Positions 1 to 64,000 of a stretch of 64,000 nt of DNA are shown here, one piece after another. A program made the translations under genes and the position numbers. Below the pieces are notes generated by a model. That model was not told where the DNA came from. It was given only the letters and a program-made list of their open reading frames with translations, and searched no databases. Positions within the stretch are counted from its first letter, which is position 1. Each line of letters starts with the position of its first letter. The stretch comes from Kondoa subrosea (taxonomy: Eukaryota). The stretch is from NCBI GenBank assembly GCA_039545335.1, contig BCIN01000002.1, forward strand, positions 2,696,678-2,760,677, written 5' to 3'.

Positions 1-1000
1 GCAGATGCTGTAAGTTAGGAAACATAGAATCAAGGCTGCGATCTGGAAGCACCTCCCCCAGTGCTACTGCAATTAGGCGAAGTGTTGTAACGCTGCCCAT
101 AACATAGCAGTTGCAGATATGGTTTAAGAATGATGGCAGATCGTCTTGTTGTTCGCGCTCGCCAACGTCCCACACGTATTCCCGCATGTGCGATGCTTGT
201 TGCAACAGATCAGCTGGTCCTACACCTTCAAGAGATCTGGTGAAAATTTTGCGAACACTAGGCGATATTCGAAGTTGATCCCGCGATAGACCGTCGAATC
301 GCATCAGAGCGGGAAATGAGACTGTTTCAAGACGAGGCGCCATCAAGAACCAAGTCAAAAAGGTCCAAACGCCTTGAGGCACAGAACGGGTTCCGGCACC
401 GAAATATTGAAAGCTAAAGTGTTTGAGTAGTGATCGGAATGGCAGCTGCTTCAGAAGCCCGTGTGGTATTGAATATGGAATATGATCAGGATCTGTTGCG
501 CCAGATGCATTTCCGAAGTCATCTTCCTTACGAGCGCAATGTATTAACATGATGGTGAAAGACTCGATACTTGTGCATCGCTCGAGAAGTGCTGTTATGC
601 GCCATAGTTCTGCGATAAATGCATTACTTCGTCGACGTGGAGCATCTCCCCGTTGGTCGTCTCGCTCTGTGATGCACCAAGTGAACTCCTTGACCAAACC
701 TGCGCGACAGGGTTGCTTTTCGATTGTTCTTGCAAGTTCATATCGTACAGATTGCTTTTCGGTAATCCTCCGATACAGACGAGGCAGTAACTGGTAACGG
801 AAGCGCGCTGCAACAACTTCAGTTAGCGCTTCGAACCAGAAGCACAATTACTTACAGCAAGAGAGCGAGAGTCGAGCCAGATCACCGCCCAAGCGGTCTA
901 TATCTGGTGTCTCCCAATAGTTTCCTTCTCTCGTATCGTCCTCCTCAAGACAATTCCAAATTAGTTCCAGCACTTCATCGGGAAGAAATGGAGCAGGCAT
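1..1000 (-). CDS. F-box-like hypothetical protein (3' end runs off the window)
   Basis: ATG at 1000 gives MPAPFLPDEVLELIWNCL (F-box-like LPxEvlxxI). Removing a GT-AG intron at 808-855 joins to ...LARLSLSC-SRFRYQLLPRLYR. Confidence 0.6.
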
Positions 1001-1574
1001 GCCAGCCAATTTTCGCTTTCCCTTCGCTTATTGATACGTCAAGATATAGTCTGGTGTAGAACCGGTCTTTGTATTCACCAAAAGGCTAGACAGAGCGAGT
1101 CTCGTGAACAAGGGCGAAATGTAGGTTTCGCCTTGCAAGCAGAGTATGGCGCCCAAGTCCAGCTAGGTTTAGCAACTCTTGTGCCTGCAAACCACAGCAG
1201 GTGGTTCTTGCAGTGTCTGGCTGGTGGATCTTTAGCTGAACTATTCCCGGACAAGAGTCACAAATTTATACTATGTCAAAATCACGGAAGGCGTGAGTCA
1301 CAGCAGAAGATCAATTCAAAGCTTCATGGATGGACTGCAGGTGTGCCGCAATGGAATACTGTACAATCTGAAAATCGAATGCAAGCCTCAAACCTCCTTG
1401 TCGCCCTTCTGAACGGCCGACGCTATCCAGCTTTACAGCTGGCTATTCAATGCCAAGTTAGCATCAGTACTTTGAGAGAGACGAGCTGGATCAGAAGACA
1501 TACTTGTTGCCGCAGCTTAAAAAAGCTGATGACCAAACGACAGGTCAATGCCATAGTCTGCGCCAGCGCATTGA

Positions 1575-3145
1575 TCACATTAGATCAGAGAAGCTCATCA
1601 TCGTTTGCCTGCAAGTGAGCCTGACTTCGGTATCAATAGACAGGACGAAACAGGAAGAAGCTTACAACCATGCCGTGGCGAACTGATCTTCATACTGCAG
1701 AGGGTCTACTCGAGTTCTATATCATTTAATATCAGCAGAGATTTTCTTTGTTTGACAAGAGAACTTACTCAATCTTGAGCTGCTTTGCCAATCTTTCGCG
1801 AGAGACGTGCTTATCACCCTTTTGCGCTTTGAGCAAGAACCAAATAATTTCGAATAGGAGGTAAACATCTTCTGGACTGCCTTTCTTTGATCCTTCCTTG
1901 TGTTTCTCTGCGGGAATCTGTAAGTGATAACAGTCTCGAATGTATGTACGAAATGCTCACCCATAATCATATCCACTGGAGATAAGACTGTGACCCAATA
2001 TATATTGCGCCTACCATCTAGATTCGGCTCACTTTGGAACATCTCAAATCAGGAAACAGCATCGACGACGAAGGGAAAGACCTACTAATCTCTAGCCGTC
2101 AAACCTGGATTGTTGTCCGGTAAACAAGCATATCTGCCAGCTTTGTTGCACCCATCCATTTCACCCGACAATTGACAAATATACTGCCATTTCAATTCTT
2201 GTGTGCAGTCTTTCGGTAACCTTTTATCCAGTAATGCTTGATACCCGTGCGCTTCTCCTAATTGACGGCGTTCTTCTGCTGTGAGTGCCGAAGCAGGACC
2301 GGCACCTTGGAAAATGGAGTCCATCAAAGCTTTGAGAGGTATCATATTTGGTCCAACACCGCGAGAAACATCTTTATGTTGAGCTAGTAGATTAGGTATT
2401 CCATATCTGTGCAAACGGAGATTGTTGCTCAACCGTAATATACTAAGTATTACGGAAAAGTACGTACTCGTCCTCTAATTGTAGAGCTAAACGCTCAATA
2501 GTCACTTCTTGCGCTCGACCCATTCGATCCAGATCATCCATCAAGCTAGTAAGGAGAAGAAGCGTTCCAGCTGTATGACCAAGTCCTGCTTCTACTTTCA
2601 TACGTTCTATACCACGCATTGAGCTCAAAGTCACATCAGAGACATACTTGCTTACCAAGGAGTGAATGAGCAGGAGTGTTTGCAACGTTGATCCAAATCA
2701 CATTCTCTTCTTTGTATTCCGTTGCAGTAAGTTTAAGCACAGCAAACATCCCAGATCCAGAAGGTAAACCTTTCATCAATCGATCGGTATGTAACTGCAT
2801 ATGCTTCTTGCTCGCGGGTCTTTGTCTAGTAAGGATCAAAGTCTTTATATCTTCTTCTGCCTTTTCACGAGAAGAAGGTTGATATAGACTTGGATCAGAT
2901 GTTGGAGTAGCCCTTGAAGGCTTTTTGCCTTTCTTGCTGCTTTTGCTTGTTTTAGACACTTTCGGCGGCAGAGGTAAGGTCGATTCAGAAGGAAGAGAAG
3001 TCTTGCCAGGTAGTAGAATGGATCGCACAGCTTTACTGTCCATTTGGATGCCTTGCTGACTTAGTCTCACGATGATCTTGGCTACTCCCAATCCCTCATC
3101 ATTGTTCAATCTTCTAACTTGCTCCTCAATAGCTGCTTGATCCAT
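1575..3145 (-). CDS. Spliced hypothetical protein (about 7 exons), no recognised family
   Basis: ORF-track pieces 2636-3190, 2443-2685, 2085-2432 and 1722-2042 join in frame through GT-AG introns (HSLL-ERMKV, LQLE-EYGIP, ARDY-EPNL) and end ...AWLQTMMSFSDLM*. Confidence 0.6.
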
Positions 3146-3320
3146 CCTGAGACTTGTACGAACGGCGGCCGAGCTTTTACTGAAAGCCAAGTTTATTTTT
3201 CCAAAGGTTGGAGTCGAACGATTCTCGATAATATACCCCTTTCGCTGTAGCTATACACGGCTGACTAATACACACACCTACACATTCTTTGACAACACAC
3301 AGAGCTCCTCCTACTCAAGT

Positions 3321-5373
3321 ATGAGCTTCTCATCGCAAAAGGTCGCAGAAGCGGCGAGGGAAACGATCGGCCTTGTTGGGCTTGACCAGGAGACAATCGG
3401 AGCTTCCAGTCCGGCTGCCTACTGGCCTACACTCGGTAAACACTTTTATCTCGCTAACTTGTCCAGCTGGACGACCACAACTCTCGTTATCATCTTTTCC
3501 TTACTTGCGCTCGAGCAACTGAATTATCGCTCAAAAAAGAGTAAGCTCCGACGCGATCGATCATGTAGCTTGCTCATCCAATCACGTCTACAGAGCATCT
3601 TCCTGGCCCAAAATGGACTATTCCAGTAATTGGCAAATTCGCAGATTCAGTAAGTTCCGAGGAAACTCAATCCGCCACTCTTTCGCTTGACTGATCGCGT
3701 TCATCAAATCAGCTCACACCTACTATGAAAGCTTATCATGCTACATGGGCAACCAAGCTTTCTGCAGTTTCAGTTTTCAATATGTTAGTTCTCTAGTGCC
3801 GTCCCATTTAAAGTTGGAAGGTTGATGAATGTTTCATCGACAGCTTCATTGTGATGGCTTCGGACAACGCTTTCACTCGCAAGATCCTCAACAGTCCTAC
3901 TTACGCCGAACCTTGTTTGGTTGCTTCTGCTAAACAAATCTTAGTTGCCGATAATTGGTAGGGGATGCATTGACGAGACTGAGGTTATAGCTCATTCGCA
4001 ATTAATCCATTCTACAGGGTCTTTCTGACTGGCAAAGTGCACGCCGAATACCGCAAAGGTCTCAACGTCCTCTTCACTCGACGCGCTTTAGCTATCTACC
4101 TGAAAGTTCAAGAAAAGATCTACCGCCAACATTTCACTTCCTGGTTGGCCAAGGATGCTTCACCCGAAACCTCTCATCATCCCTATCAAATGGAATTCCG
4201 TGATCTAAACATGGAAACCTCTTTACGAGTTTTCTGTGGTGAATACATTCCAGAAAAAGGAGCCAAAGAAATTTCAGACAATTACTGGCTCATCACTCAA
4301 GCTTTGGAACTTGTCAATTTCCCTTTAGCTGTTCCAGGAACTAAAGTTTACGCTGCTGTGCAAGCTAGAAAAGTTGCAGTGAAATGGTTTGAACATGCTT
4401 GTGCTGAATCTAAAAAGAGAATGAAGTTACCTGGAAGTCAACCGAATTGTTTGTTGGATGAATGGGTCAAGAATTTGTTGGAACAACATGATGGTGTTGA
4501 GAAATACACAAACACTGAAATGTCTTTGGTCGTCTTGTCTTTCATCTTCGCTTCTCAAGGTCAGTGGAGTGCCTGCTGCAATCAGATTGGAAACTGATGT
4601 TGTGGTTGTTTCATTGACAGATGCCATGTCATCTTCTGTCACTTTTGGTTTCCAATTCTTAGCCGATTACCCAGATGTGTTGGCTAAAGTCAGAGAAGAG
4701 CAAGAACGAATCCGTGGTGGAGACTATGAATCCGATGTTCAAATTGATCAATTGGACAAGATGACCTACACTCGAGCTGTGGTCAAAGAAGTTTTGCGAT
4801 ACCGACCACCAGTCTTGATGGTTCCTTACATGACTACCAAACCATTCCCAATTTCAGAAGATTACACTGTCCCTAAAAACTCAATCGTTATCCCATCTTT
4901 CTGGAATTCGTTACATGATGAAGTCGTCTACCCTGAACCAAATACTTTCAACCCAGATCGATTCTTACCTGGTGGCAATTCCGAAAACGCAGATCCAAAA
5001 CATTGGCTTGTGTTTGGTAGCGGACCTCACAAATGTATTGGACAAGAATACGTTTACATGCATATGACTGCTGTTCTTGGTTCAGCTGCTGCTACTATGG
5101 ATTGGACGCATGAGAGGACGAAAGATAGTGATGAAATTCAGTAAGCCCTTTCATAGATCTGTGCGAGTAAAAGAAAGCTAAATGTCTACCAATTGCAGAA
5201 TTATCGCCACGTATGTCTAATTGGTCTAAATTGTATTGATCATTGACTAATTGCTCTTTGCAGTATCTTCCCTAAGGATGGATGTAGATTGAAGTGAGTC
5301 ATGGAGTCATTCACATTGTATGGCCGCTGATCTAATGTCAACCAGGTTTTCACCGCGAGCAATCAAGCACTAG
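3321..5373 (+). CDS. ERG5: Sterol C-22 desaturase, cytochrome P450 CYP61
   Basis: [25 protein letters not shown]-helix, EVLR (ExxR), heme motif [10 protein letters not shown], and C-terminal IATIFPKDGC assembled from micro-exons. Confidence 0.93.
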
Positions 5374-5440
5374 ATGCGAAAGGGTATTGAACAGTATTCA
5401 TACATATTATGTTGGTTAATAATGCGCACGATGCCCTAGA

Positions 5441-6052
5441 CTACAATGGTTCCTTCCCTTTACTTTCGTGACTTCTTCGATTAACCATTTCAAATCCATC
5501 TTCATCTATTATAGGTTGTGGTTTCGATTGCTTTTGCGGAGCAGGTACATCCACATCCATTCCGTCATTTGTTTCGTCTTCTTCCTCATCGGATCCACTT
5601 TCATCCTCATCATCACCTGAACTTTCTTCCGCTTCATCTGTCCCTCTTTGTCTCTGCGCATCAGTCTTCTTTCCTTGTTTCTTCTCCGCCATTGCTCTGT
5701 ACTTGTTAACCAATTCTTCCCCTTGACCATTTTTACATTGAATCCATAACTCGTTCAGATCCCTAACTATTGATTTCTCACTCCCATCTTCTAGCATCAA
5801 TTCCAATTCTACATCCAAGAATTCTTTCAAGAAATCTTCCAGAGCAGATTGATTAGGTAATGTAGTAGAGGCAGTGGTAGAAGTATAAGCGTCAACTAAT
5901 TCTTCAGCTAAACGTATAGTCATTTCCTGATTTGATTCTTGGGAAGTTAAAGAAGGTGGTCGGAGTTCTAGAGCGAGTTGATAAGCTGGCCAGATTGCTA
6001 AGATTGCTAAGAGTCCAGAAGCGAATTGGATCTCATTTTGAGTAGAAGACAT
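5441..6052 (-). CDS. TSR2: Pre-rRNA-processing protein TSR2
   Basis: FASGLLAILAIWPAYQLA, LEDGS motif, acidic tail ending IIDEDGFEMV. The true start is the ATG at 6052, not the ORF-track 6397. Confidence 0.85.
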   Translation of the reverse strand: MSSTQNEIQFASGLLAILAIWPAYQLALELRPPSLTSQESNQEMTIRLAEELVDAYTSTTASTTLPNQSALEDFLKEFLDVELELMLEDGSEKSIVRDLNELWIQCKNGQGEELVNKYRAMAEKKQGKKTDAQRQRGTDEAEESSGDDEDESGSDEEEDETNDGMDVDVPAPQKQSKPQPIIDEDGFEMVNRRSHESKGKEPL

Positions 6053-6208
6053 TTTTTGCGGAATTGTAGCAAAAGTAGAGTTCCGGAATAGAGGGAACTG
6101 TAGCAGATACAGATACTTGTGAAATAGTGATCTGTATGAAGCCTGACTAGACAGAAGAGACTGGCTGTGTTGAGACAAAAGAATCATTTGTCCGCAAACG
6201 AGCAAGGG

Positions 6209-7712
6209 ATGTCTATACCAAGCGAATTGAAGCCTGGTCAGTCTTTCATTAACGTTGTAAAGCCACAGCATCATACTGAATAGATACCTTAAGCAACGGC
6301 TTTCCTTGCACGCGCTCAAGAATTGCAGCAGCATGATGCGGTCATGGCTTATTGGTGTAACCCCCTTCGGTCTCTCCTTTTCTATATGTGTTCTCATTCC
6401 ATACTCTTTCTCTGTGTCCTTCTATGCAGGCAATTATCATGCTGCTCAAATAGCTATGGCTCTCCGACCAACTGCGTCAGAATCACGTCAATTTCTCTTC
6501 TCCCTTTTGGATCAGCTAGAAGAGGTATGCTTGATTCAATCACATACAAATCGAGAGGCTGATACCAGAGAAAATAGGCTAAAGCGACGTTGAAAGATAA
6601 TCAAGCCATTACAGAAGAAATCGCAGGAGCAGCTTATATCGAAAACTTTGCTGCTAAAGTCTTTAATGGAGCCGACAATACCGATCGGGCAGGGAAAGCA
6701 ACAAAGTCGGTGCAGATCTGATCCCTTCAGTATTCGTTCTGATGGGATCTGATCGCTTACGACAGAGCAACAGCGAAGAGCTTCTTAGCTGCTTCCAACT
6801 TCTACGAATTGCTTGCTGATTTTGGTGAAACGGATCCAGAGGTGGATTACAACTCAAATGAATTTGTTCAACCGCTGATTCTCTTGGAACTAGATCAAGG
6901 AAAAGATCAAGTACGCGAAATGGAAAGCCACAGACATTGTCAAAGCGATTAAAGAAGGTCGTGAACCTGTACCAGGACCAGCAGGAGGTTTAGAAGCGGA
7001 ACAAGAAGCCATGACTGAATTACCATCTGTTCCAACCACAGAAGATCAATCTTCCAATACTTCCGCAAACACTGAAGAAGAGGCAAAGGATGTAGAGATG
7101 CTACTCCGTGGGTTGACGCCTTCGACAGATGAAGTGCAAGACTTGAAGTCAACAGTTGAAGAATCGAGTTCATCTACATTGAAATTACCTAGTCCTCCTC
7201 TTCGAATTGATGGATCCACAGATTTCGGACCAGCGTCACCTTCTTATCCATTCCCAACAACCGATACATCTTCCTTGGATCCTTCTGCGCCTTCTTTCAC
7301 TCCTCAATCAGAAATCCTTCCCTTAGCTCCTTCTTTCAGCCTTCAACCTTCTGCACCTCCTATTCCATCTCCATTACCGCCTAACGCTCCAGTTCCGCCT
7401 GCTCCGTTGATGCGTCATCCTTCTGTTGTCCCAACCCCACCTGTTTCTACTCCTCAACCTCAGTCGTCCAGTACTTTGTTCCCAACCAGCTCAGTTCCTA
7501 AAATAGTGCAACAAGCTTCTTCTATCCAACAACAACAACAACAACAATCTTCTATCACTTCTTCCCAGGAAGAAGGTGACAAGATTTTCGATTTCAAATC
7601 TATTTCAACAAGTCAGAAACATGCGAAATTTGCAATTTCTGCTTTGAATTTCGATGATCTGCATGAAGCTAGGAAACAGTTGAGATTGGCTTTAGAAGCT
7701 ATTGGTGGTTGA
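6209..7712 (+). CDS. VTA1: ESCRT/Vps4 regulator Vta1
   Basis: MIT region FLARAQELQQHDAVMAYWC and KIKYAKWKA, Pro-rich linker, VSL domain QKHAKFAISALNFDD. Confidence 0.9.
7527..7547 (+). repeat. (CAA)7 microsatellite encoding poly-Q in VTA1
   Basis: Seven consecutive CAA codons seen in the sequence. Confidence 0.9.
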
Positions 7713-8025
7713 TTCCTGTTCTTCTTCTTGCTTCTCACTGCAAAAGAAGAACACAGAAGGAAGGAAGGAATGATACGAGTGTAGACAAAAGAAAGAGAAT
7801 GGAAAAGAGTATAGAAGAGCAGCGGGAAAGGGACGCCTTTCAATACTGTGTCAACACAAATGGTGAACTGGCGACACTCTCGCCGAAAGGAAAAGAAGAC
7901 GGATTCCGTGACCGAGACGTAATGTATGTAGAGACAACGATAACTGGAATACCTCGCATTCTATAAGGATTTGAATACGCCGATTGTTACTGCATTGCAT
8001 ATTTCATTTCTTCTACGTGAACCGA

Positions 8026-8761
8026 CTACCTGTCCTTGGGAATTGTTGTACGATCGGCAGCTCCATCCTGTTTGTCCACAGCGATGAGTGCGACTTCAAC
8101 CAATATATACATTTATACTGACCTGAGGGTTAGCTTTCGCTGATCTGTAGCCAAATAAGAACAGACACAATCAGGCTAATTTAGACAAAGAGGAAGAGAC
8201 CTACGCGGCAGCTCCTGATCTGTAGTCAAATAAGAACAGACGCGATTAGATTAATCTGGACTCAAGTGGAAGGGACCAACATTTTCTCGCCCATGATCTG
8301 AGCGGTTCCTCCAATGGCACCTGATTCAATGCAGCATTAGTATAGCTCATGGACAATTTGCAGCTGGCCCACCTTCCGTAGTGAACTGATGATTATAAGG
8401 TGATTAGCTTTAAGTGAGTACCGCGCTGTTGCCTAGTTTACCTGCTGTCCAATTGCTCCGTTCTGCACAACATCGTTCATTAACTTAAGGAAAGCCTGCT
8501 TTAATAGCTTGCGTACCTTATCGAAGGGACCTGCAAAACATCGTTCAGGAACTCTAGAAAAGCCTGCTTTAATAGCTTACGCACCTCCGACAGCTTGAGG
8601 AATGCTGCCGATAGCCCCATCCGCTTTGAACTATTGAAAGCTATCGGATCACACAAATTTCGGTTCCAACATCATTGCAAACGCACTGCAGATCCAATTA
8701 CACCATCTTCTCTGAAAGCCTTTCCGATTCCAGCACCAGTATCTTTTGCAGCTTCAGACAT
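8026..8761 (-). CDS. Small 95-aa Gly-rich GAIG-repeat protein, 9 exons (absent from ORF track)
   Basis: Exons 8761-8687, 8630-8585, 8530-8517, 8462-8442, 8385-8373, 8320-8281, 8219-8205, 8144-8123 and 8067-8026 are all joined by GT-AG introns in one open frame: MSEAAKDTGAGIGKAFREDGVIGSAFKADGAIGSIPQAVGGPFDKNGAIGQQFTTEGAIGGTAQIMGEKISGAAASAKANPQDGAADRTTIPKDR*. Confidence 0.8.
8145..8280. repeat. Direct repeat: 60/61-nt copies (8145-8204, 8220-8280) equal to introns 7 and 6 of the small gene
   Basis: Manual alignment gives about 48/61 identical positions with one gap. Confidence 0.88.
8463..8584. repeat. Direct repeat: two 54-nt copies (8463-8516, 8531-8584) equal to introns 3 and 2 of the small gene
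   Basis: Manual alignment gives 46/54 identical positions with no gaps. Confidence 0.9.
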
Positions 8762-9132
8762 GTTTTCTGTTTAAGAGTTCGTTGAGCAAGAACAAGAAAT
8801 TTATGACGATCCTTTCATAAGTACAGATCGGTGATTACGAGATCGAGACTTTGTACCTCTTTTACGCGTCGTGTTTGACAACATTCATGAGCCTCAGAGT
8901 CAAAGAAGCTATGTTCAGTACACAAACGAGAAGACCGTCTATCTTATGCATGAAACGCGAAAATCTGCATTCTGGACCATGGTCACAACAAACGACCGAC
9001 CGATTAGGACAGAAACGACACTCAAGGGGCAGAGAAGAGCGAGATACGATTTACAAGGTTCAACAGGACTGGAAGAGCAGAAAGAGTTGAAACAGCGCAG
9101 GACAAGCTTCAACATTTCTCGTTTTCCGAAAC

Positions 9133-10295
9133 ATGGCAATAGAGAAGTCTAGTGAGGCCTTCACTGTGACGGTAGCAGACGGAACGAGGCTCTCCTGCAT
9201 TTTACGCGTAAGTCCGCAGCCATTTCGAGGATTTACTGTATTTGATCACTGGAATAGATTGCCAAGACCCCAGCTGCTCAAGGTCTGGTTGTACTCTGTC
9301 ATGGTCGCTTTCACACCAAATCAAGAGGCATCGTCTCTATGATTGAGCCGCTTCTTCCCTTTTCAACTCTTATATTCGATGCTCGAGGTAAGAGCCGAAG
9401 CAAGTAATTGATTACCGACCAGCTAAGCTGGCATCACAGGAATGGGCGAATCTGAAGGTCAGACAGGGTACAACAACGTAGACGTGAGGCTATGCTCTGC
9501 CATACTTGCAGCAGCTGAATTGGCGAAAGGAAGAAGTGGATGATCTAGCTATGATTCTACAACATGTCCGAGCCAACTATGCAGCACCGAACAACACTCT
9601 TCTCGCTCTCGTTGGGCATTCAAAAGGCGCCGTAGTACTCTTGAATCTAGCAGCTCGCCAGATTATACCATGTCGTGTGGTAAGTCTAGAACGTTGCGGC
9701 CCTGCTACCATTCAAACATGATAATAGCTAGTCAATATTTCTGGAAGATACGAATCATCCAATGTTTCACCTGAATCTCGATTCAGTCCAGCACAAAACG
9801 AAGATCTCAGATCAAAAGGTTCATTCGTTTGGCTGAACTATCGAGCTGGTCCAGAACCTGAAAGACCCGAACGGAGACCTTATGTCGTGACTCAAGCAGA
9901 TTTGGATTCGCACAGTACCAGAACATTGCAATGCGTCGAGAACTTACCGGATGACACGATTGTTCTCAACTTGCATGGCAAAGGAGATGGCACAAGTGAG
10001 CTAGCTATAATCTGCACGTCTCTTCGCTCAAGAAAGATCTGCAGTACCATGGCAACAGACACTACAAACGGATGCAGCTATCAAAAGAGGAAGAGGGTCA
10101 AGCGATGTCATGCTGTTAGAAGGTATCAAGCATAATTGGGATGAGAAAGGTCAACCGGAACTCCTTGCTTCACTCATATCCGGTTGGATCACCGCAAGAG
10201 CAGGCATGTCTGTTATAAGAACGTCGGATGAAGCTTTGGTAGATCATTTGGGTCAGTTTAGAGAAAGATCGTCCGGTACCACGACTCCTAGATGA
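9133..10295 (+). CDS. Alpha/beta hydrolase
   Basis: VVLCHG, FDARGMGESEG, nucleophile elbow GHSKG, LHGKGD and catalytic His in GIKHNW; multi-exon. Confidence 0.8.
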
Positions 10296-10417
10296 ACAGA
10301 GATGATTTCATACGAACTCTAAAACCATTAACTGCTATGATATTGACCGAAATACGAACATTATCAAGCTTGCATTTTCTTTACCTGTTCGATCGAGTCC
10401 CGTTTTTGCAGATGTGA

Positions 10418-11656
10418 ATGTTTCAAAGCCTTCTTCCTCTCCTGCGCTCCTCCAGCGCATCTCGTGCAACTGTGCACTTATCCCTTCCGCTGCGTGCGTC
10501 TTGCTTCGTACTGCTGTGACTGTGTTTCTCAAGTGTCTCAGAACGTTCTCGTCATGCTTCCTGGCTAGCTGTATCTTCTGTTGTCGTCGGGTAAGCTGAC
10601 ATTTATCTATGCGAGCTAGTCCTCATCATATAACAGTCTGCCGATTGCTCTTTGGACCTACAAAGTAAGTTTGCCTTTTTCCAAACGCTTCGCTGCCTGC
10701 GCCTCTTAAGACATCATGCAGTGCGCTATGATGATCGTATTTCAGCGCAAGATCAGTATGTTCAGTCTATTTTGTACGGTTTCTACTGTTCTGAGCTTGC
10801 CAGCAAGTCTATATGCCTTACATCGGTCGATCTGAAACCCTTCCTGCATTAACTCCTGGTCTGCATTGCGAAGTCCTCAAAATTCAGTCCGAAAAAGGTG
10901 TATCCTTATCCTGTCTTCAAGTCAAACGATCTCCAGACCAGGAGCCGAAAACGGTAGTGATGTACTTTCAAGGTTAGCTCATTCGATCCCATATCACATT
11001 GAGCTCATATCTGAACAGGCAACGCATCAACACCTGTGCATCGTTTGCCGGTTTTCTCAAAACTCCTTCATCCAGTAAGCCCTATCGACCTAATCTTCGC
11101 ACTTGCGCCAAGAAGCTACTGGAGTTCCACCCATTCTTTTCTACAAGGTCCATCAGAAATCAATTTCGTCAACGACTATCTAGCAGCTTTCCATTTTCTC
11201 CGGTCATTGCACCCAAAAGCCAAAATCTTCTTGCAAGCGCATTCAATAGGCTGCGGCATCCTCTTACAGCTTCTCGTTCGGCATCCTAAACTTCTCCAAC
11301 ATGTTCAAGGAATCATCTTAGAAGCTCCGATGACAAGTTTAGCGGACATGCTCAAGGCAATGTACGAATCTCCCTTCTTGCCTTATCGCTACCTCGCACC
11401 TTTTCTTTATGATCGGTATGAATCTTTGCAAGCTCTTGATCAAATCAGTAGTATGGAAGAAGGAAAAAGGCCGAAGATTTTGGTGATAAGTTTAAGTAAG
11501 GATGAACTTGTACCGAATGAGATGACGGGAAGATTAGTTCAGCATGCGAAGAAGTGTGGATTGAGTGTGGAGCATGTAGAAATAAAGGAAGCGTTGCATG
11601 ATAATGGATATCTCCAACCGGGTTGGGCGAAAGCGATCAAGCGATTTATTGGGTGA
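10418..11656 (+). CDS. BEM46/ABHD13-like alpha/beta hydrolase, possibly with a mitochondrial presequence
   Basis: Spliced GLPIALWTYKCAMMIVFQRKIIYMPY, YFQGNA, AHSIG, ILEAPMTS, KDELVP, ALHD. The N-terminus is Arg/Ser-rich. Confidence 0.75.
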
Positions 11657-11662
11657 AGCAAC

Positions 11663-12062
11663 TTATTTGCTCGGATCTTGGACGACAAGCAGGATATAGC
11701 TAGGATCTGTAGATTACATCAGCATGAATTGATGAGGACGCGACAGAAGACTGACCTGGTGTGATCAAGAGCTCGTACCGCTTTAAGCGTATCCTTAAGA
11801 ATCTAACTGTTCCCTCTTGCTCGCTTCCTGCTTCTCTCTCCAGCCCATCTAATTCTGTTTCACTGTTCTGTACCACTTTCCAGCACTTCTCAGCGTAAAG
11901 TCTGGCAGTAGATGCGGTTTGTTGTTCGCTTGATGCAGATTCTGTGAACAAAGGTCCTGTCGACCGAATAATGCTGCCTGTCGCGCGTTGAAGGATCATG
12001 ACGCCTAATACGGCTTTTTGGGCTGACAGACGAGCCAAAGTGGCATCCAAATCCGCCGTCAT
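11663..12062 (-). CDS. Dynein light chain roadblock/LC7
   Basis: LDATLARLSAQKAVLGVMI...FLRIRLKRYELLITP-D..YILLVVQDP; one intron near 11707-11755. Confidence 0.88.
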
Positions 12063-12450
12063 TGCTCGTTTCGAGTAGAGAATGCGTTTCTCGTCTTGAA
12101 CGTCGACATTAGTGCATCTGACCATTGCTGCGTCCTTGGCTGTGGTGCAGAGCATGTTGCTGCAAGAAAGTCCTTCAGTAGTGTCGGAGAGCACCTTGAT
12201 GATTATCTGTATTGCTGCTGAAGTAATCTCGCTTATCTGAGTGCAGTGCTTGCGTCGGCAGGGCCGACCGCAATGTCACGTTTCCGTTGGCTATTCCCTA
12301 TGCAAAACTCCGCTCTTCTCGAAAACTCTCGAGATTGTGTCGAAGCCTTAATCAGGTTTATATTTGTTTGCCCTATTTGTGTCCTTCTACGTCTTGCTTC
12401 TGGACCACCTCTTCGTTCTTCATCTTTACTCTCGAGATCTAGGCCCCAGG

Positions 12451-14426
12451 ATGCCAACTTTAGCTGAAAAGGGTTGGATCGCTCAACCAGACGGTTCATA
12501 TGAGCGAACGCTATACGGTCATGAATGTATTCTCTTTTACGTCAAGCAAGTCTTGTTTCATATGTCACAATCGTCTGTTTAGTACTGACTTGATCTTTAG
12601 TCGACCTGGCCCAAACTCAGTTCTTGGTAAATTTATTTGCGTCTTGTCATTCTTCTCTGATATAGGCACAATAGGCGGGCAGATCACTTTCCGCACAAAG
12701 ACTCCTCTTTCCGACCAAGCTCTCGACGAACAGCTCAAATCAGCTTGGTCCCGTTTACGTTACAAGTTCCCAGAAATAGCTTCAAGGGGAACGGTTACCA
12801 ATTGGGATGATCCATCGACCATCAAGCTCTCCTACAAATCAGTAGACAGTGGCGCAGTCAAGAATTGGGTCAATCATACTGTCTTGAGTCAAGGAGCCAT
12901 GAGCGCCGGTCAACTTTACGACCAAGTCTTGGGCTTTACTGTCAAGCCGAACGACGAATACCAAGCCATCATCAAGTATGCACCCAATAATGAGGGAGAT
13001 TGTTCTACCTTCCATCTATTGTGAGCTCTCTCGAAATTTACACATCAAGAATCAGGGAAAGCTCATCCATCACCGCAATGCAGTTTCACTGTTGGCCACT
13101 GGATTACAGACGGAAGAGGCTTGTTCATGCTATACGAGCAATTGTTGCAGTTTCTCGAGGGGCCTCCGTCCGCTCAACAACTTGACTGGGGCAAAGAAAT
13201 AGACAACCTACAGCCGGCTTTTGTAAGTGTTACACGTATCTAGAGAAGTAGAACTGACTTCTAGTAGGCTGTAGCTATTGGCTTACGCAAGTTTGAATCA
13301 AACGGGTGCTTAAACGCGATCGGAGGGTATGAGGAAGTTGTAGAGGGCTTCATGACCGGCATGGCTGCAATCATGGCGAGTGCGACTCGCTCGATAGTTA
13401 TATCAACTCACAATGCTTTTTAGCCTGCTTATGTTGGCCCAACGATATCATCCCAAGCGGTAGAGTCTGGCTCAGACGATATGATCCCTATGCTGAAAAG
13501 CCAAATTCGCTATAATCGTGAAGATACGAAAAAGCTTGTGACTGCCTGTCACCAGAAGCAGTGTGGAATAGGGTCTCTCTTTTCCATCATCTCGTTATTC
13601 GCTTTCGTCTCGTTCGACTATCCAGATTCTTTTGCACGACTAGAAGCTTCAAAGACTCTCCTCATCATCGCTGCTCCAATTGATTCTCGTTCTAGAGTCA
13701 TGGAAGCGTTTGGCGGTCCTGCAAATTACTTTTCTCCTGCGCGTTGGTTCATTTCTTTTTGTAACATTCGCAATACATTGACAAGGGAACGAATCAGTCA
13801 GCGGTGGTAATGTCTCGTGCGGTGCTGCAGAAGCTCTGGCAGTGCTCAAATCACCTGAAACACCCGAATCGATCGCCAAACTGTGGGAATTGGCTACAAC
13901 AGCCAAGAAGGACTTGAATGCAGCAGAGGTATGTCAATGTATGCCTTCTTTTAAGATTGCCTATGACTTTCAGCACAGGCCGATGATGGTTTCCTCAAGC
14001 ATACACCGCGATTCTGCAACGAAATTTACCCAAAGCTTTGTGAGTTGGTAGTTACCCGTCATAAGATTGCTGTCTCAATCTTTCATTCGCAGTGAACCAA
14101 GGTTACTTTGATGCTAAAGAAATTGGCAATTTCTACTCAGCACCTGGGAAAATGACCGATTACGTGCCTTCTGCTTTCAACAGATCCAATAATTGGACAG
14201 CTGAAGATCCGCGACAAAGTTATGCGAGCAGTCTAGGTCGAATCTTTCTTTTGGTTTGGGGTAAGTGTGCTTCATGAGCGCAATATGTCTCTGATAACGT
14301 GTTCTTGCAGAATGGAACGGCGAACTTATACTCGATTGCTTTGTTGATAAGGCTAGTCTGTCGCAAAAGAAGCTGGACCGATACGCAGACGAGCTGCGGA
14401 AGTGGGCAGGGCGGGTACTCTCATAA
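12451..14426 (+). CDS. CoA-dependent acyltransferase with HxxxDG motif (Tri3/alcohol acetyltransferase-like)
   Basis: AWSRLRYKFPEIAS and GHWITDGRG active-site motif near 13093-13120, LDWGKEIDNL; many introns. Confidence 0.65.
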
Positions 14427-14523
14427 AGCCGGTAAATGCGATATGCCTCATCTTACATCAAATTATACAGAAAGCTGGGATCATACAATATGAGAGGATC
14501 GGTTATTCTAGTTTTCGATGCTG

Positions 14524-15577
14524 CTATCTTCTCCCTCCAGTTTTTAGCTTCTGCAAAGTCTACAACCGCAAGCTTTTAGCATCCTTTATACACTTAGTCA
14601 AGACTTCTGCAAAACTCACTTCATCCTTTTTATCTTCAGCTCTCTGAAGAAAATCCTGTCTATCCAAATACCCATTCTTACTTTTCCTGCCTTTATCTAG
14701 ATCCTCTGTTAGCCCTTCTTCTTTCACATGTCTATTTTCCTGAATCAGAACTATGCTTGTGGTATTAGCGTGAAAAGAAGGAAGACTTACTTTTCCCAAT
14801 CCATCTTACTTTTCTCTAAAGTAGTTAATTTAGTCACTTTCCCTCCTGGAGCTAGTTTCGCAGAGAGTGAAGCGAGGGAAGCTTTCTTCTTTCTTGGCCC
14901 TGGTTTTGCTGCCGTTGAGGCAGGAGCTTGAGTAGTGGAAGAAGAAGAAGGTTTAGGTAAAGAAGGTTTTGACGACTGAGAAATAGAGTTATTTGTGCCT
15001 CTTTCGATCATATCGTTACGCTGTGTAGACGACAGAGTTGAAGAGAGAGCAGTAGAAGATGTGACTGATGCTGATGAAGGATTTTGCGAAAGATAGACGA
15101 TAGCTTCTTCCGAATCAGCAGGAACAGAGACTAGCTGTCTGTGCTAATTGTGAGAGGTTGAAATGATTAGAAGCAAATTGAGCATACTCTGTCTTCTGGC
15201 CAGCAAATTCGAAGATCCGTTTGATCGTTATCTTCTCCACCTGAGGTGGTTGAGCAGAAGTAGAAGCGACGTTTGGAATATCCGCAGGTGTGTCATTGAA
15301 CGAAGCCCAGATCGCGTCCACATCAGTTTTGGACATCCTGTGTATCTCATCAGATCAGACTTCATAGGGATTGAGCGATGACATGCTGCTCCTGTTCTGG
15401 CTCATCTTGAGTCTTCTTTCGACGTTTCTTTGGCCTCTCCTCATCAGAATCACTAGAATCCGACGACCCTCCTGCTGCATCTTTGTCGCCAGAATGCAAC
15501 TCTTTCAGCGTAGGCACGAAATCCTGGTCGTCTGCTTCGTCATCACTAGCTAGCTGGACACTGTTCAAGGTAGCCAT
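14524..15577 (-). CDS. SWC5: SWR1 complex subunit Swc5 (BCNT/CFDP1 domain)
   Basis: Acidic N-terminus SDDEADDQDFVP, IKRIFEFAG, BCNT domain KLTTLEKSKMDW...GYLDRQDFLQR. Confidence 0.9.
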
Positions 15578-15684
15578 ATCACGGAGATTATGTCAGTTGC
15601 TTGACTATAGAAAAGCAAGCAACATTTTCATTCGACTTGCTTTTCTGCTATCAGCGATATACCCAAGCTAGAAATTACTGGAGG

Positions 15685-18600
15685 ATGCCACCTAAACGAT
15701 ATTTCGAAGCTGTGGATGCTTCAGAAGACACACCTGAGCCATCCTTTGCAGCTGGTCCATCAGTCAAAAAAGCGAAGAAACAGCTCGAAAACGTAGCCCA
15801 AGATGTTTCTGCTACTACAGTACATGTCACAGGTCTACCTGAGTCTTGTTCGACTGAACAACTGAGTACTATGTTCTCCAATGTCGGACCGATCAAATCT
15901 GCTTTTGTCGTTTCTGATCGAATATCGCAAATCAGCAAAGGTTATGGGTTTGTCAAATTCGTCTTGCAACAAGATGCTGAAGAAGCAATTTCTACCTTGA
16001 ACGCTACTTCGCTGGATGGGAAAAAGATCAAAGTAGCTTGGGCGAATAGAAGGTTGAGGGATCCTACTGCTGCTGCTGGAGGAAGAGATGCTGAAGATCA
16101 GGCTTCTGTTACTACGACACCTCACGTCGAAAAAGAGAAACCAAAATGGATGGAAATGAAGGAGAAAGCAAAAGAAAGAGCTGCTGCTAATTTACTTAAT
16201 CGACCTTCTGTCCCTGTCTTTTCTCAATCTACTAGACCTGTTACAGCTGATCCAAAACGAACGATCGTCGTGCGAGGTTTACCTGCTGGCGAAAATGAAG
16301 CTGAAATGAAGAAAGCCCTGTACAAGAAAGCCAAGAAATTGATGGTTGGTTTACCTAATGTAGCAGAAGATGCTATAGTAGTCGTCGAATTTCCTGTCAA
16401 CCCAGAAGATCCTGTCGGTATGTCTGGTTTTCCTACACAATTGATCTGTAAGCTGAGATTGATGGAACAGCTCATGTTCTTCTGCCAACACCTAGAATCG
16501 CTTCTCTTCTATCTCAGAAACTCAACAACCATATCTTAAAATCGTCTCTTCTGACAACAGCTCTTCAATTCGAACTTGATGCCGTTTCCAAGAAAGGTCG
16601 ATCTTTAGGAGGAGGTCGATTGGTCTTACGAAACTTACACTATGAAATTTCTAATCAAGATATCAGATCCGTTTTCGCTCCCTTTGGTTCTATGCATTCA
16701 ATAGATTTACCTAAAGATTCAGAAGGCAAAGGTAGAGGTTTTGGTTTCGTTTGGATGTTGAGGAAACCGGAAGCTGAAAAAGCAATGAACAAGATCAATG
16801 GAAAGATATTGTACCCTGGGATGGGGGAAGAAAGGGAAAAAGAAGGTGGTGAAGGCAAAAAGCAGACCAGGAAAAGGAAGAAAGAAGAAGGAGTTGTCGA
16901 AGTCGAGAAAGAGAAAGGAAGAGTGGTAGCTGTGGATTGGGCACTAGGCAAAGGTCAATGGGAAGAGGCTCAGAAAGCTGAAGCGAAAGCGGATAAGGGA
17001 AGTGACAAGGAGTCTGCCTCGGATTCTGGCTCTGAAGAAGAATCGGATGACGATGAAAGCGATGGATCCAATTCTGAATCAGACGGAAGCGCGCCCGAAG
17101 ATCTCTCTGATGCTGATGCTGATGAAGATATGGATGATCGATCACTTGATAAAGGAAAAGAAGTTGGAACCACACTCTTCGTTCGCAATGTCCAATTCGA
17201 AGCTACGGAAGATGAGTTATATCAGCTGTAAGTGACTTGTCTCTATGGTTTTGCCATCCTTACACCAGACTGCTCCACAGGTTCAAGACGTTTGGCCCCG
17301 TTCGCTATGCTCGTATTGTCATGGATCCAGTTACGAATCGGTCCAGAGGCACTGGCTTTGTCTGCTTTTACAAAGATGAAGATGCTCAAAAAGTCATCGA
17401 TGCTTCCGAAAAGCTAGCAACGACAAACCCTGCTCCAGCTCTTAACCCTTTTGCCCAGCCTTCACTTCTCGTACCAGACCCGTCTTCTGGTTCTGCAGCA
17501 AATCTCTCGCTGCATGGTCGAGTCCTAGGGATCTCACCAGCTGTGTCTCGCGATGATGCAGACAAGCTGAGGGAAGATCGTGATAAGAAGGGCGAGAAGA
17601 AGGATCGGCGAAACATTTATTTGCTGAAAGAAGGTGGTGAGTCTATTTTCTGAGTATCTTTGCTTGTCCTGTGGACTCACTGGATTGCAGTAATTGACGT
17701 GGAATCGAAACAAGCAGATACCGTCAGCAAAATCGATCTTGAAGCCCGCACTGCATCTTATGAAGCACGGAAAGCACTCCTACGAACAAACCCATCTCTC
17801 TATGTCTCTCGAGTCCGTCTTTCAGTTCGTCAATTGCCTCTTTATATCACCGATTCGCTGCTGCGCAAAATGGCCATGCATGCTCTTCGCGAATTTCCAA
17901 AAGAAGTGAAAGCTCGTTCTCGACAAGATCTAAAGCCGGAAGAGTTAAAAGTAGAGGACGATGAAGTCGAACCAGTAAAAGTGAAGAAAGATGGAACAGT
18001 TATTCCGCCAGCTCGAGTTCGGCAAGCTAAAGTTCTTCGTCAAGCCGATCGCTTGGATCCTCTTACTGGTCTTGGTCGATCGAAAGGCTACGGTTTCCTC
18101 GAAGTCAGATCACATGCGGACGCGCTCAAAGTCTTGCGATATTGCAACGCCAATGCAGATATCATGAAACAACTGCGCACCTGGTGGCAGGATGAGCTCA
18201 AGAGCCAAATCATGAAAGAAGAGGATGAAACGCGCAAGAAAAGGCTCAACGAGAAACTGTCTGAATTGAAAGATAGCTCAGAAGGCAAGAAAGGCAGCCG
18301 AACCCTGATTTTGGAGCTTAGTATAGAGTACGCTGTTTGTGAACGTTTTGGTTGGGATATTGCTCATTCGTGTGTCTAGGAACGCTCAAACTGTCCGCCG
18401 ACGGGAGCAAATGGCTGAGAAAAGTCGAGAGCGATCGAAGAGAAAGTCGGATGATGTAGGTATCCAGATCTCATTATGACGTCTACTGATGTCGTCTTGT
18501 GATCAAAAGTCTGCTGTTCCGGAAGGCAAAAACAAACGAAAAGGTTCCAAAGACGCAAAGCCTGTGAAAGGTAGTAAGAAGCCTCGTCTTGATTCTGCCG

Positions 18601-18701
18601 CGACAGAAGATAAGCCAGTGAAAGAGACGCAATCTGGACCCAAGTCTCTAGGCTCTATAATCAGCCGCAAGAGGAAAGAAAAGAAAGCGAAACGAGGTTG
18701 A
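15685..18701 (+). CDS. NOP4: Nucleolar RRM protein Nop4/RBM28
   Basis: Multiple RRMs (SKGYGFVKF, GRGFGFV, TLFVRNVQF..SRGTGFVCF), DRRNIYLLKEG, LYVSRVRLSVRQLP, GRSKGYGFLE. Confidence 0.92.
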
Positions 18702-18859
18702 TTCACAGGACTATGTATATGCGCTTCTTTCTCTACTATGTACTATGCTGTATCTATGCAAACGCCCGTGCTATTTTTATGCGAACGTCCAACGAATACG
18801 ATATCTAATTACAATGCTCAACGGTCTTGACCCCAATGTTTGCCTTGTTTGAAGTGATA

Positions 18860-20885
18860 TCACCCGAGATCAAGTATGCTTTTCATGACTTTCAAAAGCT
18901 TCACTGCCGGCTCTTTAATCATGCTTTGACTTCTCCAGGCGACAAAGCGATCGGGTCTGACCAGAATCGCTCCATCTTCCTCTATCTGTGAGAGTTCCTC
19001 CCACTCAGAATAACAGTCATGGTAATCTCCCCCCAGACCAATGATATAAACCTTCATTGGCACTTGTATTTCTATTTGCACAGCTTCGACAGCAGCTTTC
19101 CACTTCGAACCGCTCGTGCCAGTGAAGAAAGAGAAAGCACCTTTCCCTGCTAAGTCGTGCGTTGATATGAGAGGTGAAGGAACGGGAGTCGACAGCCAAC
19201 AATGCGGTAGCCTATGACCCGGAAATGTTGAAGAGTCGTTTTCGGTGATTTGACAGCATGAAGGTTGAAAAAGATTAGGCTCATCCGACGAAACGACAGC
19301 TGACGAGGTGTAATACTGATTCATCTCGGTGCCTATGAATGATCTCAATTAGTCTATAATGTGGAATGAAGCCAACGCGAGTGTAATTCACCTAAACTTT
19401 GAAGCTCGTAGATTGTTTTGCGCATCGCTTGTCGGAACTCCGTCCTCTTCTCTGTCCCATTGTCGCTCATCAATCCATTGACCACCTGCTTTCCGTTAGG
19501 ATCCAAGACTCCTAAAGACTTCCATATCGCCAGATGATTTCGGAACGCATCGTTGGCGACTTGAACAATTTCTGCTCCAACAGGTTGCCGCTCTATAGAG
19601 AAGGTATCAAGGAGCTTCGGTCCAGCCTTGTTTTGCAGAACATAGGCCAATTTCCAAGCGAGATTGTAGCTATCTTGAATACTTGTATTGCGACCCAATC
19701 CAGCGAAAGGCGGATGTCGATGAACACTGATTATTTTTGGGAGCTATCAGCGTCTGGTCCTCAGAAAAATTGAGGATAGTGCTCACCTGTCACCCGCACA
19801 AAGTATTCGACCTTGTTGGTATGTCTTTGCTACTGATTCTTGAATTTGCCATTTCCAAACTCCGACTAGTTCGATATCGATCTTTTCCTCCGAACCCAGT
19901 AGGTTTCTTACGATCGCTAGGTACTCAATGTCCGATAGATGAGGATTCTTGCAGGCTGGCGATGGCATGAGAATGCTATTGGCAAAAAAGGCCACCTTAT
20001 AAGCAAGCCTAACTATCACACCTTGAAAGAAACGTACCATATCCACTCATTCCACGGCTCTACCATTCTGAATATACTCAACCACTCAGCGTTAGGTTGC
20101 AAGACCCATGTAAGCAAAGCTTCTTTCCCAGGCATATATCGAGTCAAGTCCATCTTGATATGAATATTGATTGCTAAGCCTGAGCCGGGTCCATGATCGA
20201 AATCCAAACCCAATTGTTGAACGATACTTGATTTAGCTCCATCGCAAGCCACTAGATAGCGAGATCGAAGTTTATATTCTGTTTGTGATAAGCGATCGAG
20301 AATAGTACTGGTTACTCCCTCTGAGTCTTGTGTAGCACTGAGCCATTGTGTGTCGAAGCGAACTTTAGCACCTTTGGTTGTAGCATGTTGTACAAGAAGC
20401 GGTTCCAGAACACCTTGCTCTATATTGCAATGTTTGCTTGGAGAGGCAGCCTCGTACCTGCCTACATTCGCAGGCCCATTACCGACAGCGTAAGCTCGGG
20501 CATATTCAGTTCCAAGAAGTCCATTTGTAAAACGTATATTTCGTAGATAATAAGAAGAAAGGGAAACACGCATGATAGATTCTTCGAGACCAATATCGCG
20601 AAACTGAATTTGCAAGCATAGGCATAAAAGAATGTGAACTGAAACTTGATTACGTACGCATTCATTCGTGCCAGCGTTCTGCACTTTTTTTTAAAAGGGA
20701 ATCAACGCGGACACGCAGGACAGTAGACGAATGTAAGATTTACTATGCGCTCGATGCGAATTGGCTGTGCTTCCATGCTTTGTAATGACAGTACAATTGA
20801 CACCTAGCGATCGAAGGAAACAAGCCAACGCGAGACCGCTTGGTCCAGCGCCTGATATGAGTACATCTGTCTGGATATCTGCCAT
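18860..20885 (-). CDS. FAD-dependent aromatic monooxygenase (PheA/TfdB-like)
   Basis: GAGPSG Rossmann motif, CDGAKS, GDSVHRHPP..GLG.NT.IQD.YNLAWKL, C-terminal PGHRLPH and LVRPD. Confidence 0.88.
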
Positions 20886-20985
20886 GATTAAGATGGGGGT
20901 ATACCGCTTTTATGTGGTATCTTGACTTGGCTGTTCGAGAACAACGAGAGAAATTGAATAAACCAAAAACGACGACGAGCCTGTG

Positions 20986-22166
20986 ATGGACGCATTCGAG
21001 GTTAGCGACTGGCTTGTAACAGCAGTATTGACGCGTTTCTGATTCAAGGCGATACTTCAACTGAATAGATTCGCCTTCGTTTCCTGGACATCTTGCGGAA
21101 ACTCACCTCTGCTCAAGCTTCAATACAAAAAGTATCAGCCTATGCAGTGAAGAACGCTAGGAAATCAAGTGATGATGTTTGGGACTGTATTGTGGAAGAA
21201 TGCGAGAAGGTGCGTAGCTCATATGTTCGAGACAAGTCTTGGGTTTTGAACTTTCGATACACATAGGGTTCTCTGAACGCCAGGATAAACATCTTTTACG
21301 CTCTGGATGGTTTATTGGAAGCTTCACTCAATGCGGGTACATTGGTCTACTTGGATTTGCTCAAGAGGGACTTGGGAAAGATTGTTGATCTTGTAGTACC
21401 GAAAACTAAGGAAGGACGTCTGAATATGATGAGCACAAGACAGGTCGGTCCATCTGATATATATCTTGGTATTTCTGGCTTATAATCAGCTTGCAGATCT
21501 TGCGAAGTTGGAAAACTCGACGAGTACTTGAACCCGAAATTATCGATCCAGTGGAGGAAGAGTTGTCAAGACGAACAGCAGAGTAAGTCTTCATCTGATC
21601 CGGAATCAGCGTATTCTCAGGCTACATTTAGTACTGCTGTTGTTGAAGTCGCAGCGGATCAAAGTAATACACTTGCAAAATTCTCGCGGAATGACATTCT
21701 TCGCCGGATAGAGGATGACAGAGAGAGGGTCAGTGATGATTGCGGTATCATGCGTTTGATGTCTTACTTTGCCGCCTTTATATGACAGCACAAACGACTT
21801 CGAGAACGAATATGGATATTACCAGCTCCAGCTTATGCAACAAAGGAAAGCTATCCCCGAGGTTCAGCAACTCTAGCAGCTCTAACAGGGAACGTCTCTT
21901 CATCCTTTGTTGCTCAATCACCTTTCTCTCCCGCTTCTCCAGCCTATAATCAATCCGCTCTTGCAGCCCTGGCAGCTGCTGGTCAAACAATGACTACATC
22001 TCCTTCTTCTTCTGTACCAAGTCAAAATCAACCTTCTCTAAGCTCTATTGATATCGAATTCGAACAACTGTGGGATCAGCATCCAGCTGCTGACGAAGGG
22101 GATTTAGAAGCGATGCGGATAGAGGCAGAGCGGTGTCAGGTTTCTTCTGGAATCAATGGGCAGTAG
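20986..22166 (+). CDS. CTK3: CTD kinase I gamma subunit Ctk3
   Basis: MDAFE-IRLRFLDILRKL..AQASIQKV, DVWDCIVEEC, LNARINIFY, ILRRIEDDRERHKRLRERIW. The 3' end is approximate. Confidence 0.85.
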
Positions 22167-22784
22167 TGCAGAGTCGCACAGATCATATGCATTATCAAGC
22201 ATCGTAGCTAGCTGCCGTCAGTTATCTTGACTTCTTACTTGACCGCGATTCATCATGCGCAACTGTTCAAATTGAGCAAAGCCTGCATAGAGATGCCGAG
22301 CATCCAGCAAGGCTGAAGCCAAAATGCTGGAGTAATCTCAGCGGATGCTCAAGACAAAGTGTTTGCGTCGGTACCGATAAAATCGAAATCCGCATCGTCA
22401 CTTCTTGCCTCAAGACCGTTCCCAGGTCGCAGTTGGCGTATTTCTCAGCCAGACTGAATTGACGCCTTAGGATAGCATTTCAAGCGGACTTGACCTTGGA
22501 AAGGAAGACACCCGATTCGCCGATGTTTCAGCAGTTTCACAGAGTGCAGCTAAACGTACAACAGGGTATTTCCGCAGCACAGGCAAGGCGCAAGAAAGAG
22601 AAAGGAAGGATCTGTCAATGAGAGGCAAACGAGACCAGACTTGTTCGACAGGGCAGATCAAAGTACTGATGCATTGTTATATCTATAGACTGCTACAGCA
22701 GGAGTCTAGAAATATGCATCTTGGCTGTAATGGAAAATTGAACTCGTGATGAGGTCTGTCAGAACATGAACGCAGCAGGATTAA

Positions 22785-23655
22785 AGCAACCTAACAAGAA
22801 GAACTCAGCTCAGAACCAAAGTACACCTCTTGCTTACTGACCTGAAAGATGGAGAACTAGTGGGCAACCTAGTCTCGACATCTTGCCAAATGCGCTGAAC
22901 TCGATTTCTTACTACCGCAGCTTTGTACCAGACGTGAAGCCTCTATCTCAGTTGGATAGAAACCGATTCAATGTCCTCTAGCCTAATACCTAGTAAGAAA
23001 GCAGTTTCTCTTGCCAGCAAGTTGCGTGAGGGAGAGAACTTGTGCCCATAAGTCTCGTCTTCATTCCCCTGATCGAATAAGACGCCAATGACTGACGGGA
23101 CCCCTGGAACTAGAGCCTCTTTTCAGTCATTGATGGCTTATCGAAATCTTGATTTTGAAGGTGGATGTAGAACAAGAAGAAGCAAAGTAGTAAATTCAGG
23201 TCGAAGCCTATTCTGTTTGCATTCCAGTTCTGCCCAGTTCCTGACTGATTCGATGAATTAGGATCGTAGCCAGTCCCAGCAGGAGCATGTACGCCAAGCA
23301 TAGTACGCGATGAGCTGAAAGATCAGCAAAACCGAATGAACGAGTTTCGCATGAAGATTTGCGACCGAGAATCAGCTTTAAAGATCTAGTATAGGGTTTC
23401 CAAGGATACGGGGAGTCTAGATATACATTCTGAGTCGGTCAGTAGCCACTTTCGCTGGGTATCGTTGGTCAAGAGGAAGATGCCTTCATTTTTGTACTTT
23501 CTTCTCAAACGATATCCAGCCTCTATTAGCAAGCGTATAACAAGCGTGTTCTCTTCGAGTTCGTCATGCAAACACACAAGATTCGTTATGTTCCTCTGCG
23601 CGTTGCTCGATTCTGCTCCTGTTGTTGATGACCTTTCTACATTACTCCAATGCAT
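22785..23655 (-). CDS. Hypothetical spliced protein; exon structure unresolved
   Basis: Open stretch MHWSNVERS...ISRLP downstream of the UTP20 stop, further open segments, and a canonical-looking intron at about 22791-22841. Confidence 0.3.
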
Positions 23656-23704
23656 ATTGTACAATGAGCTATTATTTACTTTTCCTTGATAAATGCGAAT
23701 TTGC

Positions 23705-26700
23705 TTAATCTCTTTGCTTCTTTCTACTTCCCTCGCCATGTGCTCTGCAAGATTGTGTGAATTTCGAGCATTCGCATGAAGTCCAACCTCAAACTCACAA
23801 AGCCTTTCTTTTTCTTGTCCGGGATTCAGTCTTCGACTTGAGGTTCTTTTTTCTCCTCTCGGCATTCAATTCAGGATTATTCACAATCTATGATCGATCC
23901 TTTCAGTCAATGCCCGTTTTAGCAAGCAAAAACTGACCATCATTGATTCCCTTTGCTTTCGCTTGTTTCTGTGCTCCAAGACCGATTGCTGTACTGCACT
24001 GTAGGCAGTAGAGAAAGCCGTAGTGCCGACTTTCTCTTGCAACAGTTCTTGTACCTCCCGTGCCAAAGATTGCAGAGCGACTATACAGAATATAATCAGT
24101 TTGAACTTCATCATTGAGACATAAGATAAGCTGACCCATTTGTTCGTCGGCGACTACTTGATTATCGTCTAATATACGATAGAGCGGAGTTATGATTGTG
24201 AATAACATAGGTTGCAAGGTTTCTGCTGATAGAGTATTGATCATGGCTGCAAACCACTTGAAGACAGAAGATGGTTGAAGAGACCACACGTGCTACGCGA
24301 TAATACAGCATCAGAACAGAAGACGAGACCCAAGGAGACATCATTGCTCACCGCTCCTTTGTCATATGGACTAGGTCGATTTACATGAGCTATTCTCGCT
24401 TGCCTTGCCAATTTGACAAAGATCCAGCGCAAAGGCTGCTCTTCTGGGTCAAAGGTAGCTGTATTATCATCTGCTTGAGCGAGAGAAGAAGAATTGGACC
24501 GGTCGGCATCAAGCGTAGCCAGATGTTTCCCAATAAAGAAAAGATTCTTGACAATCTGAAGCGCCAAGTGCTCATTTAGGACCTTACTTTCCATTTGAAC
24601 ACTAGAGTTGTTAGCTGATGCGATAAGAGCTGGTAAAGACATGACGCTTGTGCTGGTGTTGGCGATTTGCGCATTGTATATAGCTCCAACCAAGCGGGCC
24701 GCAGATAAACGAACCCAAGCATGGGAGTACAGAAGAAGTGCTTGTAGATTCGACCATTGAGCATCTGTGACGGAGATTGAAGAAGGTACAAGTGTAGCCA
24801 ATGTATTGCCGGCTTGCAGAGCTTGATATGGAAGTTGCCAAACTAGAGAAGTTGAGAGCACGTTCTCTTCTTGTTCTTCAACATCAGGTAGAGATACCGT
24901 GACTGCTAAGACTCGCCATACGCTTGACCAACATGCTGCGGAAACATCTTTTGCACTATCGGGACCCACCGCTTCCAAATAGATACCGAGCAGCTGTAAG
25001 GCCGTTCTTGTCAATTGCGGTTGCGTATCTGACGAACTCCAGGCAGCCAAGGTGTCAAAGAAGCCTTTGCGTTGCTCATCTGATGCACGTTTGAACATAA
25101 CCCTGATCAAAGCAGCAGCTGTTTCGCAGCATTTGGTTGAGATATCGTTGGCGACAATCATAACGAGACTGGCGAAGAAGAGATCAGAAGACTGTTGAGC
25201 CGTTTCGGGAGCGCATTTGGTCAAAAGAGCGTGAATGAGTTCCATTGCGGAAAGTCGACCAGACTCGTGAACGTAATCGAGGTTCTTGGCCAAAAAAGCG
25301 AGAGAAGTCTTCAAACGGCCACGGCCTTGAGGATAATCGAGCAGAAACTGGAGGAATATTGCTCGACATACTTCACGGACATGGTAAGACTGATTGGTTA
25401 CCAGAGTTTCTGCAACACGTTCCATGATTTCGTAGATCTCTGGTGACATGAACTTCCTAGACATGATGGATCGGAGTACTGCAAAGACCACAGCTTGGCG
25501 ATCAGGTTCTTCTAAATCAGGTGTAATGATTTTGATGAGCTCTGTAAGCTGTGCTTCAGTCAATTTGACGGTCTTGCAGTCTCTGATGATTGTTGCAAGA
25601 GCTCTGAGAGCACTTTGGGCTGTCTCGGACTCTGTATTGCCAGCAGTTCGCACTATAGCAAGCATTTGCTTGACCAATAAAGGTGCTGCTACTTCCAAAC
25701 TCTGCAGAGGACAACGCAGTAACGCGGCAGCTACTTTCATTCCGCGAGCTAGAATCAGGTCACTGTCCGAATAAAGAGTGTTGCCAACTGATGTGATGAG
25801 AGGATCCAACCGAGCTACAGTTTCTGGATCGCTCATTTCGAACTTGTTTCGGCGAAAAGCGGTATTGAGCAGATCCAGTCCAAAGGCCACAAAATGGTGA
25901 GCGTTTCGCGATGCCTGATCTCCTTCAAGTTTGCCAGATTTTCGCTCCAAAACAACTTCATGATCACTCGATATTTTCTGCTTGCCTGATCCACCAGCTT
26001 TTCGTGTTGTGAGGAATTTTGCATTGCGATTAATAAGAGATTGACACAGATTGAGAAGATCGAATGGTAATATGTTAACGTTCGTATGTAATCCTGTGGC
26101 TATACTGCTCAAAGCATCGTCAACTGTCTTTAGTGTCTTGAGACTTTCAGTCGAACGTAGGATTTCGCGTATCGGAGCTAAAAGAAGAGAGATTTGGGCA
26201 GGTAATATCCGTTTGGCAAGAATTTGCAAAGTATCGAGACTTTTGCAGGTTCGGACTTCGCGGAATTTGGTTTTGGATCTGAATTCCTGCGAATCTCTGT
26301 CTCGAGCTGGATGACCAAAGAGATCTGCATCTACCACGATGACAATATCGCTAATTGCAGATTGTAAATTGACCTCTTCAATAACTTCGCGTTCGGCGTA
26401 GCGAAGCAAAACAGCGTGAACTGTATGAGCCAGTACATGCTGTTGAGGACCTCTTTGTAAAGCACTTCTCAGTTCTTTGATTGCCGGAGCTAAAGCTTCT
26501 TGGCCTAGAATCTCGCAGGAGTTGCAGATGGCACTTTTTGCAGTATCTCTGGTTTCTTGAGTTCGACTGCGTAAGATATGGCTGAGCGCCATGAACAAAT
26601 TGCTGATCTGAAGAGTTCGAGATTGTTGAGGCAAGTGTTTTATAATGTGAGCGACTCCTTCGGCCACAGATATGCGCATCGATTCGTCTGATTCGTCCCG

Positions 26701-29700
26701 CTGCTCGATATACTTCAGCAGATTTGGTAAAAGCGTTTCAGACACCAATCGATGCACCCCTAAATTCGAGCCAGAGTCGTCTAATTCAAAGTGGAAAGCC
26801 TTGAGGACTCCTACAAGACATCGAACAAAAATCTTCTGATGCGGTGAGTTGCGTTTGGCTAAACGAAAAAAGTGATGCAGCCAAGTTCGATAGGCTGACC
26901 ACGTTAGAGAGGCCGAAATCCGGGAGATGCAAAGTACAGCTTCATTGACCAGGTCGAGATCAATCTTCTGCCTGTCGCGTGCATTTGGTAGAAAGTGACA
27001 GATAAGGGGTAAGAAAAGATCACTCAGAGTATTGCTGCTGATGTTTAAAGATTGAGCTTCGTCTGCTAGTCTCTTTAATGCCCTGGCTCGACGATGATGT
27101 TGTATATGATACAGATTGCTAAAAAAGCTGGCTTCTTGATCGCCGCTAACCAGGAGGCATTGTATCTCCTTCAGAAGAGGAATCTCTGGCAGTGCTGATG
27201 CCGCGAATCCAAGTAGAACCAGGAAGTCTGATCGTATCAGTTCGGTTGGCGATTTGAGTGACTCGCGAATACCAGGGAGGACAACTGTATTGAACAGACC
27301 GGAGAAATCATGCGGCTTCTGTGCGGTTACTGAAATGAATCGACGCAAAGCTTGAGATCCATTCGTCCGGATGACCAATTCTTCCACATCTTTAGCAAAG
27401 AAGAGCATGTTATGAAGTATCGATACCCACTCTGCCGCAGTAAATGTCGGGAACAGAGTTTCATTGATCAGGGCAAAAGCGCTTAATCGTCTCTCGAAGT
27501 CCGGTTCTTCTGATCTCTTCGTTGAGAATGCGTTGAGATCGGCAAGAAGAGAGGTGAGTGTATTTGGCACGACTTGAAGTTCTGACAGCGCCGTGTACGT
27601 GTGCACCAGCTCCTTGCGAGCTGAAGGCGTTTGTATAGTTGAGAAAAGAATACTGATAGAGGAATTGACCTTCCCAACAGTATGCGCTGCTGTAGTTTTC
27701 CCAGAGTACAGCAAACTGGCTATTGAGCGCAGGATTCGCAGTAGATCGACCTTGATACGGTCGGGAACTTGACGCGGTGCTTTTCCAAGCAGTGGTAGAA
27801 GCATTCCCTCTAGCACTACGGCTTGCTCGTGTTGCCGAACAAAAGGTGCGAGCAGAACCAACAAACCGATTCTTCTGCTGAACAGTGCTTCACGCAGGTT
27901 GGTTGCTGTTGCACTTGCGGCCAGATTTGCCAGCAGGAGATCCAAATGTGCGATTATACATTGCTCTTGCATTTCGATGTCCGGAATCTCGGGTGTGAGC
28001 AGATTTTGCAGGAAGTCGAATAGCCGATGCATGACCGCTGGATTTACCGCTGGTTCTACAATACATTGGTATACCGAAGGTAAGAGCTGGATGTCGAATT
28101 GCCAAAGGAAGGTGCGGGTAGCTGGCTGAGTTGACCACAGAACAAAAAGATTAAGTAAAGCCGAAGGAGCTTGAGCAGTGTCGCCCGGTAGGTTCGGCAA
28201 TCTAGGCGATATGACTACTTGAAAAGCTTCGGGCAGAATGAAAGAAGCATTGAAAGAAGGGACAAGGTGGAAGAAGTCTGCAAAGCGGCGCACACCTAAT
28301 TTGCGGACGCTTCGCAGCATAGATGAGGAGGGGGGCGTCTTAAAGGAAGCGGTTGAATGGGACAGGGTGTCTTCCGGCGCTGAGTTGCTTAGCCGTACCA
28401 GATTTACTGTAGTCCGAATCAATTCTGGCAAGCGGGCTACAAGCTGATCGCCCAAGTGCCGAAGAACGTCGTGTAACAGAGAAAGAAAGCCCAAAGCTGG
28501 TCTTGCGATTTGCTCGGTATCATGATTGCCTTTCTTCAAAGGTTTCAACATCAGGTCAGCTAATATAGATAATTCATCTGCCGAGCAGTTCTTGAGTGCT
28601 ACCAGTATGGCATTCTTGCGAGTTGCTTGCAATCGAGCTGAGTCGGAGTACCCACTTTTGCCAGTCAGCACACCAAACATCAGATGAATGAAGACCTTCA
28701 TGACTGTATGCCGGTCGGTGGCAGGTATCGTCTCGTCGCTTTGTGCGAGTGGCAACGACAACAGAGTATCGCGAAATTTGGGTGGATCAAGGAGACCTTC
28801 AAGCTGTTCTTGCATTTGGACAAGAGTGCGATTCTTCCATGTGAGAATACACTTTAAAGCGAGTCTTTGCACATGTATATCGCCTTGAGAGATGTAGCTT
28901 AGGTAAGAAGCGTAGAGTTCTTCGTACTTGTAGAATGATTTTGGGTTTGTCATATTACTGAACATTGTGAGCCAGCTGGAAATTCGACTCTGACGGGCAG
29001 CGGAAGAGAGTGTTGACGAGGTGCTGTCGCTAAAAACATGCTCTAGGCAGACTGGAACAATCTGTCGGCTGTACTTCTGAACCAGTTGAGGCAGACGTCC
29101 AAAAACATTGAGCAACTCCGCTTCATAAGTCAGTTCATTCAAACGATTCGCGGAAATTTGGTCCTAATCACGATATAAGCCATCTTTTGCAGGCTTTAGA
29201 TTTTGACATACTGCATAAAATACACCCAGTCCTTGCTTGCCCGCTCGATCGAGCTTGTTAAGATTAGTGCAGACAAAGTGCGAATAGGTAGATTTCTTCG
29301 CATCCTCCTCTTCTAGTTCTGATAAAGACCATGAAGGACTGGCGACGAGATACAGCGGAATTGGCGATAACCCGTTGAGAGCAAGCAATTGCTGCCCTGC
29401 AGTGTCCCACAGAAGATCCAGATGCTTGTGTGGTAGAGCGACCAGGACATTGACTACATCGGCCCATAGAGGCTTGATGTTGACCTTGAGCGTGGCTAAA
29501 GGAAAAATTATTCTTCTCCTCTACTAGGCGCGAAAGGCACAACCCACCAATACAATGCATGATCGCTATCTTCACTACGCCTTCATCAATAGCCACTTTC
29601 GCCAGAGCACCAATTTTCCGAATTTCCAAGCTACGCTCACGGGCTTCTTGAAAGGTTAGTGGAACTTGTTCTGCTTGCAAGCACATGCTCAAGACTCTGG

Positions 29701-32195
29701 CCATTTCAGGGGTAGCAGCGAATACATTCAACAGCTTAAGAGTTTCGATTCTGAGAGAAGCATCTTCAGAAAGCAGGTTTGGCTGAAGCATATCAAGGAT
29801 GGTTATGTAGTCGATGTTTTCCAGCCTGAATTAGAACGATGAGGCAAAGGAGATAGTTCAAGCACAAGTGCTGACCTCTGATGTGACTCCAGATACTTAT
29901 TGAGTTGAACGAGAACATTCCGATGCCATCCGTGCTGTTTGAGAATGGCCAGAAATGGGCCCGGTTCGATGATTGAAACAGCAGATACGGCGTAGGCAAG
30001 TATCTGAGAAAGATTGTGGGGAGTCTCTGAGAAATTGGTGCGAGGATTGATCTTGCTAGCAAGAGTAACGGAAAGAATGTTCTCGCATCGTGAAGATATT
30101 GCTTGAGCGGAAAGCAAAGGCGCCAGATGCAGAAGATCCAGAAGCTCTTGCGACTGCGTTGATGCTAAGCCAGGGCATAAGCATCCTTAAAGCCAACTCA
30201 CCTGTTTGATGTTGAAATTGCCAGCCTCCACCGTTCTACACCATTCTTCAGCTACCTTTTCTAATCGTTTTTGCAGCAAATCAATCATAGCTCCCATCTT
30301 CAACTTCTGAGCAGTTGACCAAGCTTCATTTGCCCGAAGTCTAGCAATAACTTCAATGGTTTGTTGAACTTCCACGTTGGTCTCAAGGCGCTCCTCTATG
30401 ACTTGCAACACAGGAAGAGCAAGAAAGTCGGAGAAGAGAGGCCATTGAAGTTCAGATAGCGCCAAAGACATGCGCGTAAGCAGTTCGTAAGCCTACATCG
30501 AACCATTCAGAGTGTGTGGTTGTCAAATGTCAAAAGGCAATGCTCACATATTGAGATTGTTGCATCTTCTCTATTAGAGCTTTTCCTGTACCAAGAAGAT
30601 TTTGCAATTTGCCAACCACAAACACCTTGACGCAGAGGTCGGCAAACCCAAATCGAAATTCTTGACTCCTCTCGTTCAATCCATTGCTCAACAAGTTTAA
30701 GAGCGAGAAGATCTCCGTATGTCGGCTCTCTGAAACTCTGTTTCCTCTTCTCACGCCGACCAAAACAGCTAACAACCTCATTGCTGAACACAAACGCTTT
30801 TCGTCATCCTCTTTCTTGACTAGATCCAACACAGCAAGTACCAAAGGATCGGCATGTTCTACTCTAGAATGATGAATGAGAGCAATGAACGCCCTTTCAA
30901 GTGTTTGAAGCGACTGTGAATGGTCGAGAGCTCGAGTTGCAAAACTTGAAAAAAGTATTGATGCTCGAGAATGAAGTCGGTGATCGATAGATTGAATTGA
31001 CTCCATCAACAGCCAAGAAACAGATTCGGAGAGCAAATGAGGCGAGGGGAGCGTTGTCAGATCGGTAAAACTGAGGTTGGCGAACATTGCTAGTTGATCC
31101 GAGGAGGCCCGACGAAGGACGTAGCTGAAGGATGACGCGAGAAGATGTCGAAGATGAGGTTGGGTACGGATCTTGCTTTGAGCTGATTTACCAAATCGTA
31201 AAGGTTCTTTTGGCTTGACTGGCTCATCAACAATGATTGTATTCATTGGCTCTTGGAACAGATCATCAGCTTCCGGGGCATCGTTTACAACCTCTTCGAT
31301 TCCAGCCTCTTCGATTTCTTCTACCACGTCATCAACGAGCATTGTAGGTTCTTCCACTTCGACTTCTTCCGCTGTCTCAGGTACTTCCGCCTCTTCTTCT
31401 ACTGGTATTGATGCCCCTAACCCTTCTCTGACGTGACTCCAGCAGGTCTCTGGATCTTGTACCATTTCTTTGGCCAGATCCCGAAAGAGTAAAGCAATGG
31501 TTTGAAAAGCTTTTTCAACGATAGTAGCGGAATTTGCAGTAAGGCCTAGAATGAGAGCCACTCGAATGATCGGTGGCATGAGAGGAACGACAATTTGAGC
31601 ATCCGGTAACGTTTGAAGGAAAGCTGGTATAAGACTATAGCAGACCTTCAGCCTCTTGTACACCGGAAGAACAAGTATATATCTCACTCTAGCATAACCT
31701 CTCCACACAGTTCTCGATCGTGCCCTTCCATTGTAGCTACCATCTCATTGATAATGGCTTCTTTGTGGTACAGCACCAAAGGCAAGCTCTTGCACCAAGG
31801 AGTGACTTTTCGAACGAAGAGCAAGAAAGGCACAGTGGTATTGATCTGAGATAGACTAGCCAACGCTGTTGACAGTGGGGTACCGACTTCAGATTCAGCC
31901 TCATCTTCTTCAGCTGGATCATCCAATGTTCGAGCTCGTTGCAGCAAAGTTGAGGCATCCACTGAAATCTTGTTGACTTGCTTGTTCAACGATTGAAACT
32001 AATAACAGCAGGTATAGTCATAAGCCAGGAGCATGAATGAAGCAGAGATGGAAAACTTGCTCTGAAGCGTTGCTCAACTGGAGCCTTTGTTTTCGGCTTA
32101 CGCTCTGGTACAGCTTCAACAGCAGTACGAATAGAAGTAGTCTTGCTGGCTTTAGATGCTTTAGGCTTCTTGCTGCGAGGTTTCGAGGGAGCCAT
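23705..32195 (-). CDS. UTP20: U3 snoRNA-associated protein 20 (SSU processome, HEAT/DRIM)
   Basis: Very large HEAT-repeat protein. N-terminal RFR-FQSL and SLPLVLYHKE, EPDFERRL, HIQHHRRARAL, LQRGPQQHVL, QFLLDYPQG..NLDYVHESGRLS. About 4.8-kb central exon. Confidence 0.93.
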
Positions 32196-32499
32196 TTTTT
32201 TTCTCTTGATGATGCACCGAAGTGACGGGAATCAAGGGCTACAGTCTTTTGGATATAATTTTGCTGTGGTATTTAAGTCAGTCTTGGGTATTCTGTAGGC
32301 CTTTCAAGGCGAGCTAGGTGCTTGCTGCTGAACAAGGTCATCTGTTTTTCTTCTCGTTCGAAACGGTGACAGCTCTTTCTGCCTTATTGTAGCTTCTGTC
32401 TTCAACAATCCTCAGATTCCCCTTCTAGCTCGCTAGCGAAGATCTTCACTCAATGGTTTCGCTTTGTGTCCTGTAAATCTGTCAAACTACATTGCCCAA

Positions 32500-34376
32500 A
32501 TGTCGAAAAGCGCTTTCCTGCGTGATTATGGGCTTGAAGAAAACACCAGAGCTCGGCATATATCTCGTCACTCTCGCGGCATGCCATTCAGATGGTCAGA
32601 ACTGTTCTTCAGCTTTACTCGGCGCGGAAAGGAACAGTCTATTGATCAGGACATGGTTCGTACTACGCAAGTTCGACACAAGCCTGGCATACCTTTCGAT
32701 ATCTGTGCACATATTGTGCTGTACGTCGGCGATCCGAAAGATCTGTATCGACTATTGTTTGTCGACCGTAAGTTCTTTCTTAAACACGTTGCGCTGCTTT
32801 CTGATAGCTGCAAACAGATGCGTTTCACGGTGCTACACTTCCCAGACTTTGTCACACGGTTGGCTCTAAGTATTTGGCTTTACCATCATTCTCGGCCCGC
32901 AAGTATGGTCATTTGATTCGCGTTTGCTATTGGACCATGGGTCTGGATGTCGAAAGCAGCAAAGAAGCTTTGGACCAACGCAACTCGGGCTCGGCCACAG
33001 ATCAATTTTTGATTGAGCTCGATCAATATGAAGCGGTAGCTAAAGCTCGGCAGCGTTTGGCTAGAATCGTATCAAATCTGATAAATTGTCCTGGAATAAT
33101 CGCATTGCATCTCAGTCTGGTCATCAATTGGTATAGTGGTACTCAGGGGAATGATCTCGCTGCAGACGGTTTGGCGTTTATGAGCAATCGATATTCTTAT
33201 AACGTCTTCTCCTCTGAAAACAATCCCGACAACTTCACTCGAGATATTCCAATCCCTGACAGTAATGCACTATTGGCTCTTCCATGCCGCCAGACCATTC
33301 AGAGCCTCAGTCTTTTCGTTGGTCTGTCTAGTCACCTTCTGCATCTCGACCCTCTAGGCAGATTTATTTCAGCTTTGCCTCGACTGCGACATCTCAGAAC
33401 CAACAATCCATTGTTTCAGCATTATGATGGATCTTTGAGTGGCTGGAATACCTCAGCGTTGCGAAAATTGACGTACAGCATAGCTGAGAAGAATCCTTGT
33501 CACTCGGCTTTTGGTTCGATTCTTGCCAGCTATGGTCATTCTCTACAAGAAGTTAAGATCACTTCCATAGGCGCGAGTATACGCTTTCCAGTGTCAGCGT
33601 TGACAATCTTGTTCATCGCTCCCATGGTCAAAATGAAGAAGTTGGAAGTTTCGCCGACTGCAAGCGGTCGAGATGGTTGGGAATGGCTGGTTTATTTGCC
33701 GAATCTCGAAGAGCTTTACATGCAAGTGGGAGAAGAGGTTGATATTTCTGATTTGATCGGTCACCTTCAATCTTTCAAATTGGCTCAGACTCTTCGCACG
33801 ATTTCTGTCAACTCAGGTCCGGCACTAGATATATCTAGTGCGATGTCTCTGCTCTGCACTCGAAGACCAGGATACTGTTCTCCGAGTCGTATTGTCAGCC
33901 TCGAGGTGTTTCGACCCCTGACCCGGCATTTCAGTTTCCCCAAGCTTCAATGCGCCCGTTTTCCACTTTATTTGGACGATTCACCTACTACTCTGAGACG
34001 GCTCGAAGCGGGTACAAGTCAAAGGAAAACCGACCCGTCAAAACCGACGTGTCAGCGCTCGACTCTCTACATGCGCCGTTTACTCTTGCGGAACCTTTTT
34101 AACCTCAGTCAGCAAGCCGAGTCGGGAGTAGACATCCACTTTGAGATCCCTCCCAGTAAATCAAGCATGGTTCAGGCTGCCGGTATTGGCATGTTGGGTT
34201 CATTCAGCCGTAATGGAAGGAGATGCGTTCTCGTTTCGAGCCTAAATCGCGAAAATGTGTTTGAGCTGAAAGAAGTTGAGGGAGGAGTCTATTTTCGAAC
34301 TGGAAAGGCAGTGAAAGATGGACAGACTTATTTCAAGCGCGGTTTCGAGAAAGTTGACGATGGCAGGGAGTTGTGA
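32500..34376 (+). CDS. F-box / LRR-like protein
   Basis: IPFDICAHIVLYV..DLYRLLFVD spliced into a 500-aa ORF with LPRLRHL/LPNLEEL LRR-like motifs. Start uncertain. Confidence 0.6.
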
Positions 34377-34742
34377 AGCAACGGGACCATGCATTATGCT
34401 TCTCCTAAAGATAGCCTCGAAGTCTAAAGCCCTGCCTGAGCAGCAATGAGCAGCTTCACAAGGCAATTTATTGTATCTTCGACATAATATTGTTGACCAT
34501 ATACCATCGTCTTGAGTATTATCTCCTTCGAGATCTACAGTAAGGTCCAGCAAGCTTTAAGCTCGACAAGTAGTGCTCCTTGGACAGCGTATAGTCTTGT
34601 CTCGCGTATATATCACTGGTGTTCAAACTTCTCGGTTTTGCCTCTTCCACCTCTAGCCTACAGCCTCGCTTCCTCCGGCGGGACATCCTTCACCTCAACT
34701 CGCTGTTTATTCTTTATTTGATTAACTCAAGACTAGCCCAAC

Positions 34743-36692
34743 ATGGATAGCTCAAATCCAGCGACAAGTAACAATCTGTCGACGAAACTGTAAGCCAAGG
34801 AGCTCTGCTGCCTTTCGCGCATACTTATATACATTTCAGCTCCAAGGAAGAGCGACGTCGACAGAAAGACTTGTCTGCAGCTCGTATGGCCGGTACAGCT
34901 ATGCCAGAAACTGACACAGCTACTGGCAAAGTCATCAAGTATGCTTGGAACCTCTTCGGTAGTGATTTGCTGACCTCATGACTTTCATAGCCCTCATATT
35001 CCAGATTGGATGGCCAAACCTTCTTGGTGGCAAGATACTGGATCTGGTCCATCATTGAAGCATCAGAAAGCTCCAAGCAAATATGATTATAACGCGGACC
35101 CTAAGAAATTGCAGCAAAGCTTCCAAAGGGGATTGAAAACGGATCAGAAAGTACCTCAGAAGTTTAGAAAGGGAGCTTGTGAGAATTGTGGTGCTATGAC
35201 TCACAAAAGGCAGGATTGTTTGGAAAGACCCAGAAAAGTGGGAGCTAAATACTCAGGAAAGGATATCAGACCTGATGAGATCGTGGATGAAGATGGCAAT
35301 GTAAGAGGTGTCGGTAATGCTTGGGATGAAAAGAGAGATCGATGGTCTGGTTATAATCCTGCAGATCACAAACGGGTCGTACTCGAGCACGAAGCCCTAG
35401 AAGAAGCTCGGAAAGCTTTGCGAGAAGAAGAGTTGGACAAAGGAACTTCAGTGAACAATCTCAAACAAGTTGCGAAAGCTGGAAAGAGCAAGAAACAGCA
35501 GGCAGATGAAGACGACTTTGGGTCAAGCGACGAAAGTGCAGAAGAGGATGACACCAAATACGCTGATGGAGCAGACGTTGCTGGTCAGAAGTTGGATACT
35601 AAGAATGTCAGTTCTTTGCTCTTCTCTTCCTTACCAGTTTCTGATACTCTATCTTGCTTCAGCGAGTCACTGTCCGCAATCTCCGTATTAGAGAAGATAC
35701 AGCCAAATATCTTCGCAATCTCGATACCGAATCAGCTTACTACGATCCTAAATCTCGATCTATGCGTGAAGCACCGAATGCTGATGTCCGGCCTGAAGAT
35801 GCTGTATTTGCAGGCGAGAACTTCGTGCGCATGTCAGGCGGAGCTACAGAAATTGAGCGATTACAACTCTTCGCATGGCAATCTGAAGCACGAGGTCAAG
35901 ATGTCCATATCAACGCTAATCCTACTCAGGCATCTTTGGTTCATTCCCAATTTTTGACCAAGAAAGAGAAACTCAAGGACACAAGTGCGAAAGGCATGCT
36001 TGACCGATATGGAGGAGCAGAACATTTGCAGAAACCGCCAAAGGAATTATTACTCGGTCAGAGTGAAGCATATGTTGAGTATCATCCAGGCACTGGTCAA
36101 CTCATCAAAGGTCAAGAGAAAGCTAAGGCAGTTTCCAAATACAACGAAGACGGTATGTTTGAAGCCTTGATGTACAATTTAAAACTGACTTGACTGCCTA
36201 TCTGCAGTATTTCCTGGGAATCACACAGCTGTTTGGGGTTCGTATTGGAACGATGGAACTTGGGGTTTCGCTTGTTGTCAAAGTGAGCTTGCTTGTCAAC
36301 AAATTTCCTATCTCTAACAATTTTGTAAAAGGTTCTATTCGCGGCTCGTACTGTGTCGGTCTAGCTGGTCTCAACGCAGCTGAGAACTCCCGTTTCGATG
36401 CAAACAACCCAGCACCCGTAGCAAGACAGATTGAAGCACCGGCTGAATCTCAGGAGTCGGTTTTCGAAGAGAGAAAGAGGAAAGCGCTGGAAGATACTGG
36501 AGATGAGCGGCCCGCAAAGTCAAGCAGAACAAATGGTGATGTGACGTGAGTGTTTTCGAAGCGTATACCTGGCAACGGCTAAATCACCATCATATTCCTA
36601 GTGATGAGCAGATGGAAGAGTATAGAAGACAAAGATCAGCTTACGAAGATCCGCTTAACAAAGTAGGAGGAGACGAATTGTTACCATTGTAA
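34743..36692 (+). CDS. SLU7: Pre-mRNA splicing factor Slu7
   Basis: INPHIP, zinc knuckle [60 protein letters not shown]. Confidence 0.95.
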
Positions 36693-36742
36693 TTCTAGAT
36701 TTGGCGACAGTATACTGTGCATGCTACGGAAGATTGTGAATA

Positions 36743-38017
36743 TTATGCTTTCAATGTTCTTTGCGCCCATGCAAGACTGCCAGCCCAAATGATTACACTC
36801 TGCATCTGGAGCAGACTGACCCGCATCGGCGGTTCTTTTCCTGCCTCCTCTTCCCCTAACCCATATCTTTTGAGTAATTGCGATACTTTGTAGACTTGTG
36901 GTGCTGCTATAACAGCAGTAGTGGCAATCAAGCCTGCCAGAAAACGGTCTGCTAGAGTGCAAACGTAAAGTGTAGAAGTGCCAAAATAGAGTAATTCGAG
37001 GAAGTTGTAGACTTTGGCACTCAGGGATCGTCCTGTCAATAGTCTCAACATCAGCCAAGATCAAGCAATGCAAGGAAGATTACAGCCTACCGAATAGAGC
37101 TGCTAATGTCCGCTTGTTCACCGTTAGATCTCCTTCGATATCCGTGATGTTCATGCAAAGGATTCGACCAGATTGAAGTAGCACATCCAGAACGAACAGA
37201 CAGAACGAAGTCGACGGCACGTCAAATCGATCGGTATGTGACTGCTTCTGAAAGTTGTAGCCGCACAAGAAGGAGCCGATCGAGACGGTCGATAGACTTG
37301 TAAATTCGCAAAAGAGAGTGTAGCTCGTCTCAAAAGGTTTGCTAGAGATACCGTCAGGAGCCCTTTCACCTGGGAGAGAGCAGACTTACCCATTGTACTG
37401 AGTAGCGATTGCAATACTAATCAATGTACCAAGCAGTGTATTCCCTTGAAATGGCGTAGAGTCGGGATAACATGTACGATGCAGTAAAACCAGAGCAACC
37501 GAAGCGGAATAGAAGGAGATTGCAGCTACCAAAGCTACCCAACGTGGAAGATAGCCTCGCACTAAGATTCCAGATCCTCCCGTTGTTCGGCTTTCTTTCG
37601 AGCGAGTATAGTGATAGAGATCTCCTCTGCTCCTCGATCAGCTTGATTCACGTAAACTAGCCATGCGCGAAAGTGACTGACTGGAAATCAGCCCAGTCAT
37701 TGTGATAGTTGACGGCCACGTTGACGAGAAAGATGATCGTCATGGAGAGTAAAATCCTTGTGCCATCCACCGCTCGTTGATTACTACCTCTCTACTTTCA
37801 TCAGTGCTCGAGATTACGTAAACTTCGACTTACTCGTAGGCGAAACAGAGAGCTCCTACGCAGCCTCGAAGCATGGCTTCAATCGCATATGGATAGCGCC
37901 CTGCGTCTTATCAGTCTCGGAGCTCTGCGATTGCTATAGATGGTTAGACAAACCAAGTCGAATAAATGCCAGCACTCGGTTCATAGGCTGCACGATCGGT
38001 TGCTGCTGATCGCCCAT
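36743..38017 (-). CDS. UbiA-superfamily prenyltransferase, MenA/UBIAD1-like
   Basis: AFIRLGRY, first Asp motif YHNDWADFQGD, GGSGIL, second motif NITDIEGDLTVNKRTLA, and multiple hydrophobic helices. Confidence 0.75.
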
Positions 38018-38209
38018 CCTATACCCAAATGAACAGCGGATGTACCGTTTTTGAGCAACAGTCAAGGGACGCCAAAGGATAGAATTACGTGATGGGAAAA
38101 GAATGATCTAGCACTGGCAGAATCGCATGACATAGACAATAGCTGTTTTACTTTCACATCTCATCTCATCTCATTTGTCTTATTCAGCATATAAAGCTAC
38201 ACAACTTTC

Positions 38210-39843
38210 CTAAAGCATGGATTTCGCAGCACCTGCAGCGCTAGAAGCTGCATTCACGATGGCATCGCTTGCGCTCTTGTAAGCAGGTTTCTCATCAGAG
38301 CTGGACGAAATTGGATGAATCAGACATGCCAGAAGAGGGATTCCGAGACAAAACACTTACAAGAAAACGTAACCAAATGAAGTTGATGCATCATTGTATC
38401 GCTTGTTGTGATTGAGTGTATCAATCTTCTTGACATCTTCCGCATTCATAGTGAAAACACCCATGTTCTCCTCAGCTCGATCTTTGTTGACAGTCTTGGG
38501 TACGACTGAGTAATGGTTTAATTTAGTCTACGAAGCCTAGCACGCGATTTGGGCATCTTACCAGAGTATTTCTTTGCAATACCCCATGACAAGACTACTT
38601 GAGCTGGAGTTTTGCCTGTTTTCGTAGCGATTTCCTTGACCACTTCCTGTGCGATAAGGAAAAGCATCGAAATCAGCTATACACGTGACTGCGATAATTC
38701 TCTCGCACATGATCGACAATTCTTGTATCGCCTTTGCTCTCGTAGATAGGATTCAAGTTTCCCTATCAGCTACTAATAAGTCAAAAGAAAAAACACGCAA
38801 GGAAAAGGCTGACAAAAGGACTGTAAGCTGTGACAGTAATTCCTTGAGAGTGACACCAATCAGTGAAATCCAATTGCGATAGATAGGGATGCAATTCTGT
38901 GGCGTTAAATTTAGCGCAGTCTCCGGCCAGGATGCAACAGAACTCACCCAGCTGAATATTGTCCGGACGATGTTTAGCGCTCTTGAGCAAAGTTTCAACT
39001 TCAGATCGAGTGTAGTTGGAGATACCGATGTTCTGTAAAATTTCTAAGCTGTCAACGCTCTGAAGTACATCAAATGGCGTACTAACCTTTGTTTTGCCGC
39101 TTTCGAGAGCTTTCTCCATTGCGGCCCAAGTTTGTTGCAGAGTAACCGAGTTATCTCTCTTTGCTACTCCGTTCTCATCCTATCAACGTGGATCATTAGA
39201 TTTGTCTGTGTTCAAATTGCTCAGCCCACCTTAGGGATAGGTTTCTCGCCAGGAACGAAAGCGACAGGCCAGTCTGTATAGTAGTAAGACACATTCAGCT
39301 CCAGACAGAGCAGAGGGGAAAAAAGAATGTACGAATCAGATAAAGATCTACATAGTCGAGCTGTAAATCGGCTAGAGTCTTCTGCAAAGCTTTAGGGACC
39401 TCTTCGACTCTGTGTCAATATCAGTATTCCGCCAAGCTCGGAGATTATGTCAGCGCACTGGTGAGCGTTATTCCATAGCTTAGAAGTGACCCAAATATCT
39501 TCGCGTTTGCCGCCCTCATCAAAGAAGCGTTTCATGCCTTTACTACATCAATAGGGCGACCTTTGAGCAAAGGAAGGACAAGAAGTGATAGTCGACGTAC
39601 CCTACTTCTGCTTCGTTGCCATAGATGGCAGCACAGTCGATCAGCTTATAACCGAGCTTCAGACTCTCATAGGTGATGTTCTCCACCTCCCCAGGCTTAG
39701 AACGCCATGTACCTAAACCGAATAGAGGTAGCTGCTTGTTAGGATTGGCAGAGTGAGGCAGGGGAATAGTTTCTTTAACAGCTATCAGCTCGCAAACCAA
39801 GTGTACAGGAATAGGAATAGGACAAACGGTCTTTGACGGACAT
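38210..39843 (-). CDS. Aldo-keto reductase (GCY1/AKR1-like)
   Basis: GLGTW, IDCAAIYGNE, WVTSKLWN, LYLIHWP, IGISNY, AYSPFG, VVPKT. Confidence 0.92.
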
Positions 39844-40260
39844 AGTAGCGAGATATCGAGCAAAGTAAAGAGATCTAGGCTTCAGAGACGCGTGCAAGAA
39901 AGGGCGAGCAGATACTGCGAGTCGTTGCATAGGAAAGAACCCCGCGGCACGTCATAATCTCGGTTTCGGAAGTAGAGCAGATTCGCCCAATGCTCTTCTC
40001 TGAGTAGAGCTCACTGCAATGTGCCGCTTTGGAGCTGCCCGGCGAGCTCCATAAAGCGTCCGGATCAGCGATTCACGGAAACTCTCTCTTGTTTTAAACC
40101 TCGACCGGCGTCACATTGGAGCTACGCCCTGCTGGACCTAAGACAGATTCCAGCGAAGGCTCTGCGCTGCTTTTTGCAGAGGAATTAGACGCGGTCGACC
40201 GGGACTGGACATCCAACTTACAGTCAAGTGAATTTGCAGGCTGTTGCCTAGCGCAGGAGA

Positions 40261-41516
40261 ATGGCACTTCATCTCTTGGATCTACCCAGCGAACTTCTCT
40301 TACACATTCTTGGTTTCGTGCGGCCTTCGCAGCAAGTACAATACCTTCATGTGTGCAGAACTTTTCGCGATCTTTTGCTCGCCGGCCTATTCTATGAAGA
40401 TATTCGTTTCTACTCTCCTCGTAATCTCTCAGGCTTTCGCAAGCATACCAAGGATAAGAGGGTCAATGTCAAAATATTGGACTTTGCAGCACAAGAGGAC
40501 CGAAATCACGGAAACTCCTGGGACGAGGACAGAGTTGGAGAATGGGTTGCAAATGACGAAGTACTGAATGTCGCTCTAGAAGAAGCCTATGTTGTCCTTC
40601 TGCGTCAATTGCCAAGATTGCATTCTCTGCTTTCGTACCCTGTTTCAATTTTCCGAAGGACTCAAATCTTGAACGCCCTGCAATTCAGCAACTTGACGTG
40701 CTTATCATTCCTCTCTACAAGATACGATGAACACATTCCCACTTACCAAAAAGATTCGTTTCATAGTCCAAATCTGACAGACTGGTATTATCTTCTACAA
40801 GTTCCTACCCTTACGCACGTTTATATCAACACCCATGAATCTCTTCCTGAGGACTTATATGTCCGGAAGAGCCTCAAGTCGCCGATTGAAAGCGTCACCA
40901 TTTGGTTTTCAAGCTTGAAGCGTGGTCAATTATCTCGTTTCCTGTATGCCTTCACTACACCTCTCAAGTCATTCACGATGCAATGCCTCAATCCTGAAAA
41001 TCTGGACGATCTCAACATCACCCTCAGAAATTGCGGAACGGAATTAGAAAACCTCTCATTATCCGATTTCTCAGGTTCAGATGACCTGCAATCAAGTTTT
41101 CCGGCAATCGATTACCTAAAATATATGCCCAGGCTAAAGGTGCTACGAATCGATGGGTCCTATATTACTCGCGAAACTATTATCTCGCCAGCGTCAAAAC
41201 ATCTGCATACAATTCAACTCTACAATGTTGGGATCACTTGTCTGCCACAAATCAGCGCTGCTATAAAATCGTGGACGAGCGTTAGACACCTGTATCTCCT
41301 GGAATTGCGTGTAATGGGTCGGGAAGATCAAGCTCATATAGAAGTGCGTATCTGTCTTTCTGGCCAGAGAGGATCGTCAATTTCATACAAGGTACACAGT
41401 CATTATGCAAGCATGGCAAGATTCAACTAAACGATGGATTCGCGCCGGAAGCACCTTGGCCGGGAGAGGTAAATTCAACAACCTCTTCTACATTTGGCTT
41501 GAAGTTGACTAAATGA
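40261..41516 (+). CDS. F-box / LRR protein
   Basis: LLDLPSELLLHILGFV...LHVCRTFR F-box and LRR-like LPRLHSL/MPRLKVL. Probable terminal intron after 41343. Confidence 0.75.
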
Positions 41517-41783
41517 ACGTGCTCCTAGATGAGCGATATTGATTATGACAAGCAAAGAACCTTTCAAGAGCCAGGTTGTCATATTCGACCAAGATAGCAA
41601 AAGCAGATCGTCTGACCATGATAAGGGAGTTGCGCGAACATTGCTTGCTGTCTTGAATACAATAACACGCGAGCATCATGCAGTCACAAAGATTTTTAGC
41701 AGCATCAATTCTTGGTGAGATTAATGTATCGTCAATTGCATATCGTTGCCTGTTGCACATGAGCGACGACAGACGACAACAAG

Positions 41784-42656
41784 ATGAATACCAAAGATTT
41801 TGAGATACCCACTGACAAGAAGCCTATCCAAGGCAGCGTCTATACTCGCGAAGGCGTCGAATTCAAGTCGGTCTTATGTATTTCTCACGGAGCTGGTGGA
41901 ACGAAAGATTCTCCAGCGATGGTTCAATGGATACAAGGCAGTACAACTTCACTACCTGTATGTGCTTTCAATGGCAACATGAACCTCAAATCTCGCGTGA
42001 AACACTTTCAAGCCCTTGTCGAACATTTGGTCTCAGAGGATGCTGATAGATCTATCATACTTGCTGGAAGATCAATGGGAGCTAGAGCAGCCTGTACCCT
42101 TTACAATGACCAATCTGCGACTTCTTCCCTATCGAGTAGAATAGTCTTACAGTCCTACCCTCTCCAAAATAAGAAACCAGACCCCTCACGAGCAGAACTC
42201 TTACTTTCTTTACCTGAAACAGCTCAAGTGCTCTTCGTTGCTGGTACAAGGGATGAAATGCTAGATCTAGAAGGAGAGTTTGTAGATCTTCGGGAAGAAG
42301 TGAAAGCCGACACTTGGTTGATGAGAGTTCAAGGAGCGAATCATGGGATGGAAGTGTTGGGAGGAGCTAAAGTAACAAGCTCAATACGAGAAAGAGTTGG
42401 GCAATTGATCGGGGAATGGTCAATAGCTGAGAAATTGCCTGAAGGAAGAGAGAGTAGGATAGCGTGGAAGGATGAAGACACCGTGTGGTCAGGCTGGGTC
42501 AACGACTTGGCCAAAGAGGCAGAAGGTGAGGATGAGGTAGAGAGCGATCGGGCAAAAGCAGCGCGTCAGACGAAAAGGAAGAAAGCAAATGTAGACAAAG
42601 ACGATGTAGAGGATCGCGAATTAACACCGAAAACAAAGCGCGCCAGGCGTTCTTGA
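41784..42656 (+). CDS. Alpha/beta hydrolase, KANL3/Tex30-like
   Basis: HGAGG, GRSMGAR, SYPL, LFVAGTRD, ANHGM; intronless, with a basic NLS-like tail. Confidence 0.75.
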   Translation: MNTKDFEIPTDKKPIQGSVYTREGVEFKSVLCISHGAGGTKDSPAMVQWIQGSTTSLPVCAFNGNMNLKSRVKHFQALVEHLVSEDADRSIILAGRSMGARAACTLYNDQSATSSLSSRIVLQSYPLQNKKPDPSRAELLLSLPETAQVLFVAGTRDEMLDLEGEFVDLREEVKADTWLMRVQGANHGMEVLGGAKVTSSIRERVGQLIGEWSIAEKLPEGRESRIAWKDEDTVWSGWVNDLAKEAEGEDEVESDRAKAARQTKRKKANVDKDDVEDRELTPKTKRARRS

Positions 42657-42692
42657 ACCTGATTTCCAACGCTGTACATCAAGTTCTTCCCT

Positions 42693-43921
42693 TCACTGCA
42701 TACGATTCTTGTGATGGACGCGATGCGTGTTCTTAGCTTTGCGAGTCTTGGTTGGTTTGGCTGAAATGGGTTTACGAGTGGTGGCCGGCTTAGTGGAAGG
42801 AATCAGAGTCGCAGGAGATGGAAGAGCAGCGTTGCCAAAAGATGAGACGCAAGTTTCGCTTGATTGACCAGCTTGATAACCAGTAAAGATTTCGATAGAT
42901 TTGACAAATGTATTGGAGTTCTGCTTTGGTGGACCAGCAGACCAGCCTGGATCGCCGTTGGACCACGCATTGACAATGAAAGAAGAAGCGATCTGAGGTA
43001 CGTTCTGAGTGTATTCTTTCTGCAGTTTCCCACTACAGAAATGTATAAGTATACAGCGGGAAGCCTCTTGACACGAGAAGACTCACTCGATGTAGAAGCT
43101 AGTCTTGCTAGGCTGCCAGTCAAAGCGATACTCATGATAATCTTGACTAGGATCGAAGCCAAAGGGGACCGGATTAGCTGTTTTAGGCGCCCCTTCAGAA
43201 GCCGGTTGATTCGTTGCCCAGATGCCCGCAGGAATATGAGGCGCATCAACACCTGGCTTCAATGTCGTAGCAGTCAAGATTTCCCCTAAACATGATGTTA
43301 GTACCAAGACTTAAGGATCGGCAAATGGGTCTCACAATCAATCTCATTCTGATCATTCTTGTACGTAAACATTCCTTCGCATACTCCAGGAGTGCTAGAA
43401 CTCTTGAGAACAGTCCTAAAAGATCCATACAACATTTGATCTCTGCTGCTAATTTGAGCACTAGGCAGGATAGGGCTGGAGAAGGACAAAAGTTGTGTGA
43501 ATGAGCTTTCATATCAATGCTTTGCTGGAGATGTACTGACCCAGCCTGTGCCCGAACGGTGAGTTGAAGCGCTCCATTAATCAACCCAATCGTGTCGGGC
43601 TGAAAAGAAGCGCCTAGAGATTCGACTACATAGTTGTCAATACCTTGAGAATCAATATGAGCGGGTGAATTAAATCTTGACAAAAGGCTGAAGACCTCAC
43701 CAAAACCGACTGCATTCAATTTGGCAGCTGCATTATCCCCTTGTTTAGCTGTAGAGAAGTCCGCGACAAGATGTTTCGAGCTTGTCATGTCATCAGACAT
43801 GTTCAGCAATGGTGACTCAAATGTACACTCACTATGAACCAGCTAAGTTCGGGATTGAGCATGCTCCTAAAGCGTTCTGCGCCAGCGCAAGTACAGCAAG
43901 TGAAATCAAAAGATGAGGCAT
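42693..43921 (-). CDS. Secreted glycoside hydrolase family 16
   Basis: Signal peptide MPHLLISLAVLALAQNALG, YGSFR, catalytic EIDWE formed across an intron, YHEYRFDW, WSNGDPGWSAGPP. Confidence 0.85.
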
Positions 43922-44485
43922 GGTTGAGTGAAGGAGAGGGAAGAAAGAGAATAGAAACAAAAAGAACAAGTCTTTGAACAGTCATACATAGAAACTGAAC
44001 AGTACTAGCGACAGATTAACGTTTCAGTTGCAAAGACCCGAATGCGTTAGGGTCCAGGCCCAGCGTTTCATGAGCACGAGAGTAAAAGAGAAGCAAGAGA
44101 ACAGCAACAGGCTGATGTAAGCGCTACAGGAGGACCTCTGAGCGTTCGAGCGAAGCACAAGAAGTTTCGGAAGCGAAAGATGGAGACAGCTCCAAAGCGA
44201 CAAGACAACTTCTCGCCTTGTAAGCGTATTTCTGGAAGTCCCGATGAAGGACTCTGACTGCAGTCTGAAGAGTCTGCTTGCGGGCTGCCCCAAACGCCGC
44301 TGGGGCACTAGATTACGTAATATTCAGATCTTTCTGGTTTCGAGTGAGTTAAGGCTTATGGTATCTGCGCATAGTTGATATCTTTGTGAATTGTCATGAG
44401 CCTGTCGCAAGCGAAGTGGTAGCTTGGTTCAGGTCAAGAGGCCATTTTTTCCTCTTTCTTTTTCCGAGGCAGCGATCAAGTCAAT

Positions 44486-45563
44486 ATGGGACTAGCAGAC
44501 AGCAATGTGCGGAAGCAGAAGATTGGGGAGTACGTAGCTGTACATTCTTTCACGTTCCATTACTGATCGGCTGAGCAGAGATCCGCGAAACACAAAAGTA
44601 CTTGTCTTATTGGAAGTCGCTTCGTACATAGCTGATTAGCGCGGCACTAGTGGCTCATGGATAAGGAAAGACCAGGATTCAAGTTATTGGAGAAGATGGG
44701 TTGGAAATCAGATGCCAATCCTTATGCACTCACTTCAGATTCGCCCGTTCGTTTCCTGCCCTACATTTCTCACTTTGTACAAATTTCTGATGCGATACTC
44801 AACTCGTTTTTAGTCAAGGAAAGCTTTCTCAGTCTTGCCTAAAGTTAAAGACGATACAATGGGTATAGGCGCAAAGGGAGGAGGACCATCAGCTTCTTCT
44901 GTGTTCAGTCAATTCGGTTCAAAAGGACTCAGATTCGTCACTGCTAGCAAAGATGGTTCGGCTTTGGTTGCTGCTGCTAAAGCCAACAAAACGGAAGGTG
45001 GTCATTTTGCCGACTTGCTTTCCAGATTAAACAAAGCTGCAGAAAAGAAGGTTGAAGCGAAAGAAGCGGTCGCCCAAGAAGAAAAAGTAGAAGCAGCGGA
45101 AGAAGAGGAGAAAGTTAGCAGAAAAGGGAAGAGGAAAGCCAGGGATCAAGATGTGAATGTCGAAAGCACGGAAACTGAAAGTAAAGCGGAACGAAAAGCG
45201 AGAAAGAAGGCCAAGAAAGCTGCTTTAGCTGCAGCGGAGAGTGCTGTACAAGAAGCGGTTGAAGATTTGCAACAAGCTATCGTGGAAGAACCAGTCAAAG
45301 CACAAGAAGTTGTACCTCAGCCTGTAGTCAAAGCAGCCATCATCTCTCGCAATGCGTTAGTCCTCCTTGGTAGTCGTTCGATGCGGCAAATGCTCATTCT
45401 CAGCGTGTAGATCGCGAGCAAAGTATCGCAGAGCAAAAGGCATGGTTTCAAAAGAGGACATGGCTGGCATCTGTAAGCTCATTCCGACAATCATTACGAA
45501 CACACAACTGATTCATTATCAGTGGGCGTACCGGTCGCTTCTCTGCCTGCCCCGACATCCTAG
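44486..45563 (+). CDS. PXR1: G-patch protein Pxr1/Gno1 (PINX1)
   Basis: MGLA..RKQKIG.DPRNT.W, GFKLLEKMGW, KDDTMGIGA, Lys/Glu-rich tail. Confidence 0.8.
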
Positions 45564-45621
45564 CTTTTGCATAGGAAGGAGAAGTGCTCAAACCCCCGAT
45601 CTAAAGTACTAGCATAACATT

Positions 45622-47783
45622 TTATATACCTGCATTTGCATTGCCATTCTCCCCTACAGGCCGTTCCAATTGATCCATTGCTTCCTCCCACCCCTCCCAA
45701 TTCGCTTCAGCCCAAGTTGGTAATTCCTTGCTTTCATAATCCCATCCTCCGATTTCACTGCTATATCTTTTCGCATGCAACCAAATACAAAGTTGATTCG
45801 GTTTCGGATCAGGTAGTAGAGGCACACCACAGACTTTACAATATTCACCATGTTCATCTTTGGCCAATATACTTTGATTCGAGTCAGCTGAAGCAGAAGA
45901 AGGCGAGAAATCCAAGGCAAAATCTCGATATCGAGCTTGACCATCAACTCCATCCTTGGTTTTCCTCAATTCAGTAATCGCGGTCCTCAATTGTGGACTT
46001 AAAGGGATCGTCGCGGAAGTTTCCATGTTTTCTTTGGTTGGTAAACCTTTTGGGTTTTTATTCATTGGAGTAGGATGTGAAGCTGTTGAGAGTGTGATTG
46101 ATGAGAAATGCGCAAGAGCCCGAGATTCCGCTTCTGGATCTGGGTCAAGTAAGACACCACCTTTGGCTTTTGATTTACCCCAGGCTATGGAGCTGTTGTA
46201 GAGAGGATCCTATACAAAGATAGTCAGTAATTGATTATTAGACGAAAAGACAAGACAGACATTGACTATCGGGTAGCCCAGAAATTGCAGATGCACTCGA
46301 ATTTGATGAGTTCTTCCTGTGAACGGTCGACCTGCACGGCACGAAATCTCAGAATGTCTGGTCGAGAAATCATGATGGGTTTTCTCACAATGAATGACAC
46401 TTGTATCACTTTCTTTATGGTACGACATTCGCTTGAAGATCGTCTTTGCGTGTCGGCCTTCAGGGTGTACAATATTGATGCCTATTTGTCTATAGGGTAG
46501 AGATGCATACTCAGCAGTGAAATTTGCTAAGTACTACCCTAACCGCACCGATCGATAGACATAAGCGGTTCTTCGCAAATAATCTCCTGTCTGTGCTCAT
46601 TCAGCTGCGCAATCAATCGGAGATGGACACAGACTCACTCAGGGAAACATCCGACAGCCCGACAGACATATTCTTTCTTGACCGCACCTTCAGTCGCAAA
46701 CAGGTCCGCTATAGTTCGAGCTGTTTCTTTCTTCGTTGCACAGAACATGATCCCACTGGTAAGTCGGTCCAAACGATTGGCAGCTATTGATACTATTAGC
46801 TTGTCCACGATCCAGCGAAAAGAAGACAAACTGACTTCCGATAAAGGGGAAATCATGTTCATGCCGTAACACTTCTAGTAAAGTATTGAACCTATATCTG
46901 CCCGTTGCATGTACCTGCCAAGAGATGAATAACGAGCACAATGATTTTCGCGTTAGCGGGCAAGGGAAAAAAGCTCACAGGCATGCTACCAGGTTTCTCT
47001 ACTACCAGAATACCTTTCTCATCATCTCTGAAATGAATCTTGACAGGATCACCAATAACTGGTGGTTCATGTCTGTGAACTATATTGCGTATCAGATCGC
47101 TGTTCTTGAGTACTGTTTCACCCGAAACGATTTGACCATTTAGCGTTATAGTGCCTTGTTTGATTGCGTGTTCCTATTTCCAATCAGTATGTTAGTACGA
47201 GTACGTGAAGCACCGTAAATGTAGTACATAGTAGGCCTCTGAGCGATCTCTGATCCAACAACCTAAGCAATCAGAAACCAACCAAAATTTCAGTGAAAGC
47301 ATTGATATTAGCTTGCCTGAAATCTATACGGACTGTGTTGCTTAACCAGAACCAATCAATGAGAGATCTACAGAGAGCGAAGATCGACAGAGCTTACAGA
47401 CGTCTATGAGCGTTCGACCAAGCCAACGCTCTTTCGCAAATGTTTCGTGTACAAAGCTTGATGCAAAGCTAAATCAATAATGGAAGGAGCTGTAACGGCA
47501 CAAAAACCGACGTATATGGTACTATTTTACGTCTGCAGACCAATCAGTAAGAAAATGTCCAATATTGTGCCGATACTTTCGCATGATAAGATGGAAGGCA
47601 GGAAGAAGAAGATGAAGAAGAAGACAGAAACCGCTCAGAAGCTCATGATGCGTCGCAACAGTAGCAGAATAGAGGGTGGGCAAAGAAGTTTAGGACTCAC
47701 AAACCATGCTCAAAGTAATATTCAACCTTTTGCTCTACGAAATCTGCTGCATCTCTGTCGCGAGTCAGATGCGGCTTGCCCAT
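45622..47783 (-). CDS. RluA-family pseudouridine synthase (Pus9/Rib2-like)
   Basis: [44 protein letters not shown] (catalytic Asp), [11 protein letters not shown]. Confidence 0.9.
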
Positions 47784-47981
47784 TCCCTTCTCGCTGTTTG
47801 TACTATTGCGAATGGAAACCCATTATGCTGCTGTGTCGCCGTAGCAGTGTAAGCATCATTCCTTGCTCTCGACCACGAGGTCATATCCAGCTGAAACTAT
47901 ACCCGCGCGAGCAAATACCTCTAGACCTGCGCAACTGGTGGTATCATTCCAGGCGAGAGCTCATTCAGGAGCCAGTAGAGA

Positions 47982-50532
47982 ATGAAGGTCAGCGACGACA
48001 GAAGTGCTATTCGGTAGCAAGAGCTAACGATCAGTCTTTTTCGGGCGTGACAGCATCTTCTGGAAGCGATAGACAACTTTAGCAGAAACGCAAATCAGCG
48101 AAGTCATGGAACTATTGTCGAGCTTAAGCAACTTGTAGCAGAAATACGCGAGGGGACAGTAAGCGCCTACTTGGATCAGAAACAGCCGATTGAGCTCATG
48201 CAAAGGCTGTCTAGGACGAGAAGAACAATGTACAAGAGTTCTACGATACTTTGGAACGAGTGGTTAATGAGATTCGCAGCATGACTGTGAGTATAATAAT
48301 CCATAAGAGGAAAGGTTAGCTCATCAAGACGGCAATAGGAACACTCTGCTGCTTTCTTGCAACGTGTGCGAAAAGCAGAAGCACCTAATTACTACGAGGG
48401 TGAGCTGCTCTCAATGAGTTATCATCACCGCCTGTTGCTAATCTATACAAATAGTCATCAAGAAACCCATGGACCTAGGAACCGTTCTAAAGAAAGTCAA
48501 GACGCAACAATACAAGGACAAGAAAGCCTTTGCCGATGATATGACTTTGATTTGGGATAATTGCCTGGAGTACAATTCTTATGTTGAACATCCTTTACGA
48601 CGCTCAGCAAACATCTTGCGTCAACGGACCGATCACCTCTTACAATTTGTCAATGACTTGCCTGTGAAACCTGTTCGAGCTGGATCGGTATCGAAAGATG
48701 ACGAGGGGGATTTAGATGCTGAGGGAGATACAGACGAAGAAGCAGACGAAACTGACAAGACTCGAAAAGGAACTGCAAGTAGGAAACGCAACTACGCAAG
48801 AGCTGGAACAGCAGAAGAAGAGAAACCGAAACGAGAACCATCCTTTTTATCAAGGGAAGTGTCTATGGATATAGCTGATGGAGAAACATCGACTAGGGAA
48901 ACACCAGATCGCTCATCTCGTTCTCCCTCTGTCTTGCCTCAGAACAAGAAGAGGAAGTTGTTGACAGCTAGAACTGATCTGTTGCCTTTTGAAGAAAGAC
49001 CTGCATTGATTCGATCAAGTCAAGGAATGACAAGATGGCAGATGATGGAAATGACTCATCCTATTGCTTCTTCTTCAGCTTATACTCTAGATCATCCACC
49101 TCCTGCTTCTTCAACTCCAAAACTTTCAGTCGAATTGAAGAAACCTTTACCTTTGGCTGTGCAACAATTGACTGGCAAACCTTCAATACCTCTACCTGAT
49201 ACTCTGGTGGATGGTGAAACTGCTCAGGATGAGGATAGTCTGTGGTGGGAAGCGATAAGCAAGGAGGAATTGTTGGTGAACGCTCTACCAAGGGTCCCTT
49301 TTCCGGATTTTGCGCAGGAAGAGAGGGAGGAAGTGTCGTCAAGGTGAGTGTTGAACAACTTTGACCCAATATGCTTGGTTCACGAGTTGTTTATACGCAC
49401 AGATCAAGGCAAAGTCGTTTATCTAAAGCTATAAGCAAGAATATTGGCAAGATGAATAGGATTAAGCAGCTCAATATAGATCTTCTAAGTTATACAGAGT
49501 CCTTATCGGTATGCTTCGATCCATTTATGCAGATTCTGTTAGCTGATGTTCAAAGCAGGAAGGAGAAGTTGGTCCTTCAAATGCAGATAAACCTGTACCG
49601 CCGCCTCACATTCAGATACCAACCTCTTCGAAAGACTCTACAGCGATTTATCAGAGTATAATCGCATCAGACGCGGCGTATACAGATGCTCAATATGTCG
49701 CATCTGTTCTAGCCAGTCATGCCGGCTTTGATGGTATGTGATTGTTTAATCTTCTACTTCTTGGTTGCTACTCAAATGAGGAACGGCAGCTGCTCATCGT
49801 CAACCTCTCACTATGCTTGCTGGACTAACATTGAGCTATATTCAAACTGTCGGCCAAACCTTTCAATTCCTGATAGATCAATTTGGATTGGAGTGGACGC
49901 CTGAAGTGAGTCTTTCCACTCCGAAAGGATCTGTAAAGTCATTGACGGCAACGGTGAAGGATCTTGCAACCCAAGCGCTTGGGAACAACGGTGTTGCATC
50001 AGTGAACGACCTGCAAGACTATATTACGGAAACGGTTCGCGGTCATGGTCGAAGTCTGAATACTCTGCAGGTCAAATTAGATCAGGCTAGGCGGGACCAA
50101 TTAGCTGGTTTGTTGGATAAGAAAACGGCGGATAAGAATGATAGCGCAGGGCAAGAAGAGACTCAAAGCAAGTATGTACTCGTCATCTCACTACTGTGTG
50201 ACCTCGCTGAAAATTGATCGCGCAGAGTCGAAACCAGGCAATTCTCACCTCCTCCAGCTCATGTTCCGCTGTCGACCGGAAATCCCCAGGATATCATCCC
50301 TTCTCAAATCGGCCTGCTTCAACCTTATCTGCAAGCGAGATCACAGACCGATTTTGGCCTTGCAGACGATGTCAATGTGGAGAACAAGCCCAAGGTGCAT
50401 CGCCCGAAAATGCTAGCGAATGGTCGAATACCTGTTCGACTAAGAAGACAGATCGAGAATCCGCCTGTCAGTCCAGCTAAGAAACCGGTCAAGAGTAAAA
50501 CTGCTGGTACTTCGACGGAGGCAAAGACTTGA
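47982..50532 (+). CDS. SPT7: SAGA bromodomain subunit Spt7
   Basis: [50 protein letters not shown] bromodomain, later histone-fold-like HAGFD segment. Confidence 0.85.
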
Positions 50533-50795
50533 TGTAATAACTTCATCCCAGAACATTGTTTCGATCTTCCTGCGTCCAGTGCTATCGCTCTGACTACGCA
50601 TTTCCTGAGAGTGCTCGAACTTTCTTCTCCAGCTGTTTAAGGTCTGGAATCTCTCCGGAGAAAAGGCGAAGGCAAACACGTGAAGGCAAAGACATTCCTA
50701 AATTGCATGACGTTTTTTGCCAAAGAGCTTAAGCTCGACCTTCCTTCTACGGGTCTTCTTTCCACACTACCTCGCACCTCGGACTATCTCCTAAA

Positions 50796-52532
50796 ATGCG
50801 TGTCACACTCCTCACTCTCCTCGCTGCCCAATTGGCTGTGGCATTCCCTCTAGTCAAAAGGCAATCCGAAGTGTTATCTTCCATCACTTCGGTGGTCACT
50901 GCAGTCATACCCACAAGTGTATCTGCACCATCAGCCCCACTACCTTCGGCTGTCTCCTCAGTAGCATCTCAAGCTTCTCAGGCGTCATCTCAAGTATTGA
51001 GCGCAACTTCAGTGGCTTCAAGCGAAATTAGCAGCGTGCAAGCATCAGCTCTGCCTTCCTCGGCCGCTGCATCTGCTCCTTCTGCTGCTCCATCTTTCTT
51101 CCCTGGAGAACGTGCTTATCCTTGCCCCAGTGGCACCAACCTGCTCTATGTGGAAACTCAGAGCAACTACAATGGTTTTTTGCAGGACCTGATCGCCTCT
51201 ACTGGAAACTTTGGAAACTCCTCGTGAGCTTATGATACTTCCTCTTACGCTTCCATCGATGTCTGATTATTCCTGTCGCTTAGGTTGTTCCAAATCTCAA
51301 ATGTTACAGGCCAGGATAACACTGTCGGCCAAACCCGTACAGTCATGATGTATGTCACTTTGCTTCGCTTCGGAGCTAATTCACGATCTGAGTGCCTTGT
51401 GATCAGTGACTCTGCCATGGCAAACGAAGTTCTCACCAACTACACTGTAAACGCTACTACCAACGCTGTCTACCTCACATGGAATGCGACAAGCGCAGTA
51501 ATGGTCAACGGTTTGACCGTTGGTGCTTGTGAGTAGTTGAACCTACGATGACTTTCTGCATGACATTCTGAAATTGAATTCTAGACGCTACCGAACAGCA
51601 AGTTTACATTAACGACACTGAAACCAGCCCTACTGCACCTGTTTCTACCGTCAAGTTGTTCTCCAACATTTGCGCCAGCAATGAAACTGCAGCTCAACCC
51701 TTCTTCCTCAATTTCTTCCAGCAAGCTATTATGAATGCTACAATGGTATGGAAAATCTGGAAATCTCAGAGACTATCACTAACTCAAACCATCTACTTTT
51801 AGGCTGCATCGGGCGCTATGCAATCTGGCGCTATGTCTATGTCGATGATGCCTTCTATGTCTATGCCTTCAATGTCCATGATGCCTTCAGCTCCAGTTTC
51901 TTCCGCCCTCTCTTCTGCAATTAGTTCAGCTGCCGCTGTTCTGCCTACCAATGCCGCTTCCAGCATTTCCTCAATGGCCAATTCTGCAGTACAATCAGCT
52001 TCAAGCGCTGCTTCTTCAGTAACTAGCGTTGGAGCAGTACCATCCGGAAATCTTCAGATCAACACACCTCCTTCCTTGGTCCAATGCCAACCCACATCAA
52101 TCACTTTCGGCGGAGGACAAGCTCCTTACTTCCTTTCCGTCTTGCCTGGAGGTCAGCCAACCGCAGCGCCACTACGTATGTCTCGTATTTCATGTGCACT
52201 TGCGTTGGCTCATGTCTGTGCTTCTCTCTAGTTCAATTTGCCCAGCAATCCACTGTACGTTCTGGCATCTTTAACTTGCGTCCTGTGAGCAAATGATTCT
52301 CATTCTTTAATACTAGGCCGGTTCCTACGTATGGAACACAAACATTGCCGCAGGAACTAGCGTGACTTTACAGGTTCGTAAATTTGTTGTTCATCATGAA
52401 TGTCTGGCTTAATTTCCGTCTCATTGAAAATAGGTTCGAGATGGTACAGGAGCAATCAACTTCTCTTCTCCCGTCACTATCCAATCTTCAAGCGACTCCT
52501 CCTGCCTTGCCGTTTCTACCAGCTCTGCTTAA
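50796..52532 (+). CDS. Secreted Ser/Ala-rich two-domain protein
   Basis: Signal peptide plus VKR, Ser/Ala linkers, Cys-containing central domain, Met-rich linker, C-terminal INTPPSLVQCQP...GGQAPYFL...VRDGTG..SDSSCL module. Confidence 0.75.
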
Positions 52533-52786
52533 TTGTATGAACAATAAGAAATAAAGGACAGTCATGGACACTATAGCCAAAATTACAGTATAGTTTCTTT
52601 GTAGATAGATACACGCTAATCAAAAGTAGTTGTTCATTCCTGTGCTCTTCTGGGCCTCCCGAAAGAATCAGTCTTATGCTGACTAAGCAATTTCCTGACC
52701 TTGTCTGAAATACACTTGTAGTCCGCGTACGGCTATCAGTCATGCTTCGCGATAAACTGCGCGTCATATCTTAGACAAGCCTTCGT

Positions 52787-53323
52787 ATGCAAGCGAAAGA
52801 ACTGATCTCCATTTATCGCGTTTTCTTGCGATATGAGAAAGCTGCTGTACATCATCAGACAGGAGCATTCAAGAGTCTGAAGCGTCTATATCGACCTATC
52901 TTTGATGATTGGAGACAGAACATTATACAGCAAGATCTGAGTAGTGAGCAATGGACGGAAATTCGAGTACAAAGTGAATCCTGCTCATCGCTTTCGAGCT
53001 GTACAAATTGCTAAGTAGTTACATTAGTACAGAACACTATTGATTTTCTGGCCGACGCTGCCAACAATCCAAGAGGACCAGCTCATAAACTTACTAAGAA
53101 CTTGGCTTCGATCAGCTACTTTCATAATCCGCCTTTCGGCTCAAAACCTTTCATAGCGGAAGAGAAGATGATGAGTAAATCTGCCAAGAAGAGAGCTTTG
53201 GCTGCAAAAGATGCAAGAGAAGCAAGGGCAGCATTAGAAGAAAGCATAAGAGAGGCTGAAAGAGAAAGGAATATCAAGCTGGGAATCATCAGGAGAACAA
53301 GGAAAGTTTGGTACGAGATGTGA
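52787..53323 (+). CDS. Small hypothetical protein, LYR/DUF1763-like
   Basis: ISIYRVFLR..AAVHH N-terminus; two exons join in frame through an intron at about 52973-53027. Confidence 0.5.
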
Positions 53324-53385
53324 AAGGAAATCGTGTATGTGCGATGAACGATTTGCCTTGTTTTCGGTGTATGATCCTGATACTA

Positions 53386-56300
53386 TTACAGTCGAACCAC
53401 TCCCGCAATTGCTGTTAACAGCAAGGAGTCTACATAATCCGGCAGATGCTTGTCGAATTCGACAAAGAAGTCCATGCCCTGTCACAAGTAAGCATTCTGA
53501 CCAGAGAGAAAAAAAATTATCAAACAACTGACTGGTCGGGTTCCAGGAATATATGATCGCCTCTTTGCTACATTCAAGATTTAGTCTACTCTTTGGCGTG
53601 TTTTGATATGTCAACAAACGGACCTGGATACATCCCAAGCTCGTCTAGCCCACTGAAATCGATCTTGAGCGTAGCCAAATCTTCATCTTCTGCGCTAGAA
53701 TCTCCTCTTTGTCCTTTCTTCCGTTGTGATTCCCTTAGATGAGCTTGCAGCTGATCCTCCGTCAATTGCAAAGTCATCTTGAGAGTCCATCGATCAGTAC
53801 CATAGCCAGAAGCTTCCTATACGGACATCAGCAAACAAGAACTTCAGACCGACAGAGACTCTTACTTTGACATGATGCCTGATGATGCCTCTTTCAGGTG
53901 GTTGTGGCAGATCCTGAGTACGATTTAAGGACGGGCAGGAGTGCAAAGGCATTGTAGCTTACCCATGATATCACATCAGCATCGAAAGCTATGACTGTCC
54001 ATATTATACCAGGATGACTGATGGCGATTTCTAAGTCTCTTGTCTTTCGAGGTACATTGACGGTTGAATGCAATATCGTGATTGCAAATTTATCGATCCA
54101 AGCTGATTGATAGTCTGAAGGTGGTTCAAGAGGGACTTTGTAAGCCGTCAAGAATTGAGAAACAGGGAATAGGATATCGTAATCGGGTATATCATCTGTA
54201 ATTCGACTTGCAAAACGAGATTGAGTAGATGTAGACTTCGGTCTTTGAAGATTGCTCACTCGAGCTGCAATTCGGTCGAATCGATTCCCATAGCACCAGT
54301 TGACGATTTGATCAAGTCATACAGATCGGTCGTCCTATCCATACTGGCAACATGCAGCTGCGCAGATAGTCAGTTTCACAAAGAATGCCCAAAAGTGCGT
54401 AACATACTTGTAGTGTTGGCGGTGTCGTCGAGATATTTTCGACACTTATAGCCGGATTAACGCTGGTCTGATGTGTATAAAGGCCGACCTACTGCAGACT
54501 TAAGAGGCGTTTTGGATGATTGCTATCGAAAGTGGCGAAAGAGGGCGAAGCGAAAATAGCCATTGACATGACTGATAGAAGGATTGATACACCTATCCAT
54601 CTTTCTAGCTTTTTGAGCCCGAATCGATGAGCGAGCGGCATAAGACTTGGAGTCGCTAAGAAAGTCAGCACAGCAACAAGAGAACCCATAATATGATCAA
54701 CAGGTGCGTCGGCTCCTAGTCTGCCACAAAGAGGTACGATGATATCGGTGAAAGAAAGTACTCCTTCTGTTCCGACAATGCAGGACATGACTTGAGCCAT
54801 AAAATAGGTGAACAAGTGAATTGATCGATCCGTTGATGAAGAGCCACGAGGTAATAGATAATCGTTGATAACGAAGCAGAGGATGAGCCATCCACCAGCT
54901 AAGGCGAAGAGATATGCGGAGCCTATGCCGAAGTATTGCAGTATTGTAGCTATGAATGACCAGTAGATAGTGATGGAAAGGAAGTTTCGATGTTCTATTG
55001 AGCTAGGAGTGATTGGTTCCAAGCTTGAAGGTGCATTGAGGTGTACTAGCCATTGTGCGCTTAGAATGCCAACTATTGCAGGAGGACTGTACAGAAGCAG
55101 CGAGAACAGCTCACTGCATGCCTTTATCAGCCAACATCAAGCATAACAATGTTTGACTTACTGCCTGAACCAACTTAGCGGCTTCAACCTATCCATAACT
55201 AAAGCCACCATATTTGCAAATATTATTGCACCAATCAAACTTCCCGGTACAGACAACAAAGAGAACCATTGTAATCGGATTTGGTCGCCTCTCATTCTAT
55301 TGACGAAAAGAGCAAGCATGACTAGACTCATGGCTCGATAGGCAGCGAGAGCTCTATCAGCTGAGTACATGAAGAAAAACTTGGAGCCAATAAATGTGAA
55401 GAACACAGGAGTCGCCTTTGTTTGATCTGTTTTAGTCGTCAAGATTGTTCCAGGCAGCGTTAGATGTCGCAAGATAGCAATAAGATTTTCTCCCATATTC
55501 GTGAGCGTTCCTGGTGAGAGGTTCTCAGCAATATCTTTCCTGTTTCGCCGGGTATTATGGCAATGAAGACAACAAGGGGTTAGTAACGAGCCTTGTATGA
55601 TAGAAGTAGCTGTTTGAGATGATTGCCATATCCAAGCCAGTCAGATTACCATATTGTACGAATTGCCTGCGCTACGGAGATTAGCTTGGAATGTATAGAA
55701 AGATAAAAGCAGCGTACCGGAAATCTGTATCGCTGACTATCAAGCCAGTTGCAAATACTTCCGTTGCTAGAATAGATCCATATGGATGCGGTACGTGGGA
55801 GTATGCTTCAATCATTTGCTGATTAGTTGCTTGAAATAGGATTTCTCTTCCTGTAGTACCAGCCCTATAGAGCACACAATTAAGCTTGCTTACTGCATTT
55901 TGAGGTATGCTCACGCTATAAGCAATAGATTAGCTGGGCTGAAGATAAAAGCAAAGCGATTTGACTGTTCTAGTTACCTTCTAGATTGACAACGGAACGA
56001 ATTGTGTCTTTTAAGGGATGTTGTGTGATAAACAGATGAGAGCAGTCTTGGAACGACTCTTCTGCGCCATTGAAGAGGAAGACGACTGAATTGTGAAGTC
56101 GTTGAGGTGTATTGACCAGTACTCTGATTGCTTCCAATGAAGTAACAACACCAGCCAGATCATCTGCTGCACCAGGAGATGGAAGAGTAGAGTCAATATG
56201 TGAATTTACGAGTATAGCATTGGCTTTAGAAGCTTCATCTTTTGCTGAGATGCGCACGATAATATTTGTCAGATTATAGTATTTCTTCCATACCATCTTG

Positions 56301-56764
56301 CCAATGAAGTCGAACAAATGAGCAGAACTTCCAGTCTGCTTAAAAATTTCTATCTCGTGCATTGAACCCAATTGCGATGCTTCGAGGTCTTTCTTCATGT
56401 CTTGCAACAAATCCAGCAGGTAATCTTGAGAGTCCACTAATTCCTTCGTGCCAACAATTCGGTACCCAAAGTGTTCAGCATCCGACATTCTCTTGATGAC
56501 ATTGATTGCTCTGCGTTCATTGAATTGAGGTAGACCAGTCTGGATGTCTATGTCATGACTCGTAGGAGTAGGCAGAGCTCTATGTAGCTGTGCAGCGACA
56601 TATGCTATTGTGCCAATGAAAGCAAGCAGAGATAGAAGAGTTGGTAAGATTCGTTTATGTCTTTTGGACTGCAAGACCACGCTTGTCTTATGCTGTGCGC
56701 TAGATATCCTAGATCCTTTGGTATCCAAGTCAGCTTTACGCTGAGGGGTATCCCGTTCGTCCAT
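53386..56764 (-). CDS. M28 family ER/vacuolar membrane metallopeptidase (ERMP1/PFF1-like)
   Basis: VNSHIDS, SPGAADD, FNGAEE, NLEAAG, SDTDFR, YHT, followed by multiple TM helices and HPKR. Confidence 0.92.
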
Positions 56765-57120
56765 GTCACGGTGCAAGAAAGACCTAAGATCGTCATTCAA
56801 CGTTGCAATTCCGACAACTTCTTTACTCGCAATAGTCAGGCTTCAGGCTGCAGCTGCCATAATATACCTTCCCTATGCTGCATGCATGGGAAAGCTCGCG
56901 TAGCTGAACACAATCCGTCTTTGTACCGTCTCAGTATTGCTTCAAAGCCTGATCACAAATCACCAGGATCTAAGACATTGCCAAGTCAGCTTCAGCCTTG
57001 CGACCGATGACTGTACTGCCACTTACATCCCTGAAATCACACTCATTGTTGACGCAAGCCGAAGTGACCATCATTGAAGCTTTGGTTATCTTTGCTCGAC
57101 CAACAGCTCGGAAAGCCACA

Positions 57121-58873
57121 TCAGGCAAAACGACTCTTGACCAGCAATCTATCGAGCAAGAATCCCGAGGGGCTAAGCGTAGACAAGACACGAGTTATTG
57201 TTTGACTTACGATCAGTACGTAAAGTAATGCTTTCTAAAGGGTGAACTTCTTCTTCCGATAAACGTTGCATGATAATAGAAAAGAGCGATTCATCGACCA
57301 ACGTTTGAGGTAAATCAAATGATTTGAGTTGCTTGAATTTCTATTACACAAACACGCAAAATCAAGTTTAAGAACAGCAATTTACGAGAAAGGACTTACC
57401 CATAGTAGACCAGAGAACAAAGGTAGAGCTGGTGCTTTGTTAGGCTGCTTCTTGCGATCAACAAGTAAAGTAAGGTGTTCCAGTTCCCGAGGTAGAACAC
57501 GAAGAAGATTCATTAGCCAATCATCTAGTAAATCTGGTGCGTTGTTGATGTATTGTACAATTTCAAAACTGTTTGCACCCGTCAGTCTTCCTTCAACAAA
57601 GTAGACGAGCAAAGTGTAAGTACCTCTTTAGACCAGGGCACTCCGCCAATAGCTTCGGGATAGCTTCATATTGAGCTTCGTCCACGCTCGAGATATACAA
57701 AGATCCTAAACTAAGTCGTTGCAGAGGACGGAACAGATTTGGGAAGAGCGAATCGAGTTTCCTCCGTTTAGCAAAGATTTGGGTCATGGCATGTAATAAT
57801 CCGCTATCAGGTGTGACTCTATCGGAAGCAAGAAAGATAAGCGAAATACATTTGCTGATAGGCTTCACTCACAGCGATATTTCGGTCAGGTTGAAAAGAC
57901 GGGGTAGAATTGATTCAGCGAAATAAGGCACTTCATCTATTAAATAGTCAGAGCGTTGTCTGCAGACTGCGCTCGAGGGACTGACCCAAATCAAAGCCTT
58001 GTCTTCAGCATACGCCAGACAATCAATACATGAGCAAGGTTGGTAATGACCGCTCGCTCACAAATGGTCTAAGCGCCTAAGTTTCGGCCATAGAGCAGCA
58101 AGATCTGGTAGTCGATCTTCTTTAGTAATATTATCTTCGACCGAATTCTCATGCATAAGCAATCGTCCAGCTTCGTAACCCATTTTTATCCCCGTCAAAG
58201 CAGTAGCAACGAGTCCTCTGCAGTATCATGAGGATTGACAATGACGTGGTATACACCTGTTTGACGCACAACGTTCGCAAGCTCATCCATAGCTCGCTTG
58301 CTGGTCCAGAGTAGAAGCTCAGATCCAAAGCTTTCAAATGCGCGCCAAGCTTGCAATGCGTATATCCTTGATACGCTGTCACTTTAGAAGTTCGTGTAGC
58401 CATGACGGTGTACAATGTAAGAGCGGGAGTCGTAAGAATAGGAACTAAAGATCCGAAGTGCCTCAGAGTGAGAGTATGAAAGAGTCTGCATGTTTGAAGA
58501 AGAGCGAAGCATGTGTCCAATCGTTGCTCGTGAGCTTTGCGGATGCCAGAGGGAGGAGAGCTCCAATCCTGATGTGATGTGATGGCTGTTTTACACCAAA
58601 GCTAGGCAACTAGAAGAAGCACTTCTCACCTCGTCATCTGCGTTGAATGAACTTGAGATCAGCAGGGACTTTCGACGAGGCTTAGCAGCTCTGCATACAG
58701 TCGAAGCTCGCGAGCTCCTCAAGCCTGTCATCCGCATCTTCATCGTATGTGCAGCACCAATAAAGCACCTCGTCTATCAATTCTTCGGGCAGATTGATGA
58801 AAGAATGCGAAGCTGGCAGCGCTGCATTGGAGCTAGTATTCATTGCTACCGCTTGCTCAAAGTGCAGGGGCAT
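57121..58873 (-). CDS. F-box / LRR-like protein
   Basis: FINLPEELIDEVLYWC, 8-nt micro-exon at 58630-58637, ALLQTCRLFH, then LRR-like LKALDL, CPGLK and LEHLTL. Confidence 0.65.
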
Positions 58874-58962
58874 TGCGCAAGGGTTGGGCGAGATGCTTGA
58901 TTGCAAAAGAGAGGTCAAACTGATTACGTGATTCTATTCAGCACTGTAACAAGAATGCGCTA

Positions 58963-59889
58963 CTAATCTCCATAGTAAATTTCCCTTTCTCGGCGGCTGT
59001 AAAACTGTCTCCATTCGGGCGAAGGACTTCTGTCACTGTCCCAGCCATCATAGGAGTACCGTTCAGAATGATCCGAGTCGGAAGACAAGCCTGAAAGGTC
59101 GGTCGGGGATGCAGGATGTATGATTGCGCCATACTTCTCTATCTCTTCACAAGACCATGCGCATATGAAAGTTTCTCTTGGTTCTCCCTCTTGATCAGCT
59201 GGTCGATCCTGCTTGGCACCTAAACGAGTCTTGCAATCCACGCAGAAGCGAACATACGCCTTCACTCAGCTATCGAACCAATTTGTAGTAAAGGAATAGA
59301 GGCCTCGTTTCGCTTGACGCCATTCCCCGCTTTCTTCGCCTGACAGATGTCTTATTCTGCTTTTCCAACCATAGTTGTTGCTTTTCACAGCTATATACCA
59401 GCTCTTAGAGACTTGCATACATCGAGATATAGCCAAAACTCGATCATCGGCTAGAAGATTGATGATCTTGTATTGCACCTCTAGGGGTAAATCACCTTTG
59501 GGGAGAGTGATGTAGATAGGAGTTGAGTCCAATATAGGAGAAGTGGGTTCATAAAGTTCTTCGCGGGCTCTTCTTCTGTATGAAATCTCTGGTTTTGCGT
59601 ACAAAGATTGATCGATGCTGCGGCGAAGATCCGAGAATGTGAACAGTTGATTAGTGTATCAGTTGCGCCCTCGTATGTTGAATCCCAAGCATGGCGCTGA
59701 CTCGACCGATCGGCGGTTTGATTTGAGTTCCAGATGACATCGATTGATTGCCAAAAGAGAGTCTTGAGAAGATGATCGGTAGTCTGACGAGAAGTTCAGG
59801 TATTTAATCAATACATTCCGACGCGCTCTCCCTGTATTTACGATTTGAGAATCGATGAATATGCAGTTGCAGTCGGGCGCACCCTTCAT
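58963..59889 (-). pseudogene. F-box protein interrupted by an in-frame TGA at 59266-59268 (pseudogene, null allele or recoding)
   Basis: DLPLEVQYKII...CMQVSKSW F-box. ORFs 59266-59604 and 58963-59265 are contiguous in the same frame. The start is uncertain. Confidence 0.5.
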
Positions 59890-60062
59890 GAATATCAAGC
59901 TGAAACTTCAGCATAATTCCAAAGCCATAAGTCAAGCTGGAACTTAAGTACAACAGACGTGCATTGCACTTCTATATTTCGCAGAAGAGGGTTCTAGAAG
60001 AGAGTTGTCCAAGCAGTGTCCAGGTATCCCATATATAGGGCTCCATTGTTGAGCTTGGAAAG

Positions 60063-60431
60063 CTAAGCCTGCGTTGTTTGTTTGCGCTTTCTGAGCTCTT
60101 CTTCAAGTTTGGTAATTAGCCATTCCTGTCCTATAGCTGAGCATGATGCAGATAACAAGTAAGTTGAATTCGACTCACCTGATCGCTCAAGCTGAGATCA
60201 CCTCCTTCTATCTGTCCAATCTGTTCTTTGATCCTACTCATTGTCTCCCTCAATTCCTTGCTCTATCGCCGACGCATGAGCGTGAAATTCGACAAGCAAG
60301 TCAAATGAACGAAATGTGCTCACCAATTCCGCAATCAACGCTTTCTGCTCTTGATCTCCCTGCTTGCTAGGTTCACAAGCACTCTCATACAGTTTCACAG
60401 TAAGGGGCAATAGTTGCGAGACCTCTTCCAT
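60063..60431 (-). CDS. Small coiled-coil protein, Mediator Med9-like
   Basis: Spliced C-terminus IEGGDLSLSDQEWLITKLEEELRKRK resembles the Med9 pattern. Confidence 0.5.
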
Positions 60432-60464
60432 TTCCTATTGATTGTTCGTTGTCAAGAACCGACC

Positions 60465-60959
60465 ATGGTCAGTCTCCCTCAATCTTTTCAACAGTGCGAC
60501 CTCTAAGTAATATTGTGTATAGTTACCTCTAGCCCTATTGCACGCGGCACAAAACAAGCCAATGTTGGTGGAATTGAAAAATGGTGAAACATTCAACGGT
60601 CATATGATTGCTTGTGACAATTTCATGAACATTACAATGAAGGAAGTTTATCAAACTTCGGCTGATGGAATGAGGTTTTGGAAAATGTCTGAAGGTTATG
60701 TTAGAGGTTCTCATGTGAGTTTCATTCCCCCTCGAGCTTATGTGATGAAGTTTGATGATTGGTTGGTTGTTAGGTCAAGTATATTAGAGTTGCGGATAAC
60801 GTTCTGGATCAAGTGAGAGAACAGGAACAAGAAGCGAAAGCTAGGAGAGAAAGAAATGCTGCTTCCGGACGAGGTTCATCGGATCGAGGTGGAAGAGGTG
60901 GCAGAGGTGGAGACAGAGGAAGAGGAAGAGGTCGTGGTGGTCGTGGAAGAGGGCAGTAG
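60465..60959 (+). CDS. LSM4: U6 snRNA-associated Sm-like protein LSm4
   Basis: M-LPLALLHAAQNKPMLVELKNGETFNGH..CDNFMN, VRGSHVKYIRV, RGG tail. First coding exon is the ATG alone (intron 60468-60522). Confidence 0.95.
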
Positions 60960-61048
60960 AGACCGGAAATCCGAAACAAGAGATACACAAGTATGTTTGC
61001 ATTGCATTATACCCTTCTTCCAAATTCCTGATTCTATGCTAGACAAAG

Positions 61049-61540
61049 CTATGACACATTCATCATGCTGCTTAAAATGTACAGCTCTTGCTCTTCGACT
61101 TGCGAGACAGGCGAGAAAATGGGTTCTTCGATACTGAAGATGCTGGCTTCTTCCATCCAAAATGGTACTCTCTTCTTCAACTTCTTTGATTTGGGCAATT
61201 GGATGTTGTGCGAGACTGCGACAATGGGGAGTGATGCAGGGAAGAAGCGTTTTTCAAGTCCCATAACTGAGAAGAGAATCGCTCAAAACAAATGCAATTA
61301 ACGATATAAGAGACACTTACGAGATAGGTCTTCTACTACTTGTGCAATCGGGATCCCTTCCACTTGCATTGCTTTCAGTATTAGGGCGGTCCATATGTAC
61401 AATTTGAGCATTGCCTTGAGCGGATGTCGCTTTCTAAGGCTGATCTGAGTGTTTGCAAGCGGAGCTGAAGAAGAGGCTGTAACACGTTCAAACACAACCA
61501 CACACAGAAGACACATGGATAACAGAACAGAAGTTTTCAT
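61049..61540 (-). CDS. Small secreted protein or peptide precursor with KR sites
   Basis: Hydrophobic N-terminus; a GTAAGT..CAG intron joins in frame to LMGLEKR; dibasic RKR, EKR and KKR sites. Alternative start at 61411. Confidence 0.5.
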
Positions 61541-61951
61541 CTGGCAATACTGAACTACAAAGGGAACAAAGGTGAAGACTTTCATATTCTGGACCAGAGT
61601 GAGCCGCGAAGAGGAAAAAAAAAACCGGTAGTAGTAGATTGTAACATCCAGTCGGCAGGAAATGATCCAGCATATACAAGCTTCGTTTTGAAGTGAAAAA
61701 GCTGGCTTCCTAATCTTCTTTGGAAAGTTCCCGGCTGGACATTGCTTTGCAAGGGTAGGTATCGCGTCTTATTGAGACAGCAGAAGACTTCGCAGAGGAC
61801 AGGACAACGAAGAGGAAGAAGAAGACAAAGAAAGTAGAAAAAGTTACAGATACAATTGGTTGGCATGACATAGCGTACCAAAAAAGTCTAAGCTGAGTAG
61901 CAGAATAAGTAAAAAAGAAATCGTATGCCTCTTCACTCCGATGCACCTCTA

Positions 61952-62794
61952 TCAGGTAGTCCTGGGGCGACGAAGGACGAAGATATGGGCATGCCAGACG
62001 ACCATTTCAGAGAGGCCCTTTCTAGCCCATTCACCCCAATTCCAAGCGTGAGTTTGTTGAAGAGCTGCATGCAAGGTTCTGTTCTGAGGGCCCAAATTCC
62101 AGTGATCATGGACAATACAAGATTGAGCATCAGGACCCGGGTGGTCGACGGACATAGCGTGAAGCAGATCAGACTTGGTCCAACTGCCCAGGATTTGTTG
62201 AGGTGTCGTTGCCTCTACTCGCTGATGATAAGGATTTTCTTCAAGGACGTCCCGATTTAACTCACCTGGTTTTGCTGAGTAGACTATAATCAGATCATCC
62301 CTCATCAAACTTCCACAACCGATAGTACCGAACAAAGTGGCGGTGTGAAAATTGACCAATAAACCAGATGGCCTGAGCAGCTGATGATGAGCCAATCCAA
62401 ACTGTTGCCAAAGTCCGCTCGGCACTCGCATGGGTGGGCGATCTTTCGGTGAGCTGCTTAGGCTTCTGACGTCTTGCATAATGTGATGCGCCAGTCCTAG
62501 AGCTTTGGGGCGTTCAAGGTGACGCAGCCAGACTTGTAGAATAGCACCAAAGCAGTTGAAACCACCTTGTTTGGGGTCGGCTTGTTCACCATTTATGACT
62601 TCCTGCGCCATCCGACGCAGATCTTTGGTGTATGTACCAGAAGAGTATGTTATGCCATCTCCGTTGGTAGGGTGAGAAAAAAAATTATGGACAGGCGTTG
62701 CATGAGCTGCAGGCGTTGAAACGAAAATACCGCAAATACCGCAATGAATGCAGGGAATGATATTTGATCCAGCATTGATGAGTGCATTCAACAT
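61952..62794 (-). CDS. Hypothetical 280-aa ORF
   Basis: ATG-initiated uninterrupted ORF with N-terminal CxxCxxC. A GTGAGT donor near 62265 suggests possible splicing. Confidence 0.35.
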   Translation of the reverse strand: MLNALINAGSNIIPCIHCGICGIFVSTPAAHATPVHNFFSHPTNGDGITYSSGTYTKDLRRMAQEVINGEQADPKQGGFNCFGAILQVWLRHLERPKALGLAHHIMQDVRSLSSSPKDRPPMRVPSGLWQQFGLAHHQLLRPSGLLVNFHTATLFGTIGCGSLMRDDLIIVYSAKPGELNRDVLEENPYHQRVEATTPQQILGSWTKSDLLHAMSVDHPGPDAQSCIVHDHWNLGPQNRTLHAALQQTHAWNWGEWARKGLSEMVVWHAHIFVLRRPRTT

Positions 62795-63058
62795 ATTGAG
62801 CGATGATTTGAATTGAGTTTATCGGAGGTTGATAATGAAGGAAAAGAAAGAACAAGAAAAGCAGACTTCAAATAGCTTTCTCAAAATACGCCGCGGTCCA
62901 CGGAGCGGAGCATAAGAAGAGCATTTTCAAAGAAGAAATCGGAGTACGCGTCATTCCGTGGCACTCAGTACCGCGGAACAGAAGAGGATTGACACAGCTC
63001 GTTCTAGTCCCATTACCTCTACGTAACACTCCCCTACAGGAAAACAAAAGCCAGCTTT

Positions 63059-64000
63059 TCATTCTTCTTCTTCTTGTGCTGTTTGTTGCACTGATTCGGC
63101 TGGTCCATCCAGCTCTTCGTAATGACGGTAAACGCCCTAGAGAATGTCATGATCAGTTCAAGCATGACACATGAGATCAGAGAACCAACATCACCACTGT
63201 CAGAGGGATTTAAGTTGGATCAATTTAACACCGATATGAATCAATTTCACGACTGACTATTTCTCTCTCCTGCCACTCTTCAAATATTTCTTGACTCCTT
63301 CAACCTCTTTCACACGTTCGTATAATTCCAAAACATTCTTCATCTTATCGGCATAGCTGTCCATGAATACAGGGAAAGCGAATTTCAGACCATCCACAAT
63401 TTGGAACAAAGTCAAATCCGCATAAGTGAGTTTAGAGCCGACTAGGTATCCTGATGGATTCTTTTCGACCAATGAATCCAAGTAAGAGAAGAACTTGGGC
63501 TGTTCAGATAATGTGTAAATAGAGGAGGAGAAAGGTGAGAAGGGGAAGAACGAACAAGACGAGTTTTGCGGAAATCTTGAGAGCGACGAATTGATTCGGT
63601 CTTTTGATCCTCGTAGTATAAGCCAGAAGCGATCGGATGATGCTATTAAGGAGTTTCTGAGATTTGATGAATGGAAAAGGAATAGCAACACTTACAGAAT
63701 CATGTGCTTCGTTGTTGAGATCCAGCAGAGTTAAAGTGATTTGGTTGACGGTGTACATATCCAAGGGAGACTCGCCAGCCAACCCCAACTTTGATCGAAC
63801 ATTGTCAGATTACGTAATCACTCTGTGCGAATAGAAGAGCACCTCTTGACCTAAGTACAGCAAGATGTTAGGAGTCTGAGAGATAATAGTTCCATTCTGT
63901 TCTTCCAATCTCAACAAAGGCGGAGCGAAATGTTGATGATCAGGTCCAACGAAGCTGAATAGTTCCTTGACGTCTTTGGGATCATTATAAGGAGTCTGCG
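63059..64000 (-). CDS. Glutathione S-transferase (5' end beyond the window)
   Basis: FAPP, ISQTPNILLYLG, HHPIASGLYYEDQK, LTYADL, C-terminal YGDGVYRHYEELD. Confidence 0.9.

Follow-up and report, generated by a model that had tools for sequence, protein, structure and literature searches.

Exons of a single base have already been published for Arabidopsis, Coprinopsis and Fusarium, and a further case should surprise the specialist only modestly. In the CYP621A P450 genes of Fusarium, a one-base exon G (AG-G-GT) is found in at least 20 orthologues and has been confirmed with SRA data (Nelson and Syed 2026, PMC12940212). The one-base exon of Arabidopsis APC11 was proven by cDNA sequencing and by reporter constructs from which the base was deleted or in which it was substituted (Guo and Liu 2015, PMC4674806), and 13 such exons are recorded across the genome of Coprinopsis cinerea in a long-read annotation built from full-length transcripts (PMC12230235). 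Stwintrons consist of an internal intron nested in an outer intron, one splice signal of which it splits (PMC9024468), while recursive splicing uses zero-nucleotide AG/GT sites (PMC13149111). The initial annotation of the present locus had described one-base exons as rare and reported in plants; with the Coprinopsis and Fusarium cases, such exons are no longer known from plants alone.

Here, we describe a peptidase gene in a window of 64,000 nucleotides from Kondoa subrosea (contig BCIN01000002.1), in which a single C between two apparently complete introns would constitute an exon of its own. As in Fusarium CYP621A, the gene is fungal, the base is flanked by AG and GT within an apparent intron of about twice the usual length, and it would supply the middle codon base of a strongly conserved motif; both cases are detected through exon phases that do not fit and are missed by gene models. 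Unlike the Fusarium base, which is a G, conserved and read-confirmed, the base here is a C, is found in no orthologous locus and is known from genomic sequence only; a further difference is that the upstream intron is here tied to an old conserved position. Arabidopsis APC11 likewise has a constitutive one-base exon that is essential for the frame, and its annotation used an alternative in-frame model, comparable to the 85-nt intron considered below. The flanking introns of APC11, unlike those described here, are long and unequal, its exon lying 333 nt into a 422-nt gap. Coprinopsis cinerea resembles the present case in being a basidiomycete with short introns, and there the omission of an ultra-short exon leads to a premature stop.

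The locus is not a stwintron, although the initial annotation had been reminded of one. Like stwintrons, it has two spliceosomal excisions in a small region, probably consecutive; but whereas stwintrons are nested and keep nothing between them, the two introns here lie side by side, each complete and with its signals intact, and one base is kept. Nor is it a zero-nucleotide recursive splice site. Both arrangements have an acceptor followed by a donor, implying stepwise removal, but recursive sites keep no base and belong to very long introns, whereas here one C, needed in the product, stands between AG and GT and the introns are of about 50-60 nt.

A conserved peptidase motif at the junction

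Judged from its predicted product, the gene is an intact ERMP1/Pff1-like M28 peptidase of about 909 codons (Table 1), and it is that of a basidiomycete, probably a member of the Pucciniomycotina. The model extends from an ATG at 56764-56762 to a TAA at 53388-53386 and comprises 12 exons with a CDS of 2730 nt (909 aa); its last intron is uncertain and is either 53615-53479 or two introns. Exon 1 matches PF04389 with 78.5 bits against a cut-off of 21.3 (residues 168-263, clipped by the exon end), in agreement with the M28 family proposed in the initial annotation. Five residues that are invariant among 21 sequences (H190, D202, E236, E237 and E263) are all present in the window's model, as is the H of Y.YH, which is found in at least 90% of sequences. 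We take these conserved His, Asp, Glu-Glu, Glu and His positions to be the metal and catalytic residues of M28.

Homologues of the protein carry PF22249, a long membrane-spanning C-terminal part. The window's exon 55165-55535, queried alone, has no Pfam match, and full-length tblastn alignments to Mixia and Puccinia proteins span that part. A protein search with exon 1 returned 29 proteins, none of them identical, and a search with the 49-aa next exon returned five matches with no close relative among them.

Table 1. Features of the peptidase gene and of the region around the one-base exon (positions in the window).
Feature	Position	Strand	Details
M28 (ERMP1/Pff1-like) peptidase gene	53386..56764	minus	tblastn of homologues; spliced model translated, no internal stop
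Exon 1	55978..56764	minus	787 nt; ends ...AAT CTA GAA G; last G would be base 1 of the Ala codon
Intron 1	55916..55977	minus	62 nt; GTAACT...TATAG; phase 1
Candidate branch site, intron 1	55928..55934	minus	GCTAATC; branch A 55930, 14 nt before the 3' end
Putative one-base exon C	55915..55915	minus	middle base of the Ala codon G-C-G after the Glu of NLE
Intron 2	55865..55914	minus	50 nt; GTGAGC...CTATAG; phase 2
Candidate branch site, intron 2	55878..55884	minus	CTTAATT; branch A 55880, 15 nt before the 3' end
Exon after intron 2	55718..55864	minus	147 nt; starts G GCT GGT ACT; encodes (A)AGTTGREILFQATNQQMIEAYSHV...DTDF
Intron 3	55667..55717	minus	51 nt; GTACGC...GCGCAG
Intron 4	55540..55591	minus	52 nt; apparently GC-AG (GCTCGT...AAACAG)

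The junction follows directly on the NLE block, whose conserved Glu is presumably a metal ligand in M28 enzymes. The motif N[LIV][ED][AS][AC]G is present without a gap in 116 of 120 homologues, and the residue after E/D in these is Ala in 113 and Ser in three. The two closest relatives (P0139, 74.7% identity over 277 aa; P0146, 71.3% over 265 aa) have an open frame that continues uninterrupted across the junction region. Both read SV[IV]NLEAVGTAG, and their alignments to the spliced model are gapless where the exons meet.

Frame requirement and competing splice models

Exon 1 ends in phase 1, but phase 2 is required at the start of the next exon, so that the two are incompatible without the C. 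When the region is read through unspliced, a stop follows soon (GGT AAC TAG), and when intron 2 is retained, a stop arises at GCG TGA. Removal of the whole 113 nt as a single intron shifts the frame, as the initial annotation had stated, and leads to a stop at residue 279. In the arrangement that we propose, a single Ala codon would be interrupted in two places (G / C / G) by separate and complete spliceosomal introns of 62 and 50 nt, and removal of both would join GAA-G, C and G-GCT to give NLE-A-AG. Enumeration of the in-frame GT/GC-AG models yields six with a single intron and 46 with two introns, among which only 55977-55916 + C + 55914-55865 produces a gapless NLEAAG. The GCG codon and the restored NLE block had both been recognised at the outset, and the gapless block of the homologues and of the two closest relatives agrees with them.

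Only one single-intron GT-AG model holds NLE and AGTTG in frame and free of stops: an intron of 85 nt (55977-55893, acceptor ATGCAG), with the next 30 nt coding. This is the model that a gene finder would be likely to pick. Its product, NLE-VSKLNCVLYR-AGTTG, has nine added residues and a Val replacing the conserved Ala; no insertion of any kind is present at this point in the 116 aligned homologues or in the two closest relatives. The inserted stretch itself resembles the end of an intron, with YTRAY 15 nt before a YAG. Furthermore, the sole YTRAY in the 85 nt is GCTAATC, after which the first AG is that of TATAG, 14 nt away; the acceptor of the 85-nt intron lies 37 nt from GCTAATC, such that the TATAG AG would have to be skipped, and 6-40 nt upstream of ATGCAG there is no YTRAY except GCTAATC. 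We consider the 85-nt intron unlikely.

The frame would also be restored by a single non-canonical intron of 112 nt, either 55976-55865 (TA...AG) or 55977-55866 (GT...TA), giving GAA GGG GCT and NLEGAG. Three of 80 metagenome loci (L009, L011, L062) have Gly instead of Ala after NLE, and Ala is therefore not absolutely required; the same gene also apparently has one non-GT donor, that of intron 4, which is called GC-AG because no GT-AG junction fits the gapless YHTRKD alignment. However, neither boundary pair of the 112-nt intron is GT-AG, GC-AG or AT-AC, and the Ala of the homologues and of both closest relatives speaks against NLEGAG. The 112-nt intron would moreover be about twice as long as the other introns of the gene, and it leaves a perfect internal AG-C-GTGAGC and a second branch motif unaccounted for. 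We therefore regard it as very improbable.

In the reading with two introns and a one-base exon, both introns are of workable size and have their own donor, candidate branch motif and acceptor, and the coordinates, lengths and signals are exactly those given in the initial annotation. TATAG-C-GTGAGC at 55917-55909 on the minus strand places a single base directly between the acceptor AG and the donor GT. The lengths of 62 and 50 nt compare with 48-53 nt for the eight other homology-placed introns of the gene and with 46-63 nt for the single introns of orthologous metagenome loci (21 distinct); an intron of 113 nt would be about twice the range of either. TATAG contains the first AG downstream of the candidate branch site of intron 1, GCTAATC, which is also found in intron 3, likewise 14 nt ahead of its 3' end, and YTRAY lies 11-14 nt before the AG in five of the eight other homology-placed introns. 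The GTGAGC donor of intron 2 recurs as the donor of intron 8. The GTAACT donor of intron 1 is without G at +5, unlike the window's clearest introns; the strict set of introns was itself selected with that G as a requirement.

More specifically, the strict scan of the window (GTRNGY donor, YTRAY, first AG) is noisy and donor-biased; its 35 candidates have a median of 60 nt, with 21 of at most 70 nt and nine of at least 100 nt, and at least one of the long candidates, 53962-53817, is by homology two introns and an exon. When the scan was relaxed to any GT donor with open flanks of at least 50 codons, it gave 37 'unique' candidates, which were dropped because most were fortuitous GT..AG pairs lacking a donor consensus. 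Because these scans are noisy or biased, the comparison of introns rests on the gene's own homology-placed set.

An error or a lesion could also be considered, that is, an extra base at the exon edge together with one 113-nt intron, or a recently frameshifted pseudogene. An indel error would produce just such a one-base frame problem, and resequencing had been named in the initial annotation as a check on it. Over 55400-56400, the Logan re-assemblies of two DNA runs (depths 144 and 53) show neither a difference from the window nor a gap, and the two, re-assembled separately, give the same 1001 bases without an indel; the runs represent one sample, possibly the window's source, are not independent of the assembly and may be its own reads. 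An assembly indel at the junction is unlikely. The remainder of the gene argues in the same direction, with 909 intact codons, all invariant residues and ten other clean introns, as does the length of a 113-nt intron, about twice that of any other in the gene or its orthologues.

The same explanation would need AG-C-GTGAGC with its own branch motif to have arisen by chance. Counting both strands, the window has seven occurrences of YTRAY followed within 3-40 nt by AG-N-GTRNGY, where 100 first-order Markov simulations predict 6.08; the pattern is thus not enriched across the window. In one given 113-nt stretch some 0.005 occurrences would be expected by chance, and roughly one quarter as many (about 0.001) if N is the C that makes Ala. 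Two other matches to the full pattern (59883 and 4770, minus strand) have no coding context at either site. We find an error or lesion hardly credible.

Standing directly between AG and GT, the C at 55915 restores both the frame and a conserved residue; the introns on either side have complete signals, and the re-assembled runs show no indel. We put the probability that it is a true one-base exon, predicted to be included in every functional transcript, at roughly 0.84, and we infer that both introns are spliced at these sites.

Order of removal and origin of the second intron

Introns 1 and 2 would presumably be removed consecutively. The 5' splice-site region, positions -3 to +6, pairs with U1, and the spliceosome holds exon bases beside the junctions. 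Since this region of intron 2 extends over the AG of intron 1, two spliceosomes could hardly act simultaneously. Whichever intron leaves first, the product and the local context would be the same, with A-G-C before GTGAGC and C-G after TATAG.

Orthologous loci differ in their introns at this site. Of 80 metagenome loci, 43 lack an intron here, 29 contain a single one and eight are uninformative, while two introns occur in none. The sole intron of the 29 is in phase 1 (G/gt..ag/CN) and occupies the exact site of intron 1, while intron 2 is absent from all 72 informative loci. Given this distribution, intron 2 appears to be an additional intron, lying one base downstream of an old one. The initial annotation had looked to orthologues for conservation of AG-N-GT, a feature that supports a one-base exon rather than defining it; the 72 informative loci and the uninterrupted closest relatives offer none. 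Four introns of this region are missing together in the nearest relatives.

We hypothesize that intron 1 is the old basidiomycete intron of this site and that intron 2 was added one base downstream, or recruited there. The locus may then be a snapshot of intron gain, in which an ancient basidiomycete intron acquired a new neighbour of 50 nt exactly one base further downstream, either by insertion or by partial duplication of intron 1 at its 3' end, leaving the lineage dependent on strictly ordered, mutually exclusive splicing of the abutting pair. We hold this scenario tentatively, at somewhat below even odds. As to an introner-like origin, neither intron alone nor the two together give more than matches of 8-14 nt in blastn-short searches of the window. 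Intron 2 was also considered as a copy of intron 1 and the idea set aside, the local alignment being not significant (z < 2.5). Only in the 3' 28 nt do introns 1 and 2 score highest among 45 intron pairs, at 9 vs 7 for the next, a weak hint at most. If intron gain did occur, the locus would lend itself naturally to testing minimal intron spacing and whether introns attract new introns.

In annotation, standard gene finders would leave this gene of 909 codons broken; otherwise they might add nine foreign residues beside a conserved active-site Glu, or call a pseudogene. The locus would bring a third fungal lineage to the clean test cases of one-base exons, in an arrangement that implies ordered removal. 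Because intron 1 lies at an old shared site, intron 2 is absent from all orthologues examined and four introns are jointly missing in the nearest relatives, intron gain and loss may be studied here in one region.

The peptidase gene and the intron-C-intron locus

The assignment of the gene to the M28 peptidases is borne out by the 263-residue exon 1 translation, which scores 78.5 bits with PF04389 (Peptidase_M28), where the cut-off is 21.3. Of 2544 candidates in a protein search with exon 1 as the query, 250 reached E <= 0.001, and 120 of these are listed. The top-ranking named matches in this listing are 'endoplasmic reticulum metallopeptidases' of the ERMP1/Pff1 type from Pucciniomycotina (Mixia osmundae at 59%, followed by Sporobolomyces, Rhodotorula, Microbotryum and Puccinia), and the matches beyond Pucciniomycotina come from other basidiomycetes and Mucoromycota. 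Two protein searches found no protein identical to the exon 1 translation in the collection searched. Comparison of four homologues with the window by tblastn delimits a single gene on the minus strand, from about 56764 to 53386, which is colinear with the homologues over its full length. With introns placed by homology, the gene model comprises 12 exons and a CDS of 2730 nt (909 aa, no internal stops), and its ten confidently placed introns measure 62, 50, 51, 52, 48, 48, 50, 53, 49 and 49 nt.

Intron 4 (55591-55540, minus strand) can be placed solely as GC-AG, with the poor donor AAG/GCTCGT, because the YHTRKD alignment is gapless and leaves no GT-AG option. The sole YTRAY of this intron, ACTAAC, is separated by 11 nt from its 5' end and by 40 nt from its AG, and the true branch site may instead be CATAAT, some 16 nt ahead of the AG. 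At its 3' end (53623-53479, minus strand) the gene is ambiguous and reads either as one 137-nt intron (GTTGAC...GACAG) or as a 56-nt and a 54-nt intron flanking a 35-nt exon; near this end, SGQNAYL*QGMDFF aligns without gaps to the Mixia protein, yet has an in-frame TGA inside. The next gene upstream on this strand (about 57000-57500, minus) also contains introns, one of them being GTAAGT...AATAG, 59 nt, at 57341-57399 (minus), and it ends within a few hundred bases of the start codon of the peptidase.

The intron-C-intron arrangement proposed in the initial annotation is confirmed in the genomic sequence, the minus strand reading exactly so from 55978 to 55864. The G+C content of the window is about 45% and even along its length.

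Features of the predicted one-base-exon locus
Feature	Position	Strand	Basis
Exon 1 end, AAT CTA GAA G	55978	minus	sequence
Intron 1, gtaact...gctaat...tatag, 62 nt	55977-55916	minus	sequence
Predicted one-base exon C	55915	minus	sequence
Intron 2, gtgagc...cttaat...ctatag, 50 nt	55914-55865	minus	sequence
Next exon start, G GCT GGT ACT	55864	minus	sequence

An assembly indel, the source of error raised in the initial annotation, is unlikely. Two DNA runs from one sample, possibly the source of the window and hence not independent resequencing, were separately re-assembled as Logan contigs (word depths 144.2 and 53.5), and each contig spans 55400-56400 whole with no differing letters and no gaps.

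Coding requirement for the single base

An early stop follows every failure, whether the C is skipped, intron 1 retained or intron 2 retained. Unspliced read-through from exon 1 meets a stop at GGT AAC TAG, retention of intron 2 gives GCG TGA, and removal of a single 113-nt intron shifts the frame, as had been claimed, with a stop at residue 279. Enumeration of in-frame, stop-free splice models between 56000 and 55850, using GT or GC donors and AG acceptors, yielded 6 single-intron and 46 two-intron models. Among these, only the combination of intron 1, exon C and intron 2 places NLE, the residues ending exon 1, directly before A-AGTTG. One 85-nt intron (55977-55893) is the sole single-intron model that retains both NLE and AGTTG, but it would insert VSKLNCVLYR in place of the Ala and must bypass the first AG after the sole branch motif, using an AG 37 nt away; we consider it very improbable.

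Both the one-base-exon model and the 85-nt model were aligned with the first 450 residues of each of the 120 listed homologues. The NLExxG motif, previously described as conserved, is indeed so: N[LIV][ED][AS][AC]G is free of gaps and insertions in 116 of the 120, with Ala after E/D in 113 of these and Ser in the other 3. Of the four that depart from it, P0007 and P0014 have long N-terminal extensions that place the region beyond the 450-residue cut, P0116 is a misaligned fusion protein, and P0082 from Obba rivulosa has about 25 divergent residues (TYCDICFRASDRSRTFLP) immediately before AGTTG. The divergent stretch of this public protein sits exactly at the conserved phase-1 intron position, where its gene model is probably mis-spliced. 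The two closest relatives, ORF translations from a second search (P0139, 74.7% over 277 aa; P0146, 71.3% over 265 aa), each carry SV[IV]NLEAVGTAGRELLFQATNEQMI as one unbroken stretch and show a junction gap of 0 against the one-base-exon model. Gly occupies the Ala position in three metagenome loci (L009, L011 and L062), which counts against Ala being absolutely required.

Introns 1 and 2 are within or just above the 48-53 nt spanned by the remaining introns of the gene, and each contains exactly one YTRAY and no AG between branch motif and acceptor. The candidate branch motifs are GCTAATC in intron 1 (A 14 nt before TATAG) and CTTAATT in intron 2 (A 15 nt before CTATAG); YTRAY lies 11-14 nt before the AG in five of the eight other introns. 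GCTAATC recurs at the same distance in intron 3, and GTGAGC, the donor of intron 2, is used by intron 8 too. GTAACT, the donor of intron 1, is the weakest of the signals.

With both strands counted, the window contains 7 occurrences of 'YTRAY 3-40 nt upstream, then AG-N-GTRNGY' against a mean of 6.08 in 100 Markov simulations, and 3 occurrences against 1.98 expected when a flanking donor and acceptor are added; the two full matches elsewhere lie in non-coding sequence. The pattern is common at this scale and therefore meaningless by itself. Its expectation is about 0.005 in one pre-specified 113-nt interval and about 0.001 if the base must be an Ala-making C, so that the improbable part is its occurrence at this particular place, not its presence in the window. 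We assign a probability of about 0.84 to the C at 55915 being a one-base exon, as predicted from sequence and comparison.

Age of intron 1 and origin of intron 2

Metagenome contigs were scanned with a 21-sequence alignment; of the 245 stretches that matched, 174 code for relatives, from which the best 80 were taken. Conservation of AG-N-GT, which the initial annotation proposed to check in orthologues, was not observed: not one of the best 80 loci has a second intron or an internal one-base exon. At the junction, 43 have no intron, 29 have exactly one, G/GT(or GC)...AG/CN GCN GGN, matching intron 1 in position and phase, and 8 are uninformative (7 without the downstream exon in the available DNA, 1 with a spurious motif). 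Across the 29 loci with one intron there are 21 different intron sequences, 46-63 nt in length, with GT donors in 19 and GC in 2 (L024 and L037; GCAAGT, GCATGG). When 32 of the 80 loci were compared with named proteins, the best matches of intron-bearing loci were Agaricomycotina-type proteins in all 16 examined, 15 of them from Collybia, Psilocybe, Amanita, Rhizopogon, Trametes, Laccaria, Bondarzewia and Suillus. The intron is absent from loci nearest Puccinia, Sporobolomyces, Rhodotorula or Ustilaginomycotina-type proteins. By this distribution, the position of intron 1 is an old one that is widely shared among basidiomycetes, and intron 2 is the odd one out.

In P0139 and P0146 (Logan/ENA ORFs, 71-75% identical), the open frame runs through the sites of introns 1-4 and ends at the start of intron 5. 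P0146 and P0122, an N-terminal fragment truncated at a point without an intron in the window, are both reported from a contig of 6193 nt, which is probably genomic if it is one and the same, as the equal size suggests. The apparent joint absence of four adjacent introns fits one cDNA-mediated loss in the P0139/P0146 lineage.

For the Fusarium one-base exon, the authors of PMC12940212 propose that an exon base was lost and rescued by a cryptic AG-N-GT within a long intron. Because that route would have to start from an intron of about 113 nt, double the length of any seen in an orthologue, a gain of intron 2 would be favoured over exon-base loss. No further copies of intron 1 or intron 2 were found within the 64-kb window, and nothing here therefore indicates an introner family. 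Local alignment of the two introns revealed no significant similarity; their last 28 nt are the most alike of 45 intron pairs in the gene (score 9 vs 7 for the next), a weak hint that intron 2 could derive from partial duplication of intron 1. Introns 1 and 3 share the identical 12-mer TGCTTTTATCTT (55942-55953 and 55700-55711, minus; z 5.0, reached by 0 of 300 shuffles) and also AGCTAATCT (55928-55936 and 55678-55686, minus), with the branch motif equidistant from the AG, and may be of common descent.

Predicted splicing and known one-base exons

Short fungal introns are recognised across the intron, and a minimum exon length is therefore not imposed. At its 5' splice site, intron 2 would draw on positions -3 to +6, which take in the AG of intron 1, and during catalysis of either intron the junction-adjacent exon bases would be part of the other intron's splice site. 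Because these bases are shared, simultaneous assembly is implausible, and we infer that introns 1 and 2 are removed stepwise. The local context would be the same for either order, since exon 1 ends in AAG and intron 1 in TAG, and since intron 2 and the next exon both start with G; nothing in the sequence points to one intron or the other as the first to be removed. The arrangement, likened in the initial annotation to stwintrons, is not itself a stwintron, as the M28 introns lie side by side, unnested and with their signals unsplit. A zero-nucleotide recursive site was likewise rejected, one base being kept between the introns.

One-base exons had been described as rare, with some in plants. 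The plant part stands with Arabidopsis APC11, reported on cDNA and mutagenesis evidence (PMC4674806), and fungi have to be added, namely Fusarium CYP621A, reported with at least 20 orthologues and SRA reads (PMC12940212), and Coprinopsis cinerea, whose long-read annotation is reported to hold 13 one-base exons (PMC12230235). Among the titles listed by a literature search on one-base exons in general, none concerns an M28/ERMP1 gene or a Pucciniomycotina species. As a phenomenon, one-base exons are already known from these reports, to which the predicted M28 case adds another; its chief added value would be its tie to an ancient intron position.
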